A DNA stretch of 64,000 nt from Gemmatimonadota bacterium (GTDB lineage Bacteria > Gemmatimonadota > Gemmatimonadetes > Gemmatimonadales > GWC2-71-9). The DNA is taken from positions 107,473 through 171,472 of the forward strand of contig JADJAK010000005.1 in the NCBI GenBank assembly GCA_016704275.1, in the 5' to 3' direction. Made by a program: the position numbers and the translations under genes. The notes below the pieces were generated by a model that was given only the letters and a program-made list of their open reading frames with translations, searched no databases and was not told where the DNA came from. Shown piece after piece: positions 1 through 64,000 of this stretch (positions within the stretch are counted from its first letter, which is position 1; each line of letters begins with the position of its first letter).

Positions 1-17
1 TTCGGGCGCTCGCGTCG

Positions 18-644
18 ATGGGTCTCTCGGTGCAGCCAATCTCCGAAGAGTGGAGCGGGCTCGCGAGTGACCCCGCGGCGCTCGCCGCGGCGATGGCGTC
101 GGCGGTCGAGACGCCCCGGCTGGCCAGTGCCTCGCAGCGCGTGTCGCAGGCGGCACAGATTCGGCGACTCGCCTGGCAACTCGGTGCCGCGGCCTTGGTC
201 CTGTTGGTCGCCGCCGCCGCGTTCGAGTTGATCGGTGCGCGCCGGCAACTCAGCGCGATTCAATCGGCTCGTGCGGAGGTGGCACCCGCGGTGCAGGCGA
301 CGCTGGTCGGGCGCTCGTCGATGGAGGTGGCGTATCGCCGGATCGCCGACGTGGTGACTGCGGAACGGACGGCGCCGGCATGGTCGAGTATTCTGGCGGA
401 CTTCGCGGCCCGGGTCCCCGAGGATGCCCACCTCACCGGCTTCCGTGCCCGCGGTGATTCGTTGGTGGTGGATGGCCTGGCGGGGAGTGCCTCGCTGGTC
501 TTCCAGTCGCTCGAGGAGTCGCCGGCGCTCGCCAACCTCCGCGCCTCGGCCCCGGTGCGGCGTCAGGCACCGGAAGGGAGCGACCCGATGGAGCGGTTCA
601 CCATTTCGGCAGTGCGCCGCGGCCTGGGTGGGGTGAGCCCATGA
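18..644 (+). CDS. PilN-like pilus/secretion assembly inner-membrane protein. The frame stays open to the window edge, so the true start may be upstream, possibly as a PilM-PilN fusion.
   Basis: 208-aa ORF with one hydrophobic segment (LGAAALVLLVAAAAFELIG) followed by a periplasmic-type domain. It has a 4-nt stop/start overlap with the next ORF and sits first in an N-O-P-secretin-ATPase order. Confidence 0.55.
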   Translation: MGLSVQPISEEWSGLASDPAALAAAMASAVETPRLASASQRVSQAAQIRRLAWQLGAAALVLLVAAAAFELIGARRQLSAIQSARAEVAPAVQATLVGRSSMEVAYRRIADVVTAERTAPAWSSILADFAARVPEDAHLTGFRARGDSLVVDGLAGSASLVFQSLEESPALANLRASAPVRRQAPEGSDPMERFTISAVRRGLGGVSP

Positions 645-1255
645 ATCTCTCTCCGTCCGAGCGCCGCACGATCATGCGCAGCCTCGCCGTCCTCGCCCCC
701 GTGGCGCTCTATTCGCTCGGAGTCCGGCCGTACATGGCCGCACTCGCCGATGTCCGCGATCGCATCCAGGTGGAGTCTGACGCGCTCGCCCGCGAGCGGG
801 CCGCGGTGGAGATGGCGAAGCGCAATCCCGAGGTCCAGCGCCTGACCGACTCGGCCGCCCGCGCCACCGCGCCGCGCCTCTTCGCGGGGCGCGACGACGT
901 GATGGCCAGCGCCGAGCTCGCCGCGTATCTCGGCGACCTTGCCGATCAGCACAAGGTGTGGATGCAGGACGCCACGACGCGCCCCGGGACCACGTCCCCG
1001 GCCGGCGTGCGCACCTTGCGGGTCGAGATTCGCGCCGAGTCGGACTTTGAAGGGTTGTTGGAATTCCTTCAGGCGCTCGAGCAGGGGAGCAAGCTGGTGC
1101 GAGTCGAGCGCCTCGAGGTGTCCCAGGCGTTGAGCGGCCCCGGGAATGAGGACGCCGAGACACTCACCATTGTCGCGTCGATCAGCGGATATGCCTTGCC
1201 AGACTCGACGGCGACGACCTCGCCGGCCCGACCTGACGTGGCGAGGCGCCCGTGA
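641..1255 (+). CDS. PilO-like pilus assembly protein
   Basis: 204-aa ORF with an N-terminal TM (LAVLAPVALYSLGV), a coiled-coil-like stretch and a C-terminal alpha/beta region. It has ATGA-type overlaps on both sides. The call rests mainly on position in the cluster. Confidence 0.5.
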   Translation: MNLSPSERRTIMRSLAVLAPVALYSLGVRPYMAALADVRDRIQVESDALARERAAVEMAKRNPEVQRLTDSAARATAPRLFAGRDDVMASAELAAYLGDLADQHKVWMQDATTRPGTTSPAGVRTLRVEIRAESDFEGLLEFLQALEQGSKLVRVERLEVSQALSGPGNEDAETLTIVASISGYALPDSTATTSPARPDVARRP

Positions 1256-1761
1256 GCGGCCTGATGGAAGTGCGCAGTGCCCCCGCGGTGCGGTGGGCGG
1301 CCCTCGGCGTGGTGGCGGCGTTGCTTGTCATGGCGTGGACGGCACGGCGGATGTGGCAGGTGACCGACGTGCCGGCCGCACCGCCGGGAGCGATGCTCTC
1401 GACGGAGGCGCTCAACGCACCGGCCCGCCCGGAATCGGTCGACGTCGACGCGGCCGTCTCGCTCGATCTCTTCAATCCGGACCGCATGGCACCGGTCGCG
1501 CGTTATCGGTTGCCCAGTGACCCGGCGGCAGTCGCGTCCGACACGCCGCCACCGGCCCGACCGGTCGTGCTCGGCACCGCGATCGCCTCCGACGGGTCGA
1601 GTTTCGCGACCTGTCAGCTCGAATCGTCACGGCTGCTGATGGTGCGGGTCGGTGACAAGGTGGGTGTATACCTCGTGAAGGCCATCGAGCGCGGGCGCGT
1701 CGTCTTCCAGACGCCGGCCGGCGAACGTCTCGAGATTCAAGCGCTTCGACCCGGGAGTTGA
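1252..1761 (+). CDS. PilP/GspC-like periplasmic pilus assembly protein
   Basis: 169-aa ORF with an N-terminal TM and a C-terminal beta-rich motif (MVRVGDKVGVYLVKAIERGRVVFQTPAGERLEI) typical of secretin-docking proteins. It overlaps the secretin gene start by 4 nt. Confidence 0.5.
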   Translation: MSGLMEVRSAPAVRWAALGVVAALLVMAWTARRMWQVTDVPAAPPGAMLSTEALNAPARPESVDVDAAVSLDLFNPDRMAPVARYRLPSDPAAVASDTPPPARPVVLGTAIASDGSSFATCQLESSRLLMVRVGDKVGVYLVKAIERGRVVFQTPAGERLEIQALRPGS

Positions 1762-3416
1762 TCGTGCCCGTACCCGCTCGCCTTGCCAGCCTCCTGCTTC
1801 TCGCCGTGGTGCCCTCGCTGCCGGGGCAGAATCCGCCGCGACGGCCACCCGCGACCACGCCGGCCCCGGCGCCTGTCCCAAGTGTGGCGCTCGACTTCCA
1901 GGACCAGGACCTGCGCACCGTCCTCGCCGCGCTGGCCGAGGCTGGTGGCGTGAATGTGTCGCTGAGCAACATCCCGGCGACCAAGGTCACGCTGCGCATG
2001 GGGAAGGCGGTCGATCGGGCCGAGTTCGCCGCGATGCTCCGCGCGGTGGCGGAGGCCAATGACCTCAAGGTCGCCACCGCGGGCTCGCTGATGCAGATCA
2101 GCGGGACGCCGCAGGTCATCGGTCCGACGGTGCAGCAGCAGGCGCGGCTCGATGCGGCGGCCGCCGAGATGAAGCTCTACACCTTCCGACTCAAGCACAC
2201 GTCGGCGACGCAACTCGCGCCGGTGCTGACGGCGCTCTTCTCGGGCGGCTCGATCAGCACCCAGAACGCGGCGGCGCGCGGTGCGGCCGGGCAGGGCGGC
2301 CGAGGCGCCGCGGCCACCCAGGGCGTGACGGTGGTGCAGGGCGGCGGTCGTGGCGCGGCGGGCCAGGCGCAGCAGCAGCAGGCCAACCCGCTGCAAGGGC
2401 TCCAAGCGCTCTTCGGGGGCAATCAGGCCGTGACCAACGAGGTGCGCATCGTCGGCGAGGAGAGCAGCAACGCGCTGCTGATCCGCGCCACCGCCGCCGA
2501 CTGGGTCTTGATCCAGCAGGTGCTGGCCGCCGTGGACTTGCGGCCGCTCCAGGTCCTGATCGAGGTGACCATTGCCGAGGTGGCCCGCAACACTGACCTC
2601 AACGTCGGCGTCTCCGGTACGGGGACTCGGACGAAGGGGAATTCCGCCGACTCAGCGTCGATGCCATCGGCCGCCACAGCCCGCGACTTCATCCTGAAGC
2701 TGACTGGCGGCAACGGGACGATCGACTACAACGTGGCGCTCAACGCGCTGCAGACGCGCGGTGACGTGCGGGTGTTGTCGCTGCCGGTGATCATCGCCCA
2801 GAACAACCGTGAGGCGGTGCTCAACGTGGGCGAACAGCGGCCGTTCGTGCAGGTGTCGCAGAGCATCCAGACCGGTGCCACCCCGACCACCGTGCAGACG
2901 ATCACCTATCTCGACGTCGGCACCGTGCTGACGATCACGCCGACGATCAACCCCGACGGCTACGTCAACCTGACCGTCTCGCAGACCGACAACAATGCGA
3001 CCAACGAGGTGGCGTTCAACGCCCCGGTGATCAGCAAGCGCGAGCTGACCACCCAGGTCTTCCTCAAGGACGGGCAGACGACGGTGATCGGCGGGCTGGC
3101 AGGGAAGAGCAGCAGCAAGACCGAGTCGGGCATTCCGATCCTCAGCAAGATTCCGCTCATCGGCAAGTGGCTCTTCGGCAACGTGCGCGAGACGTCGAAT
3201 ACCTCGGAGCTGTTCCTCTTCCTCACCCCGCACGTGATCTTCACCGACGTGGACATCGACCAGTTGCGGCGGTCGGTTGAAGATGGAAGCGAACTGCTCA
3301 AGCAGGTGCCGACCGGCGCGCGCATTGTGCCCAAGGCCGACACGATCGGCCTGCCGGTGATTCGCCGCCCCGACTCGACCGCCGTGCGTCGCCCCGTGGG
3401 TGGCGGCACCCCGTGA
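1758..3416 (+). CDS. pilQ: Secretin (PilQ/GspD family outer-membrane channel)
   Basis: 552-aa ORF with a signal peptide. The secretin C-domain signature is present (VLSLPVIIAQNNREAVLNVGEQRPF ... GIPILSKIPLIGKWLFGN ... ELFLFLTPHVI). Confidence 0.88.
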   Translation: MIVPVPARLASLLLLAVVPSLPGQNPPRRPPATTPAPAPVPSVALDFQDQDLRTVLAALAEAGGVNVSLSNIPATKVTLRMGKAVDRAEFAAMLRAVAEANDLKVATAGSLMQISGTPQVIGPTVQQQARLDAAAAEMKLYTFRLKHTSATQLAPVLTALFSGGSISTQNAAARGAAGQGGRGAAATQGVTVVQGGGRGAAGQAQQQQANPLQGLQALFGGNQAVTNEVRIVGEESSNALLIRATAADWVLIQQVLAAVDLRPLQVLIEVTIAEVARNTDLNVGVSGTGTRTKGNSADSASMPSAATARDFILKLTGGNGTIDYNVALNALQTRGDVRVLSLPVIIAQNNREAVLNVGEQRPFVQVSQSIQTGATPTTVQTITYLDVGTVLTITPTINPDGYVNLTVSQTDNNATNEVAFNAPVISKRELTTQVFLKDGQTTVIGGLAGKSSSKTESGIPILSKIPLIGKWLFGNVRETSNTSELFLFLTPHVIFTDVDIDQLRRSVEDGSELLKQVPTGARIVPKADTIGLPVIRRPDSTAVRRPVGGGTP

Positions 3417-4942
3417 CCACCGCCGCGCCGATGGTCGCTGCGCGCCCCGGTTCCGAGCTGCTCGAGGTCGATCGGCTCGCGCCCGCGCTGACCGCCGATT
3501 GGCTGGAGCAGCACGGCATGATGCCGCTCCGGCTGGAGGGTGGCCGTCTCGAGGTCGGCAGTTGGCTGCCTGCCCCGGACCCGACCGCCCTCGATGACTT
3601 GCGGCTCCTCTTTGACGCCGATGTGGTCTTGCTCCCCTATGGTGAGCACGATCTCCGCTCGGCGATTCGTCGCGTCTACGCGCAGGACGCCACGACCGCC
3701 GAGGGGCTGATCGCGGGGCTCGTCGGCGAGCGCGGTGCCATCAACGCCGACGAGATCCCGCTCGACGACCTGGTGCACCTCGCCAACGAGGCGCCGGTCA
3801 TCAGGCTGGTGAACCTGTTGCTGATCGAAGGGCTGGAGGCGCGCGCGTCGGACGTGCACCTCGAGGGCTATCAGGACGGCCTGCGGGTGCGCTACCGGGT
3901 GGATGGGGTCCTGCAGGATGCGCCGTCGCCGCCGCCACACCTCACGGCCGCGATCATCTCCCGCATCAAGATCATGGCGGAGCTGGACATCGCCGAGCGG
4001 CGACTGCCGCAGGACGGACGGATTCGGTTGCGATTGCAGAATCGCCAGGTCGACGTCCGCGTCTCGACCGTGCCGACGCTGCGTGGCGAGAGCGTGGTGC
4101 TCCGGCTCCTCGACCGCGAGCGGGGCCGCATCTCGCTGACCGACCTCGGCATGGCGGCCGACACGCTGGCGCAGTTCACCGAGGTCATCTCCCGGCCGCA
4201 CGGCATCGTGCTCGCCACCGGCCCGACCGGGTCGGGCAAGACGACGACGCTCTACGCCGCCGTGGAGTTGATCCGCACCGGACGGGAGAAGATCCTGACC
4301 GTCGAGGATCCGGTCGAGTACGAGCTGTCCGGTGTGCCGCAGGTGCCGGTCAACGAGAAGGTCGGTGTCACCTTCGCGGGGGCGCTCCGCGCCCTGCTGC
4401 GGCAGGACCCGGACGTGATCCTCGTCGGCGAAATCCGCGATGGAGAAACCGCGCAGATTGCCACTCAGGCGGCGCTCACCGGCCACCTGGTGCTCTCCAC
4501 GCTGCACACCAACGACGCGCCGACCGCCCTGACCCGCCTCCTCGATCTGCAGGTGGCGGCCTACCTCGTGGCCTCCACGGTCGATGCCGTGCTCGCCCAA
4601 CGTCTGCTCCGACGCATCTGTCCGACCTGCCGAGCCCCGGCCCCGGAGGATGCTCGCCTGGCCAAACTGGTCGATCTCGACCGCCACGCCCTGCATACCC
4701 GTTGGCGGGGCGCGGGATGTGACGCCTGCCGAGGGACCGGCTACCTTGGTCGGGTCGGCATCTACGAGTTGCTGGTCATGGACAATGCCCTCCGGGTCGA
4801 GGTGCAGCAGCGTCGCGGCTCCGAGGAGCTGCGGGCCATGGCCATCGCGGGTGGGATGCGGACCTTGCAGGAGGACGGCTTCCGCCTGGTGCGCGACGGG
4901 GTCACCACGCTCGAGGAAGTGGTGCGCGTCGCCCGGGCCTGA
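3413..4942 (+). CDS. GspE/PilB-family type IV pilus/T2SS assembly ATPase
   Basis: 509-aa ORF with Walker A (GPTGSGKTTT), Asp box/Walker B (DPDVILVGEIRD), His box (LTGHLVLSTLHTND) and a tetracysteine motif (CPTC...CDAC). Confidence 0.92.
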   Translation: MTTAAPMVAARPGSELLEVDRLAPALTADWLEQHGMMPLRLEGGRLEVGSWLPAPDPTALDDLRLLFDADVVLLPYGEHDLRSAIRRVYAQDATTAEGLIAGLVGERGAINADEIPLDDLVHLANEAPVIRLVNLLLIEGLEARASDVHLEGYQDGLRVRYRVDGVLQDAPSPPPHLTAAIISRIKIMAELDIAERRLPQDGRIRLRLQNRQVDVRVSTVPTLRGESVVLRLLDRERGRISLTDLGMAADTLAQFTEVISRPHGIVLATGPTGSGKTTTLYAAVELIRTGREKILTVEDPVEYELSGVPQVPVNEKVGVTFAGALRALLRQDPDVILVGEIRDGETAQIATQAALTGHLVLSTLHTNDAPTALTRLLDLQVAAYLVASTVDAVLAQRLLRRICPTCRAPAPEDARLAKLVDLDRHALHTRWRGAGCDACRGTGYLGRVGIYELLVMDNALRVEVQQRRGSEELRAMAIAGGMRTLQEDGFRLVRDGVTTLEEVVRVARA

Positions 4943-4974
4943 TCGATCCCCCAGGACCTTCGCTCTCGGGTGCC

Positions 4975-6462
4975 ATGCCTGAATCCAGCCATCTGCTGAC
5001 CAGCACCACCGACCCGCTCTCGCAGGGGATCGTGGCGGTGACCCTGGTACTGCTCTTCCTCCTGCTGACGCTGGAGAAGGCGCATCGCGTGCTGGTGGCG
5101 CTCGGGGCGGTGTCGCTGCTCTGGGGCATCACCTACCTCACGCCTTACCACCTGATCTCGTTCGAGGGTGCGGCGCGCGCGCTCGACCTGAATGTCCTTC
5201 TACTGCTCGCCTCGATGATGGCCGTCGTTGGCGTGCTCAAATCGACGGGGGTCTTCGGGTGGGCGGTCGCGCGACTGGTCCACCGTGCCGGGAATTCGCC
5301 CGCCCGGATCATGATCCTGATCGCCTGGTTCACCGCGATCGCCTCGGCATTTCTGGACAACGTCACCACGGTGATCTTCGTGACCCCTATCGCGCTCGGG
5401 CTGGCGGCGCAGCTGGGCGTGGCCCCGATGGCGTTCATCATGCCGATGATCATGGCGGCCAATATCGGCGGGACCGCGACGCTCATCGGCGACCCGCCGA
5501 ACATCATGATCGGGTCCGGCGCCGGTCTCTCCTTCGGTGACTTCCTCATGCACCTGAGCGCGCCGGTGCTGGTCATGATGGTGGCCCTGCAACTCCTCGC
5601 GACGCGGTGGTTCCGCGCGGAACTCACCGGGACCACCCCACGATCGATCGGCGATCCGGCGGCGGCGGACTCGGACGCCACGATCGTCGACCCCACACTG
5701 CTACGCGGGATGGGGTGGATCTGCGCCTTCATCCTCGTCGGCTTTCTCACGCACGGCGTGACCGGAATGCCAGCGGCGGTCCCGGCCACGATCGGTGCCG
5801 CCGCCGCGCTCATCCTCCAGGATCGCCTCTACGTGCGGAAGCATCACGCCTCGGGCGAGGAGCGGGTCCACGGCATCCTGGGGATCATCGAGCACGAGAT
5901 CGAATGGCCGACGCTGGTCTTCTTCGCCTTCCTGTTCATCGTGGTGGGCGCCGGGGTTGAGACCGGGCTCATCGCCACCCTTGCCGGTTCCCTTGCGGCG
6001 GCGATCGATGCCGGACGGAGCAGCTTCGCCCTCGGCCCCGAGGGCACGCTGCTCTTCGCCGCCTTGCTGATTCTGTGGGCTGCGGCGGGCCTGTCGGCGC
6101 TGATCGACAACATCCCCTTCGTGGCCGTCTCCATTCCGATCCTGCACGAGCTCATCCCGACGTTGCCCCCTGGTGCTGACGTCGTCTGGTGGGCACTCGC
6201 GCTCGGTGCCTGTCTCGGCGGCAATGCGACCCCGATCGGCGCTTCGGCGAACGTGACGACACTCGACCTCGCGGCACGCCGTCAGGTGCGGATCTCCTTC
6301 CGCGAGTTCTGTCACTTTGCCATTCCCACCACGCTCATCACCCTGGTGATCTCCTCCGCGTGGTTGTCGGGGATGATCTTCTTCGACTACCACGCCGCAC
6401 TGTACGCGTCGTTGGCGGTTGCGGCCCTGCTTGGCGTGGTGGCGAAGGTTCGCCCGGCATGA
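4975..6462 (+). CDS. ArsB/NhaD (SLC13-like) superfamily anion/ion permease
   Basis: 495-aa polytopic membrane ORF. Motifs such as FLDNVTTVIF, IGGTATLIGDPPN and LIDNIPFV recur in two halves, typical of this permease fold. Confidence 0.75.
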   Translation: MPESSHLLTSTTDPLSQGIVAVTLVLLFLLLTLEKAHRVLVALGAVSLLWGITYLTPYHLISFEGAARALDLNVLLLLASMMAVVGVLKSTGVFGWAVARLVHRAGNSPARIMILIAWFTAIASAFLDNVTTVIFVTPIALGLAAQLGVAPMAFIMPMIMAANIGGTATLIGDPPNIMIGSGAGLSFGDFLMHLSAPVLVMMVALQLLATRWFRAELTGTTPRSIGDPAAADSDATIVDPTLLRGMGWICAFILVGFLTHGVTGMPAAVPATIGAAAALILQDRLYVRKHHASGEERVHGILGIIEHEIEWPTLVFFAFLFIVVGAGVETGLIATLAGSLAAAIDAGRSSFALGPEGTLLFAALLILWAAAGLSALIDNIPFVAVSIPILHELIPTLPPGADVVWWALALGACLGGNATPIGASANVTTLDLAARRQVRISFREFCHFAIPTTLITLVISSAWLSGMIFFDYHAALYASLAVAALLGVVAKVRPA

Positions 6463-6977
6463 CCATCAATCCGCGCGTGGCCAATCGGCAACTGCACCGA
6501 CGCGGCGCCCTCCTGGTGGCGCTGCCGTTTCTCGTGGTGGTCGTCACCGGCATCCTGCTGCAGACCAAGAAGCAGTTCGCCTGGATCCAGCCGCCCGAAC
6601 AGCGCACGGCGAACGAGGTGCCGGGCATTCCCTTCGCCGCGATCCTCGAGGCCGCCGCCAAGCATCCGCAGACCGGGATCACTGCCTGGAGCGACATCGA
6701 CCGGCTCGATGTCAGGCCCGGCAAGGGGATCATCAAGGTCATCGGCAAGAATCGCTGGGAGTTGCAGTTGGATCAGGCCACGGGTGAAGTACTGCAAGTG
6801 GCCTATCGACGCTCGGACCTCATCGAGTCACTGCACGATGGTTCGTGGTTTCATCCCAATGCCAAGCTCTTCCTCTTCCTGCCTGCCGGTGTCATCGTCC
6901 TCGGGCTCTGGCTCACCGGGGTCTATCTCTGGTGGCTGCCGATCGGTGCCCGACGGCGGAAGCGCGCGGAGGCGTGA
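6459..6977 (+). CDS. PepSY-domain membrane protein
   Basis: The internal ATG at 6459 overlaps the permease stop (ATGA). The protein has an N-terminal TM, a PepSY-like core (IDRLDVRPGKGIIKVIGKNRWELQLDQATGEVL) and a C-terminal TM. The 5' extension in the ORF track (from 6189) overlaps the permease and is rejected. Confidence 0.7.
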   Translation: MTINPRVANRQLHRRGALLVALPFLVVVVTGILLQTKKQFAWIQPPEQRTANEVPGIPFAAILEAAAKHPQTGITAWSDIDRLDVRPGKGIIKVIGKNRWELQLDQATGEVLQVAYRRSDLIESLHDGSWFHPNAKLFLFLPAGVIVLGLWLTGVYLWWLPIGARRRKRAEA

Positions 6978-6981
6978 CCCC

Positions 6982-7010
6982 TTGTGCCCGCGCGATCCAC
7001 TCCCTACGAT
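6982..7010 (+). promoter_or_regulatory. Candidate sigma70-like promoter for the lysine-operon leader (TTGTGC-17 nt-TACGAT)
   Basis: The -35-like hexamer is at 6982-6987 and the -10-like hexamer at 7005-7010, with a 17-nt spacer. This would put the transcription start a few nt before the leader ATG at 7021, giving a near-leaderless transcript. The match to consensus is weak. Confidence 0.2.
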
Positions 7011-7020
7011 TGACCGCATC

Positions 7021-7119
7021 ATGAAGCCAACGCTGCTGCAGGTGACCAAGAAGTGTGTCCCGACCCGCGCCAAGAAGTGCGCGGGTCGGGGTCACACGAC
7101 GTGGTCGGTTCCGGCGTAG
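7021..7119 (+). promoter_or_regulatory. Candidate Lys-rich leader peptide ORF (32 codons, MKPTLLQVTKKCVPTRAKKCAGRGHTTWSVPA) of a transcription attenuator
   Basis: ATG at 7021 and TAG at 7117-7119. It has 5 AAG codons in two tandem pairs (7048-7053, 7072-7077) inside a direct repeat CCAAGAAGTG. It overlaps a 12-bp stem (7059-7070 with 7079-7090) and lies upstream of a terminator and the lysine operon. Confidence 0.4.
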
Positions 7120-7148
7120 CACGCCAGTCCCGTTCCCCACTCGTGGAG

Positions 7149-7183
7149 CCCCGCCCGACTCACTGTCCGGCGGGGATTTTTTT
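7149..7183 (+). terminator. Intrinsic terminator/attenuator hairpin abutting the start codon of the lysine operon
   Basis: CCCCGCC (7149-7155) pairs with GGCGGGG (7169-7175). The stem is followed by A and then T7 (7177-7183), and the GTG start of the next gene is at 7184. Confidence 0.65.
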
Positions 7184-8194
7184 GTGACCCAACTCGATGT
7201 CGTGGAGCTGACCACACGGTTGATCAGCATTCCGTCGGTGACCGGATCGGAAGGGGCTGTCGTGACGGCCGTTGCCGTCCTGTTGGCCGACCGCGGCTGG
7301 TCGGTGCAGCGGCAGCCGCTCGACGGTGATCGCGCCAACCTCTACGCCACGCGCGGGCAGCCGGTCGTGGTGCTTTCCACCCACCTGGACACGGTGCCGC
7401 CATACCTCCCGCCCCACGAGGCAGATGGGATCCTCTTTGGTCGCGGAAGCTGTGACGCCAAGGGCCTTGCCGCCGCGATGATCGTGGCCGCGGAGCGGCT
7501 CGCCGCCGAGGGAGAGGACCGGGTGGGGCTGCTCTTCGTGGTTGGAGAGGAGAACGGTTCGGACGGGGCACTCGCCGCAGCCACGTTGACGCCGAAGGGG
7601 CGCATCCTGATCAATGGCGAGCCGACGGGGAATCGTCTCGCCACCGCGCAGAAGGGCGCACTGCGCGTGACCGTCGAGGCGCGCGGGGTGGCCGCGCATT
7701 CCGGGTACCCCGAACTCGGGCGCTCGGCGATCGACCAGCTGCTCGATGCGCTGCAACGGATTCGCGCCATCGAGTGGCCGGTCGATCCGCAGCTCGGCCC
7801 GTCGACGCTCAACATCGGCCGGGTCGTGGGGGGCGAGGCACCCAATGTGATCGCGCCGTCGGCCCGGGCCGAGTTGATGGTCCGGCTCGTCGGTTCAGGC
7901 GCGCCGATTCGGGCCGCGATCCTCGCCGCGGCGGGTCCCGACGTCGCCGTGGCGTTCCCGCTCGAAGTCCCCGCGCTCCGGTCACCATCCTTGCCCGGCT
8001 GGGAAGAGATCACGGTGGCCTTCGCCTCCGACCTGCCGCTGCTCTCGGCGTGGGGGACCGGCTATCAGCTGGGCCCCGGCACCATTCATGTCGCCCATAC
8101 CGATCACGAACAGATCCCGGTCGCCGAGTTGCGCGCCGGCGTGGACCGATACGTTGCGCTCGTACGCACCCTGCTCGCCGGCGACGCGCGATGA
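7184..8194 (+). CDS. M20-family metallohydrolase, probable succinyl-diaminopimelate desuccinylase (DapE/ArgE-like)
   Basis: The GTG at 7184 gives an N-terminus (VTQLDVVELTTRLISIPSVTGSEG) like DapE/ArgE. Metal-ligand motifs are present (STHLDTVPP, GRGSCDAKG, VVGEENGSDG, AAHSGYPELG). It is the first gene of the dap operon. The ORF-track start at 7055 would span the terminator and is rejected. Confidence 0.75.
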   Translation: MTQLDVVELTTRLISIPSVTGSEGAVVTAVAVLLADRGWSVQRQPLDGDRANLYATRGQPVVVLSTHLDTVPPYLPPHEADGILFGRGSCDAKGLAAAMIVAAERLAAEGEDRVGLLFVVGEENGSDGALAAATLTPKGRILINGEPTGNRLATAQKGALRVTVEARGVAAHSGYPELGRSAIDQLLDALQRIRAIEWPVDPQLGPSTLNIGRVVGGEAPNVIAPSARAELMVRLVGSGAPIRAAILAAAGPDVAVAFPLEVPALRSPSLPGWEEITVAFASDLPLLSAWGTGYQLGPGTIHVAHTDHEQIPVAELRAGVDRYVALVRTLLAGDAR

Positions 8195-9537
8195 TCGTCA
8201 TGAAGTTCGGGGGAACGTCCGTGGCCGATGCCCGCGCCATCACGGCGCTGGGGACGGCGGTGGCCAACGCGGCCGACCAACGGCCACTCGTCGTCGTCTC
8301 CGCGCTCTCCGGGGTGACCGATACCTTGCTCCGGCTCAGCCGCGCCGCGGCGCAGGGCGATGCCGCCGCCGTGACGAGCGGGGGTGAGGCGCTCCGCGCG
8401 CGGCATCTGGCGGTCGCCACCGACCTCGGCATCGCGGAGCAGGTGGCTGGGCCACTCTGCGCGCGGCTCGACGCGTTGTCCGCGATCCTGGGTGCCGTAC
8501 CCGCCGAGGATCAGGACGGCTGGCAGGACGCCGTGGTCGGGGTGGGCGAGCTGCTCTCGTCGGTGGTGGTGGCGGCGGCGCTGGAGAAGCGGGGGCTCCC
8601 CGCCACCTGGTTCGATGCGCGACGCGTGGTTCGCACCGATGCGCGGTACGGCGCTGCCATTCCCGATCAGGCCGCGATCCGTACGCTCGCCCACGCGCAG
8701 CTGGCGCCGTTGTTGGCCTCGGGCGCGCTCCCCGTGACGCAGGGCTTCATCGGCGCCACCGAGGCTGGTGCTGCCACCGTCCTCGGTCGCGGTGGCTCCG
8801 ACTTCTCCGCCGCGCTGTTGGGCGCTGCGCTCGAGGCCGAGCGGGTGGAGATCTGGACAGACGTGAGCGGGCTGATGACCGCCGATCCGCGGATCGTCCC
8901 GGAGGCGCTGGTGCTGGCCGAGGCGACCTACGATGAGAGCGCGGAACTCGCGGCCTTCGGCGCCAAGGTGCTGCACCCGGCGACCCAGTTGCCGCTGGTG
9001 GAAGCGGGAATCCCCATCGTGATCCGCAACACCTTCGCCCCCGAGGCACCCGGCACCCGCATCATCGCGGAGACCGAGTACGACGCCACGGTACCGATCC
9101 GGTCGATCTCTTCGAAGCGCGGGATTGCGGTCATGCAGGTCCGCGCGGCACGGATGCTCGGTGCCTTCGGTTTCCTGCGGCAGATCTTCGAGGTGTTCGA
9201 GCGCCATGAGATCGTGGTCGACGTCCTCGCCACCAGCGAGGTCTCCGTCTCGCTCACGGTCGATCCATCCCCCCGTCTGGAGGCGGTCATGCGGGACCTC
9301 GCGCCGATCGGTGAGGTCACGCTGCGCGAGGGCCGCAGCATCGTGGCCGTGGTGGGGCGTGGCATTCGGGACACGCCGGGCATTGCCGCGCGGGTGTACC
9401 AGGCGATCGCCGATGTGAACGTCGAGATGATTTCGCTCGGCGCATCGGCATCCAACTTGACCTTCATCGTGCGCGAGGAGGACGGCCCCCGCGTGGTCCG
9501 TGCCCTCCATCGCGCCTTCTTCGGGGTGCCGACGTGA
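8191..9537 (+). CDS. lysC: Aspartate kinase
   Basis: The internal ATG at 8191 overlaps the previous stop (ATGA). The N-terminus is MIVMKFGGTSVADA, followed by an amino-acid kinase fold and C-terminal ACT-like repeats. Confidence 0.9.
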   Translation: MIVMKFGGTSVADARAITALGTAVANAADQRPLVVVSALSGVTDTLLRLSRAAAQGDAAAVTSGGEALRARHLAVATDLGIAEQVAGPLCARLDALSAILGAVPAEDQDGWQDAVVGVGELLSSVVVAAALEKRGLPATWFDARRVVRTDARYGAAIPDQAAIRTLAHAQLAPLLASGALPVTQGFIGATEAGAATVLGRGGSDFSAALLGAALEAERVEIWTDVSGLMTADPRIVPEALVLAEATYDESAELAAFGAKVLHPATQLPLVEAGIPIVIRNTFAPEAPGTRIIAETEYDATVPIRSISSKRGIAVMQVRAARMLGAFGFLRQIFEVFERHEIVVDVLATSEVSVSLTVDPSPRLEAVMRDLAPIGEVTLREGRSIVAVVGRGIRDTPGIAARVYQAIADVNVEMISLGASASNLTFIVREEDGPRVVRALHRAFFGVPT

Positions 9538-10226
9538 GGATCGCGTTGATCGGGAGCGGCCGCATGGCGCAGGCCATTCGGGCGGAAGCAGAGGCGGCCG
9601 GCGAGACGGTGGTCACCACGATTGCCCGTGGCGAGAATGCAGCAGGGCAGGCCATCACTGCCGCCCGACTGACCGGCGTCGACGTGGTGTTCGAGTTCTC
9701 CACGCCCGAGGCGGTCGTCGACAACCTGCGGGCACTGCAGCCGCTCGGCCTCGCCGTGGTGTGCGGGACGACCGGCTGGGACGCTGCGCGCGAGGGGATC
9801 GAGGCGTCGTGGCGAGATGGCCCCGGCGCCTTGCTGGCCGCCAGCAACTTTGCAATCGGCGTTCACCTCTTCCTCCATGCCGCACGCGTGCTCGCGAGTG
9901 CGTCGGCGGGTCAGGCGGCCTTCGACGGCTTTCTCCACGAACGCCACCACGCGGCCAAGCGTGATGCCCCGTCGGGCACGGGACTCCGCTTGCAGGAGGC
10001 GGCACGCGCGGGCGACCCGACGCGCGACTGGCCCATCACCTCGGTGCGGGCCGGCTCGATCCCGGGCGAGCACGAGCTGGTGCTCGATGCGCCATACGAA
10101 TCGATCACGCTGCGGCATGTGGCGCGGGATCGTCGCGTCTTCGCGGCAGGGGCCGTGACCGCCGGCCGATGGTTGCGTGGCCGACGCGGTGTGTTCACGC
10201 TGGATGCACTCTTCGAGGAGGGTTGA
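9534..10226 (+). CDS. dapB: 4-hydroxy-tetrahydrodipicolinate reductase
   Basis: 230-aa ORF with N-terminus MRIALIGSGRMAQ and the motifs ERHHAAKRDAPSGTG and GEHELVL. Confidence 0.85.
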   Translation: MRIALIGSGRMAQAIRAEAEAAGETVVTTIARGENAAGQAITAARLTGVDVVFEFSTPEAVVDNLRALQPLGLAVVCGTTGWDAAREGIEASWRDGPGALLAASNFAIGVHLFLHAARVLASASAGQAAFDGFLHERHHAAKRDAPSGTGLRLQEAARAGDPTRDWPITSVRAGSIPGEHELVLDAPYESITLRHVARDRRVFAAGAVTAGRWLRGRRGVFTLDALFEEG

Positions 10227-10228
10227 TC

Positions 10229-11119
10229 ATGCTCCCGAACGGAACCGGTACGGCGATCGTCACGCCCTTCAGTCCTCAGGGCGACGTCGACCATGAGGCG
10301 CTGGCGCAGCTGGTCGACTGGCAGATCGAGGAAGGGGTGGACTTCCTCGTGGCCTGTGGCAGCACGGGAGAGGCCGCGACGCTCTCGTTGGACGAACGAT
10401 TGGCCGTGACGGCCACCGTCGTGCGCTCCGCGGCCGGTCGTGTCCCCGTCCTCGCAGGCGCGACTGACAATGCCACCGCCCGAGCCGTCGATGAGGCGCA
10501 GGCGCAGGCCGCCATGGGTGTCGCCGGCATCATGAGTGCTGCCCCGTATTACAACAAGCCGACACAGGCCGGCCTCGAAGCACACTTCCGCGCCATCGCC
10601 GACGCCATCCACCTCCCGCTGCTGTTGTACAATGTCCCCGGACGGACCGGGGTCGATCTGCGTCCGGAGACGGTGGCCCGCCTCGCAGAGCATCCCCGGA
10701 TTGGAGGCATCAAGGAGGCGAGTGGCGGCGTGCGCCGGGTGATGGACCTGGTGGCCCAGACGCCGAGTGCCTTCGCGGTGCTGTGCGGTGATGACGACAT
10801 CGTCGTCCCGGCGATCGCGTCTGGTGCACGGGGCCTCATCTCGGTGGCGAGCAACGCCTTGCCCCGGACGATCGCCACAATCGTCCGGCATGCGCGCGCG
10901 GGCGACTTCGTCACCGCGCGTGCCGACCTGCTTCCGCTCCTCCCCTTCATCGACCTGCTCTTCACCGAAGCGAACCCGATTCCGGTGAAGGCCGCGCTGG
11001 CGATGCAGGGGCGCATCAGTGACACCGTGCGCCTCCCGCTCCTGTCGGCCACCGCTCCGCTCCGTGAGCGCATGGCGCCCTTTCTCCCGATGTCCTCTCG
11101 CCTTGGAGTCTCTGCGTGA
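10229..11119 (+). CDS. dapA: 4-hydroxy-tetrahydrodipicolinate synthase
   Basis: The ATG at 10229 gives MLPNGTGTAIVTPF. The motifs GSTGEAATLS, YNVPGRTG and GIKEASG (catalytic Lys) are present. Confidence 0.92.
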   Translation: MLPNGTGTAIVTPFSPQGDVDHEALAQLVDWQIEEGVDFLVACGSTGEAATLSLDERLAVTATVVRSAAGRVPVLAGATDNATARAVDEAQAQAAMGVAGIMSAAPYYNKPTQAGLEAHFRAIADAIHLPLLLYNVPGRTGVDLRPETVARLAEHPRIGGIKEASGGVRRVMDLVAQTPSAFAVLCGDDDIVVPAIASGARGLISVASNALPRTIATIVRHARAGDFVTARADLLPLLPFIDLLFTEANPIPVKAALAMQGRISDTVRLPLLSATAPLRERMAPFLPMSSRLGVSA

Positions 11120-11952
11120 ATTCTCTCGAAACCCGGCTCGCCCCGTTCCTGGACCAGGTTCCACCCGGGCGCGAGGACGAGGCGCGCCGCGCCTTCGCCT
11201 CCCTCAAGCTGGCGCTGCACCAGGGGACGATCCGTGCCGCTGAGCGCGACGCCGATGGGACCTGGCGCGTCAACGGCTGGGTCAAGCGCGGCATCCTGCT
11301 CGGCTTCCGCCTTGGCGTGCTCGTCGACGCGGGCACGGCGGGGCCGATGCGGTTCTTCGACAAGGACAGCTTCGGCGTCCGCGCGACGACCATCGACGAA
11401 GGGATCCGCATCGTGCCAGGCGGCACCGCGGTGCGTGAGGGCAGCTACCTCGCGCGCGGCGTGATCGTGGTGCCGCCCGCCTACGTGAACGTCGGCGCGT
11501 ATGTCGACGAGGGGACGCTGATCGATTCGCACGCGCTCGTCGGCTCCTGTGCGCAGATCGGCAAGCGCGTGCACCTCTCGGCGGCAGCCCAGATCGGTGG
11601 CGTGCTTGAGCCGGCCGGGGCGATGCCGGTCATCATCGAGGACGACGTGCTGGTGGGAGGGAACTGTGGGGTGTACGAGGGGACGATCGTGCGGCAGCGT
11701 GCGGTGCTCGCCCCCGGTGTGCTCCTGACGGGCGGGACGGCGGTGGTGGACCTGGTCCACGACCGGATCCTGCGGCGTGAGGGCGACTCGCCGCTGGAGA
11801 TTCCGGAAGGGGCCGTCGTGGTGCCGGGCAGCCGGTCGGTGACCCACGGGAGCGGGCAGGCGCGCGGGATCTCGCTGTACGCGCCCGTGATCGTCAAGTA
11901 CCGCGACGAGCGCACCGACGCGGCGGTGCAGCTCGAAGACTTGATCCGCTAG
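11116..11952 (+). CDS. dapD: 2,3,4,5-tetrahydropyridine-2,6-dicarboxylate N-succinyltransferase
   Basis: 278-aa ORF with hexapeptide-repeat LbH core. YVNVGAYVDEGTLIDSHALVGSCAQIGKRVHLSAAAQIGGVLEP closely parallels E. coli DapD as I recall it. Confidence 0.9.
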   Translation: MNSLETRLAPFLDQVPPGREDEARRAFASLKLALHQGTIRAAERDADGTWRVNGWVKRGILLGFRLGVLVDAGTAGPMRFFDKDSFGVRATTIDEGIRIVPGGTAVREGSYLARGVIVVPPAYVNVGAYVDEGTLIDSHALVGSCAQIGKRVHLSAAAQIGGVLEPAGAMPVIIEDDVLVGGNCGVYEGTIVRQRAVLAPGVLLTGGTAVVDLVHDRILRREGDSPLEIPEGAVVVPGSRSVTHGSGQARGISLYAPVIVKYRDERTDAAVQLEDLIR

Positions 11953-12986
11953 AAACCGAGCTTGGTGATTCGGCCGCCGGGGCCGACGCCCCAGGCGGTC
12001 CGGCCCACGCCGCCCACGCTCCAGTACTGGCTGGGGGTGGCAGCCGTCCAGGTGACGCCGGCGTCACGGGTCACCAGCAGTCCGGCGAGCGTCGCGGCGA
12101 CGGCGGTGTTGCGATCGGCCCCGGGCACCCACGACACCCCGAAGAACGAGCCGCGCACGGCGGGGCGGGGGCGCATGGTCCAGGTCGCGCCGCCATCATC
12201 GGTCACGCCCACCACCGCCGAGGCGGTGTCAGTGCGCATCTGGGCAATGCGTGCGCCGACGCCGATCCCGCGCTTGGCGTCGAGCCACGAGGTCGCCGTC
12301 ATCCCGGCGCCGTCACCCTTCACGAAGGGCGTCGGCACCGGCTTCCACTGCTTGCCGCCGTCGGTCGTGACCAGGAGGCGCCCTTCCGGCGCGCCGGTGG
12401 CCACCCAGGCGTTCGACTTCCCCTGACTCACCAGGCAGCCGCCGCTCGCGGCGAAGGCGCCCTCACTCGCCAGCGGCGCGGGGAGGGCGTTGGCAGGGAG
12501 CAGGTTCCACGACGCGCCGCCGTTCTCGGTTCGCATCATCATGGTGCGGCCGTTGGCCGCGTCGCTGAAGGCCACGCCGTGCTTCGTGTCGAAGAAGGTG
12601 AAGCAATCGAAGAACGCCGCAGTGTCCGCGTTGGTGAACTGCAGCGTCCACTGTGCGCCACCATCGGTGGTGTGGTAGATCCGCGACTTGGCCCCCGGTC
12701 CGGCGGCCAGCAACCATGCCTCCTCGGCACTGAACGCATGCACGTCGCGGAACTCCATCGTCTCCGCGCCGGGCACCGCCTTCAGTTCCCAGGTCGTGCC
12801 GCCGTCGCGCGTCCGCAGGACCGTTCCCTTGTGGCCGCTGACCCACGCGACCTGTTCGTTCACGGCCGCCACCGCCTGCAGCAGGGCAGTGGTCCCGCTC
12901 GTCTGCTCGGTGACGACCGGGGCCTGAGCCGCGAGGGCGGCCGGAACCAACGCGACGACGACGGCGAAACGACGCATGCGAATCAC
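11949..12986 (-). CDS. BNR/Asp-box repeat beta-propeller protein (Ycf48/sialidase-like), secreted
   Basis: 345-aa ORF with a signal peptide (AVVVALVPAALAAQA) and repeated S-x-D-x-G-x-T-W type motifs (TRDGGTTWE, TTDGGAQWT, TENGGASWN, TTDGGKQWK, TDDGGATWT, TRDAGVTWT). Confidence 0.8.
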   Translation of the reverse strand: MIRMRRFAVVVALVPAALAAQAPVVTEQTSGTTALLQAVAAVNEQVAWVSGHKGTVLRTRDGGTTWELKAVPGAETMEFRDVHAFSAEEAWLLAAGPGAKSRIYHTTDGGAQWTLQFTNADTAAFFDCFTFFDTKHGVAFSDAANGRTMMMRTENGGASWNLLPANALPAPLASEGAFAASGGCLVSQGKSNAWVATGAPEGRLLVTTDGGKQWKPVPTPFVKGDGAGMTATSWLDAKRGIGVGARIAQMRTDTASAVVGVTDDGGATWTMRPRPAVRGSFFGVSWVPGADRNTAVAATLAGLLVTRDAGVTWTAATPSQYWSVGGVGRTAWGVGPGGRITKLGF

Positions 12987-12987
12987 C

Positions 12988-15174
12988 TCAGTAATTGGGG
13001 AGCGACTTCCGCATCCGGACGGTGAGCGAGTCGGCCTTCGCGGCGGTCACGCTGTCTCCCAACTGCCGGAAGGCCTCGGCGCCGCCACCATACACCAGAT
13101 AGTACAGCCCGAGAATCGAGGCCGACGGCTCGTCGACCCATCCTGCGGGACGCTCGCGTGCGGCGGCTTCCGGATGGTACACCCCGAAGAGGAGCGCCCG
13201 CGTGCGGGCCACGTCGACCCAGGAAAAGTTCTGCGTCATCCGGATGGCGCCACCTTCGGTGATCGGTCGCGGCATCACCTGGCGCACCATCCCCTGCGAG
13301 AGCAGGTACGGCCGGAGGCCGAGGGAGGCGTCGGGATAGTTGCCGGTGCTCCACGAGAAGTAGATCGGCCGCTTGCCGAGGTTGTCGCGGATGAGGAGCG
13401 CGGTGGCGATGTCGCTCCGCGTCATGTACTCGCCGCCAAAGCGGAGCACGAGCGAGTCGATCATCATCCCGGCGTTCTTCGGCGTCTGCGAATACTCCGG
13501 CAGCGAATCCAGTCCCTGGGTCGTCATCGCGAAGACGGTGTTGGTCGGCTTGACCCAGTTGGCCGCGGCCGGAGCACCGAGCGGCACCGTGTCGGCGTCG
13601 CTGCGCGGGCGCCAGAGCGCGGCGGCCGTCGCGGGGTCGAACGTCGGCGTCTCGCGGCGGCGGATCTGCCGGAGGTGCCAGTCGGTGTTCATCAGCGAGA
13701 GGTTGGCCAGCGTCACGTCACGGCGAATGCCGAGCACCTCCTGCGCAAACCAGAGCGGGAAGGTGTCGTTGTCGCCGGCGGTGATCAGGATGCCGTACGG
13801 CTCGACCGACTCGAGGATGTCGATGGCGAAGTCGCGGGCCAGCGTCTCGTGGGCGCGCGATGCCGAGACGCGGTTGCCGAAGAACGGCACCAGGCCGAGC
13901 AGCAGCACCGGCGTGCCGACCAGCCAGCGCCGCGAGTCGCTTACCCGATCGCCCAGCATCTCGCCGATATAGCGGATGGTGGCGGCGAGGCCGGCCGCAA
14001 TCAGGACCCCGACGAAGGCGAACGAGACGACGAAGAAGTAGTCACGCTCGCGGACTTCGCGCATCTCCTGCGTGATCGCGGCGTTGTTGACCTGGAACGA
14101 GTAGCCGTACTTGAAGTTCAGGTAGTAGATCAGCATCAGAGTCACGGTGAACAACAGCGCCCCGGCGGCGAGGCCAGCCCGCTTGTCGCGACGCAACAAG
14201 GCGAGGACGCCGCCCAGCGTGGTGGCCGTGAAGATGCCGACCATCAGGCTGCGGAAGGCGCCGAGGTCGCGGCCCCACTGCCAGCTCCAGTACGTCCAGT
14301 AGTTGGTCAACTGGGCGGAGAGCGGCGACTGCCGCAGCGAGAGCTCCGGCTTGCCGTACTGCACGCGGCCGAGGACATCCTTGAGCGCCTGCGAGAAGAA
14401 GCCGACGGGCTCGCCCTCGTTGATCGGCGGATACTGACCGGCGCGAATCGGCAGGTAGACGTAGTTGAGCGAGAGCCCGACCACGACGGCCAATGCCACC
14501 GCGGCGATGACACGCGGGCGGAGCATGACGCGCCAATCGGTCATCAGCACATAGATGCCGACGACGGGCATCGCCAGCACGCCCATCATGTGGTTGGTCG
14601 AGGACAAGGCGGTGAGATACACCGCGGCCACCACCCAGCGATCCCGCCGCTCACCGGCCGGCTCGTCGGCCCAGCGCACCATGCACCAGACCACCATCGC
14701 GATCGAGAGCAGCGACACCGTGTAGACCTTCTCGTTCACCGTGCTCTGATTCCACACGGTCCACGCCATCGCCGAGGCGAAGACGCCGGCGAACGCCGAG
14801 GCGATGCGCGGGCCGCGCGCCGTCGGGAGGATCGGCCGCAACCACCGCTCCGCCACCAGGAACCAGAGCCCGGCACCGCCCGCGCTGGTGATCGCCGCGA
14901 AGAGGTTGATCCGCACCGAGTACTCCGCCGCCAGCGGCAGGAGTCCCCAGGCGTGCGCCATCAGCGTGAAGAGCGGATTGCCCGGCGGGTGCGGGATGCC
15001 AAGCACCTTGGCGGCGGCGATGTACTCCGACGTGTCCCAGAAGGCCGTGGTCGGCGACAGGGTCATGAGGTACACCACGAACACCACCAGGAAGGTGGCG
15101 ACGGCCCAGAGGTAGGGCGGGCGTTCGGCGGGCGTATCGGACACGCGTGGCTCCGGTGCGGTGGGGGAGGTCAA
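12988..15174 (-). CDS. DUF2723-family polytopic membrane protein (glycosyltransferase-C-like)
   Basis: 728-aa ORF with many TMs in the N-terminal half. The N-terminal motif is SPTTAFWDTSEYIAAAKVLGIPHPPGNPLF. Confidence 0.7.
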   Translation of the reverse strand: MTSPTAPEPRVSDTPAERPPYLWAVATFLVVFVVYLMTLSPTTAFWDTSEYIAAAKVLGIPHPPGNPLFTLMAHAWGLLPLAAEYSVRINLFAAITSAGGAGLWFLVAERWLRPILPTARGPRIASAFAGVFASAMAWTVWNQSTVNEKVYTVSLLSIAMVVWCMVRWADEPAGERRDRWVVAAVYLTALSSTNHMMGVLAMPVVGIYVLMTDWRVMLRPRVIAAVALAVVVGLSLNYVYLPIRAGQYPPINEGEPVGFFSQALKDVLGRVQYGKPELSLRQSPLSAQLTNYWTYWSWQWGRDLGAFRSLMVGIFTATTLGGVLALLRRDKRAGLAAGALLFTVTLMLIYYLNFKYGYSFQVNNAAITQEMREVRERDYFFVVSFAFVGVLIAAGLAATIRYIGEMLGDRVSDSRRWLVGTPVLLLGLVPFFGNRVSASRAHETLARDFAIDILESVEPYGILITAGDNDTFPLWFAQEVLGIRRDVTLANLSLMNTDWHLRQIRRRETPTFDPATAAALWRPRSDADTVPLGAPAAANWVKPTNTVFAMTTQGLDSLPEYSQTPKNAGMMIDSLVLRFGGEYMTRSDIATALLIRDNLGKRPIYFSWSTGNYPDASLGLRPYLLSQGMVRQVMPRPITEGGAIRMTQNFSWVDVARTRALLFGVYHPEAAARERPAGWVDEPSASILGLYYLVYGGGAEAFRQLGDSVTAAKADSLTVRMRKSLPNY

Positions 15175-15198
15175 GGTGGTGGTTGGTCGAGCCGCGAC

Positions 15199-16728
15199 TT
15201 AATGGCGGAACATTCGGGCGCCGGTCATCACCATGGCAATGCCAAGGCGATCCGCGGCGGCAATCACGTCGGGGTCCTTGATCGAGCCACCGGGCTGGAT
15301 GATCGCTCGAACCCCCGCTTCGGCCGCGGCTTCGACGCCGTCCGGAAAGGGGAAGAAACCATCGGAGGCCAGTACCGCGCCATCCAGGTGGTGTCCGGCC
15401 TGCCGTGCCTTGTGGACGGCGAGGAAGGAGGCATCCACACGGCTCATCTGCCCGGCGCCGATGCCGAGGGCCTGTTCGCCCCGGGCCAACAGGATCGCGT
15501 TGGACTTCACGGTGGCCACGGCCGCCCAGGCGAAGCGGAGGTCGATCATCTCCTCGGCCGTCGGCGTGCGGCTCGTCGGGACCGACCAGCCATCCTCGCT
15601 GTGGTCGAACGCAAACTGGTCCTGGATCAGGAAGCCGCCGCGAATGCGCTTCCAATCGAGGCTGCTGTGGCCGACGGGGACGGGGAGCTCGACGATGCGG
15701 AGGTTCCGCTTCTCGCCAAAGATCGCGAGGGCGTCGGCATGAAAGGCCGGGGCAGCGATCACTTCGATGAAGAGGTCGCGCATCGCCTCGGCGGCGGGGC
15801 GATCCACGACGGTGTTGAAGGCGATGACGGAGCCGAAGGCGGAGGTCGGATCGGTGGCGCGCGCCCGCTCGAACGCTTCCGTGGCACTCCGCCCCAGGGC
15901 GATGCCGCAGGGCGTCGTGTGCTTGATCACGGCGCAGGCGACATCGTGGCTCCAGGCCGCGACGGCCGCCATGGCGGCATCGATGTCGAGCAGGTTGTTG
16001 AAGGAGAGTTCCTTCCCCTGCCGCTGCGTCAGGTCACCGATGCCACGCGGCTCCTCGGTCACGTAGAGGGCGGCGCGCTGCTGCGGGTTCTCGCCGTAGC
16101 GGAGCACCTGGCGCCGCTCCATCGCCAGGGCGATTCGCTCCGGGAGCGAATCCTGGCGCGGCGTGAGGTAGCCGGCGATGGCATTGTCGTAGTCGGAGGT
16201 GTGCGTGAACACCTTCGCGGCGAAGCCTTGGCGCACCTCGAGCGGGATCTCGCCCCCGGCGACCAATTCGAGGACCTGACCATAGTCGCGCGGATCGACC
16301 ACCGGGAGGACGAACTCGAAGTTCTTCGCGGCGGAGCGCAGCATCGACGGGCCGCCGATGTCGATGTTCTCGATCGCGTCCTCGAACGACACGTCCGGAT
16401 GGGCGATCGTCGCGCGGAAGGGATAGAGGTTCACGGCGACAAGCTGGAAGGAGGCGATGCCGTGCTCCTTCATGACCCGGACATGTTCGGGACGATCGGG
16501 GCGAGCGAGGAGCCCGGCGTGGACCACTGGATGGAGCGTCTTGACGCGACCGTCGAGGATCTCGGGGAACCCGGTGATCTCGTCGACGGTGGTCACCGAA
16601 CAGCCGGCGTCCCGGAGCAGCGCCGCGGTGCCGCCGGTGGAGACCACTTCCCATCCCAGGCGAATGAGTTCCTGGGCAAAGGCCACTACACCACGCTTGT
16701 CGCTGACCGAGATCAGGGCACGCTGCAT
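15199..16728 (-). CDS. purH: Bifunctional AICAR formyltransferase / IMP cyclohydrolase
   Basis: The start at 16728 (MQRALISVSDKRGVV) gives about 509 aa. MGS-like and AICARFT domain motifs run throughout (GGTAALL, KTLHPVVHAG, VVKHTTPCG-like IKHTTPCG). Confidence 0.95.
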   Translation of the reverse strand: MQRALISVSDKRGVVAFAQELIRLGWEVVSTGGTAALLRDAGCSVTTVDEITGFPEILDGRVKTLHPVVHAGLLARPDRPEHVRVMKEHGIASFQLVAVNLYPFRATIAHPDVSFEDAIENIDIGGPSMLRSAAKNFEFVLPVVDPRDYGQVLELVAGGEIPLEVRQGFAAKVFTHTSDYDNAIAGYLTPRQDSLPERIALAMERRQVLRYGENPQQRAALYVTEEPRGIGDLTQRQGKELSFNNLLDIDAAMAAVAAWSHDVACAVIKHTTPCGIALGRSATEAFERARATDPTSAFGSVIAFNTVVDRPAAEAMRDLFIEVIAAPAFHADALAIFGEKRNLRIVELPVPVGHSSLDWKRIRGGFLIQDQFAFDHSEDGWSVPTSRTPTAEEMIDLRFAWAAVATVKSNAILLARGEQALGIGAGQMSRVDASFLAVHKARQAGHHLDGAVLASDGFFPFPDGVEAAAEAGVRAIIQPGGSIKDPDVIAAADRLGIAMVMTGARMFRH

Positions 16729-16750
16729 CGTCACAAACTCCGGTGCGGAA

Positions 16751-17341
16751 TCAGACCGCAGGGGGAAGATCAAACGGGACCGGTCGTCCGGCGCTCGCCG
16801 CCGCCGTCACGGCCGCGGGCAGGAGCCGGTGCTCGGCGGCCAGGACCCGCAAGGCCAACGACCCGGGCGTGTCGCCCGGCTGCACCGGCACTCGGGCCTG
16901 CCCGAGGATGGCGCCGCGGTCGTAGGCCTCGTCCACCAAATGCACGGTGGCGCCACTCTCCGTGTCGCCCGCCGCCAAGACCGCCGCGTGGACTCGCTCT
17001 CCGTACATGCCCGGGCCACCGTGCCTGGGCAGCAGCGCCGGATGAATGTTGATGATCCGACCACGGTAGGCCGCCACGACCTCGGGCGGCACCAGCTTCA
17101 GATAGCCCGCCAGCACGACCAGGTCGACCCTGCCGCCCTCGAGCGCGGCCAGCCACTCGGCCCCATCCTGGTGGTCGTGGAGCCGGTGCGCGGCGATGCC
17201 ACGCCGCTCGGCCGTCTCGAGCGCCGCGGCGTCGCGGTCGCTGAGCACCAGCACCACGTCGGCCCCCGTGCCCGGGGCGTCGCAGAGCGCCAGCAGGTTG
17301 CTTCCGCGGCCCGAGACCGCCACTGCCACACGATAGCTCAC
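16751..17341 (-). CDS. purN: Phosphoribosylglycinamide formyltransferase
   Basis: The GTG at 17341 gives VSYRVAVAVSGRGSNL. The motifs NIHPALLP and VHLVDEAYDRGAIL are present. The longer ORF-track start (17401) is possible but less likely. Confidence 0.85.
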   Translation of the reverse strand: MSYRVAVAVSGRGSNLLALCDAPGTGADVVLVLSDRDAAALETAERRGIAAHRLHDHQDGAEWLAALEGGRVDLVVLAGYLKLVPPEVVAAYRGRIINIHPALLPRHGGPGMYGERVHAAVLAAGDTESGATVHLVDEAYDRGAILGQARVPVQPGDTPGSLALRVLAAEHRLLPAAVTAAASAGRPVPFDLPPAV

Positions 17342-17418
17342 AGCCCTCCAATCTAACGGGGCCTCCCCGGAATGCGGGGGATCCCCGTTCCTTCCGTGCA
17401 ACGCCGTGTTTCACTGCG

Positions 17419-20112
17419 GTGACAGTGCAACCTTGGCTCCTTGTGTGCCATCCAACCTCCGACCTTTACCCCCCCCGGAGTGTTGCCGTGGTGCTTCCGC
17501 TGACCGCCATCCTCGCCGTTGTTGCCGCCGTGGCCGACACCACCCCCCGTCCCCAACTCCGGGCCGTCCGGATCAGCGAACCGGTCGCCATCGATGGCCG
17601 TCTTGACGACGCGGCCTGGCGTGGTGGTGCACTGATCACCACGCTGGTGCAGTCATCACCGACCGAGGGGGCCCCTGCCAGCGAGGCTACGGCGGTGCAC
17701 CTCGCCTACGACGACGCGGCGCTTTACGTCGCGGCCCGGCTCCGCGACCGCGCCCCCGATTCCGTCATGGCGCTCCTGACACGTCGCGATCGGTCCAGTC
17801 AGAGCGATTTCTTCTCGCTCTACCTGGACCCGCTGGGCGACCGGCGCACCGGATACGAGTTCACGGTCAGCGCGGCCGGGGTGCAGAGCGACGGCACGCT
17901 CTACAACGACGACTGGAGCGACGACGCGTGGGATGGCGTCTGGCAGTCGTCGGTGCGGCGCGACGGCGAGGGGTGGATCGTCGAGATGCGCATTCCGCTC
18001 TCGCAGTTGCGGGTCGCTGCGGCGGGGTCGATTCGCTGGGGCGTGAACGTGGGGCGCGGCATCGGCCGCCGGAACGAGGTGAGCTATCTGATCCCGCGGC
18101 TGCGCGAGGGGAGCGGCTTCGTCTCCCGCTTCGCGGAGCTGCTCGGGCCCGACGAGGTCACGCCACGTCGCCGGGCCGAGCTGCTGCCGTACCTCACCGG
18201 GAAGCGCGAGTCGGCGCCGACCACCCTCGGCAATCCCTTCCGAACCGGCAGCCAGACCACGCCCTCGGTGGGCGCGGATTTTCGCCTGGGGCTGGGACGC
18301 GGCTTCCAGCTCGACGGCACGGTGAATCCCGACTTTGGCCAGGTCGAGGTCGACCCGGCGGTCGTGAACCTCAGCGACGTCGAGGTCTTCTTCGATGAAC
18401 GCCGTCCGTTCTTTGTCGAGGGGATCAACGTCTTCCGCTTCGGCTACGGCGGGGCCAACAACTTCATGGGCTTCAACTGGGTCAACCTCGATCCCTTCTA
18501 CTCGCGCCGCATCGGTCGCGCGCCGCAGGGCCGGATTCCGGAGTCGCCGTTCAGCGAAGCGCCGCAGGGTGTCCGGATCCTCGGCGCAGCCAAGCTGACG
18601 GGCCGGCTTGGCTCGTGGAATGTCGGTACCCTGTCGGCGCTGACGCAGCGCGAGCACGCGCGTCTCTCTGACGGCACGGTCGAGCAGCGCGCCGAGATCG
18701 AGCCGCTCGCCGGGTACGGCGTGGTGCGGGCGCAGCGCGACTTCGCCGGCGGACGTCACGGCCTGGGCGTGCTCGGCACGGTGACGCATCGCGATTTTCG
18801 CGACAACAGCCTGCGCGACCAGATGGATGCGGGGGCCCAGCTCGCGGGACTCGATGGGTGGCTGACACTCGACAGCAAGCGCACGTGGGTCATGAGCGGC
18901 TGGGGCGCGATCAGCCGGGTGACCGGCACGGCCGCCCGCATCACCGCGCTGCAGGCCGGGGCGGGGCACTACTACCAGCGCCCCGACGCGGACCACGTCG
19001 AACTCGATCCCGACGCGACGACGATGTCGGGCTCCTTCGGGCGCCTCACCCTCAACAAGCAGAACGGCAGCACGCTCTTCAACGCCGCCGTGGGCGCGGT
19101 GTCGCCGGGCTTCGAGGCGAACGACCTCGGCTTCGTCGGCCGCACCGACGTGCTGAATGCCCATGTGTCCAGCGGCTATCGCTGGACCAAGCCGCGCGGC
19201 CTGATCAACTCCGCCCGCTATGCCACCACGATCTTCGGCACCTGGGACTTTGGCGGGGCGCGCAACAGCGCCGGGTGGTGGAACAACGTCAACATCACCT
19301 GGAGCAATTTCTCCGGCACCTACTTCGGGGGAACGGTCAATCCGGCGTCGACGAACGTGCGCGGGACGCGCGGTGGCCCCGCGATGGCCTCACCAGGGGG
19401 CTTCGAAGCGTTCGCTGGCTGGACCAGCGACGAGCGGAAGCCGCTGTCGTTCGAGGTGGAGCTGAGCGGGTCGCGGTATGCCGGCGGCGAGCGGCATGCG
19501 CAGAACTATTCCATCGCCGCCACCTATCGGCCGGCTTCCAACGTCTCGATCAGCGTGGGCCCGAGCTACGAGGCACTGCGCAACCCGGCGCAGTACCTGC
19601 GCGCCGCCGACGATCCCGCCGCAACCGCGACGTACGGACGCCGCTATCTCTTCGGCGATCTCGACCAGCAGACGCTGAGCGGCAACATTCGCGTCAACTG
19701 GATCCTCTCCCCGAAGACGTCGATCGAGCTCTTCGCGCAGCCGCTGATCTCCTCGGGACGCTACCACACCGTGCGCGAGCTGCGGGCTCCGGGGACCTTC
19801 GCCTTCCGCGATTTCGGGACGGAGGGATCGACGGTGGATCGGGCGGCCGGTGTGGTCGACCCCGATGGAGCCGGGGCAGCCCCCGCGATCACGATCGGGC
19901 AGCCCGATTTCACCTTCGCGTCGTTGCGGGGCAACGCGGTGTTCCGGTGGGAGTACACCGCTGGCTCGACCTTCTTCCTGGTCTGGACGCAGCAGCGCGC
20001 GTACCAGGATTCGCAGGGACGTTTCGCACCGGGGAGCAGCTTCGACCGTCTCCTCTCGGAGCCCGGTCAGCAGGTGCTGATGATGAAGTTGAGCTACTGG
20101 TTGAACCGCTAG
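17419..20112 (+). CDS. DUF5916 / carbohydrate-binding family 9-like outer-membrane protein
   Basis: 897-aa ORF. The N-terminal CBM9-like motif is ISEPVAIDGRLDDAAW, followed by a long beta-rich region ending in a hydrophobic/aromatic C-terminus (LSYWLNR). The true start may be one of the in-frame GTGs about 70 nt downstream. Confidence 0.6.
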   Translation: MTVQPWLLVCHPTSDLYPPRSVAVVLPLTAILAVVAAVADTTPRPQLRAVRISEPVAIDGRLDDAAWRGGALITTLVQSSPTEGAPASEATAVHLAYDDAALYVAARLRDRAPDSVMALLTRRDRSSQSDFFSLYLDPLGDRRTGYEFTVSAAGVQSDGTLYNDDWSDDAWDGVWQSSVRRDGEGWIVEMRIPLSQLRVAAAGSIRWGVNVGRGIGRRNEVSYLIPRLREGSGFVSRFAELLGPDEVTPRRRAELLPYLTGKRESAPTTLGNPFRTGSQTTPSVGADFRLGLGRGFQLDGTVNPDFGQVEVDPAVVNLSDVEVFFDERRPFFVEGINVFRFGYGGANNFMGFNWVNLDPFYSRRIGRAPQGRIPESPFSEAPQGVRILGAAKLTGRLGSWNVGTLSALTQREHARLSDGTVEQRAEIEPLAGYGVVRAQRDFAGGRHGLGVLGTVTHRDFRDNSLRDQMDAGAQLAGLDGWLTLDSKRTWVMSGWGAISRVTGTAARITALQAGAGHYYQRPDADHVELDPDATTMSGSFGRLTLNKQNGSTLFNAAVGAVSPGFEANDLGFVGRTDVLNAHVSSGYRWTKPRGLINSARYATTIFGTWDFGGARNSAGWWNNVNITWSNFSGTYFGGTVNPASTNVRGTRGGPAMASPGGFEAFAGWTSDERKPLSFEVELSGSRYAGGERHAQNYSIAATYRPASNVSISVGPSYEALRNPAQYLRAADDPAATATYGRRYLFGDLDQQTLSGNIRVNWILSPKTSIELFAQPLISSGRYHTVRELRAPGTFAFRDFGTEGSTVDRAAGVVDPDGAGAAPAITIGQPDFTFASLRGNAVFRWEYTAGSTFFLVWTQQRAYQDSQGRFAPGSSFDRLLSEPGQQVLMMKLSYWLNR

Positions 20113-20116
20113 CGGC

Positions 20117-20662
20117 TCAGCGCGGCACCGTCAGCAGGGCGACGGCGGCCCGGAGGTCGGCAGCCACCGGAAATCCGAGGCTGCCGGCCTCGTCCGCGTG
20201 GAGTGCCCCATCGCCGGTCAGGACCAGGATGGCCTGTGCGCCGAGGGTCCGCGCCGGCAGGAGGTCACCGGGCCGGTCTCCCACGCACCAGGACCGCGCC
20301 AGGTCAATGCCGAAGCGTTCGGTGGCTTGCCGGTGCATCGCCGTGCCTGGCTTGCGGCAGTCGCAGCTGTCCTCGCGCCGATGTGGGCAGTGGTACACCG
20401 CGTCGATGGTGATGCCGTGGACGAGAAGCTGCCGGTGGAGTTCGGCCTGCACCGCGGCGAAGTCGGCCTCGGTGAAGAAGCCCTGCCCGATCCCGGACTG
20501 ATTGGTGACGATGATGCGGAGGTAGCCGAGACGGGTCAGCTCGTGGAGTGCGTCGATGACCCCGGGAAGGAGGACCACACCCGCTGGATCGGCGAGATGG
20601 CCAGGGTCCTCGATCAGGGTGCCGTCGCGATCGAGGAAGACGGCCGGCGCGCGGTCTGTCAT
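20117..20662 (-). CDS. gmhB: D-glycero-D-manno-heptose 1,7-bisphosphate phosphatase (HAD-IIIA)
   Basis: 181-aa ORF with the motifs FLDRDGTL, TNQSGIG and Zn-site CPHRREDSCDCRKP. Confidence 0.85.
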   Translation of the reverse strand: MTDRAPAVFLDRDGTLIEDPGHLADPAGVVLLPGVIDALHELTRLGYLRIIVTNQSGIGQGFFTEADFAAVQAELHRQLLVHGITIDAVYHCPHRREDSCDCRKPGTAMHRQATERFGIDLARSWCVGDRPGDLLPARTLGAQAILVLTGDGALHADEAGSLGFPVAADLRAAVALLTVPR

Positions 20663-21966
20663 CGGCGCGTCGGCCGGCCGCTGGTCGAGTCGGGGCGCGC
20701 CTTGGCGGTCGAGTCCTTCGTGGCGGCGAGTGAATCCGCCTTGCTGGGTACGGGCTTCCGTCCCTCGACGCGAATCCGGAGCGTCGTCGCCACCCCGCCG
20801 CCGATGGTCCGGACGCCGTGGAGTTCGACCACGTAGCTGGTCGCGCTCTGGACCACGCCCGCCGTGCGCACCATCAGTCGCGTCGTGAGCGGCGGGCGCA
20901 CCTGCTCAACGCTGTCCGGTGGCGGTGCGGTCGGCGCACCACGGACGGGCCGTCGTGCCGGCGGCGCCGCGGGGCGCGCGTCCGGCGGGGTGCTGTCGGC
21001 CTTGGCCGCCGCGGTATCGTCCGGTGCCTTCACGGGGGTGAGACCACCGCGCCCGCGATAGAGCGAATCGTGCGCGGGCTGCGGGAGCGCGCCGAGCGGC
21101 CCGATCGTGCCGGAGTCCGGGAGTTGCACCACCCGGATCGAGTCGGCCGGCAGCGCGAAGCGCGGGTCAAGGGTCTGCGTGAGCACCACGCCGATCGTGA
21201 AGGAGTCGACGCGCTCGGCCGACTGAATGCGCGGCGGCGTCGAGTCGCGCGGAAAGGCCCAGATCTCGCCGACCACGTCGGTGGCGGCGGTGACGCGCAC
21301 GGTGTCCCAGGACTCCTTCGGGCCGCGGCGACGATTGCGATCCTGATCGACGACGGCCCCGACGAGAAAGGTGCCCCGCGGCAGCGGACCGAATGCAAAA
21401 CGGCCATTGGAGTCCGCGAGCGTGCGATAGGGGAGGGAGTCCGGCAGCAGCAACGCCTCGATCAGCGCGAGCGGAACGGGGCGCTGCGTCCCCCAGTCGA
21501 CGGCGCGCCCAATGAGGTACCGCCCGGGCAGCGCGCCACCGGTGGAGAGCGTGATCACCGACGCCTGTTGCGACACGTTCGAGGGTTCGCGGATGTCGCG
21601 GATCCCGGGCGCCAACTCGATGCGATAGACGGTATTGGGAAGCCAGCCGTCGCGGGGGCGGACCAGCAGGCGATTGCGCTTCCACTGTACGCGCGGGATG
21701 ACGCTGTCCGGTGCCGGCGAGAGCATGACCAGGCGTTCGAGTTCGCCGTTGCCGGTGCCGAAGTTCGGCTGCGTCCCCTCGGAGATGATCTCGTCGAACC
21801 TGAACTCGACCCAGCCATCGAAGCCGTCGAGCATCCGCACCGAGTCGGGGATGGTGCCGATCAGCAGCGGCGGCGTACCATCGGCCGGCCCGCCCGGGGG
21901 CGGGGCCATGCGCGCGCAGCCCGCGAGCAGGCACGCCCCGAGTGCGAGCCGCCTCAGTCCGTGCAC
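20659..21966 (-). CDS. Ig-like (SbsA-type) domain lipoprotein with a Pro/Ala-rich region
   Basis: 435-aa ORF with a lipobox (LLAGCA), beta-rich Ig-like regions and the low-complexity stretch PPDARPAAPPARRPVRGAPTAPPP. Its start overlaps the valS stop by 13 nt. Confidence 0.55.
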   Translation of the reverse strand: MHGLRRLALGACLLAGCARMAPPPGGPADGTPPLLIGTIPDSVRMLDGFDGWVEFRFDEIISEGTQPNFGTGNGELERLVMLSPAPDSVIPRVQWKRNRLLVRPRDGWLPNTVYRIELAPGIRDIREPSNVSQQASVITLSTGGALPGRYLIGRAVDWGTQRPVPLALIEALLLPDSLPYRTLADSNGRFAFGPLPRGTFLVGAVVDQDRNRRRGPKESWDTVRVTAATDVVGEIWAFPRDSTPPRIQSAERVDSFTIGVVLTQTLDPRFALPADSIRVVQLPDSGTIGPLGALPQPAHDSLYRGRGGLTPVKAPDDTAAAKADSTPPDARPAAPPARRPVRGAPTAPPPDSVEQVRPPLTTRLMVRTAGVVQSATSYVVELHGVRTIGGGVATTLRIRVEGRKPVPSKADSLAATKDSTAKARPDSTSGRPTRR

Positions 21967-24623
21967 CCGAGTGCGATGCGCTTGGCGCGCAGCGCCTCCG
22001 CCTGGGCGCGCCAGGCGACGAGCTTCTCGCGCTCCTTGTCGATGATCGCCGCTGGTGCGCGGGCGACGAACTGCTCGTTGCCGAGCTTGGTCTCCTGTGC
22101 GGTGACCAGCGCATCAAGCTTGTCGGCCTCGGCACCGAGGCGCGCGCACTCCTTCGCGATGTCGACCAGGTCGCCGAGCGGCACGAACACGATCGTGCGG
22201 TCGTCGAGCACGATGGTCCCACCCGGCTCATCCGGCGCGGTGCCGATGGTCAGCGTCTCGACCTTGGCCAGCCGGCGTACCGTCTCGCCCTCGGCCGCGA
22301 GCGCACGCGCGGCCACCGGGCTCGCGTCGCTCACGGTCACCGACACGGTCTGCCCCGGAGCCACCGCATACTCGGCGCGCAACGCGCGCACGGCGCCGAT
22401 GACGGCCTGCGCGGCGCCGAACTCCTCGAGCGCGGCCGCATCCGCACGGCCGTCGCTCGCGAGCGGCCAGGCGGCGAGGGAGATGGTCGCGTCGGGTGCT
22501 GAGTTCGGGAGCCGCTGCCAGAGTGCCTCGGTGATGAACGGCATCACCGGGTGCAGCAGGCGCAGGCCCTGATCGAAGACGTGGGCCGCGACGGCGCGTG
22601 CCGTCTCGCCACCGGGGGCGTTGCCATAGAGGCGCGGCTTCACCTGCTCGACGTACCAGTCCGCGAGGTCACTCCAGAGGAAGTGGTACACCGCGGCGGC
22701 CGCGTCGTTGAGCCGATAGCGTTCGTACTGCAGCGTCGCCTCGCGGATGGTTGCCTCGGCGCGCGCAAGGATCCAGCGATCGGCGAGCGTGAGATCACGC
22801 TCCGCGATCGACGCGAGCGGCGCGGCGCCGGCCTCGAGGTGTCCGAGGAGGAAACGACCGATGTTCCACAGCTTGTTGGCGAAGTTGCGGCCCGGCGCGA
22901 ACGAGACGTCGAGATCGGCCGGATCGAGAATCAGGTCCGTCCCCACCGCCATCCCGCTCACCATGGTGTAGCGGAGGGCGTCGGCGCCGAAGCGATCGAT
23001 CACCTCGAGCGGGTCGATGCCGTTGCCCAGCGACTTCGACATCTTGCGATGCTGGGTGTCGCGCACGGTGCCGTGCAGGTACACGGTGCGGAACGGCACC
23101 TCGCCGCGGAAGGCGAGGCCGGCCATGATCATCCGGGCCACCCAGAAGAAGAGGATCTCCGGGGCCGTGACGAGTGTCGCGCCAGGGTAGAAGGCGCGGA
23201 GATCGTCCGTCTCCTCGGGCCAGCCGAGCGACGAGAATGGCACCAGCCACGACGAGAACCAGGTGTCGAGCACATCCTCGTCCTGCCGCACGGCGCCGCC
23301 ACAGGCGGTGCACGCCTCGACATCGGTGCGCGAGACGATGGTCTGTCGACATCCTTCAGCCTCGCAGTACCAGACCGGGATGCGATGGCCCCACCAGAGC
23401 TGGCGCGAGATGCACCAATCGCGGATGTTCTCGAGCCACATGGCGTAGTTGTCGCCCTGGCGCTCGGGGAGGAAGCTCACCCGGCCGTCGCGGTACGCCT
23501 GCAGCGCCGGATCGGCGAGCGGCTGCATCTTCACGAACCACTGGTCCGACAAGCGCGGCTCGACCACCGTGTCGCAGCGGTAGCAATGGCCCACGGCGTG
23601 GCGATGCGCCTCCACCTTCTCCAGCAGCCCGAGCGCGTCGAACTCGGCGACCACGCGCTTCCGCGCCTCAAAGCGATCGAGGCCCCGGAAGCGTTCGGGG
23701 ACGGTGTCGTTCATCTTCGCGTCGTCGGTCATCACGTCGAGCTGGGCCAGGCCGTGGCGCTTGCCGATCTCGAAGTCGGTCGGATCATGCGCGGGCGTGA
23801 CCTTGACGGCGCCCGAGCCGAAGTCGGCCTCGACCGCCTCGTCGCCGACGATCGGGATGAGTCGGTCGGCGAGTGGCAGGCGCAGCTGGGTGCCGATCAG
23901 CGCGGCGTAGCGCGGGTCGGTCGGGTGCACGGCCACCGCGGTGTCGCCGAGCATCGTCTCGGGGCGGGTGGTCGCCACGGTGACGAAGCCCTGACCGTCC
24001 TCGCGCGGGTAGCGGAGGTGCCAGATCTTGCCGTCGGTCTCTTCCTTCTCCGCCTCCTCGTTCGAGAGGGCGGTGAGGCAGCGGGGGCACCAGTTGATGA
24101 TGTACTTGCCGCGATAGATCAGGCCGCGCTCGTGCAGCGTGACGAACACCTCGCGGACCGCGCGCGAGAGATCCTCGTCGAGCGTGAAGTAGGTGCGCGA
24201 CCAGTCGCAGCTGGCGCCGAGCGCCTTGAGCTGCTCGAGGATCACACCACCCGTCTCTTCGACAAACCCGCGGACGCGGGTGACAAACGCCTCGCGACCC
24301 ACATCGAAGCGGGTCAGTCCTTCCTTGGCGAGCAGCTTCTCCACCACGTTCTGCGTGGCGATGCCGGCGTGGTCGGTGCCGGGCACCCAGAGTGCCTTGC
24401 GACCACGCATCCGCTCGAAACGGATCAACACATCCTGCAGGGTGTTGTTGAGTCCGTGTCCGGCGTGCAGCACGGCGGTCACGTTCGGCGGCGGGATCTG
24501 GATGACGTACGGCTCACCGGGAGCGTTGGCGTCGACCGTGTAGAATCCGCGGTCCTGCCACCACTGGTAGAGCGGGCCCTCGATGGCGCGTGGGTCGTAT
24601 TGGGGGGCGAGCGGTTCGGTCAC
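21954..24623 (-). CDS. valS: Valine--tRNA ligase
   Basis: The GTG at 24623 gives VTEPLAPQYDPRAIEGPLYQWW. The HIGH-type (PNVTAVLHAGH) and KMSKS motifs are present, with a C-terminal coiled coil. The ORF-track N-terminal extension is Arg/Gly junk. Confidence 0.95.
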   Translation of the reverse strand: MTEPLAPQYDPRAIEGPLYQWWQDRGFYTVDANAPGEPYVIQIPPPNVTAVLHAGHGLNNTLQDVLIRFERMRGRKALWVPGTDHAGIATQNVVEKLLAKEGLTRFDVGREAFVTRVRGFVEETGGVILEQLKALGASCDWSRTYFTLDEDLSRAVREVFVTLHERGLIYRGKYIINWCPRCLTALSNEEAEKEETDGKIWHLRYPREDGQGFVTVATTRPETMLGDTAVAVHPTDPRYAALIGTQLRLPLADRLIPIVGDEAVEADFGSGAVKVTPAHDPTDFEIGKRHGLAQLDVMTDDAKMNDTVPERFRGLDRFEARKRVVAEFDALGLLEKVEAHRHAVGHCYRCDTVVEPRLSDQWFVKMQPLADPALQAYRDGRVSFLPERQGDNYAMWLENIRDWCISRQLWWGHRIPVWYCEAEGCRQTIVSRTDVEACTACGGAVRQDEDVLDTWFSSWLVPFSSLGWPEETDDLRAFYPGATLVTAPEILFFWVARMIMAGLAFRGEVPFRTVYLHGTVRDTQHRKMSKSLGNGIDPLEVIDRFGADALRYTMVSGMAVGTDLILDPADLDVSFAPGRNFANKLWNIGRFLLGHLEAGAAPLASIAERDLTLADRWILARAEATIREATLQYERYRLNDAAAAVYHFLWSDLADWYVEQVKPRLYGNAPGGETARAVAAHVFDQGLRLLHPVMPFITEALWQRLPNSAPDATISLAAWPLASDGRADAAALEEFGAAQAVIGAVRALRAEYAVAPGQTVSVTVSDASPVAARALAAEGETVRRLAKVETLTIGTAPDEPGGTIVLDDRTIVFVPLGDLVDIAKECARLGAEADKLDALVTAQETKLGNEQFVARAPAAIIDKEREKLVAWRAQAEALRAKRIALGCTD

Positions 24624-25066
24624 GCGATCGCCTCGTCGCCCAATTCGGCCGCGCCCAGCTCGACCAGGTCGTCCTCGCCGCGCACGAGCAGGCAATTCAC
24701 CAGCCGCTCCACCGTCACCGCCTCGGCCACGAGCCTCGCGGCGGTCGAGCGCGCGCGGCGATCGGGCACCCAGCCATGCAGTTCGAGGGCATTCCGGCCG
24801 ACAGGCACGACCTCGAGCTGCAGGCCGCGCAGCCGCACGTCGGCATCGAGCGCCGCCTGGGCGTCATGGACCAGTTCGGCGACCGAGCGATCGCCCACCG
24901 GGGCGGTCTGGCGGTCGCGGCGAGTGACCCGGGTGGCCCGGGGGCCGACCAGTTCTCCCACCAGAAATCCGAGGGCGGCACCGAGGGCGAGGCCGGCCGT
25001 GACAAGGCCGGCGGCAGCGAGGCCGTCAGGGCGGGAAGGGCGGCGGCGTGCAGCGAAACGAGGCAT
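24620..25066 (-). CDS. BON-domain protein with N-terminal TM
   Basis: 148-aa ORF with a TM segment (AAAGLVTAGLALGAALGFLVG). The BON-like core is LRGLQLEVVPVGRNALELHGWVPDRRARSTAARLVAEAVTVERLVNCL. Its stop overlaps the valS GTG (GTGA). Confidence 0.6.
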   Translation of the reverse strand: MPRFAARRRPSRPDGLAAAGLVTAGLALGAALGFLVGELVGPRATRVTRRDRQTAPVGDRSVAELVHDAQAALDADVRLRGLQLEVVPVGRNALELHGWVPDRRARSTAARLVAEAVTVERLVNCLLVRGEDDLVELGAAELGDEAIA

Positions 25067-25071
25067 GATGC

Positions 25072-25077
25072 TAAAAT
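25072..25077 (+). promoter_or_regulatory. AT-rich -10-like hexamer (TAAAAT) in the BON/thrS divergent gap
   Basis: This is one of the very few AT-only hexamers in the window. It lies about 68 nt upstream of the thrS ATG. No convincing -35 was found. Confidence 0.15.
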
Positions 25078-25144
25078 ACTAGGCTCGGTCGGCACGGCCT
25101 ATGCCCTGCCGCCACGTGTGGAACCCTTTGCCAGGCTGGCCCCG

Positions 25145-27112
25145 ATGACCGCTGCTCTCGACGCCCCGATCCGCGTGACCCTCCCCGATGGCTCCATTCG
25201 CGAGCTCGAGGCGGGGACCACCGGCGCGGCGCTGGCCGCGGCGATCGGGGCCGGGCTGGCGCGGGCGGCGGTCGCGATCCGGGTCAATGGCGACATCCGC
25301 GACCTCGGCCGCCCGCTGGTGGACGGCGATCAAGTCGCGATCCTGACCGAACGCGATGCCGATGCCCTCCCGGTCCTGCGCCACTCGGCGGCCCACATTC
25401 TCGCGACCGCGGTGCGGAAGATCTTCCCCGGCGCCGGGATCGGATTCGGCCCGTCGATCGACGAGGGCTTCTACTACGACTTCGATGTGCCCCGGCCCTT
25501 CACGCCCGAGGACCTTGAGGCGCTCGAGGCGGCGATGGCCGAGGTCGTGGCGGCGGACTACCCCTTCGTGCGCGAGGAGGTCTCCCGCGAGGAGGCCAAC
25601 GCCCGCTTCGCCGACGATCCGCTCAAGCTGGAACGGATCAGCGAGCTCGGCCCCGACGAGACGATCACCATCTACACCGATGGCCCGTTTGTCGACCTCT
25701 GCCGCGGGCCGCACGTGCCGAGCACGGCGAAGCTCAAGCACTTCAAGCTGCTCACGGGGGCCGGCGCCTACTGGCGCGGCGACTCGTCGCGGCAGATGCT
25801 GCAGCGGATCTACGGCACGGCCTACTTCAAGAAGGACGAGCTGGCGCAGCACCTCTTCCGGCTCGAAGAGTCGAAGAAGCGCGACCACCGGATGCTCGGC
25901 AAGCAGCTCGATCTCTTCATGTTCCACCCGTTCGCCCCGGGCGCGGCGTTCTGGACCGAGAAGGGGACGGTGATCTACAACGCGCTCAACGACTACATGC
26001 GCGCGCTGCAGCGGGATGGCTATCGGGAGATCCGCACACCCCTGATGTACAACAAGGGGCTGTGGGAAATCTCCGGGCACTGGGGGAAGTACAAGGAGAA
26101 CATGTTCCTCGTCCTCGACAACGAGAGCAATGAGCATGACTTCTCGTTGAAGCCGATGAACTGTCCGTCGCACCACCTGCTCTACGGCAGCAAGAAGCAC
26201 TCGTACCGGGAGCTGCCGATCCGCTACGTCACCTACGACGTGCTGCACCGGAACGAAGTCTCGGGCGCGCTCTCGGGCCTCACGCGCGTTCGGCAATTTG
26301 CGCAGGATGACTGCCACATCTACCTGATGGAGCGGCAGATCCAGGCCGAGGTGCACCGGCTGGTGCAGTTCATCCTCAAGTACTACGAGACCTTCGGCCT
26401 GAAGGCGACGCTGAAGTTCGCCACGCGGCCGGAGCAGCGGATCGGCTCGGACCAGCTCTGGGACGAGGCGGAGCGCGCGCTGCGCCACGCCCTCGAGGCC
26501 ACCGGGCAGTCGTACGAGCTGAAGCCGGGCGACGGGGCATTCTACGGACCGAAGATCGACTTCGATGTCGAGGACGCCCTCGGCCGGAAGTGGCAGCTGG
26601 GCACGATTCAGCTCGACTACAACGCGGCCGATCGCTTCGACCTCTCGTTCGTCGGCGAGGACAACGCGGATCATCGGCCGGTGGTGATCCACCGCGCCGT
26701 GAACGGCTCGTTCGAGCGCTTCATCGCGATCCTGATCGAGCACTTCGCCGGGGCGTTCCCGCTCTGGCTGTCGCCGGAGCAGGTCCGGGTCGTGCCGATC
26801 AGCGACGCGCAGCGCGACGCCGCCGAAGCGGTGACGGCGACGCTGCGGGACGCCGGCATCCGCGCGACGCTGGACGACCGCAACGAGACGCTGAACTACC
26901 GGATTCGCGATGGCGAGATGGCGAAGGTGCCCTACCTCGCCGTGGTCGGCGGCCGGGAAGCGGAGAGCGGCGCCGTGGCGGTCCGGGTCCGCGGGGCGGG
27001 GAACAAGCAGGAGGTCATCGCGCTGACGGAGTTCACGGCGCGCCTGGTGGAGGAGGTGCGGACGAGGACGCGGAGCCTGGGCGCCCCCCCATTATCTTCC
27101 CCCGCGTCCTGA
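25145..27112 (+). CDS. thrS: Threonine--tRNA ligase
   Basis: The ATG at 25145 precedes a TGS-domain N-terminus (IRVTLPDGSIRELEAGTTG). The editing-domain His motif (HSAAHIL), class II core motifs and a C-terminal anticodon-binding domain are present. Confidence 0.95.
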   Translation: MTAALDAPIRVTLPDGSIRELEAGTTGAALAAAIGAGLARAAVAIRVNGDIRDLGRPLVDGDQVAILTERDADALPVLRHSAAHILATAVRKIFPGAGIGFGPSIDEGFYYDFDVPRPFTPEDLEALEAAMAEVVAADYPFVREEVSREEANARFADDPLKLERISELGPDETITIYTDGPFVDLCRGPHVPSTAKLKHFKLLTGAGAYWRGDSSRQMLQRIYGTAYFKKDELAQHLFRLEESKKRDHRMLGKQLDLFMFHPFAPGAAFWTEKGTVIYNALNDYMRALQRDGYREIRTPLMYNKGLWEISGHWGKYKENMFLVLDNESNEHDFSLKPMNCPSHHLLYGSKKHSYRELPIRYVTYDVLHRNEVSGALSGLTRVRQFAQDDCHIYLMERQIQAEVHRLVQFILKYYETFGLKATLKFATRPEQRIGSDQLWDEAERALRHALEATGQSYELKPGDGAFYGPKIDFDVEDALGRKWQLGTIQLDYNAADRFDLSFVGEDNADHRPVVIHRAVNGSFERFIAILIEHFAGAFPLWLSPEQVRVVPISDAQRDAAEAVTATLRDAGIRATLDDRNETLNYRIRDGEMAKVPYLAVVGGREAESGAVAVRVRGAGNKQEVIALTEFTARLVEEVRTRTRSLGAPPLSSPAS

Positions 27113-27126
27113 ATCCTTGAGGTCGC

Positions 27127-28314
<1,188 letters not shown>

Positions 28315-28349
28315 ATCGATGATCGATGATCGATGATCGATCATCGATG
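28315..28349. repeat. ATCGATG heptamer array containing the 20-nt perfect palindrome ATCGATGATCGATCATCGAT
   Basis: The sequence is (ATCGATG)x3-ATCGATC-ATCGATG and begins one nt after the thiolase stop. The palindrome spans 28329-28348. The array carries 4 GATC sites and multiple ATCGAT sites. Confidence 0.85.
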
Positions 28350-28375
28350 CCTCACATATTCCATGCAGGTAGATC

Positions 28376-29224
28376 ATGTCGAAGATCGCAGTCATCGGTT
28401 CGGGCACGATGGGCAACGGCATCGCCCACGTCTTTGCCCAGCACGGCCACGACGTCTCCCTCATCGACGTGAATGCGGCGGCACTGGAGAAGGCCAAGGC
28501 GACGATCGCCGGCAACCTCGACCGTCAGGTCAAGAAGGGCACCCTGGCGGCAGAGGCGCCGGCCGAGATTCTCGCGCGGATCACGACGGGGACGGACCTG
28601 GCGCTTGCGGCGCAGGCGGAGCTGGTGATCGAGGCGGCGAGCGAGAACCCCGCGATCAAGTTCGACATCTTCGCCAAGCTTGACGCCCTCTGCGGCCCAA
28701 ACACCCTCCTCGCCAGCAACACCTCCTCCATCTCCATCACCGAGATCGCCGCCAAGACCAAGCGCCCTGCGCAGGTCATCGGCATGCATTTCATGAATCC
28801 GGTCCCGGTGATGCAGTTGGTCGAGGTCATCCGTGGGCAGGACACGTCGGATGCGACCACGGCCACGGTGATGGACCTCTCGCGGGCGCTCGGCAAGACG
28901 CCGGTCGAGGTCAATGACTTCCCCGGCTTCGTCAGCAATCGCGTGCTGATGCCGATGATCAACGAGGCGATCTTTTGCGTCTTCGAGGGCGTGGCCACGC
29001 CCGAGTCGATCGACACCGTCATGAAGCTCGGCATGGCCCATCCGATGGGGCCGCTGACGCTCGCCGACTTCATCGGCCTCGACGTCTGCCTGGCGATCCT
29101 CAACGTGCTGCACACCGGCCTGGGGGACGACAAGTACCGCCCGTGTCCGCTGCTGAAGCGGATGGTGGCAGCCGGGCACCTGGGACGGAAGAGCGGAAAG
29201 GGATTCTACGTATACACGAAGTAA
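28376..29224 (+). CDS. hbd: 3-hydroxybutyryl-CoA dehydrogenase
   Basis: 282-aa ORF with the Rossmann N-terminus [17 protein letters not shown] and the motifs [14 protein letters not shown] and PGFVSNR. Confidence 0.9.
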
Positions 29225-29232
29225 GGTGCAGT

Positions 29233-29267
29233 ATCGATGATCGATGATCGATCATCGATGATCGATC
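29233..29267. repeat. Second ATCGATG heptamer array with the same 20-nt palindrome
   Basis: The sequence is ATCGATGATCGATGATCGATCATCGATGATCGATCA, starting 9 nt after the hbd stop. The identical palindrome is at 29240-29259. Confidence 0.85.
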
Positions 29268-29300
29268 ACCAGCCTCACCTTCTGACGGAATGGATTTCTC

Positions 29301-30368
29301 ATGGATACCTTCGCCAGCATGCAGACCATGGGCCACGAGCAGGTGGTCTTCTCCCATGAACCGTCCTGCGGCTACTTCGGCATCATCGCGATCCACGACA
29401 CCACCCTCGGGCCTGCCCTCGGCGGCACCCGGGTGTGGCAGTACGAGAGCACCGATGCGGCGCTGCACGACGCCCTGCGGCTGGCGCGCGGGATGACCTA
29501 CAAGAGCGCGGTGGCGGGTCTGAACCTCGGTGGGGGCAAGGCGGTCATCGTCGCGGACCCGAAGCGCGCCGATCGCGAGTCGCTGTTCCGCGCGCATGGC
29601 CGCTTCGTCGAGTCGCTGGGGGGCCGCTACATCACTGCCGAGGACGTCGGCACCTCGCCCACCGACATGGAGTTCATCAAGCGCGAGACGAAGCATGTCG
29701 CCGGCCTGCTGAACCTCTCCGGCGACCCATCGCCGGTGACCGGCTACGGCGTCTACGTCGGCATGAAGGCCTCGGCGAAGGCGAAGTGGGGGAAGGACTC
29801 GCTCGCCGGCAAGACGATCGCGGTGCAGGGGTGCGGCAAGGTGGCCTACTACCTGATGAGCCACCTCAAGCAGGAAGGCGCCCGCCTGATCGTCAGCGAC
29901 ATCGACGAACAGAAGGTCCAGCGGGTCGTGGATGAACTCGGGGCCACCGCGGTGGCAGCCGATGCCATCTTCGATGCCAAGGCCGACATCTTCGCGCCGT
30001 GCGCCCTGGGGGCGATCCTCAACGACGACACCATCGCCCGGCTGAAGGTCGAGATCGTCGCGGGTGGGGCCAACAACCAGCTCGCCGAGGAGCGCCACGG
30101 CAAGATGATCGAGGAGAAGGGGATCCTCTACGCCCCGGACTACGTCATCAATGGCGGCGGCGTGATCAACGTCTATGGCGAGCTGCAGGGTTGGACCATG
30201 GAACGGGCCAAGCGGAAGGCGCAGGAGATCTACGACACGATGACCCGGGTCTACACCATCGCGGCCCGCGACGGCATTCCGTCCTACCAGGCGGCCGACC
30301 GCCTCGCCGAGGAGCGCATTTCGTCGGTGGCGGCGCTCAAGCGGATGTGGGTGGCTGGGGACCGGTAG
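29301..30368 (+). CDS. Leucine (Leu/Val/Phe) dehydrogenase, Glu/Leu/Phe/Val dehydrogenase family
   Basis: 355-aa ORF with the catalytic-Lys motif NLGGGKAVI and the dinucleotide fold [10 protein letters not shown]. Confidence 0.85.
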
Positions 30369-30511
30369 TCGTAGGTCGTAAGTCGTAGGTCGTAAGTCGT
30401 AAGTCGTAGGTTGCGTGGGGTGGGTCGTGTCATCCTGAGCGGAGTCCGCGCAGCGGACGAAGTCGAAGGACCTCGTCGGCGACCTACGACCTACGACCTA
30501 CGACCTACGAC
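30368..30511. repeat. Composite hairpin element. Six GTCGTAG/GTCGTAA heptamers and four complementary CTACGAC heptamers flank a core GTCATCCTGAGCGGAGTCCGCGCAGCGGACGAAGTCGAAGGACC.
   Basis: The left arm is 30368-30409, the core 30429-30472 (inner hairpin GTCCGC-GCA-GCGGAC at 30444-30458) and the right arm 30484-30511. The arms can form a stem of about 28 bp with A-C mismatches at the GTCGTAA units. Confidence 0.8.
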
Positions 30512-30538
30512 TTCTCACCCCAACGAGTATCTTCCCGT

Positions 30539-30979
30539 ATGCCAGAACGCATCCCCATCGGCGCCGACCACGCCGGCTATGAACTCAAGGAAATCCTCGT
30601 CGCCGAACTGGAGCGGCGGGGCTTCGACGTCGAGGATGTCGGGACGCACTCGAACGAGTCGACCGACTACGCTGACTACGCCCACCCGGTGGCGCGCGAG
30701 GTCGAGACGGGCGAGGCGAAGCGCGGCATCCTGATGTGCGGGACCGGCCTCGGGATGAGCTACGCGGCCAACCGGCACCCTGGGGTGCGGGCGGCCGTGG
30801 CCTGGACGCCGGAGGTGGCCGCCCTGGCACGCCAGCACAATGATGCCAACGTGCTGGTGCTCCCGGCCCGCTTCATCGACGCTGAGACCGCCCGCGCCAT
30901 CCTCGGCGCCTGGCTGGACACTCCCTTCGAGGGCGGCCGCCACGAACGCCGCATCGCCAAGATCGAGGACGCCACGTGA
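30539..30979 (+). CDS. rpiB: Ribose-5-phosphate isomerase B
   Basis: 146-aa ORF with the motifs [29 protein letters not shown] and HNDANVL. Confidence 0.9.
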
Positions 30980-32250
30980 CCGACGCATTGCAGCATGACG
31001 CCCCGCTGAGCTCCGCCGACCCGATCATCGCCGGCCTGATCGGGAAGGAGTTGCGACGTCAGCAGGAGGGGCTCGAGCTGATCGCCAGCGAGAACTTCGC
31101 CTCCCGCGCGGTGCTCGAGGCGATGGGCAGCTGCCTGACCAACAAGTACGCCGAGGGCTACCCCGGCAAGCGCTATTACGGCGGCTGCGAGGTCGTCGAC
31201 CAGGTGGAGCAGCTGGCCATCGACCGGTGCAAGCAGCTCTTTGGCGCGCCGCACGCCAACGTGCAGCCGCACTCCGGCGCCCAGGCCAACTTTGCCGCCT
31301 TCATGGCGGTGATCAAGCCGGGCGAGACGTTGATGGGGCTCGCGTTGCCACATGGCGGCCACCTGACCCACGGCGCCCCGATCAACCACTCCGGGCAGGT
31401 GTGGAAGTCGGTGCAGTATGGCGTCCGCGCCGACACCGGCCGGATCGATTACGACCAGGTGCGCGAGATGGCGCGCCGCGAGCGGCCGAAGCTGATCATC
31501 GCCGGCGGCTCGGCCTACGCCCGCATCATCGACTTCGCGGCCTTCCGCGCGATCGCCGACGAAGTCGAGGCGACCTTCCTGGTCGACATGGCGCACTTCG
31601 CCGGGCTCGTGGCGGGTGGCGTGCACCCGAATCCGCTCGAGCACGCGCACATCGCGACGTCCACCACGCACAAGACGCTGCGCGGCCCCCGCGGCGGCAT
31701 CATCCTCTGCCACGAACCACACGCCAAGGCGATCGACAAGTCGGTCTTCCCGGGGAGTCAGGGCGGGCCGCTTGAGCATGTGATCGCCGCGAAGGCTGTC
31801 GCCTTCGGTGAGGCGCTGACGGAGGACTTCCGGGCCTATTCGCGTCGGGTGGTCGACAACGCCCACACGCTCTCCGAAGCGATGGTCGAGCGCGGCTATG
31901 CCATCGTCTCGGGCGGCACCGACACGCACCTGATGCTCGTGGACCTCCGGCCGAAGGAGCTGACGGGGAAGGAAGCCGAACGCGTGCTCGGCGAGGCTGG
32001 CATCACGGTCAACAAGAACACCATCCCGGACGACCCGCAGTCGCCGTTCGTGACCTCGGGGATCCGTCTCGGGACGCCCGCCATCACGACGCGCGGCATG
32101 GGTGCAGCGGAGATGGTCCGGGTGGCGGAGTTGATCGACCAGGCGCTGACCTGTCATCACGACGCCGCCGTGCTCGCGCGCGTAAAGGGCAGCGTCGAGG
32201 AACTGGCGGGGAAGTTCCCGCTCTACGCCACCACCGGTGCCGAGGGCTGA
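30976..32250 (+). CDS. glyA: Serine hydroxymethyltransferase
   Basis: 424-aa ORF with the motifs LIASENF and [14 protein letters not shown], and the PLP-Lys motif [14 protein letters not shown]. Confidence 0.95.
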
Positions 32251-32255
32251 GCCAG

Positions 32256-32645
32256 GTGCCTGATCTCCAGTTCGCCGACGGGGTGCTCGCCCGGATCCGC
32301 GCCGTCGCGGGAACGGAGTACGACGAGCGCGCCTATCTCTTCATGCTCGAGGCGATCGAGTTCCTCCAGGAGCGGCTCGATGCACGTCGGCACGTGACCG
32401 GGGCGGAACTGTCGTGGGCGTGTCGGGATCTGGCGCTCGAGCGCTTCGGACTGCTGGCGCAGCCGGTACTCGAGCACTGGCGCGTGACGCGGACCGCGGA
32501 CTTCGGCCGGATCGTCTACGCCCTCGTGGCCATCGGTCTGTTGAGCGTGCAGCCCGGCGACCGGGAAGAGGATTTCCTGGACGTCTTCGAGTTCGCCGGT
32601 GCCTTCGACACGATCGGCGCCATGCGGTGGGACCCCGCCGCATAG
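32256..32645 (+). CDS. Minf_1886-like (TIGR04138-type) small conserved protein of unknown function
   Basis: 129-aa ORF with a GTG start. The pattern HVTGAELSWACRDLALERFGLLAQPVLEHWRVTRTADFGRIVYALVAIGLL...REEDF matches my recollection of this family. Confidence 0.5.
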   Translation: MPDLQFADGVLARIRAVAGTEYDERAYLFMLEAIEFLQERLDARRHVTGAELSWACRDLALERFGLLAQPVLEHWRVTRTADFGRIVYALVAIGLLSVQPGDREEDFLDVFEFAGAFDTIGAMRWDPAA

Positions 32646-32761
32646 GCCAGTCGTTCGCCGCAGTGACCCACTGGTCGTCCCTTTCCACCGTGCGATCCGA
32701 TCCGTCATCGAGAGCCACGAGTTCCATCCCCCCCATACTCTGCGCTGGATGCGAGGCCGTC

Positions 32762-34450
32762 ATGCCGCTGTTGCGTCGAATTCTTCCCGGGGCGGTGGTC
32801 GTCCTTGCCGCGTGCTCGACAGGTCGGGCGCCCACCGTCGGACCTGTCACGCTCGAGTCGAGGTTGGCCGCCGCCAAGCAGGCCGCCGGCGAGATTCGCG
32901 AATCGGATATCCGACGTGATGTCGACTACCTCGCTTCCGACGCCAACATGGGGCGACGCACCCCGTTTCCGAATGCGCCCTCCCCTGGCTACGACTCCGC
33001 TGCCCACTACATCGCCCGACGGCTGAAGGAGCTCGGCGTCAAGCCGATGGGTGACAACGGGACGTACTTCGCGCACTACACGGTGACGCAGTCCAGGCTC
33101 GACACGACCCGCGTCTCCGGGTCGATCGGGACGGAGCCGTTGAAGTGGGGCGATGACTTCTACGTGTTCTCCTTCCTGGTCGGCGGGGTGCGTCAGGCGG
33201 ACGTGATTTGCGTCGGGGATGGACTGGCGCGGCGCAAGAAGGGGATCGACCCCTATGCAGACCTGGATATCAAGGGGAAGTGGATCCTCGTCAATCCCGT
33301 CACGGTGCGCGGGCAGGTGCGGAGCGGCGGTGTGCTTGGCGCCCCCGACACGATGGGCGTCATGGGTGTTGACTACACCACCTACCTGGAAGAGGCGCGT
33401 TTCAAGGGGGCGCTCGGGATCCTGCTGGTCCCCACCCCCGCATTGCTGAACGGCTGGAACCGGCGCGCGACCACAGGGCAGGACCTCAACCCGTCACTGG
33501 GGGTGGCCTACGCCCAGTACCAGGTCCCCCGCGTGGTCCTGTCGGAAGCCGCCGTCAGAAGGCTGCTGGCGGGAACCGGCGTCTCTGCCGCCGAGGTCCT
33601 CGCCGCGGATGCGACGAAGCGTTACCCCAAGTCGGCCGCGCTCGGCAAGCGCGTGACCATCAACTTCGCCGCGACGACCGCCGAGGCGCGCCCGTACAAT
33701 GTGGTCGGGTTGTGGGAAGGTTCCGACCCGAAGCTGAAGGAGGAGTGGATCTCGCTCGCGGCGCACCTCGACGGCGCGGTCCGCGCCGGCGGAGAGATCC
33801 CCGGCAACACGCTCCCCAACCAGTACAACGCCGCCGACGACAACGCCAGCGGCAGCGCGGGGAATCTGGCGATCGCGCGCGCCATCGTGGCCGGCCCGAG
33901 GCCTCGGCGTTCAATCCTGATGATCTGGGATTCTGGTGAGGAGACAGGGCTGTGGGGGACCCGCTTCATCGCGTACGGCCCGTGGTCGAACAAGCTGGTG
34001 CTCCACGTCAGCAATGACATGATCGGGCGCAGCCGTGCGCCCAACAGCGCGCGCATCCAGAATCTCTCGTCCGCGGATTCGATCTATGTCACCGGGCCGA
34101 AGTTGCTCAGCAGCAAGAGCCAGGCGCATCTGATGCGCGCCGCGAAGGAATTCCCGTTCATCGCCGTCGATCAGGTCTACGAGGACGTGACCAGCGAGTT
34201 CTATTATCCCCGGACTGACGCGGGCCCGTACCTCGAGAATGGCATTCCCATCATGCAGTTCTTCAACGGGACCACCCCGGAATACCACCAGCCGACGGAT
34301 GAACCACGCCTCCTCGACATCGCCAAGATCAGCAATGTCTCGAAGCTCTCCTACGGGGCGCTCTGGCTGGCGGCTGACGATCCGGAGCGCCCCAGGTGGG
34401 ATGGCCCGGTCCCGTACACCCTCTGGTGGGTGACCCCGAAGAATCGATGA
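32762..34450 (+). CDS. M28-family aminopeptidase lipoprotein with PA-like insert
   Basis: The ATG at 32762 gives MPLLRRILPGAVVVLAACS (lipobox). The Zn-site motifs are AAHLDG, NAADDNASGSA, SGEETGLWG and EYHQPTDE. Confidence 0.8.
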   Translation: MPLLRRILPGAVVVLAACSTGRAPTVGPVTLESRLAAAKQAAGEIRESDIRRDVDYLASDANMGRRTPFPNAPSPGYDSAAHYIARRLKELGVKPMGDNGTYFAHYTVTQSRLDTTRVSGSIGTEPLKWGDDFYVFSFLVGGVRQADVICVGDGLARRKKGIDPYADLDIKGKWILVNPVTVRGQVRSGGVLGAPDTMGVMGVDYTTYLEEARFKGALGILLVPTPALLNGWNRRATTGQDLNPSLGVAYAQYQVPRVVLSEAAVRRLLAGTGVSAAEVLAADATKRYPKSAALGKRVTINFAATTAEARPYNVVGLWEGSDPKLKEEWISLAAHLDGAVRAGGEIPGNTLPNQYNAADDNASGSAGNLAIARAIVAGPRPRRSILMIWDSGEETGLWGTRFIAYGPWSNKLVLHVSNDMIGRSRAPNSARIQNLSSADSIYVTGPKLLSSKSQAHLMRAAKEFPFIAVDQVYEDVTSEFYYPRTDAGPYLENGIPIMQFFNGTTPEYHQPTDEPRLLDIAKISNVSKLSYGALWLAADDPERPRWDGPVPYTLWWVTPKNR

Positions 34451-34479
34451 GCATTCGGCGGGCGGTGTAGCTTTCGGAC

Positions 34480-36020
34480 ATGCCCGTCATCCCCGTGATC
34501 ACGCCCGTGCAAGCGACGGCGTGGGATCAATTGGCCGAGTCGAGTGGCCGACCGCTTCGCACCCTCATGGAGTGCGCGGGGCGTGCCGTCGCGCAGTTGG
34601 TGCTTGAGCGCGTCGGCCCGCAGGCGGCGCAGGGAGTGCTCGTCGCCTGCGGGGCGGGGCACAACGGGGGCGACGGCTGGGTGGCTGCGCGGTTGCTGCA
34701 TCGACTTGGACTCCCCGTGTGGGTGGTCGAGAGCGAGCCGGCGCGCGCGGTGCTCACGCAGGCGGTGCGGGCCGAGGCGCTTGCCGACGGCGTGCGCACG
34801 GTCGCGACCGACGGCCCATGGCCAACCGTCGGCGTGGTCATCGACGCCGTGCTGGGGAACCGGCGCACACGGCGCCCCGCGCGCCCCGATCGACCACCTG
34901 TTGCCGCATCGCCGACCTGCAGCATCCGATCATCGCGGTCGATGGGCCATCGGGCCTCGACCTCGCGACCGGCGTCTCCTACGACGCCCTTCCCGCGCGC
35001 CTCACCGTGACCTTCGGCGCGCCCCGACGCGGCCATCTGCTCGCGCGTGATGAGGTGGGTGACCTGGTCGTGGTCGAGATCGGGCTCCCGGCACCCGATC
35101 CGTCGTGGCCCACCCTCGTGCAGCGTGGGTGGGCGGCAAGCCGCCTTGCACAGCTTCCCTCGAGGAGTCACAAGGGCACGCGCGGCCGGGTGGTGATCGT
35201 CGGCGGGAGCGAGGGGATGACCGGCGCGGCGCGGCTCGCCGCTCGCGCCGCCTTCGGCGCGGGCGGCGGCCTGGTGCACGTGGTCGCGCCGATCGGGGCG
35301 GCGACCACGTTGCGGACCGCCGAACCCGACCTGCAAGTGCTCGAGCATGCGTTCGAGGCGCCGCTCGATCATGCGCTGATCGCGCTGCTCCACAGCGCCG
35401 ATGTCGTGGTGATCGGCCCCGGACTGGGACGCGCCGCCGGAGCGTCGCGACTTCGTCCTGGCCGTGCTCGGCGAGAGCGCGCGCGCGGTGATCGATGCCG
35501 ACGCGCTGGTCGCCTCCGTGATGCGCTGCCTGAACTCTCCGCGCTCGCGGCGCGGAAGCCGCTGGTGCTCACACCACATCTCGGCGAGTTCCGCGCCCTC
35601 TTTCCCGGCTGCAGTCATTCACTCGAGACGGATCCGTGGGGTGCCGCCGAGTCGGCCGCCGCGGTGGTCCCGGGCATCGTGTTGCTGAAGGGCGTGCCGA
35701 CGGTGATCGCCCAGCATGATCAACCGACGCGCACCGTGGCGGCCGGCAATCCGGGCTCGCCACCGGCGGCAGCGGGGATGTGCTCTCGGGGATACTCGGC
35801 ACCATGATGGCCCAACCTCGACCACCCGCTCGACGCCGCCGCGGTTGCGGCTGGGCGCTCGGTGACGCGGCCGATCATGCCGCCCGACGCACCACCGCGC
35901 GCGATGCGCCCGATGGATGTGATCGCCGCACTCCCCGATGTGTGGCGCTGGTGGGGCCGCGACGCATCGACGCCGCACGCACCCGTGCTGCTCGAGCTCC
36001 CGGCACCGAGGCGCGAATGA
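34480..36020 (+). pseudogene. nnr: Bifunctional NAD(P)H-hydrate repair enzyme Nnr (epimerase + ADP-dependent dehydratase), interrupted by at least 6 frameshifts (real decay or sequence error)
   Basis: Recognisable segments lie in alternating frames: GAGHNGGDGW (frame 1), GTGAHGAPRAPIDHLL (frame 2), IADLQHPIIAVDGPSGLDL...HKGTRGRVVIVGGSEGMTGAARLA (frame 0), RDFVLAVLGESARAVIDADAL (frame 1), LVLTPHLGEF (frame 0), GDVLSGILGTMMAQ (frame 2) and MRPMDVIAALPDVW (frame 0). The final TGA overlaps the next ATG. Confidence 0.8.
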
Positions 36021-37603
36021 GGCGCCGGCTGATCGCAGTGCTTGCCGCGCTCGTCGCGGGATGTGGGCCCGCGATTGGTGGTGGGGCGGGGCTGCCATCG
36101 CCCGCGAGTCCGTTCCGACCAGAGGATCGAGTCGTGCTCGGCAACTTCGCCCGGGTAAACGCGATCGCCACCTCGTTTGATCGAGTCTTTGTCGCCTTCC
36201 CGACGGCCGTCAGGACTCTGGGCGCCCTCTGACGCAGCGGTGGGAGGTACCGCGGACGCCGCCACGCCCCGCGATGTTGCGCGACGTGCGCCTCGCCATC
36301 CTCGACCCTGCCGATCAGTCGCTCTGGCTCGGGACGGCGCAGGGGTGGATCCACTACACCCCGACGCTCGAGCGGTGGGACGAGGGCCCGCTTCCCGGGA
36401 CACCGACCGCCATCGGCGTCGACCCGGCGGACGGTATCGGCGGCGCGTGGTTCAGGATCGACGGACGCTGGTATCGACAGGCCCGCATCGGTGGCGCGAC
36501 GCAGCTTGCCACACCGTCCCGCTCGCTGCAGATCGCCCCGACGATCGACGACGCGCTGCGCGATGTGCCGCAACTCCGCACCATCGCGCCGCGACTCGTC
36601 ACCGGACCCGGTTTGGAGCAGGGTCGGCTCACCGCGGCCGCACCGCTCTCTGATGGTGCCACCTGGCTGCTCGGCACCAGCAATCTCGTGTGCTCAAGCT
36701 CGACCGGATCGGCGCCTCGGCGCCGCCGCTCGCCCTCGGCCTGCGCGGCACGAGCGTCGGCGCGATCGCCTTGCTGCCTGACGGCATCTGGGTCGCCACC
36801 GACGCGGAGTTGCGCACCTCTGCCGAGCTGGCCTTCCTGCCGCTCGATCTCTCGACAGCACCAGCGTCGACGGCGCACCGCCGTTCGGGCTGCCGTTCGC
36901 GGCAGCGCGCCGGATCGTCGCCTCGACCGCGCGCTGTGGCTGGCGACCGATCAGGGCGTGGTGCGGCTCACGCTTCCCGACCGACGGACCACCCGCTGGA
37001 ACGAGGTGAATGGCTTTGCCCGATCCGCGCACGCTGAGCCCGGTGCTGCATCAGGGGCGGATGGTGGCGGGCACGATGCGCGGCCTCGCGGAGGTGCAGG
37101 ACGATGGCACGCCGAGCGGCTGGCGATGCGATTCATCGATCCGGCCTACGCCCGTGCTCTCGCGCGGCGACACGCTCTGGGTGGGGGCGCCGTTCGGGTT
37201 GCGGGCATGGATGCCGGGTGAGGTTGGACTCGCCGAGCCCGAGGGGCTCGCCCGGCTTGGGTGGGGCGCGCGTACCGGTGCGAGGCATCGGCTACGTCGC
37301 GGGACACGTTGGTCGCGATGACCGAATCAACTGTTGTGGCGCGATCCGCTGAGCGGCGCCTGGACCGCGGGGCCACTGCTTTCCGGATTGGGTCGACTCA
37401 CCGCCTTCGCTGTCACGTCGGATGGAATCTGGGTTGGTGGTGACCGCGGGGCCGGCTTCGTGCGGCCGATGTCACCGCTGCTGCGCATCCTGTATGCACC
37501 GACCGACCTCCCCGGTGGCGTGACGGCGATCGCCAGCGAGGGGAGTTACCTCTGGATCGGCACGACGGAAGGGCTGGTGCGCCTGCGGTTGCAAGGGCGA
37601 TGA
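36017..37603 (+). pseudogene. Lipoprotein with Reg_prop-type (two-component regulator propeller) repeats, interrupted by at least 5 frameshifts
   Basis: A lipobox is present (LAALVAGCG). Repeats of the form LWLGTAQGWIHY, IWVATD, LWLATDQGVVRL, LWVGAPFGLRAW, IWVGGDRGAGFV and LWIGTTEGLVRL are spread over ORF fragments 36017-36232, 36274-, 36690-, 37010- and 37334-37603 in different frames. Confidence 0.65.
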
Positions 37604-38558
37604 CGAGTATTTCGCTGGGTGGCGGACGTGAGTTCGATCGGATTCGTCAGATCGCTGCCGCACTGGGGCCGTCCGCCGGCGCGCTCGGCGACGACACGGC
37701 GGCCATCCCGACGCGGCCCGGCATCATGGTGGTCTCGACCGATGCCTCCGTCGAGGCGGTGCACTTCCGGCGCGAGTGGTTGACGCTCCCCGAAATCGGC
37801 TGGCGATCCACGGCAAGCGCGCTCTCCGATCTCGCGGCCGCCGCCGCGACGCCAGGGGATCACCGTCGCGTTGGTGGTGCCGCCCGATCTCGACGATGCG
37901 GGGCTCGTCGCGGTGATGTCGGGTGTCGGCGAAGCGGCGCAGTCGGCGGGGTGTCGGGTACTTGGTGGGGATCTGTCGTCCGGGCCGTCGCTCGCCCTCA
38001 CCGTCACGGTCTTTGGCCATGCGCGTCCCGCGCCGATGTCGCGTCGCGGGGCGCAGCCGGGCGATGGGGTGTACGTGACCGGGGCGCTTGGCGCGGCACG
38101 TGCGGCCCTCCTCGATTGGTTCGATGGCGAAACGCCGAGCCCGGCGGCGCGGATGGCATTCGCCCGCCCGCAGCCGCGCATTATGGCGGGGCAGTGGCTG
38201 GCGGCGCAGGGTGCCACGGCGATGATGGACATCAGTGACGGGCTCGGTGGCGACGCGGCGCACCCGGCGGCGGCCTCCGCCGTCGCCTTGCGCCTCACCC
38301 TTGAGCGTTGCCCGATCCATCCTTCGGTCCATCGGGTGGCCACGCCGCGGCGAGCCGTTTGCCACGTTTGCCGCGGTCGGTGGCGAGGATTACGAGCTGC
38401 TGGTGACCATGCCGCCCGGGTTTGCGGCTGACCGGGAGTGCGAGCCCGCCGCCGGGGTGGTCCTGACGCGGATTGGCGACGTCGTGGCCGGTGCCGGGGT
38501 CGAGACGACGCTTCGGGGCGTCCCGGTGGCGCTGACCGGCTTTCAACACCGCCTCTGA
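37600..38558 (+). pseudogene. thiL: Thiamine-monophosphate kinase, interrupted by 2 frameshifts
   Basis: The N-terminus (GEFDRIRQIA...GDDTAAI...STDASVEAVHFR) is in the frame of 37600. The middle (VLGGDLSSGPSLALTVTVFG...GDGVYVTGALGAA...MDISDGLGGD) is in the frame of 37871. The C-terminus (GGEDYELLVTMPP) is in the frame of 38235. Confidence 0.85.
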
Positions 38559-40203
<1,645 letters not shown>

Positions 40204-40222
40204 CCCCCGAGTACCAAACGAA

Positions 40223-40254
40223 GCGACCCGCCGCCCAATGGGGCGGCGGGTCGC
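40223..40254. terminator. 14-bp perfect GC-rich hairpin between the convergent ftsB-like gene and tRNA-Met (probable bidirectional terminator)
   Basis: GCGACCCGCCGCCC-AATG-GGGCGGCGGGTCGC. On the minus strand it is followed by TTCGTTTGG. On the plus strand the T tract is weak (TCTGTCGT). Confidence 0.55.
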
Positions 40255-40266
40255 TCTGTCGTGGAG

Positions 40267-40340
40267 TAGCAGGGGCGGGACTCGAACCCGCGACCCCGGC
40301 ATTATGAGTGCCGTGCTCTAACCAGCTGAGCTACCCTGCC
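40267..40340 (-). tRNA. tRNA-Met (anticodon CAU), elongator type
   Basis: A 74-nt cloverleaf was read by hand: GGCAGGG-TA-GCTC-AGCTGGTTA-GAGC-A-CGGCA-CTCATAA-TGCCG-GGGTC-GCGGG-TTCGAGT-CCCGC-CCCTGCT-A. It resembles E. coli metT. CCA is not encoded. Confidence 0.9.
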
Positions 40341-40497
40341 ATGCCGACCTCGTGTCCTTGGTCGGGACACCAAAGTAGCAACCCGCCCCCCCGAAGGGAA
40401 CTTCCCTCGGCCCGACGGCCCCCGCTCCCGGCTGGCGCTCGAATTGCCCTTCCTCTCCGTGACAGGATCGCGGTTTCGCCTGAAACGGAGGGTTGTC

Positions 40498-41613
40498 ATG
40501 CTGAACACCTGCGCTGCACCGCCTGAATCGCTCCTCCCCGACCTCCTCGAGGACGCAAAGCCGCAGCCTTCCGATCTCGGCATGATGCAATCGGTGCTCA
40601 ACGCGATCCCCTCCGCTGTCATCATTCTGGACAGCGACCGGCAAATTTTCTTCGCCAATCGAGCCGCCACCCGCCTGGCGGGAAAACTCGGGCACACCGA
40701 CGTCCAGGGGATGCGGGTGGGCGAGATGGTTGCCTGCCGGAACTTGGAAAGCGATGGCTCGGGTTGTGGGACCGCCAGGGGGTGCCGGACCTGTGGGGAG
40801 CTCCAGGCCTCCGCCACGGCGCTCCGAGGTCAGGAAGTGACCACCGAACAGCTGATCACCACGAAGTCAGGCGATTGCTACGAACTTCAGCTGACCGCCT
40901 CCCCGTTCGTCTGGCAGGGCGACGAGTACGCGCTCCTCGTGCTGACCGATATCAGCGCCGAGAAGCGGCGGGAGATGCTCGAACGGGTCTTGTTCCATGA
41001 TGTCCTGAGCATGGCCACCGGGGTCTCCGGGCTCCTGGCGGAGGCCGCACGGGAACCCTCCCTCTACCCCGTGATCAAGGACGACCTCGCGATCTCGTCG
41101 CAGGCGTTGGTCACGGAGATCAAGGGCCAGCAACAGCTGATCGACGCCGAGCTCGGCAAGCTCGTCGTCCTGCCGGAGCCCGTTGTGGCGGACCACCTGC
41201 TGCGCGAGGTACGCGAGGCGTTTCAGTTCCATCCTGACGCCATGGGGAAGGAGATCGCGCTCGAGGCCGACCTCCCCTCGTTCATGCTGCGCTCCGATCC
41301 CTCCCTCCTGAAGCACATTCTCGGCAACCTGTTGAGGAACGCCCTGGAGGCGACCCTTCCCGGGACGACTGTCCGACTCGGCGCCGCGCGTGCGGGAACA
41401 GGCTGCGAGTTCTGGTGCTGGAACGAAGGCGTCATTCCGGCCGAGATCCAGCGGCAGATCTTCCAGCGGAGCTTCAGCACGAAGGGAAGCGGCCGCGGGA
41501 CCGGGACCTACAGCCTGCGGCTGTTCGTGGAGGTCTACCTCGGTGGCCGGGTCGACTTCACGTCGAGCAAGGCGGCGGGGACGCGGTTCTTCCTCTGGTT
41601 GCCGATGGGGTAA
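40498..41613 (+). CDS. Orphan PAS-type sensor histidine kinase with a Cys-x9-Cys-x5-Cys-x2-Cys insert
   Basis: The ATG at 40498 follows a GGAGGG Shine-Dalgarno sequence. It has a PAS-like N-terminus, an H-box (VLFHDVLSMATG), an N-box (LLRNALEA) and G-boxes (STKGSGRGTGTYSLRL). No response regulator is adjacent. Confidence 0.8.
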   Translation: MLNTCAAPPESLLPDLLEDAKPQPSDLGMMQSVLNAIPSAVIILDSDRQIFFANRAATRLAGKLGHTDVQGMRVGEMVACRNLESDGSGCGTARGCRTCGELQASATALRGQEVTTEQLITTKSGDCYELQLTASPFVWQGDEYALLVLTDISAEKRREMLERVLFHDVLSMATGVSGLLAEAAREPSLYPVIKDDLAISSQALVTEIKGQQQLIDAELGKLVVLPEPVVADHLLREVREAFQFHPDAMGKEIALEADLPSFMLRSDPSLLKHILGNLLRNALEATLPGTTVRLGAARAGTGCEFWCWNEGVIPAEIQRQIFQRSFSTKGSGRGTGTYSLRLFVEVYLGGRVDFTSSKAAGTRFFLWLPMG

Positions 41614-41718
41614 GCGTCGGGTCCCATGCCGCCCTTCGCGTGAGCGTCATCGGCGCCCGAGCAATCCAGTTCCCGTCCTCCGGCGTACTTCGGGCAACCC
41701 AGCCGAGGACGCCCCCCA

Positions 41719-43965
41719 ATGCGGCACAGCCTGCCACTCCTGTTGTTGTGCTCGACCCTCGCCGCGCCTGGAGTACTGGGCGCGCAGGGCGCGCTCGTTG
41801 TGTCCGGAACGGTCCGGTCGGCGGCCAATGCCACCCTCCTCGCGGGCGCGACGATCACCCTGCGGCAGGCGGGGCGGCGGGTGCTCGTTTCGCGTGAGGG
41901 GAGCTTTCGCGTCACCACCACCCTGGGCGAGTGGCTTGTCGCGGCGCAGATAGGCTTCGCGCCGGACTCGGTTCGTGTCGCATCCGCCACCGTGGTACTG
42001 CATCTCCGTCCGGCACCCATCCAGCTCTCGCCGATCACGACGGTGACGTCGCCGCTGGTGGCCGAGCGTGGCGCGCAGGAGGTGCGCGACCTCGATCGTG
42101 CGTTGCGGCCGCATGACTCCTCGCAGGAGCTGCTGCGGTTGGTGCCCGGGCTCGTGATTGCGCAGCACGGCGGGGGCGGCAAGGCCGAGCAGATCTTCCT
42201 GCGTGGCTTCGATGCCGATCATGGCACCGACGTCGCCATCTCCGTTGATGGGACACCGGTCAACATGGTCAGCCATGCGCATGGGCAGGGGTATGCCGAC
42301 CTGCATTTCCTCCTGCCGGAAGTGGTCGGCGGGCTGCAGGTGCGGAAGGGGCCGTTCGATGTGCGCGATGGCAACCTCGCGACGGCCGGTGCGGTCGCGT
42401 TCACGACGGTGGATCGTTTGGCGAGCGCCAGCACCGAGGTGCGTGCCGGTGCCTTCAATGCCACGAGCGCACGGCTGCTGGTGCCGTTCGGCGGCGGAGC
42501 GGGTGCGTTCGGTGGTTACGCAGCGGGTGCCGTGGCACGTACCGACGGCCCATTCCTCGCCCCGCAGCGGTACCGACGGGCCAACGGCTTTGCCAAGGTT
42601 ACCGCACCCATCACGGCGGCGGCCGAGTTCGTGGCGACGCTTTCCGCCTTCGACGCGACGTGGGATGCCTCGGGCCAGATCCCGCGACGCGCGGTGACGT
42701 CGGGCACCATCTCACGCTTCGGTTCGATCGACCCCAGCGAAGGGGGCAACACGCGTCGGGGCGACGTGTCGCTCGCGCTCCGCTCGCGTGGTGCGGATGC
42801 GCCGTGGCAACTGCGGGCCTACGCGGTGCGGTCGGACTTCGCGCTCTACTCGAACTTCACCTACTTCCTGGCCGACTCGGTGAACGGCGATGGCATCGCC
42901 CAGCACGAGTCGCGCACCATCGGTGGCCTGCAGGCCGATATGGCCCGGCCGACGATGCTCCTCGGGCGTGAGGGGCAGTTCGCGCTGCTGATGGGAGTGC
43001 GGGTGGACGGCGTCGACGTCGCGCTGCGCAATCAGACGCGGCGCGTGTTGCGCGATGACCGGTTGGTATCAACCATTGCGGAATCGAACTACTTCACGGC
43101 GCTGTCGCAGTCGGCGGCGCTAAGTAGCCGCGTGCATGCCACGCTTGGCGTGCGCGGCGACGTCTTCCGGCAGTCGGTCGTTGATCGGACCACCGGGCTG
43201 GCGGGGGGCGTCGCAGGGACCCGGACCACCGGCGTGGTATCGCCACGATTCTCCCTCGACGCCGTCGCGGGGCGGGGCGTCCGGATCACTGCGCAGATGG
43301 GCGCGGGCTTCCACAGCAACGATGCCCGTGACGTGGTGCAGGCCCCGCGTGCCGTCGCGGTGTTGCCCCGTGCGCTGGGCATGGAGCTCGGCGCGCGGCG
43401 GACGTGGGCGGGCGGCTCGGTGGCGGCGGCGCTCTGGCAAACCACGCTCGAGAGTGAACTGGTCTTCGTGGGCGACGAAGGAGTCACCGAGGCGAGTGGA
43501 CGGACGCGCCGGATTGGCGCCGACCTGGAGGGTCGCGTGCGCCTCGCGCCGGGACTGTGGGCCGACGCCGATCTGAACCTGGCGCGGGGGCGCTTCCGTG
43601 ATGAGCCGGCAGGTGCCGATCGCATCCCACTTGCTCCGACGCTGACCGCGACGGCCGGGCTCTCCCTCCGGGACCGCGGCCCCCTCACCGCCGGCATTCG
43701 CGTGCGGCACATCGGCGCCCGCGCCGCCGATGAACGCGGTGAGGTGATCGCCGAGGGGCAGACGATCACCGAGCTCTCGGCCGAACTCGCGCTGGGGCGC
43801 TGGGTCCTGATCGGCGGCGTCGAGAACCTCTTCAACGTGGAGTGGAACGAGGCGCAGTTCGCGACCACCTCCCGGCTCCGTGGCGAAGCCGGGCCAGTCA
43901 CGGAGCTGCACTTCACCCCCGGGAGCGGTCGGGCGCTGCGGGTGGGGGTGCGGGTGGCGCGGTAG
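41719..43965 (+). CDS. TonB-dependent outer-membrane receptor with N-terminal carboxypeptidase-regulatory-like domain
   Basis: 748-aa ORF with a signal peptide. It has a CarbopepD_reg-like segment (VSGTVRSAANATLLAGATITL), a plug (GKAEQIFLRGFDADHGTDVAISVDG) and a C-terminal beta-barrel that does not end in a classic terminal Phe. Confidence 0.8.
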   Translation: MRHSLPLLLLCSTLAAPGVLGAQGALVVSGTVRSAANATLLAGATITLRQAGRRVLVSREGSFRVTTTLGEWLVAAQIGFAPDSVRVASATVVLHLRPAPIQLSPITTVTSPLVAERGAQEVRDLDRALRPHDSSQELLRLVPGLVIAQHGGGGKAEQIFLRGFDADHGTDVAISVDGTPVNMVSHAHGQGYADLHFLLPEVVGGLQVRKGPFDVRDGNLATAGAVAFTTVDRLASASTEVRAGAFNATSARLLVPFGGGAGAFGGYAAGAVARTDGPFLAPQRYRRANGFAKVTAPITAAAEFVATLSAFDATWDASGQIPRRAVTSGTISRFGSIDPSEGGNTRRGDVSLALRSRGADAPWQLRAYAVRSDFALYSNFTYFLADSVNGDGIAQHESRTIGGLQADMARPTMLLGREGQFALLMGVRVDGVDVALRNQTRRVLRDDRLVSTIAESNYFTALSQSAALSSRVHATLGVRGDVFRQSVVDRTTGLAGGVAGTRTTGVVSPRFSLDAVAGRGVRITAQMGAGFHSNDARDVVQAPRAVAVLPRALGMELGARRTWAGGSVAAALWQTTLESELVFVGDEGVTEASGRTRRIGADLEGRVRLAPGLWADADLNLARGRFRDEPAGADRIPLAPTLTATAGLSLRDRGPLTAGIRVRHIGARAADERGEVIAEGQTITELSAELALGRWVLIGGVENLFNVEWNEAQFATTSRLRGEAGPVTELHFTPGSGRALRVGVRVAR

Positions 43966-44039
43966 CAGCGGGTGGCGGCGCCAGCTTGCGCTGGGCGAGG
44001 TCAGGAGAGATCCTCCGGGGGCCACCTCCTGACATCGAG

Positions 44040-45160
44040 ATGAGAATGTTGTTCCACGTTCCTGGCCTGCTCACGGCTTCCCTGTTGCTGCTTGGCGTCG
44101 GTCAGCTTCGGGCGCAAGCTGCCTGGCGACTGGTCGAGCAAGCACGCTATGGCTCCGCGACCGATCCTCGGGCGGAACTGACGAAGGTGCTCGGCGTGGC
44201 CGTCGCCCCGGACGGGGCGGTGCTGGTGCAGGAGGAAGCCACGCAGCGCATCCTGCGCTTCGGGCCCGACGGGCGCTTCCTCACCAGTGCCGGTGGGAAG
44301 GGCAGTGGGCCGGGCGAGTTCCGGTCGATGATGCCGTGGGGGCGCGCGTCGGACGGCACGCTCTGGATCAATGATCCCGGCAACAGCCGGGTCACGGTGA
44401 TGGGCGCAGACGGCAGCTATCTCCGTACCATGCCGATCATGAACACCGATCGACTCCATGTCCCTGTGCAAGTGGATCGCGCCGGGCACCTGCTCATGCA
44501 GGTGATTCGCAATCCGCAGTCGCCCAATTTCGATATCGCGATGCAGCGACGTTCGAAGGACGGCACGGTCCTCGATACGCTCACCGTCCCGTCGTGCCCG
44601 CTGCTCGGCCCCCAACCGACTCGGATGCTCCGCGTGGCCAATCGTCCGATGGTGTATCCGTTGCTGCCTGCGGCCATTTCCGAAATCACTGCGGACGGCG
44701 CCGTCTGGTGTAGTGCTGGTGGCAACTACCGCGCGTTCAAATTGCGGCTCGGCCAGGGTGACACGCTGCGCGCGATCACCGGCAGCGCAGCGCCTATCCG
44801 CCATCCGTCGACGATCCGTGACAGCGCGATCGCGGAGTTCCGCCGGGCGGTCGTACAGGCCGGTGGAAAGGAGGGGGATGTCGACGCGAGTACGATACCG
44901 ACCAAGCGACCCGCAATCATGTCGGTGGTGGAAGATGATGAGCATCGGTCTGGGTGATGGTCCCTGACGGCGGATGCGTCGGGCCAGCGATACGACGTGT
45001 ATTCACAGGCTGGGGCCCCCTGGCCGCGCGCGTGTCGATCCCGGTCCTGCTCTACCCGCGGTTCACACGGGTGGTGCTCGGTAGCCATCTCTACGCCGTC
45101 GTGCGGGATGAGGACGATGTCCCCACCGTGGTCCGATTCCGGATTGTGAACGGGCGATGA
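44040..45160 (+). pseudogene. 6-bladed beta-propeller (NHL/TolB-like) family protein, copy 1; C-terminal about 68 codons displaced by a frameshift near 44945-44960
   Basis: The ATG at 44040 is followed by a signal peptide. The hallmark GSGPGEF is present. The ORF stops at 44957 (…VVEDDEHRSG), but the typical family C-terminus (VPDGG...LYAVVRDEDDVPTVVRFRIV) continues in ORF 44954-45160. Confidence 0.6.
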
Positions 45161-45189
45161 TCCGCGCCAACAGCACCAGACCCTCGAGG

Positions 45190-46100
45190 CCCTCATGCTG
45201 ATTCGCCCGACCGCCATTGCCTGCGCGTTGCCTTCACCCCCTCGGCCACCGCCCAGCAGCCGCCCACGCTTATTCGCCTCGAACCCGGCACCTGCCCAAC
45301 CTGCACGGTCACGCTCGAGAAGGTCGCCGTCATCGGCAAGGCGACCGGACAAGGAGCTGGCATCCCGGAGCACGCGAACTCCGTGCCCTGCGCGACGGCG
45401 GGACGCCGCGTGTCCGACATCCATGGCGAAGCGCCAATCCTCCGATACGATCGCTGGGAGGCTGCTCGGGCGATCGGCACGCTGGGAGACGGCCCGGGTG
45501 AGTATCGCGTCCTCGCGTCGTCCCGTGCTCGTGGGGACTCAATGAGTCTGCTGGGCCGTCGGCCGGGTCGACGACGATCTCGGTGAAGTCGGTCGTGGGC
45601 GCAGTGATCCACTGCCGCAGGGCACCCAGGCGTTTTTGAACACGTCGTCCTCACGGACGGCCGGGCGTCGTCAACATCCCGAACGCCGAAGGAACGGAGG
45701 TTCGCGCTACTGACGCCGAAGGCGCAGTTGACCGACGCGGTTCGGTCCGGTACCGACCTAGATTGTGGTGCCGCGGCAGGGGGGGCGTACCATCGGCGAC
45801 ACTACCCGGCCTGGGGCGCCAGCGCCTCCGGCGGCTGCTGGGCCGGGGCGACGTACTACCGCCATCGCTGGCAAAAGGTGGCGCCGACGGGACGGTGGTC
45901 CGGGACATCTAACGTTCGCCGACCCGGTTGCAGCCCTTCACCCATGCCGAGATCGAGGAGATGTCACAGCGGCTCGGCGAACTGCGGACGCCGCGCCACG
46001 GTGATGGTTGATCCGGTGTCACCCCGACCGGTGAAGTGCTCGCGGTGTATCGCGTCGCCGATGCCAACGGAAGGCCGATCCGAAGCGGCGCCGCCGCACC
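45190..46100 (+). pseudogene. Decayed copy 2 of the same beta-propeller family (multiple frameshifts/stops; boundaries approximate)
   Basis: Fragments in different frames: CTVTLEKVAVIGKATGQG...ILRYD...GTLGDGPGEYRV (45290-45510), PFTHAEIEEMSQRLGEL (about 45930-46000) and GEVLAVYRVADANGRPI (about 46030-46080). No intact ORF is present. Confidence 0.45.
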
Positions 46101-46181
46101 CGGTCGCCGGGGAATCTCCTGTAGAGAAGCTGGTGCCGACCGGGGGCATCGAACGCTACGTCGACGCCGTCCTCGAGGCCT

Positions 46182-47369
46182 ATGAGGGAACGCGACGGCA
46201 GCCTTCTCGGGGCCTCGCGCGGCGTCACCATCCTCGAGCATCCTGCCGGCGCGCTGGAACGCGCACCGCTCATCGCGTTTGATTCGGTGCCGTTCGCCGA
46301 AGTTCGCGGTGACTCCACCTCGGACGATCTCTCGCGCGTCTTTGCTGGCGTCGCGCTCTCCGACGGCGGCTTCGCCTTCTTTGACCCGATGCGGGCTGGT
46401 GTCTGGATCGTCGACTCGGTCGGCGCCTTGCAGCGCGTCATCGGTCGTCGGGGTGAGGGGCCGGGAGAGTTCGAGGAGGTGGAGAGCGGCGTCGCGCGCG
46501 GCGTCGATGACACCCTGGCGGTCACCGATGTGTCGACGGCCCGCGTGACGATTCTCCACCCAACGGGTGGCGTGGTCCGTCAGGCACCTTTCGAGAGATC
46601 CCTCGGCGGGAACGCGTATGCCTTGAATGGAGGTCTTCCTGACGGGAGCTGGGTGGCCAGCCCATCGTCCTGGGTCATCGTGGGGATGGGTGCGCCTGCC
46701 TTTGGCCTCGAGCGTGGGGTGCCGGTCCTCCATGTCGACCCGTTCGCGGCACCGCCGCGGCGGGATTCGGTTGGGTTTCTCACATCGCTGAAGGCGGTGC
46801 GGGTTGTCACGAAGATGCGGGGCCGCGAGGAGCGGGGCGTGGTGATTCCAGAATTCACCAATCCCGGGCGAGGATTCGCGTGGGGTGGGAAGGTGGCCCT
46901 GTATGACAATCATCGCTGGGAACTCGTCCTCACGCCCCCCGTCGCGGGGGGGCAGCGGTCGGTCATTCGCGTCGTCGACGGTGCGCGCCACTCGACCCCT
47001 GCGTTGCTCGACAGCGTGGCCGCAGAACGACGCCGGAGGAGCGAGCGCGTGATCGCGGCGGGCAGGACACCCATGGAAACGCCTGAGGAAGCGGAATTCA
47101 ATGCGCGAAGCACCCCGATGGCCGAGGTCGTCGCCCCCTTCGGGAGGGAATACGTCGCCCCGCGGGGCACGCTCTGGCTCGTCGACCAGAAGGTGCCGGG
47201 CGATCCCGCGATTGGCATGACAGCGCTCGACACGGCTGGGCGGCTTCTCGGGCGCGCGTTCCTCCCGCCGTCATCGGAGATCGTGGCTGTCGGCGAGGAC
47301 CGCGTCCTGCTGCGGCACAAGGGCGAGGATGACGTGGTCGTGCTGCGGATCCACCGGCTGCGACGGTGA
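46182..47369 (+). CDS. Beta-propeller family protein, copy 3 (GEGPGEF motif); N-terminus uncertain, no signal peptide in the called ORF
   Basis: 395-aa ORF with the motifs IGRRGEGPGEFEEV, LAVTDVSTARVTILHP and LWLVDQ, and a C-terminus VLLRHKGEDDVVVLRIHRL analogous to copy 1. Confidence 0.6.
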   Translation: MRERDGSLLGASRGVTILEHPAGALERAPLIAFDSVPFAEVRGDSTSDDLSRVFAGVALSDGGFAFFDPMRAGVWIVDSVGALQRVIGRRGEGPGEFEEVESGVARGVDDTLAVTDVSTARVTILHPTGGVVRQAPFERSLGGNAYALNGGLPDGSWVASPSSWVIVGMGAPAFGLERGVPVLHVDPFAAPPRRDSVGFLTSLKAVRVVTKMRGREERGVVIPEFTNPGRGFAWGGKVALYDNHRWELVLTPPVAGGQRSVIRVVDGARHSTPALLDSVAAERRRRSERVIAAGRTPMETPEEAEFNARSTPMAEVVAPFGREYVAPRGTLWLVDQKVPGDPAIGMTALDTAGRLLGRAFLPPSSEIVAVGEDRVLLRHKGEDDVVVLRIHRLRR

Positions 47370-48022
47370 AAGTGCCGACGAGTAGCCTGCTCCTGCTCAC
47401 CATCGGCGCCGCCGCCTGCACCTCGCGCCCCGAGGGCCCCGCAGTGGTGTACTCGGCCGACACCAGTCGCGCCGCGTATTCACAACTGCCGGATTCCTTC
47501 GACTACGTCACCACTGCGGTTCGGCAGATGGGCGAGCCGCCCCTGGTCGGGGCCAAGCTCCGCCCCGGCACGACGGTGATCCGCTTTGTGTGGGCGCGGT
47601 CGTTTCATCCCTACGTGGCGGTCCGATTCGTCATGGAGCCGAAGCAATGCGCGGTCATAACCACCGAGATGAAGCCGGAGGAGACCATTTCTCTGAGGAC
47701 GCCGGATAGCGCCGGTCTGTCAGAGGCCGCTGCGACCACTCCCGGCAAGATCATCCGGCAGGACTCCGTGCCGCTGCTCGCGGGCGACTGCAAGGCGATG
47801 CGGACCACCCTCGAGCGCCTGGGGCTCTGGCAGGTCAAGTCGCGCACGCCTGGTGGACTCGATGGCTCCGACTGGCGCTTCGAGCGCGTGGATGCCAACG
47901 GCTACAGCTTCGTGCAGCGGTGGTCGCCGAACGCGCAGGAAGGGCACGAGCTCTGGAGTGCGGGGCTGGCGTTGCTCAAGATGGCCAACGCGCTCCCCTC
48001 CGGGCCGCGGGCGCTCTACTAG
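47366..48022 (+). CDS. Hypothetical lipoprotein
   Basis: 218-aa ORF. Its GTG start overlaps the previous stop (GTGA). A lipobox is present (LLLLTIGAAAC). I recognise no family. Confidence 0.55.
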   Translation: MKVPTSSLLLLTIGAAACTSRPEGPAVVYSADTSRAAYSQLPDSFDYVTTAVRQMGEPPLVGAKLRPGTTVIRFVWARSFHPYVAVRFVMEPKQCAVITTEMKPEETISLRTPDSAGLSEAAATTPGKIIRQDSVPLLAGDCKAMRTTLERLGLWQVKSRTPGGLDGSDWRFERVDANGYSFVQRWSPNAQEGHELWSAGLALLKMANALPSGPRALY

Positions 48023-48204
48023 TCCTCGCCCGCACCAGGCTGTCATCATCCCGCCTCGATGCCCAGCTTCGCCCCGACCGACGCATTCTTCGAGCGACAC
48101 ATCTATCGTTGGAGTCGCTAGCAGGCCCCACGCGCCCGGAGCACCCCACGACCTCACCGATCTCGCGCCCGACCCCTCCCGCCGCCGACCTCGCCCCGCC
48201 AGGG

Positions 48205-49290
48205 GTGAACGTCGCCGGCGCGGCCGTGTCGCCCGCCGCCGCGGCGCTCTCGGCCCGCGTCGCCGAGCTGCTCGCGATGCTCGATCACTCCGGTGTCGTG
48301 CGCGTGGTGAACGTCGAACCGCTCCCCGATGGGAAGACCGGCTACGATCTGCGCATCCTCCCCGAGGCGCGCGCCCTGCCGAGCACCGGCGCGGCGCGGA
48401 TCGGCGAGGCGGTGCAACTCGTCGCGCGCGTGGCCGACCTCCTGGTCCAGGGGAAGGCGGCCGGGATGGTGCTGCACGAGGTGACGGTCGATGGCGCACC
48501 GATCGCGGCCAGCCGTGCGGAGGTGGCCGGGCTCGGGACGTTGCTGCGCAGCATGCTGCCGAAGGGAACGGCGCAACTCCCGCCGGTTGTCGAGACCATC
48601 ATCAGGCGGGCCCTCGACGCCGAGGCGCCCGACCGGTATCAATCGGTCACCGAGCTGCGCAGCGATCTCCTCAAGCTGCAACAGACCATTCCCGTTCCCG
48701 CGCGCGGGGGCACGGTCGAACTGACTCGCTCGGCGCAGTTGCTCGCAGCGATGGAGTTTCCCGACGTGGTCACGGTGGCCAGTGCGGGGCCGCTTCCCGA
48801 CGGGCGCATCGGGTATGCGCTTCGTCAGCTGCTCGATGGCGATGTCCCGGCCCGCCTCGGGTTGACGAGCTCCGGCGACGTCGTCGCCCTGATGGCGCGG
48901 CTGAGCGACGCACTGACCCAGGGGCGCGACGCGGGGATGGTGCTCCGCGAGGTGACGTCGCGCGGGGTCACGCTCCCGTTCGCCGCCGGGGACGCGCGCG
49001 CCGAGCTGATGGCGCTCGGCACCATCCTGCGCGACGTGTTGACAGCGAGTCAGGGAGCGCCGACGGCGCCGCTTGCGGCCCTGATTCAGCGAGCGCTGGA
49101 TCCGGAAGAGGCGAAACCGTTCGACAACGTGGCCGAGTTGCGCGATGAGCTCGTTCGGCAGCAGCAGGCGGCACGGTTGATTCCACTCCCCCCGCGGCCC
49201 CCGATCGAGGCGAAGAGCGGGGGGGAGTGGATCTGGTGGTTTGTCGCGGTGGCGGTGGTGCTGGTGTTCGCGGTGCTGATCTTCCGCTGA
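48205..49290 (+). CDS. Tail-anchored protein made of two tandem degenerate protein-kinase-like (pseudokinase) modules; start uncertain (GTG 48205 or upstream TTG)
   Basis: Internal repeats of about 145 aa are at 48250-48684 and 48718-49167. Each resembles a kinase from beta4 to helix I, but the HRD box is replaced by MVLHEVT or MVLREVT, DFG is absent and there is no Gly-loop or VAIK Lys. The C-terminal TM (WIWWFVAVAVVLVFAVLIF) is at 49225-49284. Confidence 0.6.
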   Translation: MNVAGAAVSPAAAALSARVAELLAMLDHSGVVRVVNVEPLPDGKTGYDLRILPEARALPSTGAARIGEAVQLVARVADLLVQGKAAGMVLHEVTVDGAPIAASRAEVAGLGTLLRSMLPKGTAQLPPVVETIIRRALDAEAPDRYQSVTELRSDLLKLQQTIPVPARGGTVELTRSAQLLAAMEFPDVVTVASAGPLPDGRIGYALRQLLDGDVPARLGLTSSGDVVALMARLSDALTQGRDAGMVLREVTSRGVTLPFAAGDARAELMALGTILRDVLTASQGAPTAPLAALIQRALDPEEAKPFDNVAELRDELVRQQQAARLIPLPPRPPIEAKSGGEWIWWFVAVAVVLVFAVLIFR

Positions 49291-49321
49291 TCGGTGGACG
49301 CCGTCCGGTCTGGCGCCGCGC

Positions 49322-51873
49322 CTAGCGGACGATCGTCATCCGACCGATCCGGCTCCGCCCGCCGGCCTCGACGTGATAGAAGTACACCCCCGAGGCGACG
49401 AGCGTGTTGCCGCGATCACGAAGGTCCCACATCACGCTGCCACCGGCGAAGCCCGCCGGGGGATCAAGCACGCGGATCAGCCTGCTGGAGGTCGAGTAGA
49501 TCCGAAGGCGCGCCCCGACGGGGAGGTTCACGAAGGTGACTTCGCTGTTGGCGCCCGCCGAGGCGCTGGAGGCTACGTAGTACGGGTCCGGCACCGGATG
49601 CACCTGGGCGAGCGGATCGGAGCCGCTCGGGCCGGTCGTGCCAGTCACCGTCACTGACGTGAGGACCTTCGGCGATTCCATGGAACTCGGTCCCGAGCGA
49701 ATCGAATTGATGTCGAAGGCGGTGACCGTGTAGAAGTACCGGACGCCGCTGCGAACATCCTGGTCGACATAGGTGAAGGGAACGCCGCTGTCGCGAAGCG
49801 CCGGGAAGCCGCGCGTCGTGAGCGCGGTGTCCACCTGACCCTGCAGCATCAGCACGTTTCCCGACGCCAGGAGCGTGCGGCCGCCGTAGTCCACCTGCAC
49901 CAGCGTGCCATTCAACGGGTACGCGACCGATCCTGTGGCAGTGACACCGGGCGTGATCGGCGAGAAAACCGCCCGGCACTGTGGCGGTGTTCCGCGCCCG
50001 AGCTCAGGTGCACAGTCCGGCGTCTGCGGCAGGAGTCCACCTCGACCACGTTGCCGCCGAAGTCGGTGAACGACGTCCCCGCGTAGTCCCACTGGGCCAC
50101 GAGTTCCAGCGTGGCCGGGTCATCGGTCCGGCCACGGTACAGTCGGTACCCTTCGACATCGAGGCGGCGGAAGTTCGGATCGTACATCGCGTTCGGGTCG
50201 TTGGCACCGGCGCGGTTGGCGGTCGAGGCGGCGGCGAAGTACGGGTCGCCACTCTGCTCGGTGCCCGATGGCTGCCACGAAACCGTGACCGTGCCATTCG
50301 CCGTCGTCACGGTGAACGTTGGCGCGGCCGGCGCCGAGGGCAGCAGGAACTTGTTGCCGAAGATCTGCTGTGCGAGTCGCGTCTTCGCCAGCAATGAGCG
50401 AGGCACGAGGTTGAACTCCCGCGCCTGCGGGATACGGTCGCCGTTGTCGGTGAAGCCGAGGAAGCCGGCGATCGAATCGATCTGGTTGACGCCACCGTAC
50501 TTCGCGATCGAGTCGACCGAGGCGATCCACAGCGGCTGCCCAGGCCGGACGTTCGTGGCGGTCGTTGCGGTGAAGCCGGGGATGGCGACCGGGGCCGCAT
50601 GCACCAGCGCCACCACGATCGTCGCACTCGCACCGGGGAGCAGCGTGTGGCCGGCGGCGGACTGGTAGTCGCGAACATCCACGCCCGATTGATGAACAAA
50701 GCAGACATGGGAGAGGCTGAGGGGGCCAGGGATGCTACACGAAGGGTCTCCCAGTGCGACATCGAAGTGCCCTGCAAACTGCCGCCAGAGTCGGCTCACG
50801 CTGCTCGGGTCCGTCGGGCAGACGGAGCTCCCGCAGGTGTTCGAGTACTGCCAGATCGCCGCAGGGCCGGTCGCGGTGCCGAGGAAGGCGATGCCGAGGA
50901 GCCCGGTGCCGGGGAAGAAGGGCGAGCCGAAGAGCTCCGGATCGTACCGCCAGGTGGCCAGCTGGGGAAACTTCGCGTTCCAGGAGAAGCCGAGGGCGAA
51001 CGGCAGGTTGACCGAGGCAAAGTTGCCACCCGCGGTGCCGATGTCGGGGTCGCTCCGCCAGCCCGCGTAGAGCTCGTCGATGGCGTACCCCGCCTCGGGC
51101 AGCGTGATGCCGAAGCGAGCGTTGTTGAGCGCGTGGAAGTCCTGCGCCTTCTGCATCAGGAAGGTGCGCATGGCAGGGCGGTGCTGGGCGTAGTCTGCGG
51201 CGCGGAGCGAGGAGACGTTGTAGTAGGTCGCCACCAGATAGATGATGTCCGCGTTGCCGCTCGGATAGTTCCACCCGAGGACGCGCTGCTCGACGACCAG
51301 CCCGAGGGGATGGGGCCGCCCGCTGAGCAACACCGGATCGCCGTCCCAGGTGATCCAGTAGGCATCGGCATCCGAGGCATTCTTGCGCCCCTGGAGCGTC
51401 GGGTCGTAGAACGCGGCGACCGGATCGCCGCTCGGCACCAACGCCAGGTCAGGCCAGCTTGCCACGTCGGCGGGATTGGAGCCGGAATAGATCGGTGTGA
51501 GCGCCGTGCCGTGCTTCCGCGTACCCGAGGCATCAAAGAACATCGCGCCGCTGGTGTCACCGCCCCAGGGATTCGCGGGCTTGGTGCCGCGGATCAGCCC
51601 CGCGAACTGTAGTCCGCCCGCGAAGAGATAGGTGTTGGACGTGCCCCTCGGCCATACTCCCGCTGCCTGCGTCCCTTGGAGAAACTCCCCGGTGTTCCGG
51701 AGCTGCATGCCGACGCGATTGGCGCCGAAGAAGAGCTGCGGGTCCGGAAAGAGCCGGAATGTGGAACGCGCGGCGGGCGGCGCAGAAGCGGCCCAGGAGG
51801 ACGCGGCGCCGGGGAGGGACACCGCGAGGGCGGCGACGAGGAGGCCGGAGGTGAGCAGGCGCACGAGCGGCAC
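49322..51873 (-). pseudogene. Large secreted protein with FN3-like module and C-terminal FlgD-Ig/T9SS-type sorting domain; one frameshift near 50025-50040
   Basis: The GTG at 51873 is followed by a signal peptide (LLTSGLLVAALAVSLPGAASS). The 5' ORF (to 49912) and 3' ORF (50092-49322) overlap in different frames. The C-terminus is VTFVNLPVGARLRIYSTSSRLIRVLD...GNTLVASGVYFYHVEAGGRSRIGRMTIVR. Confidence 0.6.
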
Positions 51874-52015
51874 CTCTTGAGCTGCAGGGATTGGGCGTGG
51901 CCGGGGCGGGCATGCTATGCCCCAAGAATGGGTTCTCACGACCGACCCCGCAACCTTGCCCATCGGGGCACCCCCTCCCACCTTTCCCCGGTTCCCCCAA
52001 CAATCGAGCCCCCGG

Positions 52016-55000
52016 ATGGATGCGCTCCGCGCCAAGCTGGAGAACGCGCTGGCAGGTCAGTACACCTTCGAGCGTGAACTCGGCGGCGGCGGGATGTCAC
52101 GCACCTACCTGGTGCGCGAGGACGCCCTCAATCGCCGTGTCGTGGTCAAGGTGCTCGCGCCGGAACTCCTCGCCGGAATTTCGGTCGAGCGTTTTCGCCG
52201 CGAAGTCCTCCTCGCCGCCCAGCTGCAACATCCGCACGTCGTCCCGGTCCTCACCGCCGGCGACACCGATGGCGTCCCCTGGTTCACGATGCCGTACGTC
52301 GATGGCGACTCGCTGCGGCACCGGCTCGCGAAGGGACCCGTGCCCCTCGCCGAGGCGGTGTCGATTCTGCGCGACGTGGCGCGCGCGCTGGCGTACGCGC
52401 ATGGCAACGGCATTGTCCATCGGGACATCAAGCCCGACAACGTCCTCCTCTCCAGCGGCAGCGCGACCGTTACCGACTTCGGCATCGCGAAGGCGATCAA
52501 CGCCGCCCGCACGACGCAGGGCGATGCCAACGCCACGCTGACCCAGGCGGGGATGTCGATTGGCACGCCCGCCTACATGGCGCCGGAGCAGGCGCTCGGC
52601 GATCCCGACACCGACCATCGCGCCGATCTCTACGCGTTCGGCGTGATGGCCTATGAGTTGATCGCCGGTCAGCCGCCGTTCCAGGCCAATTCGCCCTCGA
52701 AGCTGCTCGCGGCGCACATGAGCGAGGCGCCCCGCGACCTGTTGAGTGTCCGCCCCGATTGTCCTCCGGCGCTCGCCGCCGTGGTCATGGCCTGCCTCGC
52801 CAAGGAGCCGGAAGGTCGGCCGCAGGAGGCTCGTGCTGTGGCGCGGGTCCTCGACACCGTCACGACCAGTGGCACCGGCGCTTCAACGCCCGCCATCCTG
52901 CAGGGTGGCCGTATCCGACTCGGTCGTGCCACCGCGCTCTGGGCAGCGGCGACGGCAATCGTCGCGTTGACCGCCTGGGCCGCCACGCTGGCGATTGGCC
53001 TGCCAGAATGGGTGCTCCCCGGCTCGGTCGCGATCATGCTGGCCGGCCTCCCGGTCATCGCCTTCACCGCGTTCGCGCAGCGCACCACCTACCGGGCCTT
53101 CACCGCGACTCCCGGCACCGTGGTGCCGCAGGGCACCATGGCGACGCTGGCCATCAAGGCCTCACCCCACCTGACCTGGCGGCGGGCGTGGCTCGGTGGC
53201 GGGATCGCGGTCGGTGGCTTCGCCGCGCTCGTGATCGCCTTCATGGTGATGCGGGCACTCGGCATCGGGCCGATGGCCTCGCTGCAAGGGCAGGGCGCCT
53301 TCGGCGAGCGCGAGACGCTCATGGTGGCCGACTTCACCTCGCCGCCGAGCGACTCGACGCTGGGCGCGACGGTGGCCGAGGCGTTGCGGACCGACTTGGC
53401 GCAGTCGACGTCGCTGCGCGTGCTGACCCGTTCAGTGATTCGTGAAGCGCTCACGATGATGCAGAAGCCGATCGAAAGCGCGCTCCGCTTCGATCTGGCG
53501 CGCGAGATCGCCACCCGGGAAGGCGCCAAAGCCGTGCTCGATGGCAGCATTGAGCAACTTGGCTCCAGTTACATCGTCTCCGCCCGACTGGTGACGGCGC
53601 TCGATGGCAAGGACCTCGCGCTCTTCCGCGAAGAGGCGTCCAGTCAGGACGCCCTCCTCGCGGCGATCGGCAAGCTCTCCAAGCAGGTCCGCACCAAGGC
53701 CGGTGAGTCGATGAAGACCATCCGGGCCAGCAACGAATTGGAGCGCGTGACCACGCCGTCGCTCGCCGCGCTGCGCAAGTATGTCGAGGGGTCGCGCATC
53801 GCCGACGAGGAGAACGACAGTGAGCGCGGCCTCGCGCTGCTCGAGGAAGCGGTGCAGCTGGACACGTCGTTCGCGATGGCGTGGCGCAAGATTTCGGTCC
53901 TGCTCAACAACGAGGATCAGGATCGGCCCCGGATGATCGCCGCGATCAGCACCGCCTACCGGCACCGGGAACGGCTGACCGAGATGGAACGGCAGCTGAC
54001 CGAGGGGTTCTACTACACCCGGGGGCCGACGCCCGATCGTCAGAAGGCGATCGCCGCGTACCGGGCCGCGGCAGTCATCGATTCCACCAGTACGTCCGCG
54101 ATCAACAATGCCGCCGTCGTGCTCGGGGAGATGGGCGACCACGAGGCCGCGGAGTCGCTGTATCGCCGCGTGGTCAAGCTCAAGCACACCTTCGGGGGTG
54201 CCTACACCAACCTGCTGACCGAACAGATCGCCAACGGGCGCATCGCATCGCTGGATTCCACGGTGCAGCAGTATCGCGAGCGATTCCCCGGCAACGCCGG
54301 GCTCTGGGAAGCCGAGTGGTACACGGCGTGGGCCAAGGGGAACATCGTCCGCGCCGAATCGATCAGTCGTGCGGTGGCGGCCGCGCCCAAGTCGCTGCGC
54401 CAGACGGTCCGCGCGACCAGCGGCGTCGCCGGCCTCAGCGAGTACGGCGGTCGGCTCGGCCAGGCACGGGAGTGGCAGGCCAAGAGTTCCGAGGCGCTGT
54501 ATCGGGCCCAGCCCACGCCCGCCAACCTGCTCGGCATTGCTATGGACAGCGTGTACTTCGAGCTCATGTATGTCAGCAAGGCCGCAGGCACCGCGACGGT
54601 GCAGCGTGCGCTGGCCCGCGTGCCGCCTGCGTCACTCGCCCCGAGCGAGCGGCCCTGGTACAACCTGCGCAACTTCGGCGTGATCGCGAAGGAACCGAAG
54701 TGGGCGCGTGAGGCGCTCGCCGGGGCGGATCGCGACCTCATTCCGCTGGCCGCAGACTCGCAGGGCGTCCGGGCGAGCTTTACCGGAGCGGTGGCCTTTG
54801 CGGAGGGTCGCTACGAGGACGCGATCCGCGACTTCACTTTCTCGGAGCAGCGCTTCTCGACCCGCCCGCGGATGGCGGCCCTGGTGCGCGGCTTGGCCTA
54901 TCGCGAGCTGGGTCGCGCCGACTCGGCAATCGCCGCCTTCGAGCAATTCCTCGCAGCGCGGGATGCGACGGGTGAACTGGACATGCAGTGGCGTGCGCCG

Positions 55001-55168
55001 GTGCTGCAGTACCTCGGGGAGTTGTACGAGGCCAAGGGCAATCGGGCCAAGGCGCTCGAGCGCTATGGCCAGTTTACCGAGCAGTGGGCCAAGGCAGACC
55101 CGGCCCTGCAGGTGCGCGTCCGCGAGGTCCGTCAGCGGATGGCGAAGCTGCAGGGCGAATCGGGGTGA
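52016..55168 (+). CDS. Ser/Thr protein kinase with TM segments and a long C-terminal TPR-type region
   Basis: The ATG at 52016 gives MDALRAKLENALAGQYTFERELGGGGMS. It has VVVK, HRDIKPDNVLL, DFGIA, GTPAYMAPE and two TMs around residues 330-390, followed by about 650 aa of helical repeats. Confidence 0.9.
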   Translation: MDALRAKLENALAGQYTFERELGGGGMSRTYLVREDALNRRVVVKVLAPELLAGISVERFRREVLLAAQLQHPHVVPVLTAGDTDGVPWFTMPYVDGDSLRHRLAKGPVPLAEAVSILRDVARALAYAHGNGIVHRDIKPDNVLLSSGSATVTDFGIAKAINAARTTQGDANATLTQAGMSIGTPAYMAPEQALGDPDTDHRADLYAFGVMAYELIAGQPPFQANSPSKLLAAHMSEAPRDLLSVRPDCPPALAAVVMACLAKEPEGRPQEARAVARVLDTVTTSGTGASTPAILQGGRIRLGRATALWAAATAIVALTAWAATLAIGLPEWVLPGSVAIMLAGLPVIAFTAFAQRTTYRAFTATPGTVVPQGTMATLAIKASPHLTWRRAWLGGGIAVGGFAALVIAFMVMRALGIGPMASLQGQGAFGERETLMVADFTSPPSDSTLGATVAEALRTDLAQSTSLRVLTRSVIREALTMMQKPIESALRFDLAREIATREGAKAVLDGSIEQLGSSYIVSARLVTALDGKDLALFREEASSQDALLAAIGKLSKQVRTKAGESMKTIRASNELERVTTPSLAALRKYVEGSRIADEENDSERGLALLEEAVQLDTSFAMAWRKISVLLNNEDQDRPRMIAAISTAYRHRERLTEMERQLTEGFYYTRGPTPDRQKAIAAYRAAAVIDSTSTSAINNAAVVLGEMGDHEAAESLYRRVVKLKHTFGGAYTNLLTEQIANGRIASLDSTVQQYRERFPGNAGLWEAEWYTAWAKGNIVRAESISRAVAAAPKSLRQTVRATSGVAGLSEYGGRLGQAREWQAKSSEALYRAQPTPANLLGIAMDSVYFELMYVSKAAGTATVQRALARVPPASLAPSERPWYNLRNFGVIAKEPKWAREALAGADRDLIPLAADSQGVRASFTGAVAFAEGRYEDAIRDFTFSEQRFSTRPRMAALVRGLAYRELGRADSAIAAFEQFLAARDATGELDMQWRAPVLQYLGELYEAKGNRAKALERYGQFTEQWAKADPALQVRVREVRQRMAKLQGESG

Positions 55169-55183
55169 ATCCGGTGCCGGAGC

Positions 55184-55831
55184 CTACGGCGTCTTCTTCA
55201 CCGCCGGCACCGGCGCCATCGGCGTGATCATGTCGAAGGTGGTGACGTGCATGTTCAGCGCCGGCCCCATGCGGAAGGCGATCGCGGGACGGTTCGGGAG
55301 CGACGTGCGCGGCATCGAGCCGATCGATTTGCCGTTGGCCAGGAAGACCACCTCGTCGGTACCGATCGCGATCCGGAGCAGGTTGGTCGCATAGCCGTTC
55401 GAGTCCGGCTTGACCACCGCCTCGGCGGGCGCCCACGAGGCCGGCTGTTCCATCCCGCGCTGCACGCGAGCCACGGCCACCGACCCGTTCCGGCGCACCA
55501 ACACGCCCACCCACGAATCGGGCGCGTCAAGATCGATCACGCCGAGGCCATAGGCGCCGCCTCCCGTGCCCGGGAAGAGGATCACCTTCGCCTCTGCGCC
55601 GCGGCGACCGACGATTCGCTGGTCGGTTGGAAAGAGATTCGCCCCCGAGGTGGTGGTGGTGAGGTGGAACCCCGGCGCCATCGAGGTGAAGGCCCACCCC
55701 GCCGAGTCTGGCGAGACACCGCGGACGTCGTGATGCCAGCTCCAGCCCGGCGGCGGGGTCACCTGGGCGGTCAGGGCCAGGGGCGCCAATGTCAGGAACA
55801 GGACAGCGGAACAGGCCGCGCGACGGGTCAT
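55184..55831 (-). CDS. Secreted hypothetical protein (beta-rich, possibly LamG/jelly-roll-like)
   Basis: The ATG at 55831 is followed by a signal peptide (AVLFLTLAPLALTAQ). I do not recognise a firm family. Confidence 0.5.
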   Translation of the reverse strand: MTRRAACSAVLFLTLAPLALTAQVTPPPGWSWHHDVRGVSPDSAGWAFTSMAPGFHLTTTTSGANLFPTDQRIVGRRGAEAKVILFPGTGGGAYGLGVIDLDAPDSWVGVLVRRNGSVAVARVQRGMEQPASWAPAEAVVKPDSNGYATNLLRIAIGTDEVVFLANGKSIGSMPRTSLPNRPAIAFRMGPALNMHVTTFDMITPMAPVPAVKKTP

Positions 55832-55996
55832 GATGGGCTCCAGTGGGGCGAATTGGGGGGGTGGTTCCAAACATACGACGGATTCTCCGGTTGGTTGCAC
55901 TCCGGGGCTGCAACCAAGGGATCCTTTCCGGCGTATCTCGGGGTAAGTATTTGTTCCGCTGCCTTTCGTCCTGCCCCCCAGTCACCCGGTTCCTCG

Positions 55997-56539
55997 ATGC
56001 GCTCACTCCCGCTCGTCGCCCTGCTCATGCTCACCGCCGCCGCCACCTCGGCTCAGACCCCTGCGCCCAAGGTCGACGCCAAGCCCGCGAGTGCCGATTC
56101 GGCCAAGTCAAAGGCCCGCACCAAGCCGCTCTTCAAGCTCGACAAGGTCGAGTGGATGTCGGGCTGCTGGGCCGCCGAGACCGGCAACGACACGCGTGTC
56201 GAGGAAGACTGGAGTGCGGCCTCGGAGAACCTGATGCTGGCCACCACCCGCTACCTCACGAAGGGTCGGGCGACGGGCTACGAGTTCACGCGGATCGAAG
56301 CCACGGATTCGGGAATCGTCTTCGCCGCCGCGGCCGATGGCAAGCCGGAGCATGTCTACAAGCTGGTGCGCCAGGCGAGCGAGTATCTGCTCTTCGAGCG
56401 TGCCAGCAAGGAATTCCCGCAGCGCATCATCTATCGCCGTTCCTCTGACGGCGCCTTGATCCCGCGCAACGAAGGGGAAGGTCAGCCGAGCATTGAACTC
56501 CGCTTGATGCGGGTTCGCTGCGCCGGCGACAAGAAGTAG
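55997..56539 (+). CDS. Secreted hypothetical protein (DUF6265-like)
   Basis: The ATG at 55997 is followed by a signal peptide (LVALLMLTAAATSAQ). The motif WMSGCW...EDWSAASENLMLATTRY...EFPQRIIYRR matches my recollection of DUF6265. Confidence 0.45.
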   Translation: MRSLPLVALLMLTAAATSAQTPAPKVDAKPASADSAKSKARTKPLFKLDKVEWMSGCWAAETGNDTRVEEDWSAASENLMLATTRYLTKGRATGYEFTRIEATDSGIVFAAAADGKPEHVYKLVRQASEYLLFERASKEFPQRIIYRRSSDGALIPRNEGEGQPSIELRLMRVRCAGDKK

Positions 56540-56624
56540 AGCGGAGCTCCCCCTGGGCGCCGTCATCGAGTCGATCAGCACCTTCCTCTTCAAGTATCCC
56601 CCACGCCTCTTCGCGCGGGGGGAA

Positions 56625-58839
56625 TTGGTCGTGGCGCCGGTCGTCGCGCCGTGGGCACTGGCCGTGCTGGCCCTGCTGGCGGTCCTGCTGGCGGTATTCG
56701 CCGCGCGACGATTGCGCGGTCCATCGCGGGCGGAGCGGATCACGCTGGGCACGCTGCGCGCCCTGGCACTGCTGCTGGTGATCGCCTGCCTGCTACGACC
56801 CGCGGTCATCGTGTCGCGCGCGGTCCCGCAGCGCAATGTCCTCGCGATCCTCGTCGACGATTCCCGCAGCATGCGCATCGCCGATGCCGACTCCACTCGC
56901 CGCGTCGATGCCGCGCGCAAGGTCTTTGCCGATTCCGCCGCACTGGTCCGACGGCTCAGTGAGCGCTTCGCCCTCCGCTTCTTCCGCTTCAGCGCGACCG
57001 CCACCCCACTGACCGATCGCGCCTCTTGGACCGCCGCCGGGACGCGCACCGACCTTGCGACCTCGCTCGAGGCGGTTCGCCAGGAACTCGCCGACGTCCC
57101 GCTCGCCGGCGTCGTGGTCGTGAGCGACGGCGCCGACAACACCGCCTCAGACCTCGAGCCGCCGTTGCTTGGCTACCGGGTCCGGCGCGTGCCGCTCTAC
57201 ACCGTCGGCGTGGGCACCGAGCGCTTCGCCCGGGACATTGCGGTCGATCGCGTCTCGCTGCCGCGCTCGGTACTCGAGGGTGGTGCCGCCGTGGCCGACG
57301 TGACCCTCGGTGTGCGCGGCTACGACGGCGTCGACGTGAAGCTGACCGTGGAGGCCGATGGGCGCGTGGTGCACCAGGAGACGACGACGCTGCGCGACAA
57401 GCGCGAAGCCGTCTCGGTGCCACTCCGCATCCCGCCGCTGCCAAAGGGGACGCACCTGATCCGCGTGATCGCGACACCGCTCGACGGCGAGGCGATTCTC
57501 GAGAACAATGAGGCCCAGGGTGTCTTGCGCGTGCGCCCCGGGCGCGAGAAGGTGCTCTATCTCGACGGTGAGCCACGGCCGGAGTTCGCCTTCATCCGTC
57601 GCGCCGTCGCCGAGGACAGCGCGCTCCAGCTCGTCGCGCTCCTGCGGAGCGCGGAGGGGAAGTACCTCCGGCTCGGGGTCGATGACTCGCTCGATCTCTC
57701 CAGCGGCTTCCCGGTCCGCCGTGCCGAGCTCTTCCGCTACCGCGCCATCGTGTTGGGCAACATCGAGGCGGCGTTCTTCAGCGGCGACCAGTTGCGGATG
57801 CTGGCCGACTTCGTCTCGCAGCGTGGCGGCGGGCTGCTGATGCTCGGCGGGCGCGGCACCCTCGGCGAGGGCGGTTACGCGGGGACGCCGGTCGATGAAG
57901 TCTTGCCATTCGCACTTCGGGCCAGTGGCAACGATCCGAGTTTCGCCGAGCTCGCCGTCCGACCCACGGCGGCCGGGGATCGGTCAGCCGATGCTGCAAC
58001 TCGCCGCGACACGGACCGCCAACCAGGCGCGGTGGGCAGCGTTGCCGCCGGCGACGACGGTGAATCGGCTCGGCCCGCTCCGCCCCGGTGCCACTCTCTG
58101 GCTGGAGGGCACGCCGGCCGGTGGTGGTCCCGCTCGACCCGTCTTCGCCACGCAGCGCTATGGCCGCGGCATCAGTGCCGTGCTGGCCCTGCAGGACTCC
58201 TGGCTCTGGCGGATGGATCCGAAGGCGCCGCTGGAAGACATGGCCCATGCCACCTTCTGGCGGCAAACCTTGCGGGGTCTGCTCGACGAAGTGCCGGATC
58301 GGGTCGAGGTTGCCACCATTCCCGAGCGCGTCGGACCCGGCGAGGTCGTGACGGTGCGTGCACGCGTGGCCGACGAGACGTTCGGGGATGTCAACGATGC
58401 CAGCGTCGTGGTGACGGTGACGCCGCCGATCGGCGAGCCTTATGACGTGACACTCGATCGCGTGCCGCGCGAGGAAGGGACGTACCTCGGCCGGTTCACG
58501 GCGACGGACGCCGGGCCGTATGCGCTCGCGACCGCCGCACGACGCTTCACCGACACGACCTTCGCGGCACCGCAGATCCTCCTCGCCGACACCTTGGGTG
58601 TCGACATGGAGCGGGCGGAGCTGCGCACGCCCTTGCTGCGGCAGATCGCCGATGAAACCGGGGGTCGCTACTACCCGCTGGCCGATGCCGAGAAGCTGGT
58701 TGACGATGTCCAACTCACCGAGAGCGGCATCACCGTGCGTGACGCGCGCGATCTCTGGGATGCGCCGATCGTCTTCTTCGCGCTCCTGGCGTTGCTGGTG
58801 GCCGAGTGGGGCCTGCGCCGCCGCTGGGGGCTGTCGTGA
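56625..58839 (+). pseudogene. Membrane-anchored VWA-like + GATase1-like (DUF1355-type) protein of MoxR/Bat-type clusters; one frameshift near 57970-57985; true start probably upstream (about 56553-56580)
   Basis: N-terminal TMs are followed by ILVDDSRSM and a GATase1-like segment (YRAIVLGNIEAAFFSGDQLRMLADFVSQRGGGLLMLGG). The ORF 56625-58445 loses similarity after ...AELAVRPTAAG, and the continuation is in ORF 57895-58839, which ends with a C-terminal TM. The conserved N-terminal peptide STFLFKYPPRLFARGEL lies upstream of the first canonical start. Confidence 0.6.
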
Positions 58840-59822
58840 GGCGCCTCGCCTTGCTGCTTCTGCTGGCCTGGGTTGCGCCGCTCGCTGCGCAGGATGGTCG
58901 CGTCCACGTGCTGCTCGTCACCGGATTGGGTGGCGAGCCGGCAGAGGGACGCGGCTTCGTCGAGGCGGCGACGCAGATTCACGAGACGGCGCGGACCCGG
59001 TGGGGCGTGGCCGACTCGTCGCTGATTTTCCTGGCGGAACGACCGGCCGAAGACTCAGCCCGAATCAGCGGTCGCTCGACGCGGGAGGAGATTGCGGCGG
59101 CGATGCTGCGCCTCTCCCGGCGTGCGGCGGCCGGCGATGTGCTGCTAGTGGTCGTGATCGGACATGGCAGTGGCGAGGGAGCGGAGTCCCGAGTGAACCT
59201 CCCCGGGCCGGATCCGACGGCCGCGGAGTGGAATCTCTGGCTCTCGGGCTTTGCCCAGCAGACCGTGGTGGCCATCGTGGCCGCAAGCGGCAGCGGCGAT
59301 TTCTTGCCGCAGCTGTCCGGGACGAATCGCGTGGTCATGACCGCCACCAAGAGCCCCAGCGAACGCAACGCCTCGATCTTTGCGTCGCGCATCTCTCGCG
59401 CGCTTTCCAGCGGGGACGCCGACGCCGACAAGGATGGCGCGGTCTCGGCCCTCGAGGCGTATCGCTTTGCGAAGGCCGCGGTGGCGCGTGCCTACGACGA
59501 CGACAAGAAGCTGCTGACCGAGCACGCCCAGCTCGATGACAATGGTGACAAGCTCGGCAGCGTCGATCCCGGTGTTGCCCCGTCGCTCGACGGCGCGCTG
59601 GCAGGCCGCACCACCTTCCAACGCCGGGCCGAGAGCACCGACCCCCGGATCGTGGCGCTGATCGCGGAGCGTCGTGCGCTCGAAGCACAGCTGTCCGCGT
59701 TGCGGGCACGGAAGGCGTCGACGGACTCGACGGTCTACGAACGGGACCTCGAGAATCTGCTGCTTGAGATTGCCAAGCGGACGCGCGCCATTCGGCAGAT
59801 CGAACAGGGCGGGCCACGATGA
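58836..59822 (+). CDS. Clan CD / C13 (legumain)-like protein with Ser at the nucleophile position
   Basis: The GTG at 58836 overlaps the previous stop and is followed by a signal peptide. VVVIGHGSGEG (His, 59163-59165) and VVAIVAASGSGDF (Ser, 59286-59288) parallel legumain DHGS and IEACESGSM. A coiled-coil C-terminus follows. Confidence 0.55.
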   Translation: MRRLALLLLLAWVAPLAAQDGRVHVLLVTGLGGEPAEGRGFVEAATQIHETARTRWGVADSSLIFLAERPAEDSARISGRSTREEIAAAMLRLSRRAAAGDVLLVVVIGHGSGEGAESRVNLPGPDPTAAEWNLWLSGFAQQTVVAIVAASGSGDFLPQLSGTNRVVMTATKSPSERNASIFASRISRALSSGDADADKDGAVSALEAYRFAKAAVARAYDDDKKLLTEHAQLDDNGDKLGSVDPGVAPSLDGALAGRTTFQRRAESTDPRIVALIAERRALEAQLSALRARKASTDSTVYERDLENLLLEIAKRTRAIRQIEQGGPR

Positions 59823-62266
59823 GACGCCTCCTTGGAGTGCTGTTCCTGCTCGTCGTGCCGGGCGCACTCGAAGCCCAGCAGTCGTCGGCCTCAGCGGTCC
59901 GCCGCCTCGCGGACGCGGGCCAGCTTGCTGCCGCGGAGTCGTTGGCCAGGAGCGGGGGCGCCGCACTGCAGCCGGTCCTCGGCGATATCCTCGTGCTCCG
60001 CGGACAACTGCCCGCCGCCGACTCGGTGTACGCTGGCGTCGGTCCACGTTCCCGAGCGGCCCAGGTCGGTCGCGCCGAGATCGCACTGCGTCGTGGCGAC
60101 CGTGCCTCGGCGGTGCAGCTGGCGCAGCTGGTGACCCAGGCCTACACGCAACGCGCCGCCGAATGGAGCGTGGAGGATCGTGTCGCCGCGGGACGCGCCT
60201 ACCTCATCCTCGGTGGGGATGCGGCCACGGTCCGCAGTGCACTCGCGGCCTTCGATGCGGCCGCCAAGGCCGATCCGGCGGACCCCGACGCCTCGCTCCG
60301 CGTGGCCGACCTCTTCCTCGACAAGTACAACGCGCCCGATGCCGAAGCGGAGTACCGCGCGGTGCTCCAGCGCGACAGCAGCAACGCCCGCGCCCGCCTC
60401 GGTCTCGCCAAGGTGATGGCGTTCCTCGGCGACGGGAAGGCGCTCCCGGCGGTGCGTGGGGCGCTCCAAAGCAATCCGCGTCTCGTTCCAGCGGAACTCC
60501 TGCTCGCGCGGCTGCACCTCGAGGCCGAGGCATACGACTCTGCCTCGGCGGCGGTCGACCGGGCGCTGGCGGTGGATTCGACGGCGATGGCGGCCTGGGC
60601 CACGCGCGCGGCGATCGCCTGGCTGCGCGCCGACACGACCGCCTGGCGCGCTGCGGAACGTCGGGCCCTCGCCATCAACCCGCTGGCCACCGAGTTCTAT
60701 GCGGAACTCGGGGAGACCGCGGCGCGAGTGCGTCGCTATGCCGATGCCGCACGGTACGCGGCGCAGGGTGCCGCACTCGATAGCCTCGCCCCGCGCGTGC
60801 TCGGGGTCCTCGGCGTCAATGAACTCCGCCTCGGTCGCGTGGCATCGGCCAGACAGTCCCTGGGTCGTGCCTTCGCACTCGATCCATTCAATCTCTGGCA
60901 CAAGAACACGCTCGACTTGCTCGATCGGCTCGATGGTTTTCGCACCGTGAAGAGTGCGCGCTTCGAGCTCGTCATGCCGGCCGCCGAGGCCGACCTGCTG
61001 TCGCTCTACCTGGTGCCGCTGCTGGAGTCGGCCTACGACTCCCTCGCGCTGCGCTACGGTTACCGCCCGCCGACGCCAATCCGCCTTGAGCTCTACGATC
61101 GACATGCCGACTTCTCGGTGCGCACCAGCGGTCTCGCGGGCATCGGGGCGCTCGGCGTCTCCTTCGGGACGGTGCTGGCGATGGACGCTCCCGCGGCCCG
61201 TGCGCCGGGCGATTTCAACTACGCGTCGACGGCGTGGCACGAACTGGCACACACCTTCACGCTCGGCCTCTCGGACAACCGGGTGCCGCGGTGGATTTCC
61301 GAAGGCCTGTCGGTTCTCGAGGAACGGCGTACCGGGCATGGGTGGGGGATGCAGGTCTCGCTCACCTTCCTCGAGACCGTCGCGGCGGGGAAGCTGCTGC
61401 CGGTCAGCCGGATCAACGAAGGATTGGTGCGGCCGAGCTATCCGGAGCAGATCGGCGACAGTTACCTGCAGGCCTCGCTGGTCTGCGAGATGATCGAGGC
61501 GGAGCACGGTGTCGCGGCATTGCGGGCGATGCTGGCCGGCTTTGCACGCGGTTGGGACATGGCGACGGTGCTGCAACGGACGGTCCGGCTGACACCCGCG
61601 GCGTTCGACGCGCACTTCGATCAGTGGCTGCGCGCACGGTATGCCATCCCGTTGGCGGCGATCGGCACAACGAGCGCCGGGGCCCCGACCCCGAACCCGA
61701 TCCGGCTGGCCGTGAAGGAAGGGAGCACGCTCCTGGCCTCGGGGCAGGTGGCGGCCGGGCTCGCTCGATTGGCCGAAGCGGAGCGACTCTTCCCCGGGTA
61801 TCCTGCGGCGGATGGTCCGGCATGGCCCCTCGCCAAGCACTACGCCGCGACGGGGCGACCGGCCGACGCGGCGCCCCTGCTCGCGCGGATCACCGCCCAG
61901 GGCGAAACGGCGCTCGAGCCGAACCTGTTGCAGGCGACGGTGCTCGAGCAGTTGGGCAACCCCGGCGGCGCCGCCGATGCCGTGCAGCGAGCGCTCTGGA
62001 TTGCCCCACGGGACATTGCCCGACATGAATGGCTCGCGCGGCTGGCGGATCAGTCCGGCCGCTTCGCGCTGGCGGTGCAGGAGCGGCGGGCGGTCATTGC
62101 CCTGCGACCGCCGAATCCGTTGGAGGCCAGGTACCAGTTGGCCAAGGCGCTGCAGCGCGCCGGAGGTGTTGCCGCCGCCCGCACCGAGCTCTTGCGCATC
62201 CTTGAGGAAGCGCCCGGCTTCGAGAAGGCCCAGGAACTCCTGCTCGACCTGCGAGGAGGGAAGTGA
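59819..62266 (+). CDS. TPR-repeat protein with embedded HExxH (MA-clan-like) metallopeptidase motif
   Basis: 815-aa ORF with a signal peptide. TPR-like helices flank both sides of a central region containing STAWHELAHTF (HELAH at 61238-61252) and a downstream E (WISEGLSVLEE). Confidence 0.6.
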   Translation: MRRLLGVLFLLVVPGALEAQQSSASAVRRLADAGQLAAAESLARSGGAALQPVLGDILVLRGQLPAADSVYAGVGPRSRAAQVGRAEIALRRGDRASAVQLAQLVTQAYTQRAAEWSVEDRVAAGRAYLILGGDAATVRSALAAFDAAAKADPADPDASLRVADLFLDKYNAPDAEAEYRAVLQRDSSNARARLGLAKVMAFLGDGKALPAVRGALQSNPRLVPAELLLARLHLEAEAYDSASAAVDRALAVDSTAMAAWATRAAIAWLRADTTAWRAAERRALAINPLATEFYAELGETAARVRRYADAARYAAQGAALDSLAPRVLGVLGVNELRLGRVASARQSLGRAFALDPFNLWHKNTLDLLDRLDGFRTVKSARFELVMPAAEADLLSLYLVPLLESAYDSLALRYGYRPPTPIRLELYDRHADFSVRTSGLAGIGALGVSFGTVLAMDAPAARAPGDFNYASTAWHELAHTFTLGLSDNRVPRWISEGLSVLEERRTGHGWGMQVSLTFLETVAAGKLLPVSRINEGLVRPSYPEQIGDSYLQASLVCEMIEAEHGVAALRAMLAGFARGWDMATVLQRTVRLTPAAFDAHFDQWLRARYAIPLAAIGTTSAGAPTPNPIRLAVKEGSTLLASGQVAAGLARLAEAERLFPGYPAADGPAWPLAKHYAATGRPADAAPLLARITAQGETALEPNLLQATVLEQLGNPGGAADAVQRALWIAPRDIARHEWLARLADQSGRFALAVQERRAVIALRPPNPLEARYQLAKALQRAGGVAAARTELLRILEEAPGFEKAQELLLDLRGGK

Positions 62267-63036
62267 TGATCCGAACTAGCTGGCGCCCGCTGCTCGTCGG
62301 GGCCGTGTTGCTTGTCGGTGGTACCGCCCTGTCGGCACAGCGGGGCGGGGGCTATCCGACCGAGATCAACAACGTCCCGTATGACGGCCGCTTTACGTAC
62401 GCCCGCATCAAGTACACCGCGGTCGACATGGGTCGTGGCGGCTTCCGTGGCCGCTTCGATCCGATGTGGAACCATGACTATCCACGTTCCGATCGGACCT
62501 TTCCGCAGATCCTCTCGGAGCTGAGCACCATCAAGGCGCGCATCGACGGCAGCGTGGTGTACACCGCCGACGACCCGCTCCTGCATCGCTTCCCGGTGGC
62601 GTATCTCTGCGAGGTCGGGGCGTGGGTGCCGAGCGAGGCGGAGGTCGTCGGGCTGCGGAGCTACCTGGTCAAGGGCGGCTTCGTGATCGTCGATGACTTT
62701 GGCGGCGCGCAGGAACTCGACAACTTCGATCGGCAGCTCGCCCGGGTCCTCCCGGGGACGCGCCGGATCCGGCTCGACGTGAGTCATCCGCTCTTCGACA
62801 CCTTCTACCAGATCACCGACCTTTCCTTCGGTGAGGCGTTCGGGCGGAGTGCCGGTCCGGAACTGTACGGCATCTTCCAGGACAACGACCCCGCCAAGCG
62901 GTTGATGATGGTGGTCAACTACAACTACGACATCTCGGAGCGGTGGGAGTGGTCCTTCACCGGCCGCGATCCGCTGCCCACTGGCGATGCCTTCAAGTTG
63001 GGCATCAACTACGTGATCTACTCCTTCACTCACTGA
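62263..63036 (+). CDS. DUF4159-domain protein
   Basis: 257-aa ORF with a signal peptide. The motifs NVPYDGRFTYARIKY, WNHDYPRSDR, HRFPVAYLCEVG, GGFVIVDDFGG and INYVIYSFTH are present. Confidence 0.7.
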   Translation: MMIRTSWRPLLVGAVLLVGGTALSAQRGGGYPTEINNVPYDGRFTYARIKYTAVDMGRGGFRGRFDPMWNHDYPRSDRTFPQILSELSTIKARIDGSVVYTADDPLLHRFPVAYLCEVGAWVPSEAEVVGLRSYLVKGGFVIVDDFGGAQELDNFDRQLARVLPGTRRIRLDVSHPLFDTFYQITDLSFGEAFGRSAGPELYGIFQDNDPAKRLMMVVNYNYDISERWEWSFTGRDPLPTGDAFKLGINYVIYSFTH

Positions 63037-63049
63037 CAGAGGCCCCGGC

Positions 63050-64000
<951 letters not shown>

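Follow-up and report, generated by a model that had tools for sequence, protein, structure and literature searches.

Lysine biosynthesis genes are textbook examples of riboswitch control, and the question raised by the locus described here is by what means such an operon is governed in the Gemmatimonadales, a poorly studied order that is abundant in soil. The analysed DNA, referred to below as the window, is a stretch of 64,000 nt from a Gemmatimonadales genome with a GC content of 69%, in which lysine accounts for about 1% of protein residues; the source bacterium is a soil dweller. A lysine-rich mini-gene and a switchable terminator precede the operon, and lysine is therefore probably sensed via ribosome stalling and not via a riboswitch. 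The preferred reading, held to be likely, takes the element to be a ribosome-mediated leader-peptide transcription attenuator by which the supply of lysyl-tRNA is sensed and the lysine operon of the DAP pathway controlled. A Lys-codon attenuator of the dapE-like/lysC/dapB/dapA/dapD operon was also the core of a preliminary description of this DNA, and it gains support from comparative evidence, from the absence of a riboswitch match and from folding with the ribosome masked.

Operon, promoter and leader reading frame

The regulated operon extends over positions 7184-11952 of the forward strand, as delimited by Pfam and NCBIfam profile matches. It is composed successively of a gene for an M20 ArgE/DapE-family deacylase (7184-8194, Pfam), lysC (8191-9537, Pfam and NCBIfam), dapB (9534-10226, Pfam), dapA (about 10229-11119, Pfam) and dapD (11116-11952, Pfam and NCBIfam). 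In NCBIfam the lysC product matches lysine-sensitive aspartokinase 3 with 473.8 bits (cut-off 455) and the dapD product scores 293 bits (cut-off 204); the M20 protein falls under every equivalog cut-off. Judged by these profiles, the genes downstream of the leader are lysine-specific, namely those for a lysine-sensitive aspartokinase, dapB, dapA and dapD.

A putative sigma70-like promoter, recognized by pattern match and by its conserved position, is located on the forward strand at 6982-7010, with the -35 element TTGTGC at 6982-6987, a spacer of 17 nt and the -10 element TACGAT at 7005-7010. The leader ATG follows 10 nt beyond it, so the 5' UTR in the window would be at most a few nucleotides long. 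The combination TTGnnn-N16-18-TAnnnT with an ATG within the next 15 nt has a single match on both strands of the 64 kb, which is the leader site; a stricter built-in promoter rule detected no promoter. Of 78 related loci, 55 have an equivalent promoter in the corresponding position, and in 54 of these 55 the ATG lies 5-10 nt past it; the gap measures 6 nt for 28 loci and 7 nt for another 10. As the promoter usually stands 6-7 nt before the ATG, a leaderless transcript is predicted, and transcription probably starts at or near the leader AUG. Further leader loci with a 5' UTR of 28-36 nt were recognized by eye and by a wider search.

The leader ORF (7021-7119, forward strand) consists of 32 codons and a TAG stop (7117-7119), encodes MKPTLLQVTKKCVPTRAKKCAGRGHTTWSVPA and has orthologous ORFs in the related loci L001-L005. 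All sequence features listed in the preliminary description were found in place when checked against the sequence, among them this ORF with its five AAG lysine codons and the direct repeat CCAAGAAGTG at 7046-7055 and 7070-7079. Four of the codons form tandem AAG AAG pairs: the first pair (7048-7053), conserved in the window and L001-L005, lies immediately 5' of segment 1 and overlaps its start, and the second (7072-7077), placed by sequence and alignment, occupies the loop of helix 1:2 and abuts the antiterminator strand at its 5' end. The fifth, at 7024, is not conserved. Lysine is otherwise scarce, as had been concluded earlier from a correct count of five in a protein of 509 aa, and the five operon proteins contain 1-5 lysines each. 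At least four lysines occur in only one of the 192 other ATG-initiated ORFs of 20-60 codons in the window, and base composition gives a probability of 3e-5 for at least five lysines in 31 codons. The reading frame is open upstream as far as an ATG at 6709, a fact missed in the preliminary description; the limits of the 32-codon ORF are therefore given by the position of the promoter, instead of by whichever ATG comes first after a stop. Its translation is presumed from the sequence.

Alternative hairpins and ribosome position

The leader region of the window folds better than all of 200 shuffled sequences (z = -3.2), and three structures have been distinguished on the forward strand. The first, helix 1:2 or the anti-antiterminator (7044-7106, RNAfold -44.9 kcal/mol), has a core of 7053-7070 paired with 7079-7096 and an extension of 7044-7048 paired with 7102-7106; it had been described earlier as 7059-7070 with 7079-7090 and is present, RNAfold lengthening it. 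Across the window and L001-L005, 91% of its cells are paired, against at most 50% in slid controls, and five pairs are changed on both sides. It is possibly a pause hairpin.

The second structure, the predicted antiterminator (7076-7165, RNAfold -51.1 kcal/mol), is a long imperfect hairpin. Its base helix (7076-7092 with 7148-7164) spans the entire 5' arm and loop of the terminator, inner helices join 7095-7104 to 7137-7145 and 7113-7117 to 7121-7125, and the UAG stop is placed at the apical loop. The pairing proposed earlier as helix 2:3 is thereby retained; its extent of 9 bp gives way to this long hairpin, which becomes the MFE structure once segment 1 is masked. The third structure is the intrinsic terminator (7149-7183, RNAfold -20.8 kcal/mol), in which 7149-7155 pair with 7169-7175 and 7157-7159 with 7165-7167 around the loop 7160-7164, followed by A7176 and seven T residues (7177-7183). 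Sequence and folding agree here with the earlier helix 3:4, whose T run ends one nucleotide before the GTG at 7184, and the model predicts termination at this run. The built-in terminator scan did not detect the window terminator, probably owing to its interrupted stem.

In the proposed mechanism, transcription would begin at or a few nucleotides before the leader AUG, and a ribosome would load on the leaderless, or nearly leaderless, mRNA and trail the polymerase. With ample Lys-tRNA the ribosome would translate the 3' half of the ORF, which is the 5' strand of the antiterminator, and melt that hairpin, thereby freeing 7149-7159 to pair with 7165-7175; the terminator would form and transcription would stop at the T7 run, immediately before the first gene. 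With scarce Lys-tRNA it would stall at AAG codons a short way upstream of the antiterminator strand; the best site for this in the window is 7048-7053, where it would also mask segment 1 of helix 1:2. Pairing of 7076-7092 with 7148-7164 as the antiterminator would then come first, the terminator would not, and the operon would be transcribed. A response of the operon to lysine is what this model predicts.

According to two ribosome-masking models, the probability of the terminator in the window is about 0 only when the A site falls within codons 11-18, a stretch reaching from the second lysine of pair 1 to the first lysine of pair 2; it is about 0 with the A site at 7051 and at least 0.9 with the A site at the stop codon. 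At the second pair, the downstream-only model gives 0.0 for position 7072 and 0.5-0.8 for 7075, and the footprint-mask model 0.99 and 0.90, respectively. The first lysine pair would accordingly be the best-placed stall site and the second would stand on the border of the permissive range; a ribosome stalled at the second pair is modelled to cover part of the antiterminator strand. The logic proposed earlier, in which a stall at the first pair brings about antitermination, is reproduced by the masked folding.

Conservation among the Gemmatimonadales and competing explanations

The comparison covered 80 orthologous loci, all from Gemmatimonadales or Gemmatimonadota MAGs. Most Gemmatimonadales genomes examined have the same layout upstream of the M20 (dapE-like)/lysine operon: a promoter, an ORF of 20-43 codons and, 17-30 nt past its stop codon, the hairpin. 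The succession of promoter, ATG and an ORF of 15-43 codons is present in 55 of 78 loci, 53 of these 55 ORFs contain lysine, and the ORF sequences fall into about 20 peptide families. A stop codon 16-30 nt before a CCCCGCC...GGCGGGG hairpin characterizes all leader loci but one, and a CCCGCC...GGCGGG hairpin on the forward strand just upstream of the M20 gene was read from the listed positions in about 62 of the 80 loci. Many families have a strong T-run after the hairpin; in some it is weak, with the hairpin abutting the start codon. The start codons of the L001-L005 homologues come directly after the terminator. A leader is missing altogether from roughly a fifth of the first 78 loci, and some 30 Acidobacteriota and other loci with a homologous M20 gene yielded no such hairpin and one stray promoter/ORF match. 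When whole genomes were scanned with the conserved motif of the ORF end, one copy was returned per Gemmatimonadales genome, together with matches in unrelated taxa that were assumed to be due to chance. The leader of an uncultured Gemmatimonas MAG (L138) reads MRCAAMTKTMKTKAPKPGGRGGCLVE and is likewise accompanied by the hairpin.

The N-terminal sequence of the leader peptide is not conserved and the conservation of the 3' nucleotides extends to synonymous sites, as expected where the codons and the RNA matter and not the product. Most of the 26 representatives folded form the long-hairpin antiterminator, and the stop codon falls at its tip or close by. In 26 sequences the base helix has 86% of its positions paired, against at most 52% in slid controls, with compensatory changes in 4 of its 11 pairs and a covariation score reached by none of 500 shuffles. 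Averaged over 18 families, the complementarity between the ORF 3' half and the terminator arm gives z = -1.5; in single families it is often no better than in dinucleotide shuffles, the sequence being GC-rich, and RNAalifold on a truncated alignment gave a weak consensus. Helix 1:2 is absent in most relatives, which have antiterminator and terminator only, and the classical four-segment layout (1:2, 2:3, 3:4) is that of the clade formed by the window and L001-L005. Among the checks suggested in the preliminary description was an alignment of the upstream regions of orthologues. It has revealed conservation of the short ORF, the lysine codons, the antiterminator and the terminator; compensatory changes were found as described for the antiterminator and for helix 1:2, the latter within its clade.

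Masked equilibrium folding is clean for the closest relatives of the window. In many families the terminator is predicted wherever the ribosome is placed, because GC stems of 10-14 bp always win; equilibrium masking is uninformative for them, and antitermination there would have to be kinetic. Families with a dominant terminator stem were refolded without its 3' arm, and explicit antiterminator structures were evaluated as well; the unconstrained MFE of the whole leader was too noisy to place the antiterminator. With the antiterminator strand taken from a duplex defined independently of lysine position, a lysine codon stands 6-21 nt before it in 12 of 18 families, where 6.0 were expected (permutation test, p = 0.003).

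Among 18 family representatives, lysine makes up 41 of 505 residues (8.1%), an 8.4-fold enrichment over the background of 1.0% (p = 1e-24), and several families have a single lysine codon. Threonine is enriched 2.2-fold, and its frequency is 20.8% within three codons of a lysine versus 11.1% elsewhere (p = 0.006), as in the typical motifs TKRTKKP, TKTMKTK and KTITATLT; the leader L020 has no lysine and a run of threonines instead. This enrichment and clustering of threonine beside lysine leaves specificity for lysine only unestablished, and it speaks for a leader attenuator whose signal is not lysine alone, either by joint sensing of lysine and threonine or as a readout of general translation speed. 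The same direction is indicated by the related operons, most of which contain asd and many lysC, two genes that serve the synthesis of lysine, threonine and methionine alike. A Sinorhizobium meliloti sORF with threonine and lysine codons has also been suggested as a leader (PMC10117765). Such a mixed signal is nevertheless unlikely: the enrichment of lysine is far stronger, the window aspartokinase matches the lysine-sensitive type, dapB, dapA and dapD are lysine-specific, and only two threonine codons of the window (T9 and T15) lie in or beside the permissive stall zone. A broader proposal, tentative and rather unlikely as a whole, would see in these leaders an order-wide, undescribed family of leaderless attenuators that read lysine and threonine codons and are retuned by codon swaps (e.g. 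L020), most of them minimal two-hairpin devices in which the ribosome melts the antiterminator. If true, the reading of both amino acids would be the transcriptional counterpart of the concerted Lys + Thr feedback on the aspartate pathway.

Control of first-gene translation by the sORF, with the GGCGGGG arm hiding the ribosome-binding site, or else factor-dependent termination, is distinctly improbable. The possible Shine-Dalgarno sequence GGGGA (7172-7176), which with the GTG at 7184 of the M20/dapE-like gene spans 7172-7186 on the forward strand, is the sole such sequence for this gene and lies within the terminator 3' arm, as the preliminary description had remarked; a translational role of this arrangement may be supposed from the sequence. 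The hairpin of several families stops 0-2 nt short of the projected first residue of the query, the real start codon there being about 9-13 nt after the hairpin, and the same families have a weak T-run, e.g. GGCGGGGTTGTTTGCTCATG. Against this stand the perfect T7 run of the window and the many families whose hairpin, with its strong T-run, is separated from the gene start by 25-117 nt, a distance too great for sequestration of a ribosome-binding site.

An RNA-only switch with an incidental ORF, for instance a novel riboswitch for lysine or a leader that binds a protein or tRNA, would account for the strong nucleotide conservation of the 3' part of the ORF, synonymous positions included. It would also fit comparative surveys, in which lysine genes are under riboswitches and attenuators are reported only for His, Thr, Phe, Trp and branched-chain amino acids (PMC1262725). 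It is rendered very improbable by several observations: (i) an Rfam scan at gathering scores of the window and 15 related loci found only tRNAs, with no match to Lysine (RF00168) or T-box (RF00230), and a scan of 6900-7300 at E up to 10 gave no lysine riboswitch and only chance sub-threshold matches (e.g. sX13, miRNAs, HCV CRE), in line with the earlier remark that L-box motifs are missing; (ii) the 5' half is conserved in neither sequence nor structure; (iii) the ATG is fixed beside the promoter and the distance from stop codon to terminator is constant; (iv) AAR triplets number 41 in the ORF frame versus 3 and 2 in the other frames (18 families), and within the alignment the sequences differ in internal length by multiples of 3; (v) the alternative hairpins aside, there is no candidate aptamer.

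That the element is just the terminator of the upstream PepSY gene, joined by a chance hairpin and a chance ORF, is scarcely credible, for although it lies directly downstream of the PepSY stop (6977), a promoter stands between that stop and the ORF, PepSY adjoins only in the three closest genomes (the window, L001 and L002; tRNAs take its place in L004) whereas the leader is kept with the operon in dozens more, and the terminator stem hardly varies among genomes in which the adjacent protein shares only 55% identity. By its distribution the leader stays with the operon and not with the upstream neighbour, and the ORF and lysine codons are conserved along with it, contrary to the refuting case named in the preliminary description, a conserved terminator beside an unconserved ORF. 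A macrolide-type +X+ arrest leader (K/R-X-K/R motifs) was considered separately and rejected because the downstream genes are biosynthetic.

Significance and comparison with known systems

If the attenuator reading is correct, a whole order would use a ribosome-stalling leader, and not a riboswitch, for its DAP-pathway lysine operon, and the leader would represent a new cis-regulatory family, absent from Rfam. It would provide an annotation rule for a recurrent unannotated sORF, a natural series for attenuator evolution (one to five lysine codons, presence or absence of helix 1:2, a threonine variant) and a further leaderless sORF amino-acid sensor outside the Actinobacteria. The concept of attenuation would be unchanged, the mechanism being of a known kind.

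Within the set of papers searched, no description of such a leader in Gemmatimonadetes, nor of Lys leader peptides, was found. The preliminary claim that a Lys leader attenuator is not an established class was too strong, since one was reportedly demonstrated by experiment in the lysine (alpha-aminoadipate) cluster of Thermus thermophilus by Tsubouchi et al. in 2005; the Gemmatimonadales leader would thus be a new family and not a new class. The Thermus leader is likewise reported to have lysine codons in a short ORF and to act by transcription attenuation of a lysine cluster; it differs in phylum, in genes and in serving the AAA instead of the DAP pathway. The lysine riboswitch (L-box, RF00168) controls lysC, dapA and other genes, commonly through the choice between terminator and antiterminator, by means of a large five-helix aptamer that binds lysine directly. 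It has lysine genes as targets and this choice in common with the Gemmatimonadales element, and differs in its direct ligand aptamer, in place of which translation of an ORF is proposed here.

Among sORFs, the leaderless polycysteine attenuators of mycobacteria are first cistrons that sense the supply of cysteine (bioRxiv 10.1101/834739). In sORF design they resemble the leader predicted here, being leaderless first cistrons with codons of one amino acid before an operon for that amino acid; they differ in reading cysteine instead of lysine and in belonging to another phylum. The S. meliloti sORF mentioned above, SEP5, is described as translated, containing six codons for threonine and three for lysine, upstream of aspartate dehydrogenase (PMC10117765). 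By the sORF alone, it is similar in having Thr and Lys codons clustered ahead of an aspartate-family gene; it differs in its downstream gene, in being confined to Sinorhizobium and in having been put forward as a suggestion only, in a passage that reports no analysis of terminator and antiterminator (PMC10117765).

A formal parallel to the window leader is offered by the enterobacterial trp, his, thr, leu, pheA and ilv attenuators (Rfam Trp_, His_, Thr_, Leu_ and Phe_leader). The window leader has no sequence or covariance-model similarity to them, and it differs in reading lysine, in its occurrence in Gemmatimonadales and in an ORF that is located at or beside the predicted transcription start without a Shine-Dalgarno sequence; it differs further in its long antiterminator hairpin, which carries the stop codon at the tip, and most relatives have no helix 1:2. 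The features in common are a short ORF with codons of the end product, the placement of regulatory codons where segment 1 begins at its 5' edge, mutually exclusive helices 1:2, 2:3 and 3:4, and a terminator just before the first structural gene.

Leader and proposed switch of the window operon

The region between the PepSY gene (stop at 6977) and the lysine operon is probably a Lys-responsive leader-peptide attenuator. The first gene of the operon, starting with GTG at 7184, encodes an M20 ArgE/DapE-family deacylase (M20), which falls below every equivalog cut-off and is "dapE" by context only. Downstream follow lysC, above the curated cut-off for lysine-sensitive aspartokinase 3, and dapB, dapA and dapD. 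A promoter (TTGTGC-N17-TACGAT, 6982-7010, forward strand) lies between the PepSY stop and a leader ORF, 10 nt 5' of its ATG. The rule TTGnnn-N16-18-TAnnnT, then ATG within 15 nt, has a single match on both strands of the 64 kb, at this site. The ORF (7021-7119, forward strand), as read from the sequence, encodes MKPTLLQVTKKCVPTRAKKCAGRGHTTWSVPA* and possesses two tandem Lys codon pairs, AAG AAG (7048-7053 and 7072-7077, forward strand), both within a CCAAGAAGTG repeat; all coordinates of the preliminary description were borne out on rechecking the sequence. The frame stays open upstream as far as an ATG at 6709, so the promoter, rather than a first ATG following a stop codon, sets the limit of the 32-codon ORF, and ORF finders therefore do not report it separately. 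The listed 136-codon ORF (6709-7119, forward strand) overlaps the PepSY gene in a different frame.

The source genome belongs to the Gemmatimonadales and has 69% GC. The reported scarcity of Lys was confirmed: the PilB-like protein contains 5 Lys in 509 residues, the operon proteins 1-5 apiece, and the background is 1.0% (2,592 residues). Among 192 other ATG-initiated ORFs of 20-60 codons in the window, one has at least 4 Lys (12541-12678, forward strand, 45 codons, 5 Lys); it is antisense within a minus-strand gene (11949-12986) and is probably due to chance.

The minimum free energy structure of 6978-7200 (RNAfold) contains both hairpins, at -93.9 kcal/mol (z = -3.2; 0 of 200 shuffles as good). 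Helix 1:2, formed by the first two leader segments, is present as originally drawn (7059-7070 with 7079-7090) and extends over 7044-7106 (-44.9 kcal/mol). The terminator (7148-7176, -20.8 kcal/mol) has its GC stem (7149-7155 with 7169-7175), the following A, T7 (7177-7183) and GTG all in place. The antiterminator folds in a much longer form than drawn (7076-7165, -51.1 kcal/mol): its pairing is 7076-7092 with 7148-7164, enclosing two more helices with the UAG stop at the apical loop. When a ribosome footprint was masked one codon at a time along the leader, the terminator probability was at least 0.87 with the ribosome at codons 1-10, about 0 with the A site at codons 11-17 (through codon 18 in the downstream-only model) and again at least 0.9 beyond this permissive zone, stop codon included. 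Since the probability is about 0 only around codons 11-18, the first Lys pair, previously suggested as the stall site, is ideally placed; the second pair lies at the distal limit of the zone. A ribosome on the first pair would cover segment 1 and leave 7076-7096 free.

Leaders of related loci

Promoter, short ORF and hairpin recur before the M20 operon in related genomes. A search with the M20 protein gave 80 loci (54-88% identity), all from Gemmatimonadales or Gemmatimonadota MAGs. In 55 of 78 usable loci one promoter-rule site is followed by an ATG opening an ORF of 15-43 codons, with Lys present in 53 of these 55; about nine more carry a like ORF behind a 28-36 nt 5' UTR. In 28 loci exactly 6 nt separate the -10 hexamer from the ATG, and in 10 loci 7 nt, so a leaderless leader mRNA is predicted in most genomes; at the commonest spacing, 6 nt, truly leaderless mRNAs with AUG at the 5' end are predicted. 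In many families the -10 region is conserved past the hexamer, reading CCTAGCTTAC. In all leader-bearing loci but one, 16-30 nt separate the ORF stop from a downstream CCCCGCC...GGCGGGG hairpin, which has a T-run in many loci; by our own reading of the listed positions this hairpin is immediately 5' of M20 in about 62 of 80. A second search, the negative control of the pipeline, extended to the homologous gene at about 30 loci from Acidobacteriota, Verrucomicrobiota, KSB1 and Dormibacterota; in these the hairpin was not found, and the promoter/ORF rule gave one stray match.

The operon takes the form M20-lysC-dapB-dapA-dapD in the window clade, and M20-asd-lysC-dapB-dapA or M20-asd-dapB-dapA-dapD elsewhere. 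In loci that lack a leader, M20 is mostly fused behind an MFS-like gene. The leader is absent from the upstream 300 nt of L009, L011, L024, L031, L036, L042 and L043, where an MFS-like membrane protein gene precedes M20 with a 0-60 nt gap; the operon is M20-dapD only in L024, L031, L042 and L043, and the longer lysC-dapB-dapA form in L009. Three other loci, L050 (about 3840-3975), L066 and L069, have the promoter and a GAGCCCTGCCGCGCC...GGCGGGGCGC hairpin ahead of M20 and lack an ATG-initiated leader ORF. Promoter and hairpin flank a short, A-rich motif that is conserved (AAAAGTACG). In L069 a GTG-initiated frame crosses the hairpin and ends at a TAA overlapping the M20 ATG.

Codon content and alternative structures

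About 20 peptide families, their N-termini unrelated, can be told apart among the leaders (such as ...TKRTKKPMTARGERRPV; ...SKRTKATTPVSGERRPV; MTPCMTALLKRRSRGGRPPA; ...GLKRVRGHWSTRGPA; MGLKPCITKQPTRGACRPV; MAPSGNPKSKRGKKSVGGLRSA; MRCAAMTKTMKTKAPK...). In 18 family representatives Lys makes up 41 of 505 residues (8.1%, 8.4-fold over background, p = 1e-24), and of the AAR triplets 41 are in frame with the ORF, against 3 and 2 in the remaining two frames. The choice of ORFs rested on promoter, ATG and stop, Lys content playing no part, so the enrichment testifies independently to selection on AAG as a codon. Wherever aligned leaders differ in internal length, they do so by a multiple of three.

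Lys may not be the only residue sensed. In the same representatives Thr shows 2.2-fold enrichment and reaches 20.8% within 3 codons of Lys versus 11.1% elsewhere in the leaders (p = 0.006; background 6.2%), and this clustering may reflect dual Lys and Thr sensing. In locus L020 the leader, MTETLGLLMCGQTITTTLTCGEGRLV, contains a run of Thr and zero Lys, and in this lineage the regulatory codon may have switched from Lys to Thr. Relatives of L020 carry ..MCRKTITATLTHGEGRLV, with one Lys, and RKTITATLTH in their leaders; the operon of the lineage is M20-asd-dapB-dapA-dapD. Thr-rich leaders on the usual promoter, ORF and terminator scaffold are found at L020:2575-2716, L023:3833-3975, L030:302-443 and in L039.

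For each family the folded segment began at the last Lys codon, with 13 nt masked to stand for the ribosome, and ended with the terminator loop. Most of 26 representatives share one architecture, a long imperfect hairpin with the rest of the ORF as 5' strand, the terminator 5' arm as 3' strand and the stop codon in or near the tip. In the 26-sequence alignment the antiterminator base helix is 86% paired (slid controls at most 52%), with 4 of 11 pairs changed on both sides and a covariation score unmatched in 500 shuffles. The terminator core is nearly invariant across loci, which is unusual for a plain terminator at such divergence and would be expected if one arm has two partners to fit. Taken family by family, the ORF 3' part is only modestly more complementary to the terminator arm than dinucleotide shuffles are (mean z -1.5, 18 families). 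With the antiterminator strand redefined independently of Lys, 12 of 18 families have a Lys codon 6-21 nt 5' of it, versus 6.0 expected (p = 0.003), a distance of about one ribosome leading edge.

The window locus and its nearest relatives, L001-L005, keep the extra helix 1:2 (91% pairing, 5 compensatory pairs); the layout of most members is a minimal one of two hairpins. In many other families the terminator is always favoured at equilibrium wherever the ribosome sits, so these must rely on kinetics for the choice. As long as the 3' arm is still unmade, the 5' arm pairs with the ORF while the ribosome has not yet moved past the last Lys, and this pairing decays 1-4 codons beyond it. If left untranslated, a leader would go to read-through by default in the absence of helix 1:2, and to termination in the window type.

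A translational component in the control of the first gene is possible: an SD-like GGGGA falls within the terminator 3' arm in the window, and in some families the T-run is weak and the hairpin adjoins the start codon.

Excluded readings and known systems

A conserved small protein can be discarded, the peptides diverging at their N-termini and the C-terminus being conserved as RNA. In the 3' third of the ORF, nucleotide-level conservation extends to synonymous sites, and an Arg codon, CGA, is conserved throughout this block with no synonymous replacement, which points to RNA constraint and not peptide function. PepSY is the upstream neighbour in the window locus, L001 and L002 only, with other genes elsewhere; L004 has two tRNA genes there (1833-1923 and 3612-3698, minus strand), so the neighbour is not conserved. 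The leader travels with the operon while its neighbour changes, which rules out a mere PepSY terminator. A riboswitch or T-box known to Rfam is excluded, as none was matched in the window or in 15 related loci; this covers the L-box, whose motifs the preliminary description had also failed to find. The only Rfam match of the window is a tRNA gene (40267-40340, minus strand), adjoined by a CCCGCC...GGCGGG hairpin (40227-40250, forward strand).

The attenuator interpretation is supported in silico, with the helix map and the claim of novelty corrected. The latter was too strong, as a Lys leader-peptide attenuator was reportedly demonstrated by Tsubouchi et al. in 2005 for the alpha-aminoadipate lysine cluster of Thermus thermophilus. 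The literature searched gave no description of Lys leader peptides or Gemmatimonadetes attenuators. One earlier survey assigns lysine to riboswitch control and gives no attenuator for it (PMC1262725). The Gemmatimonadales leaders, whose start is predicted from spacing to be leaderless, may be set beside the leaderless sORFs of mycobacteria that sense an amino acid, in that case Cys (bioRxiv 10.1101/834739), and a Thr/Lys-codon sORF of S. meliloti suggested as a leader (PMC10117765). They share the logic of classical leader-peptide attenuation and form a new family within a known kind of regulation, new in phylum, sequence family and DAP-pathway operon target.
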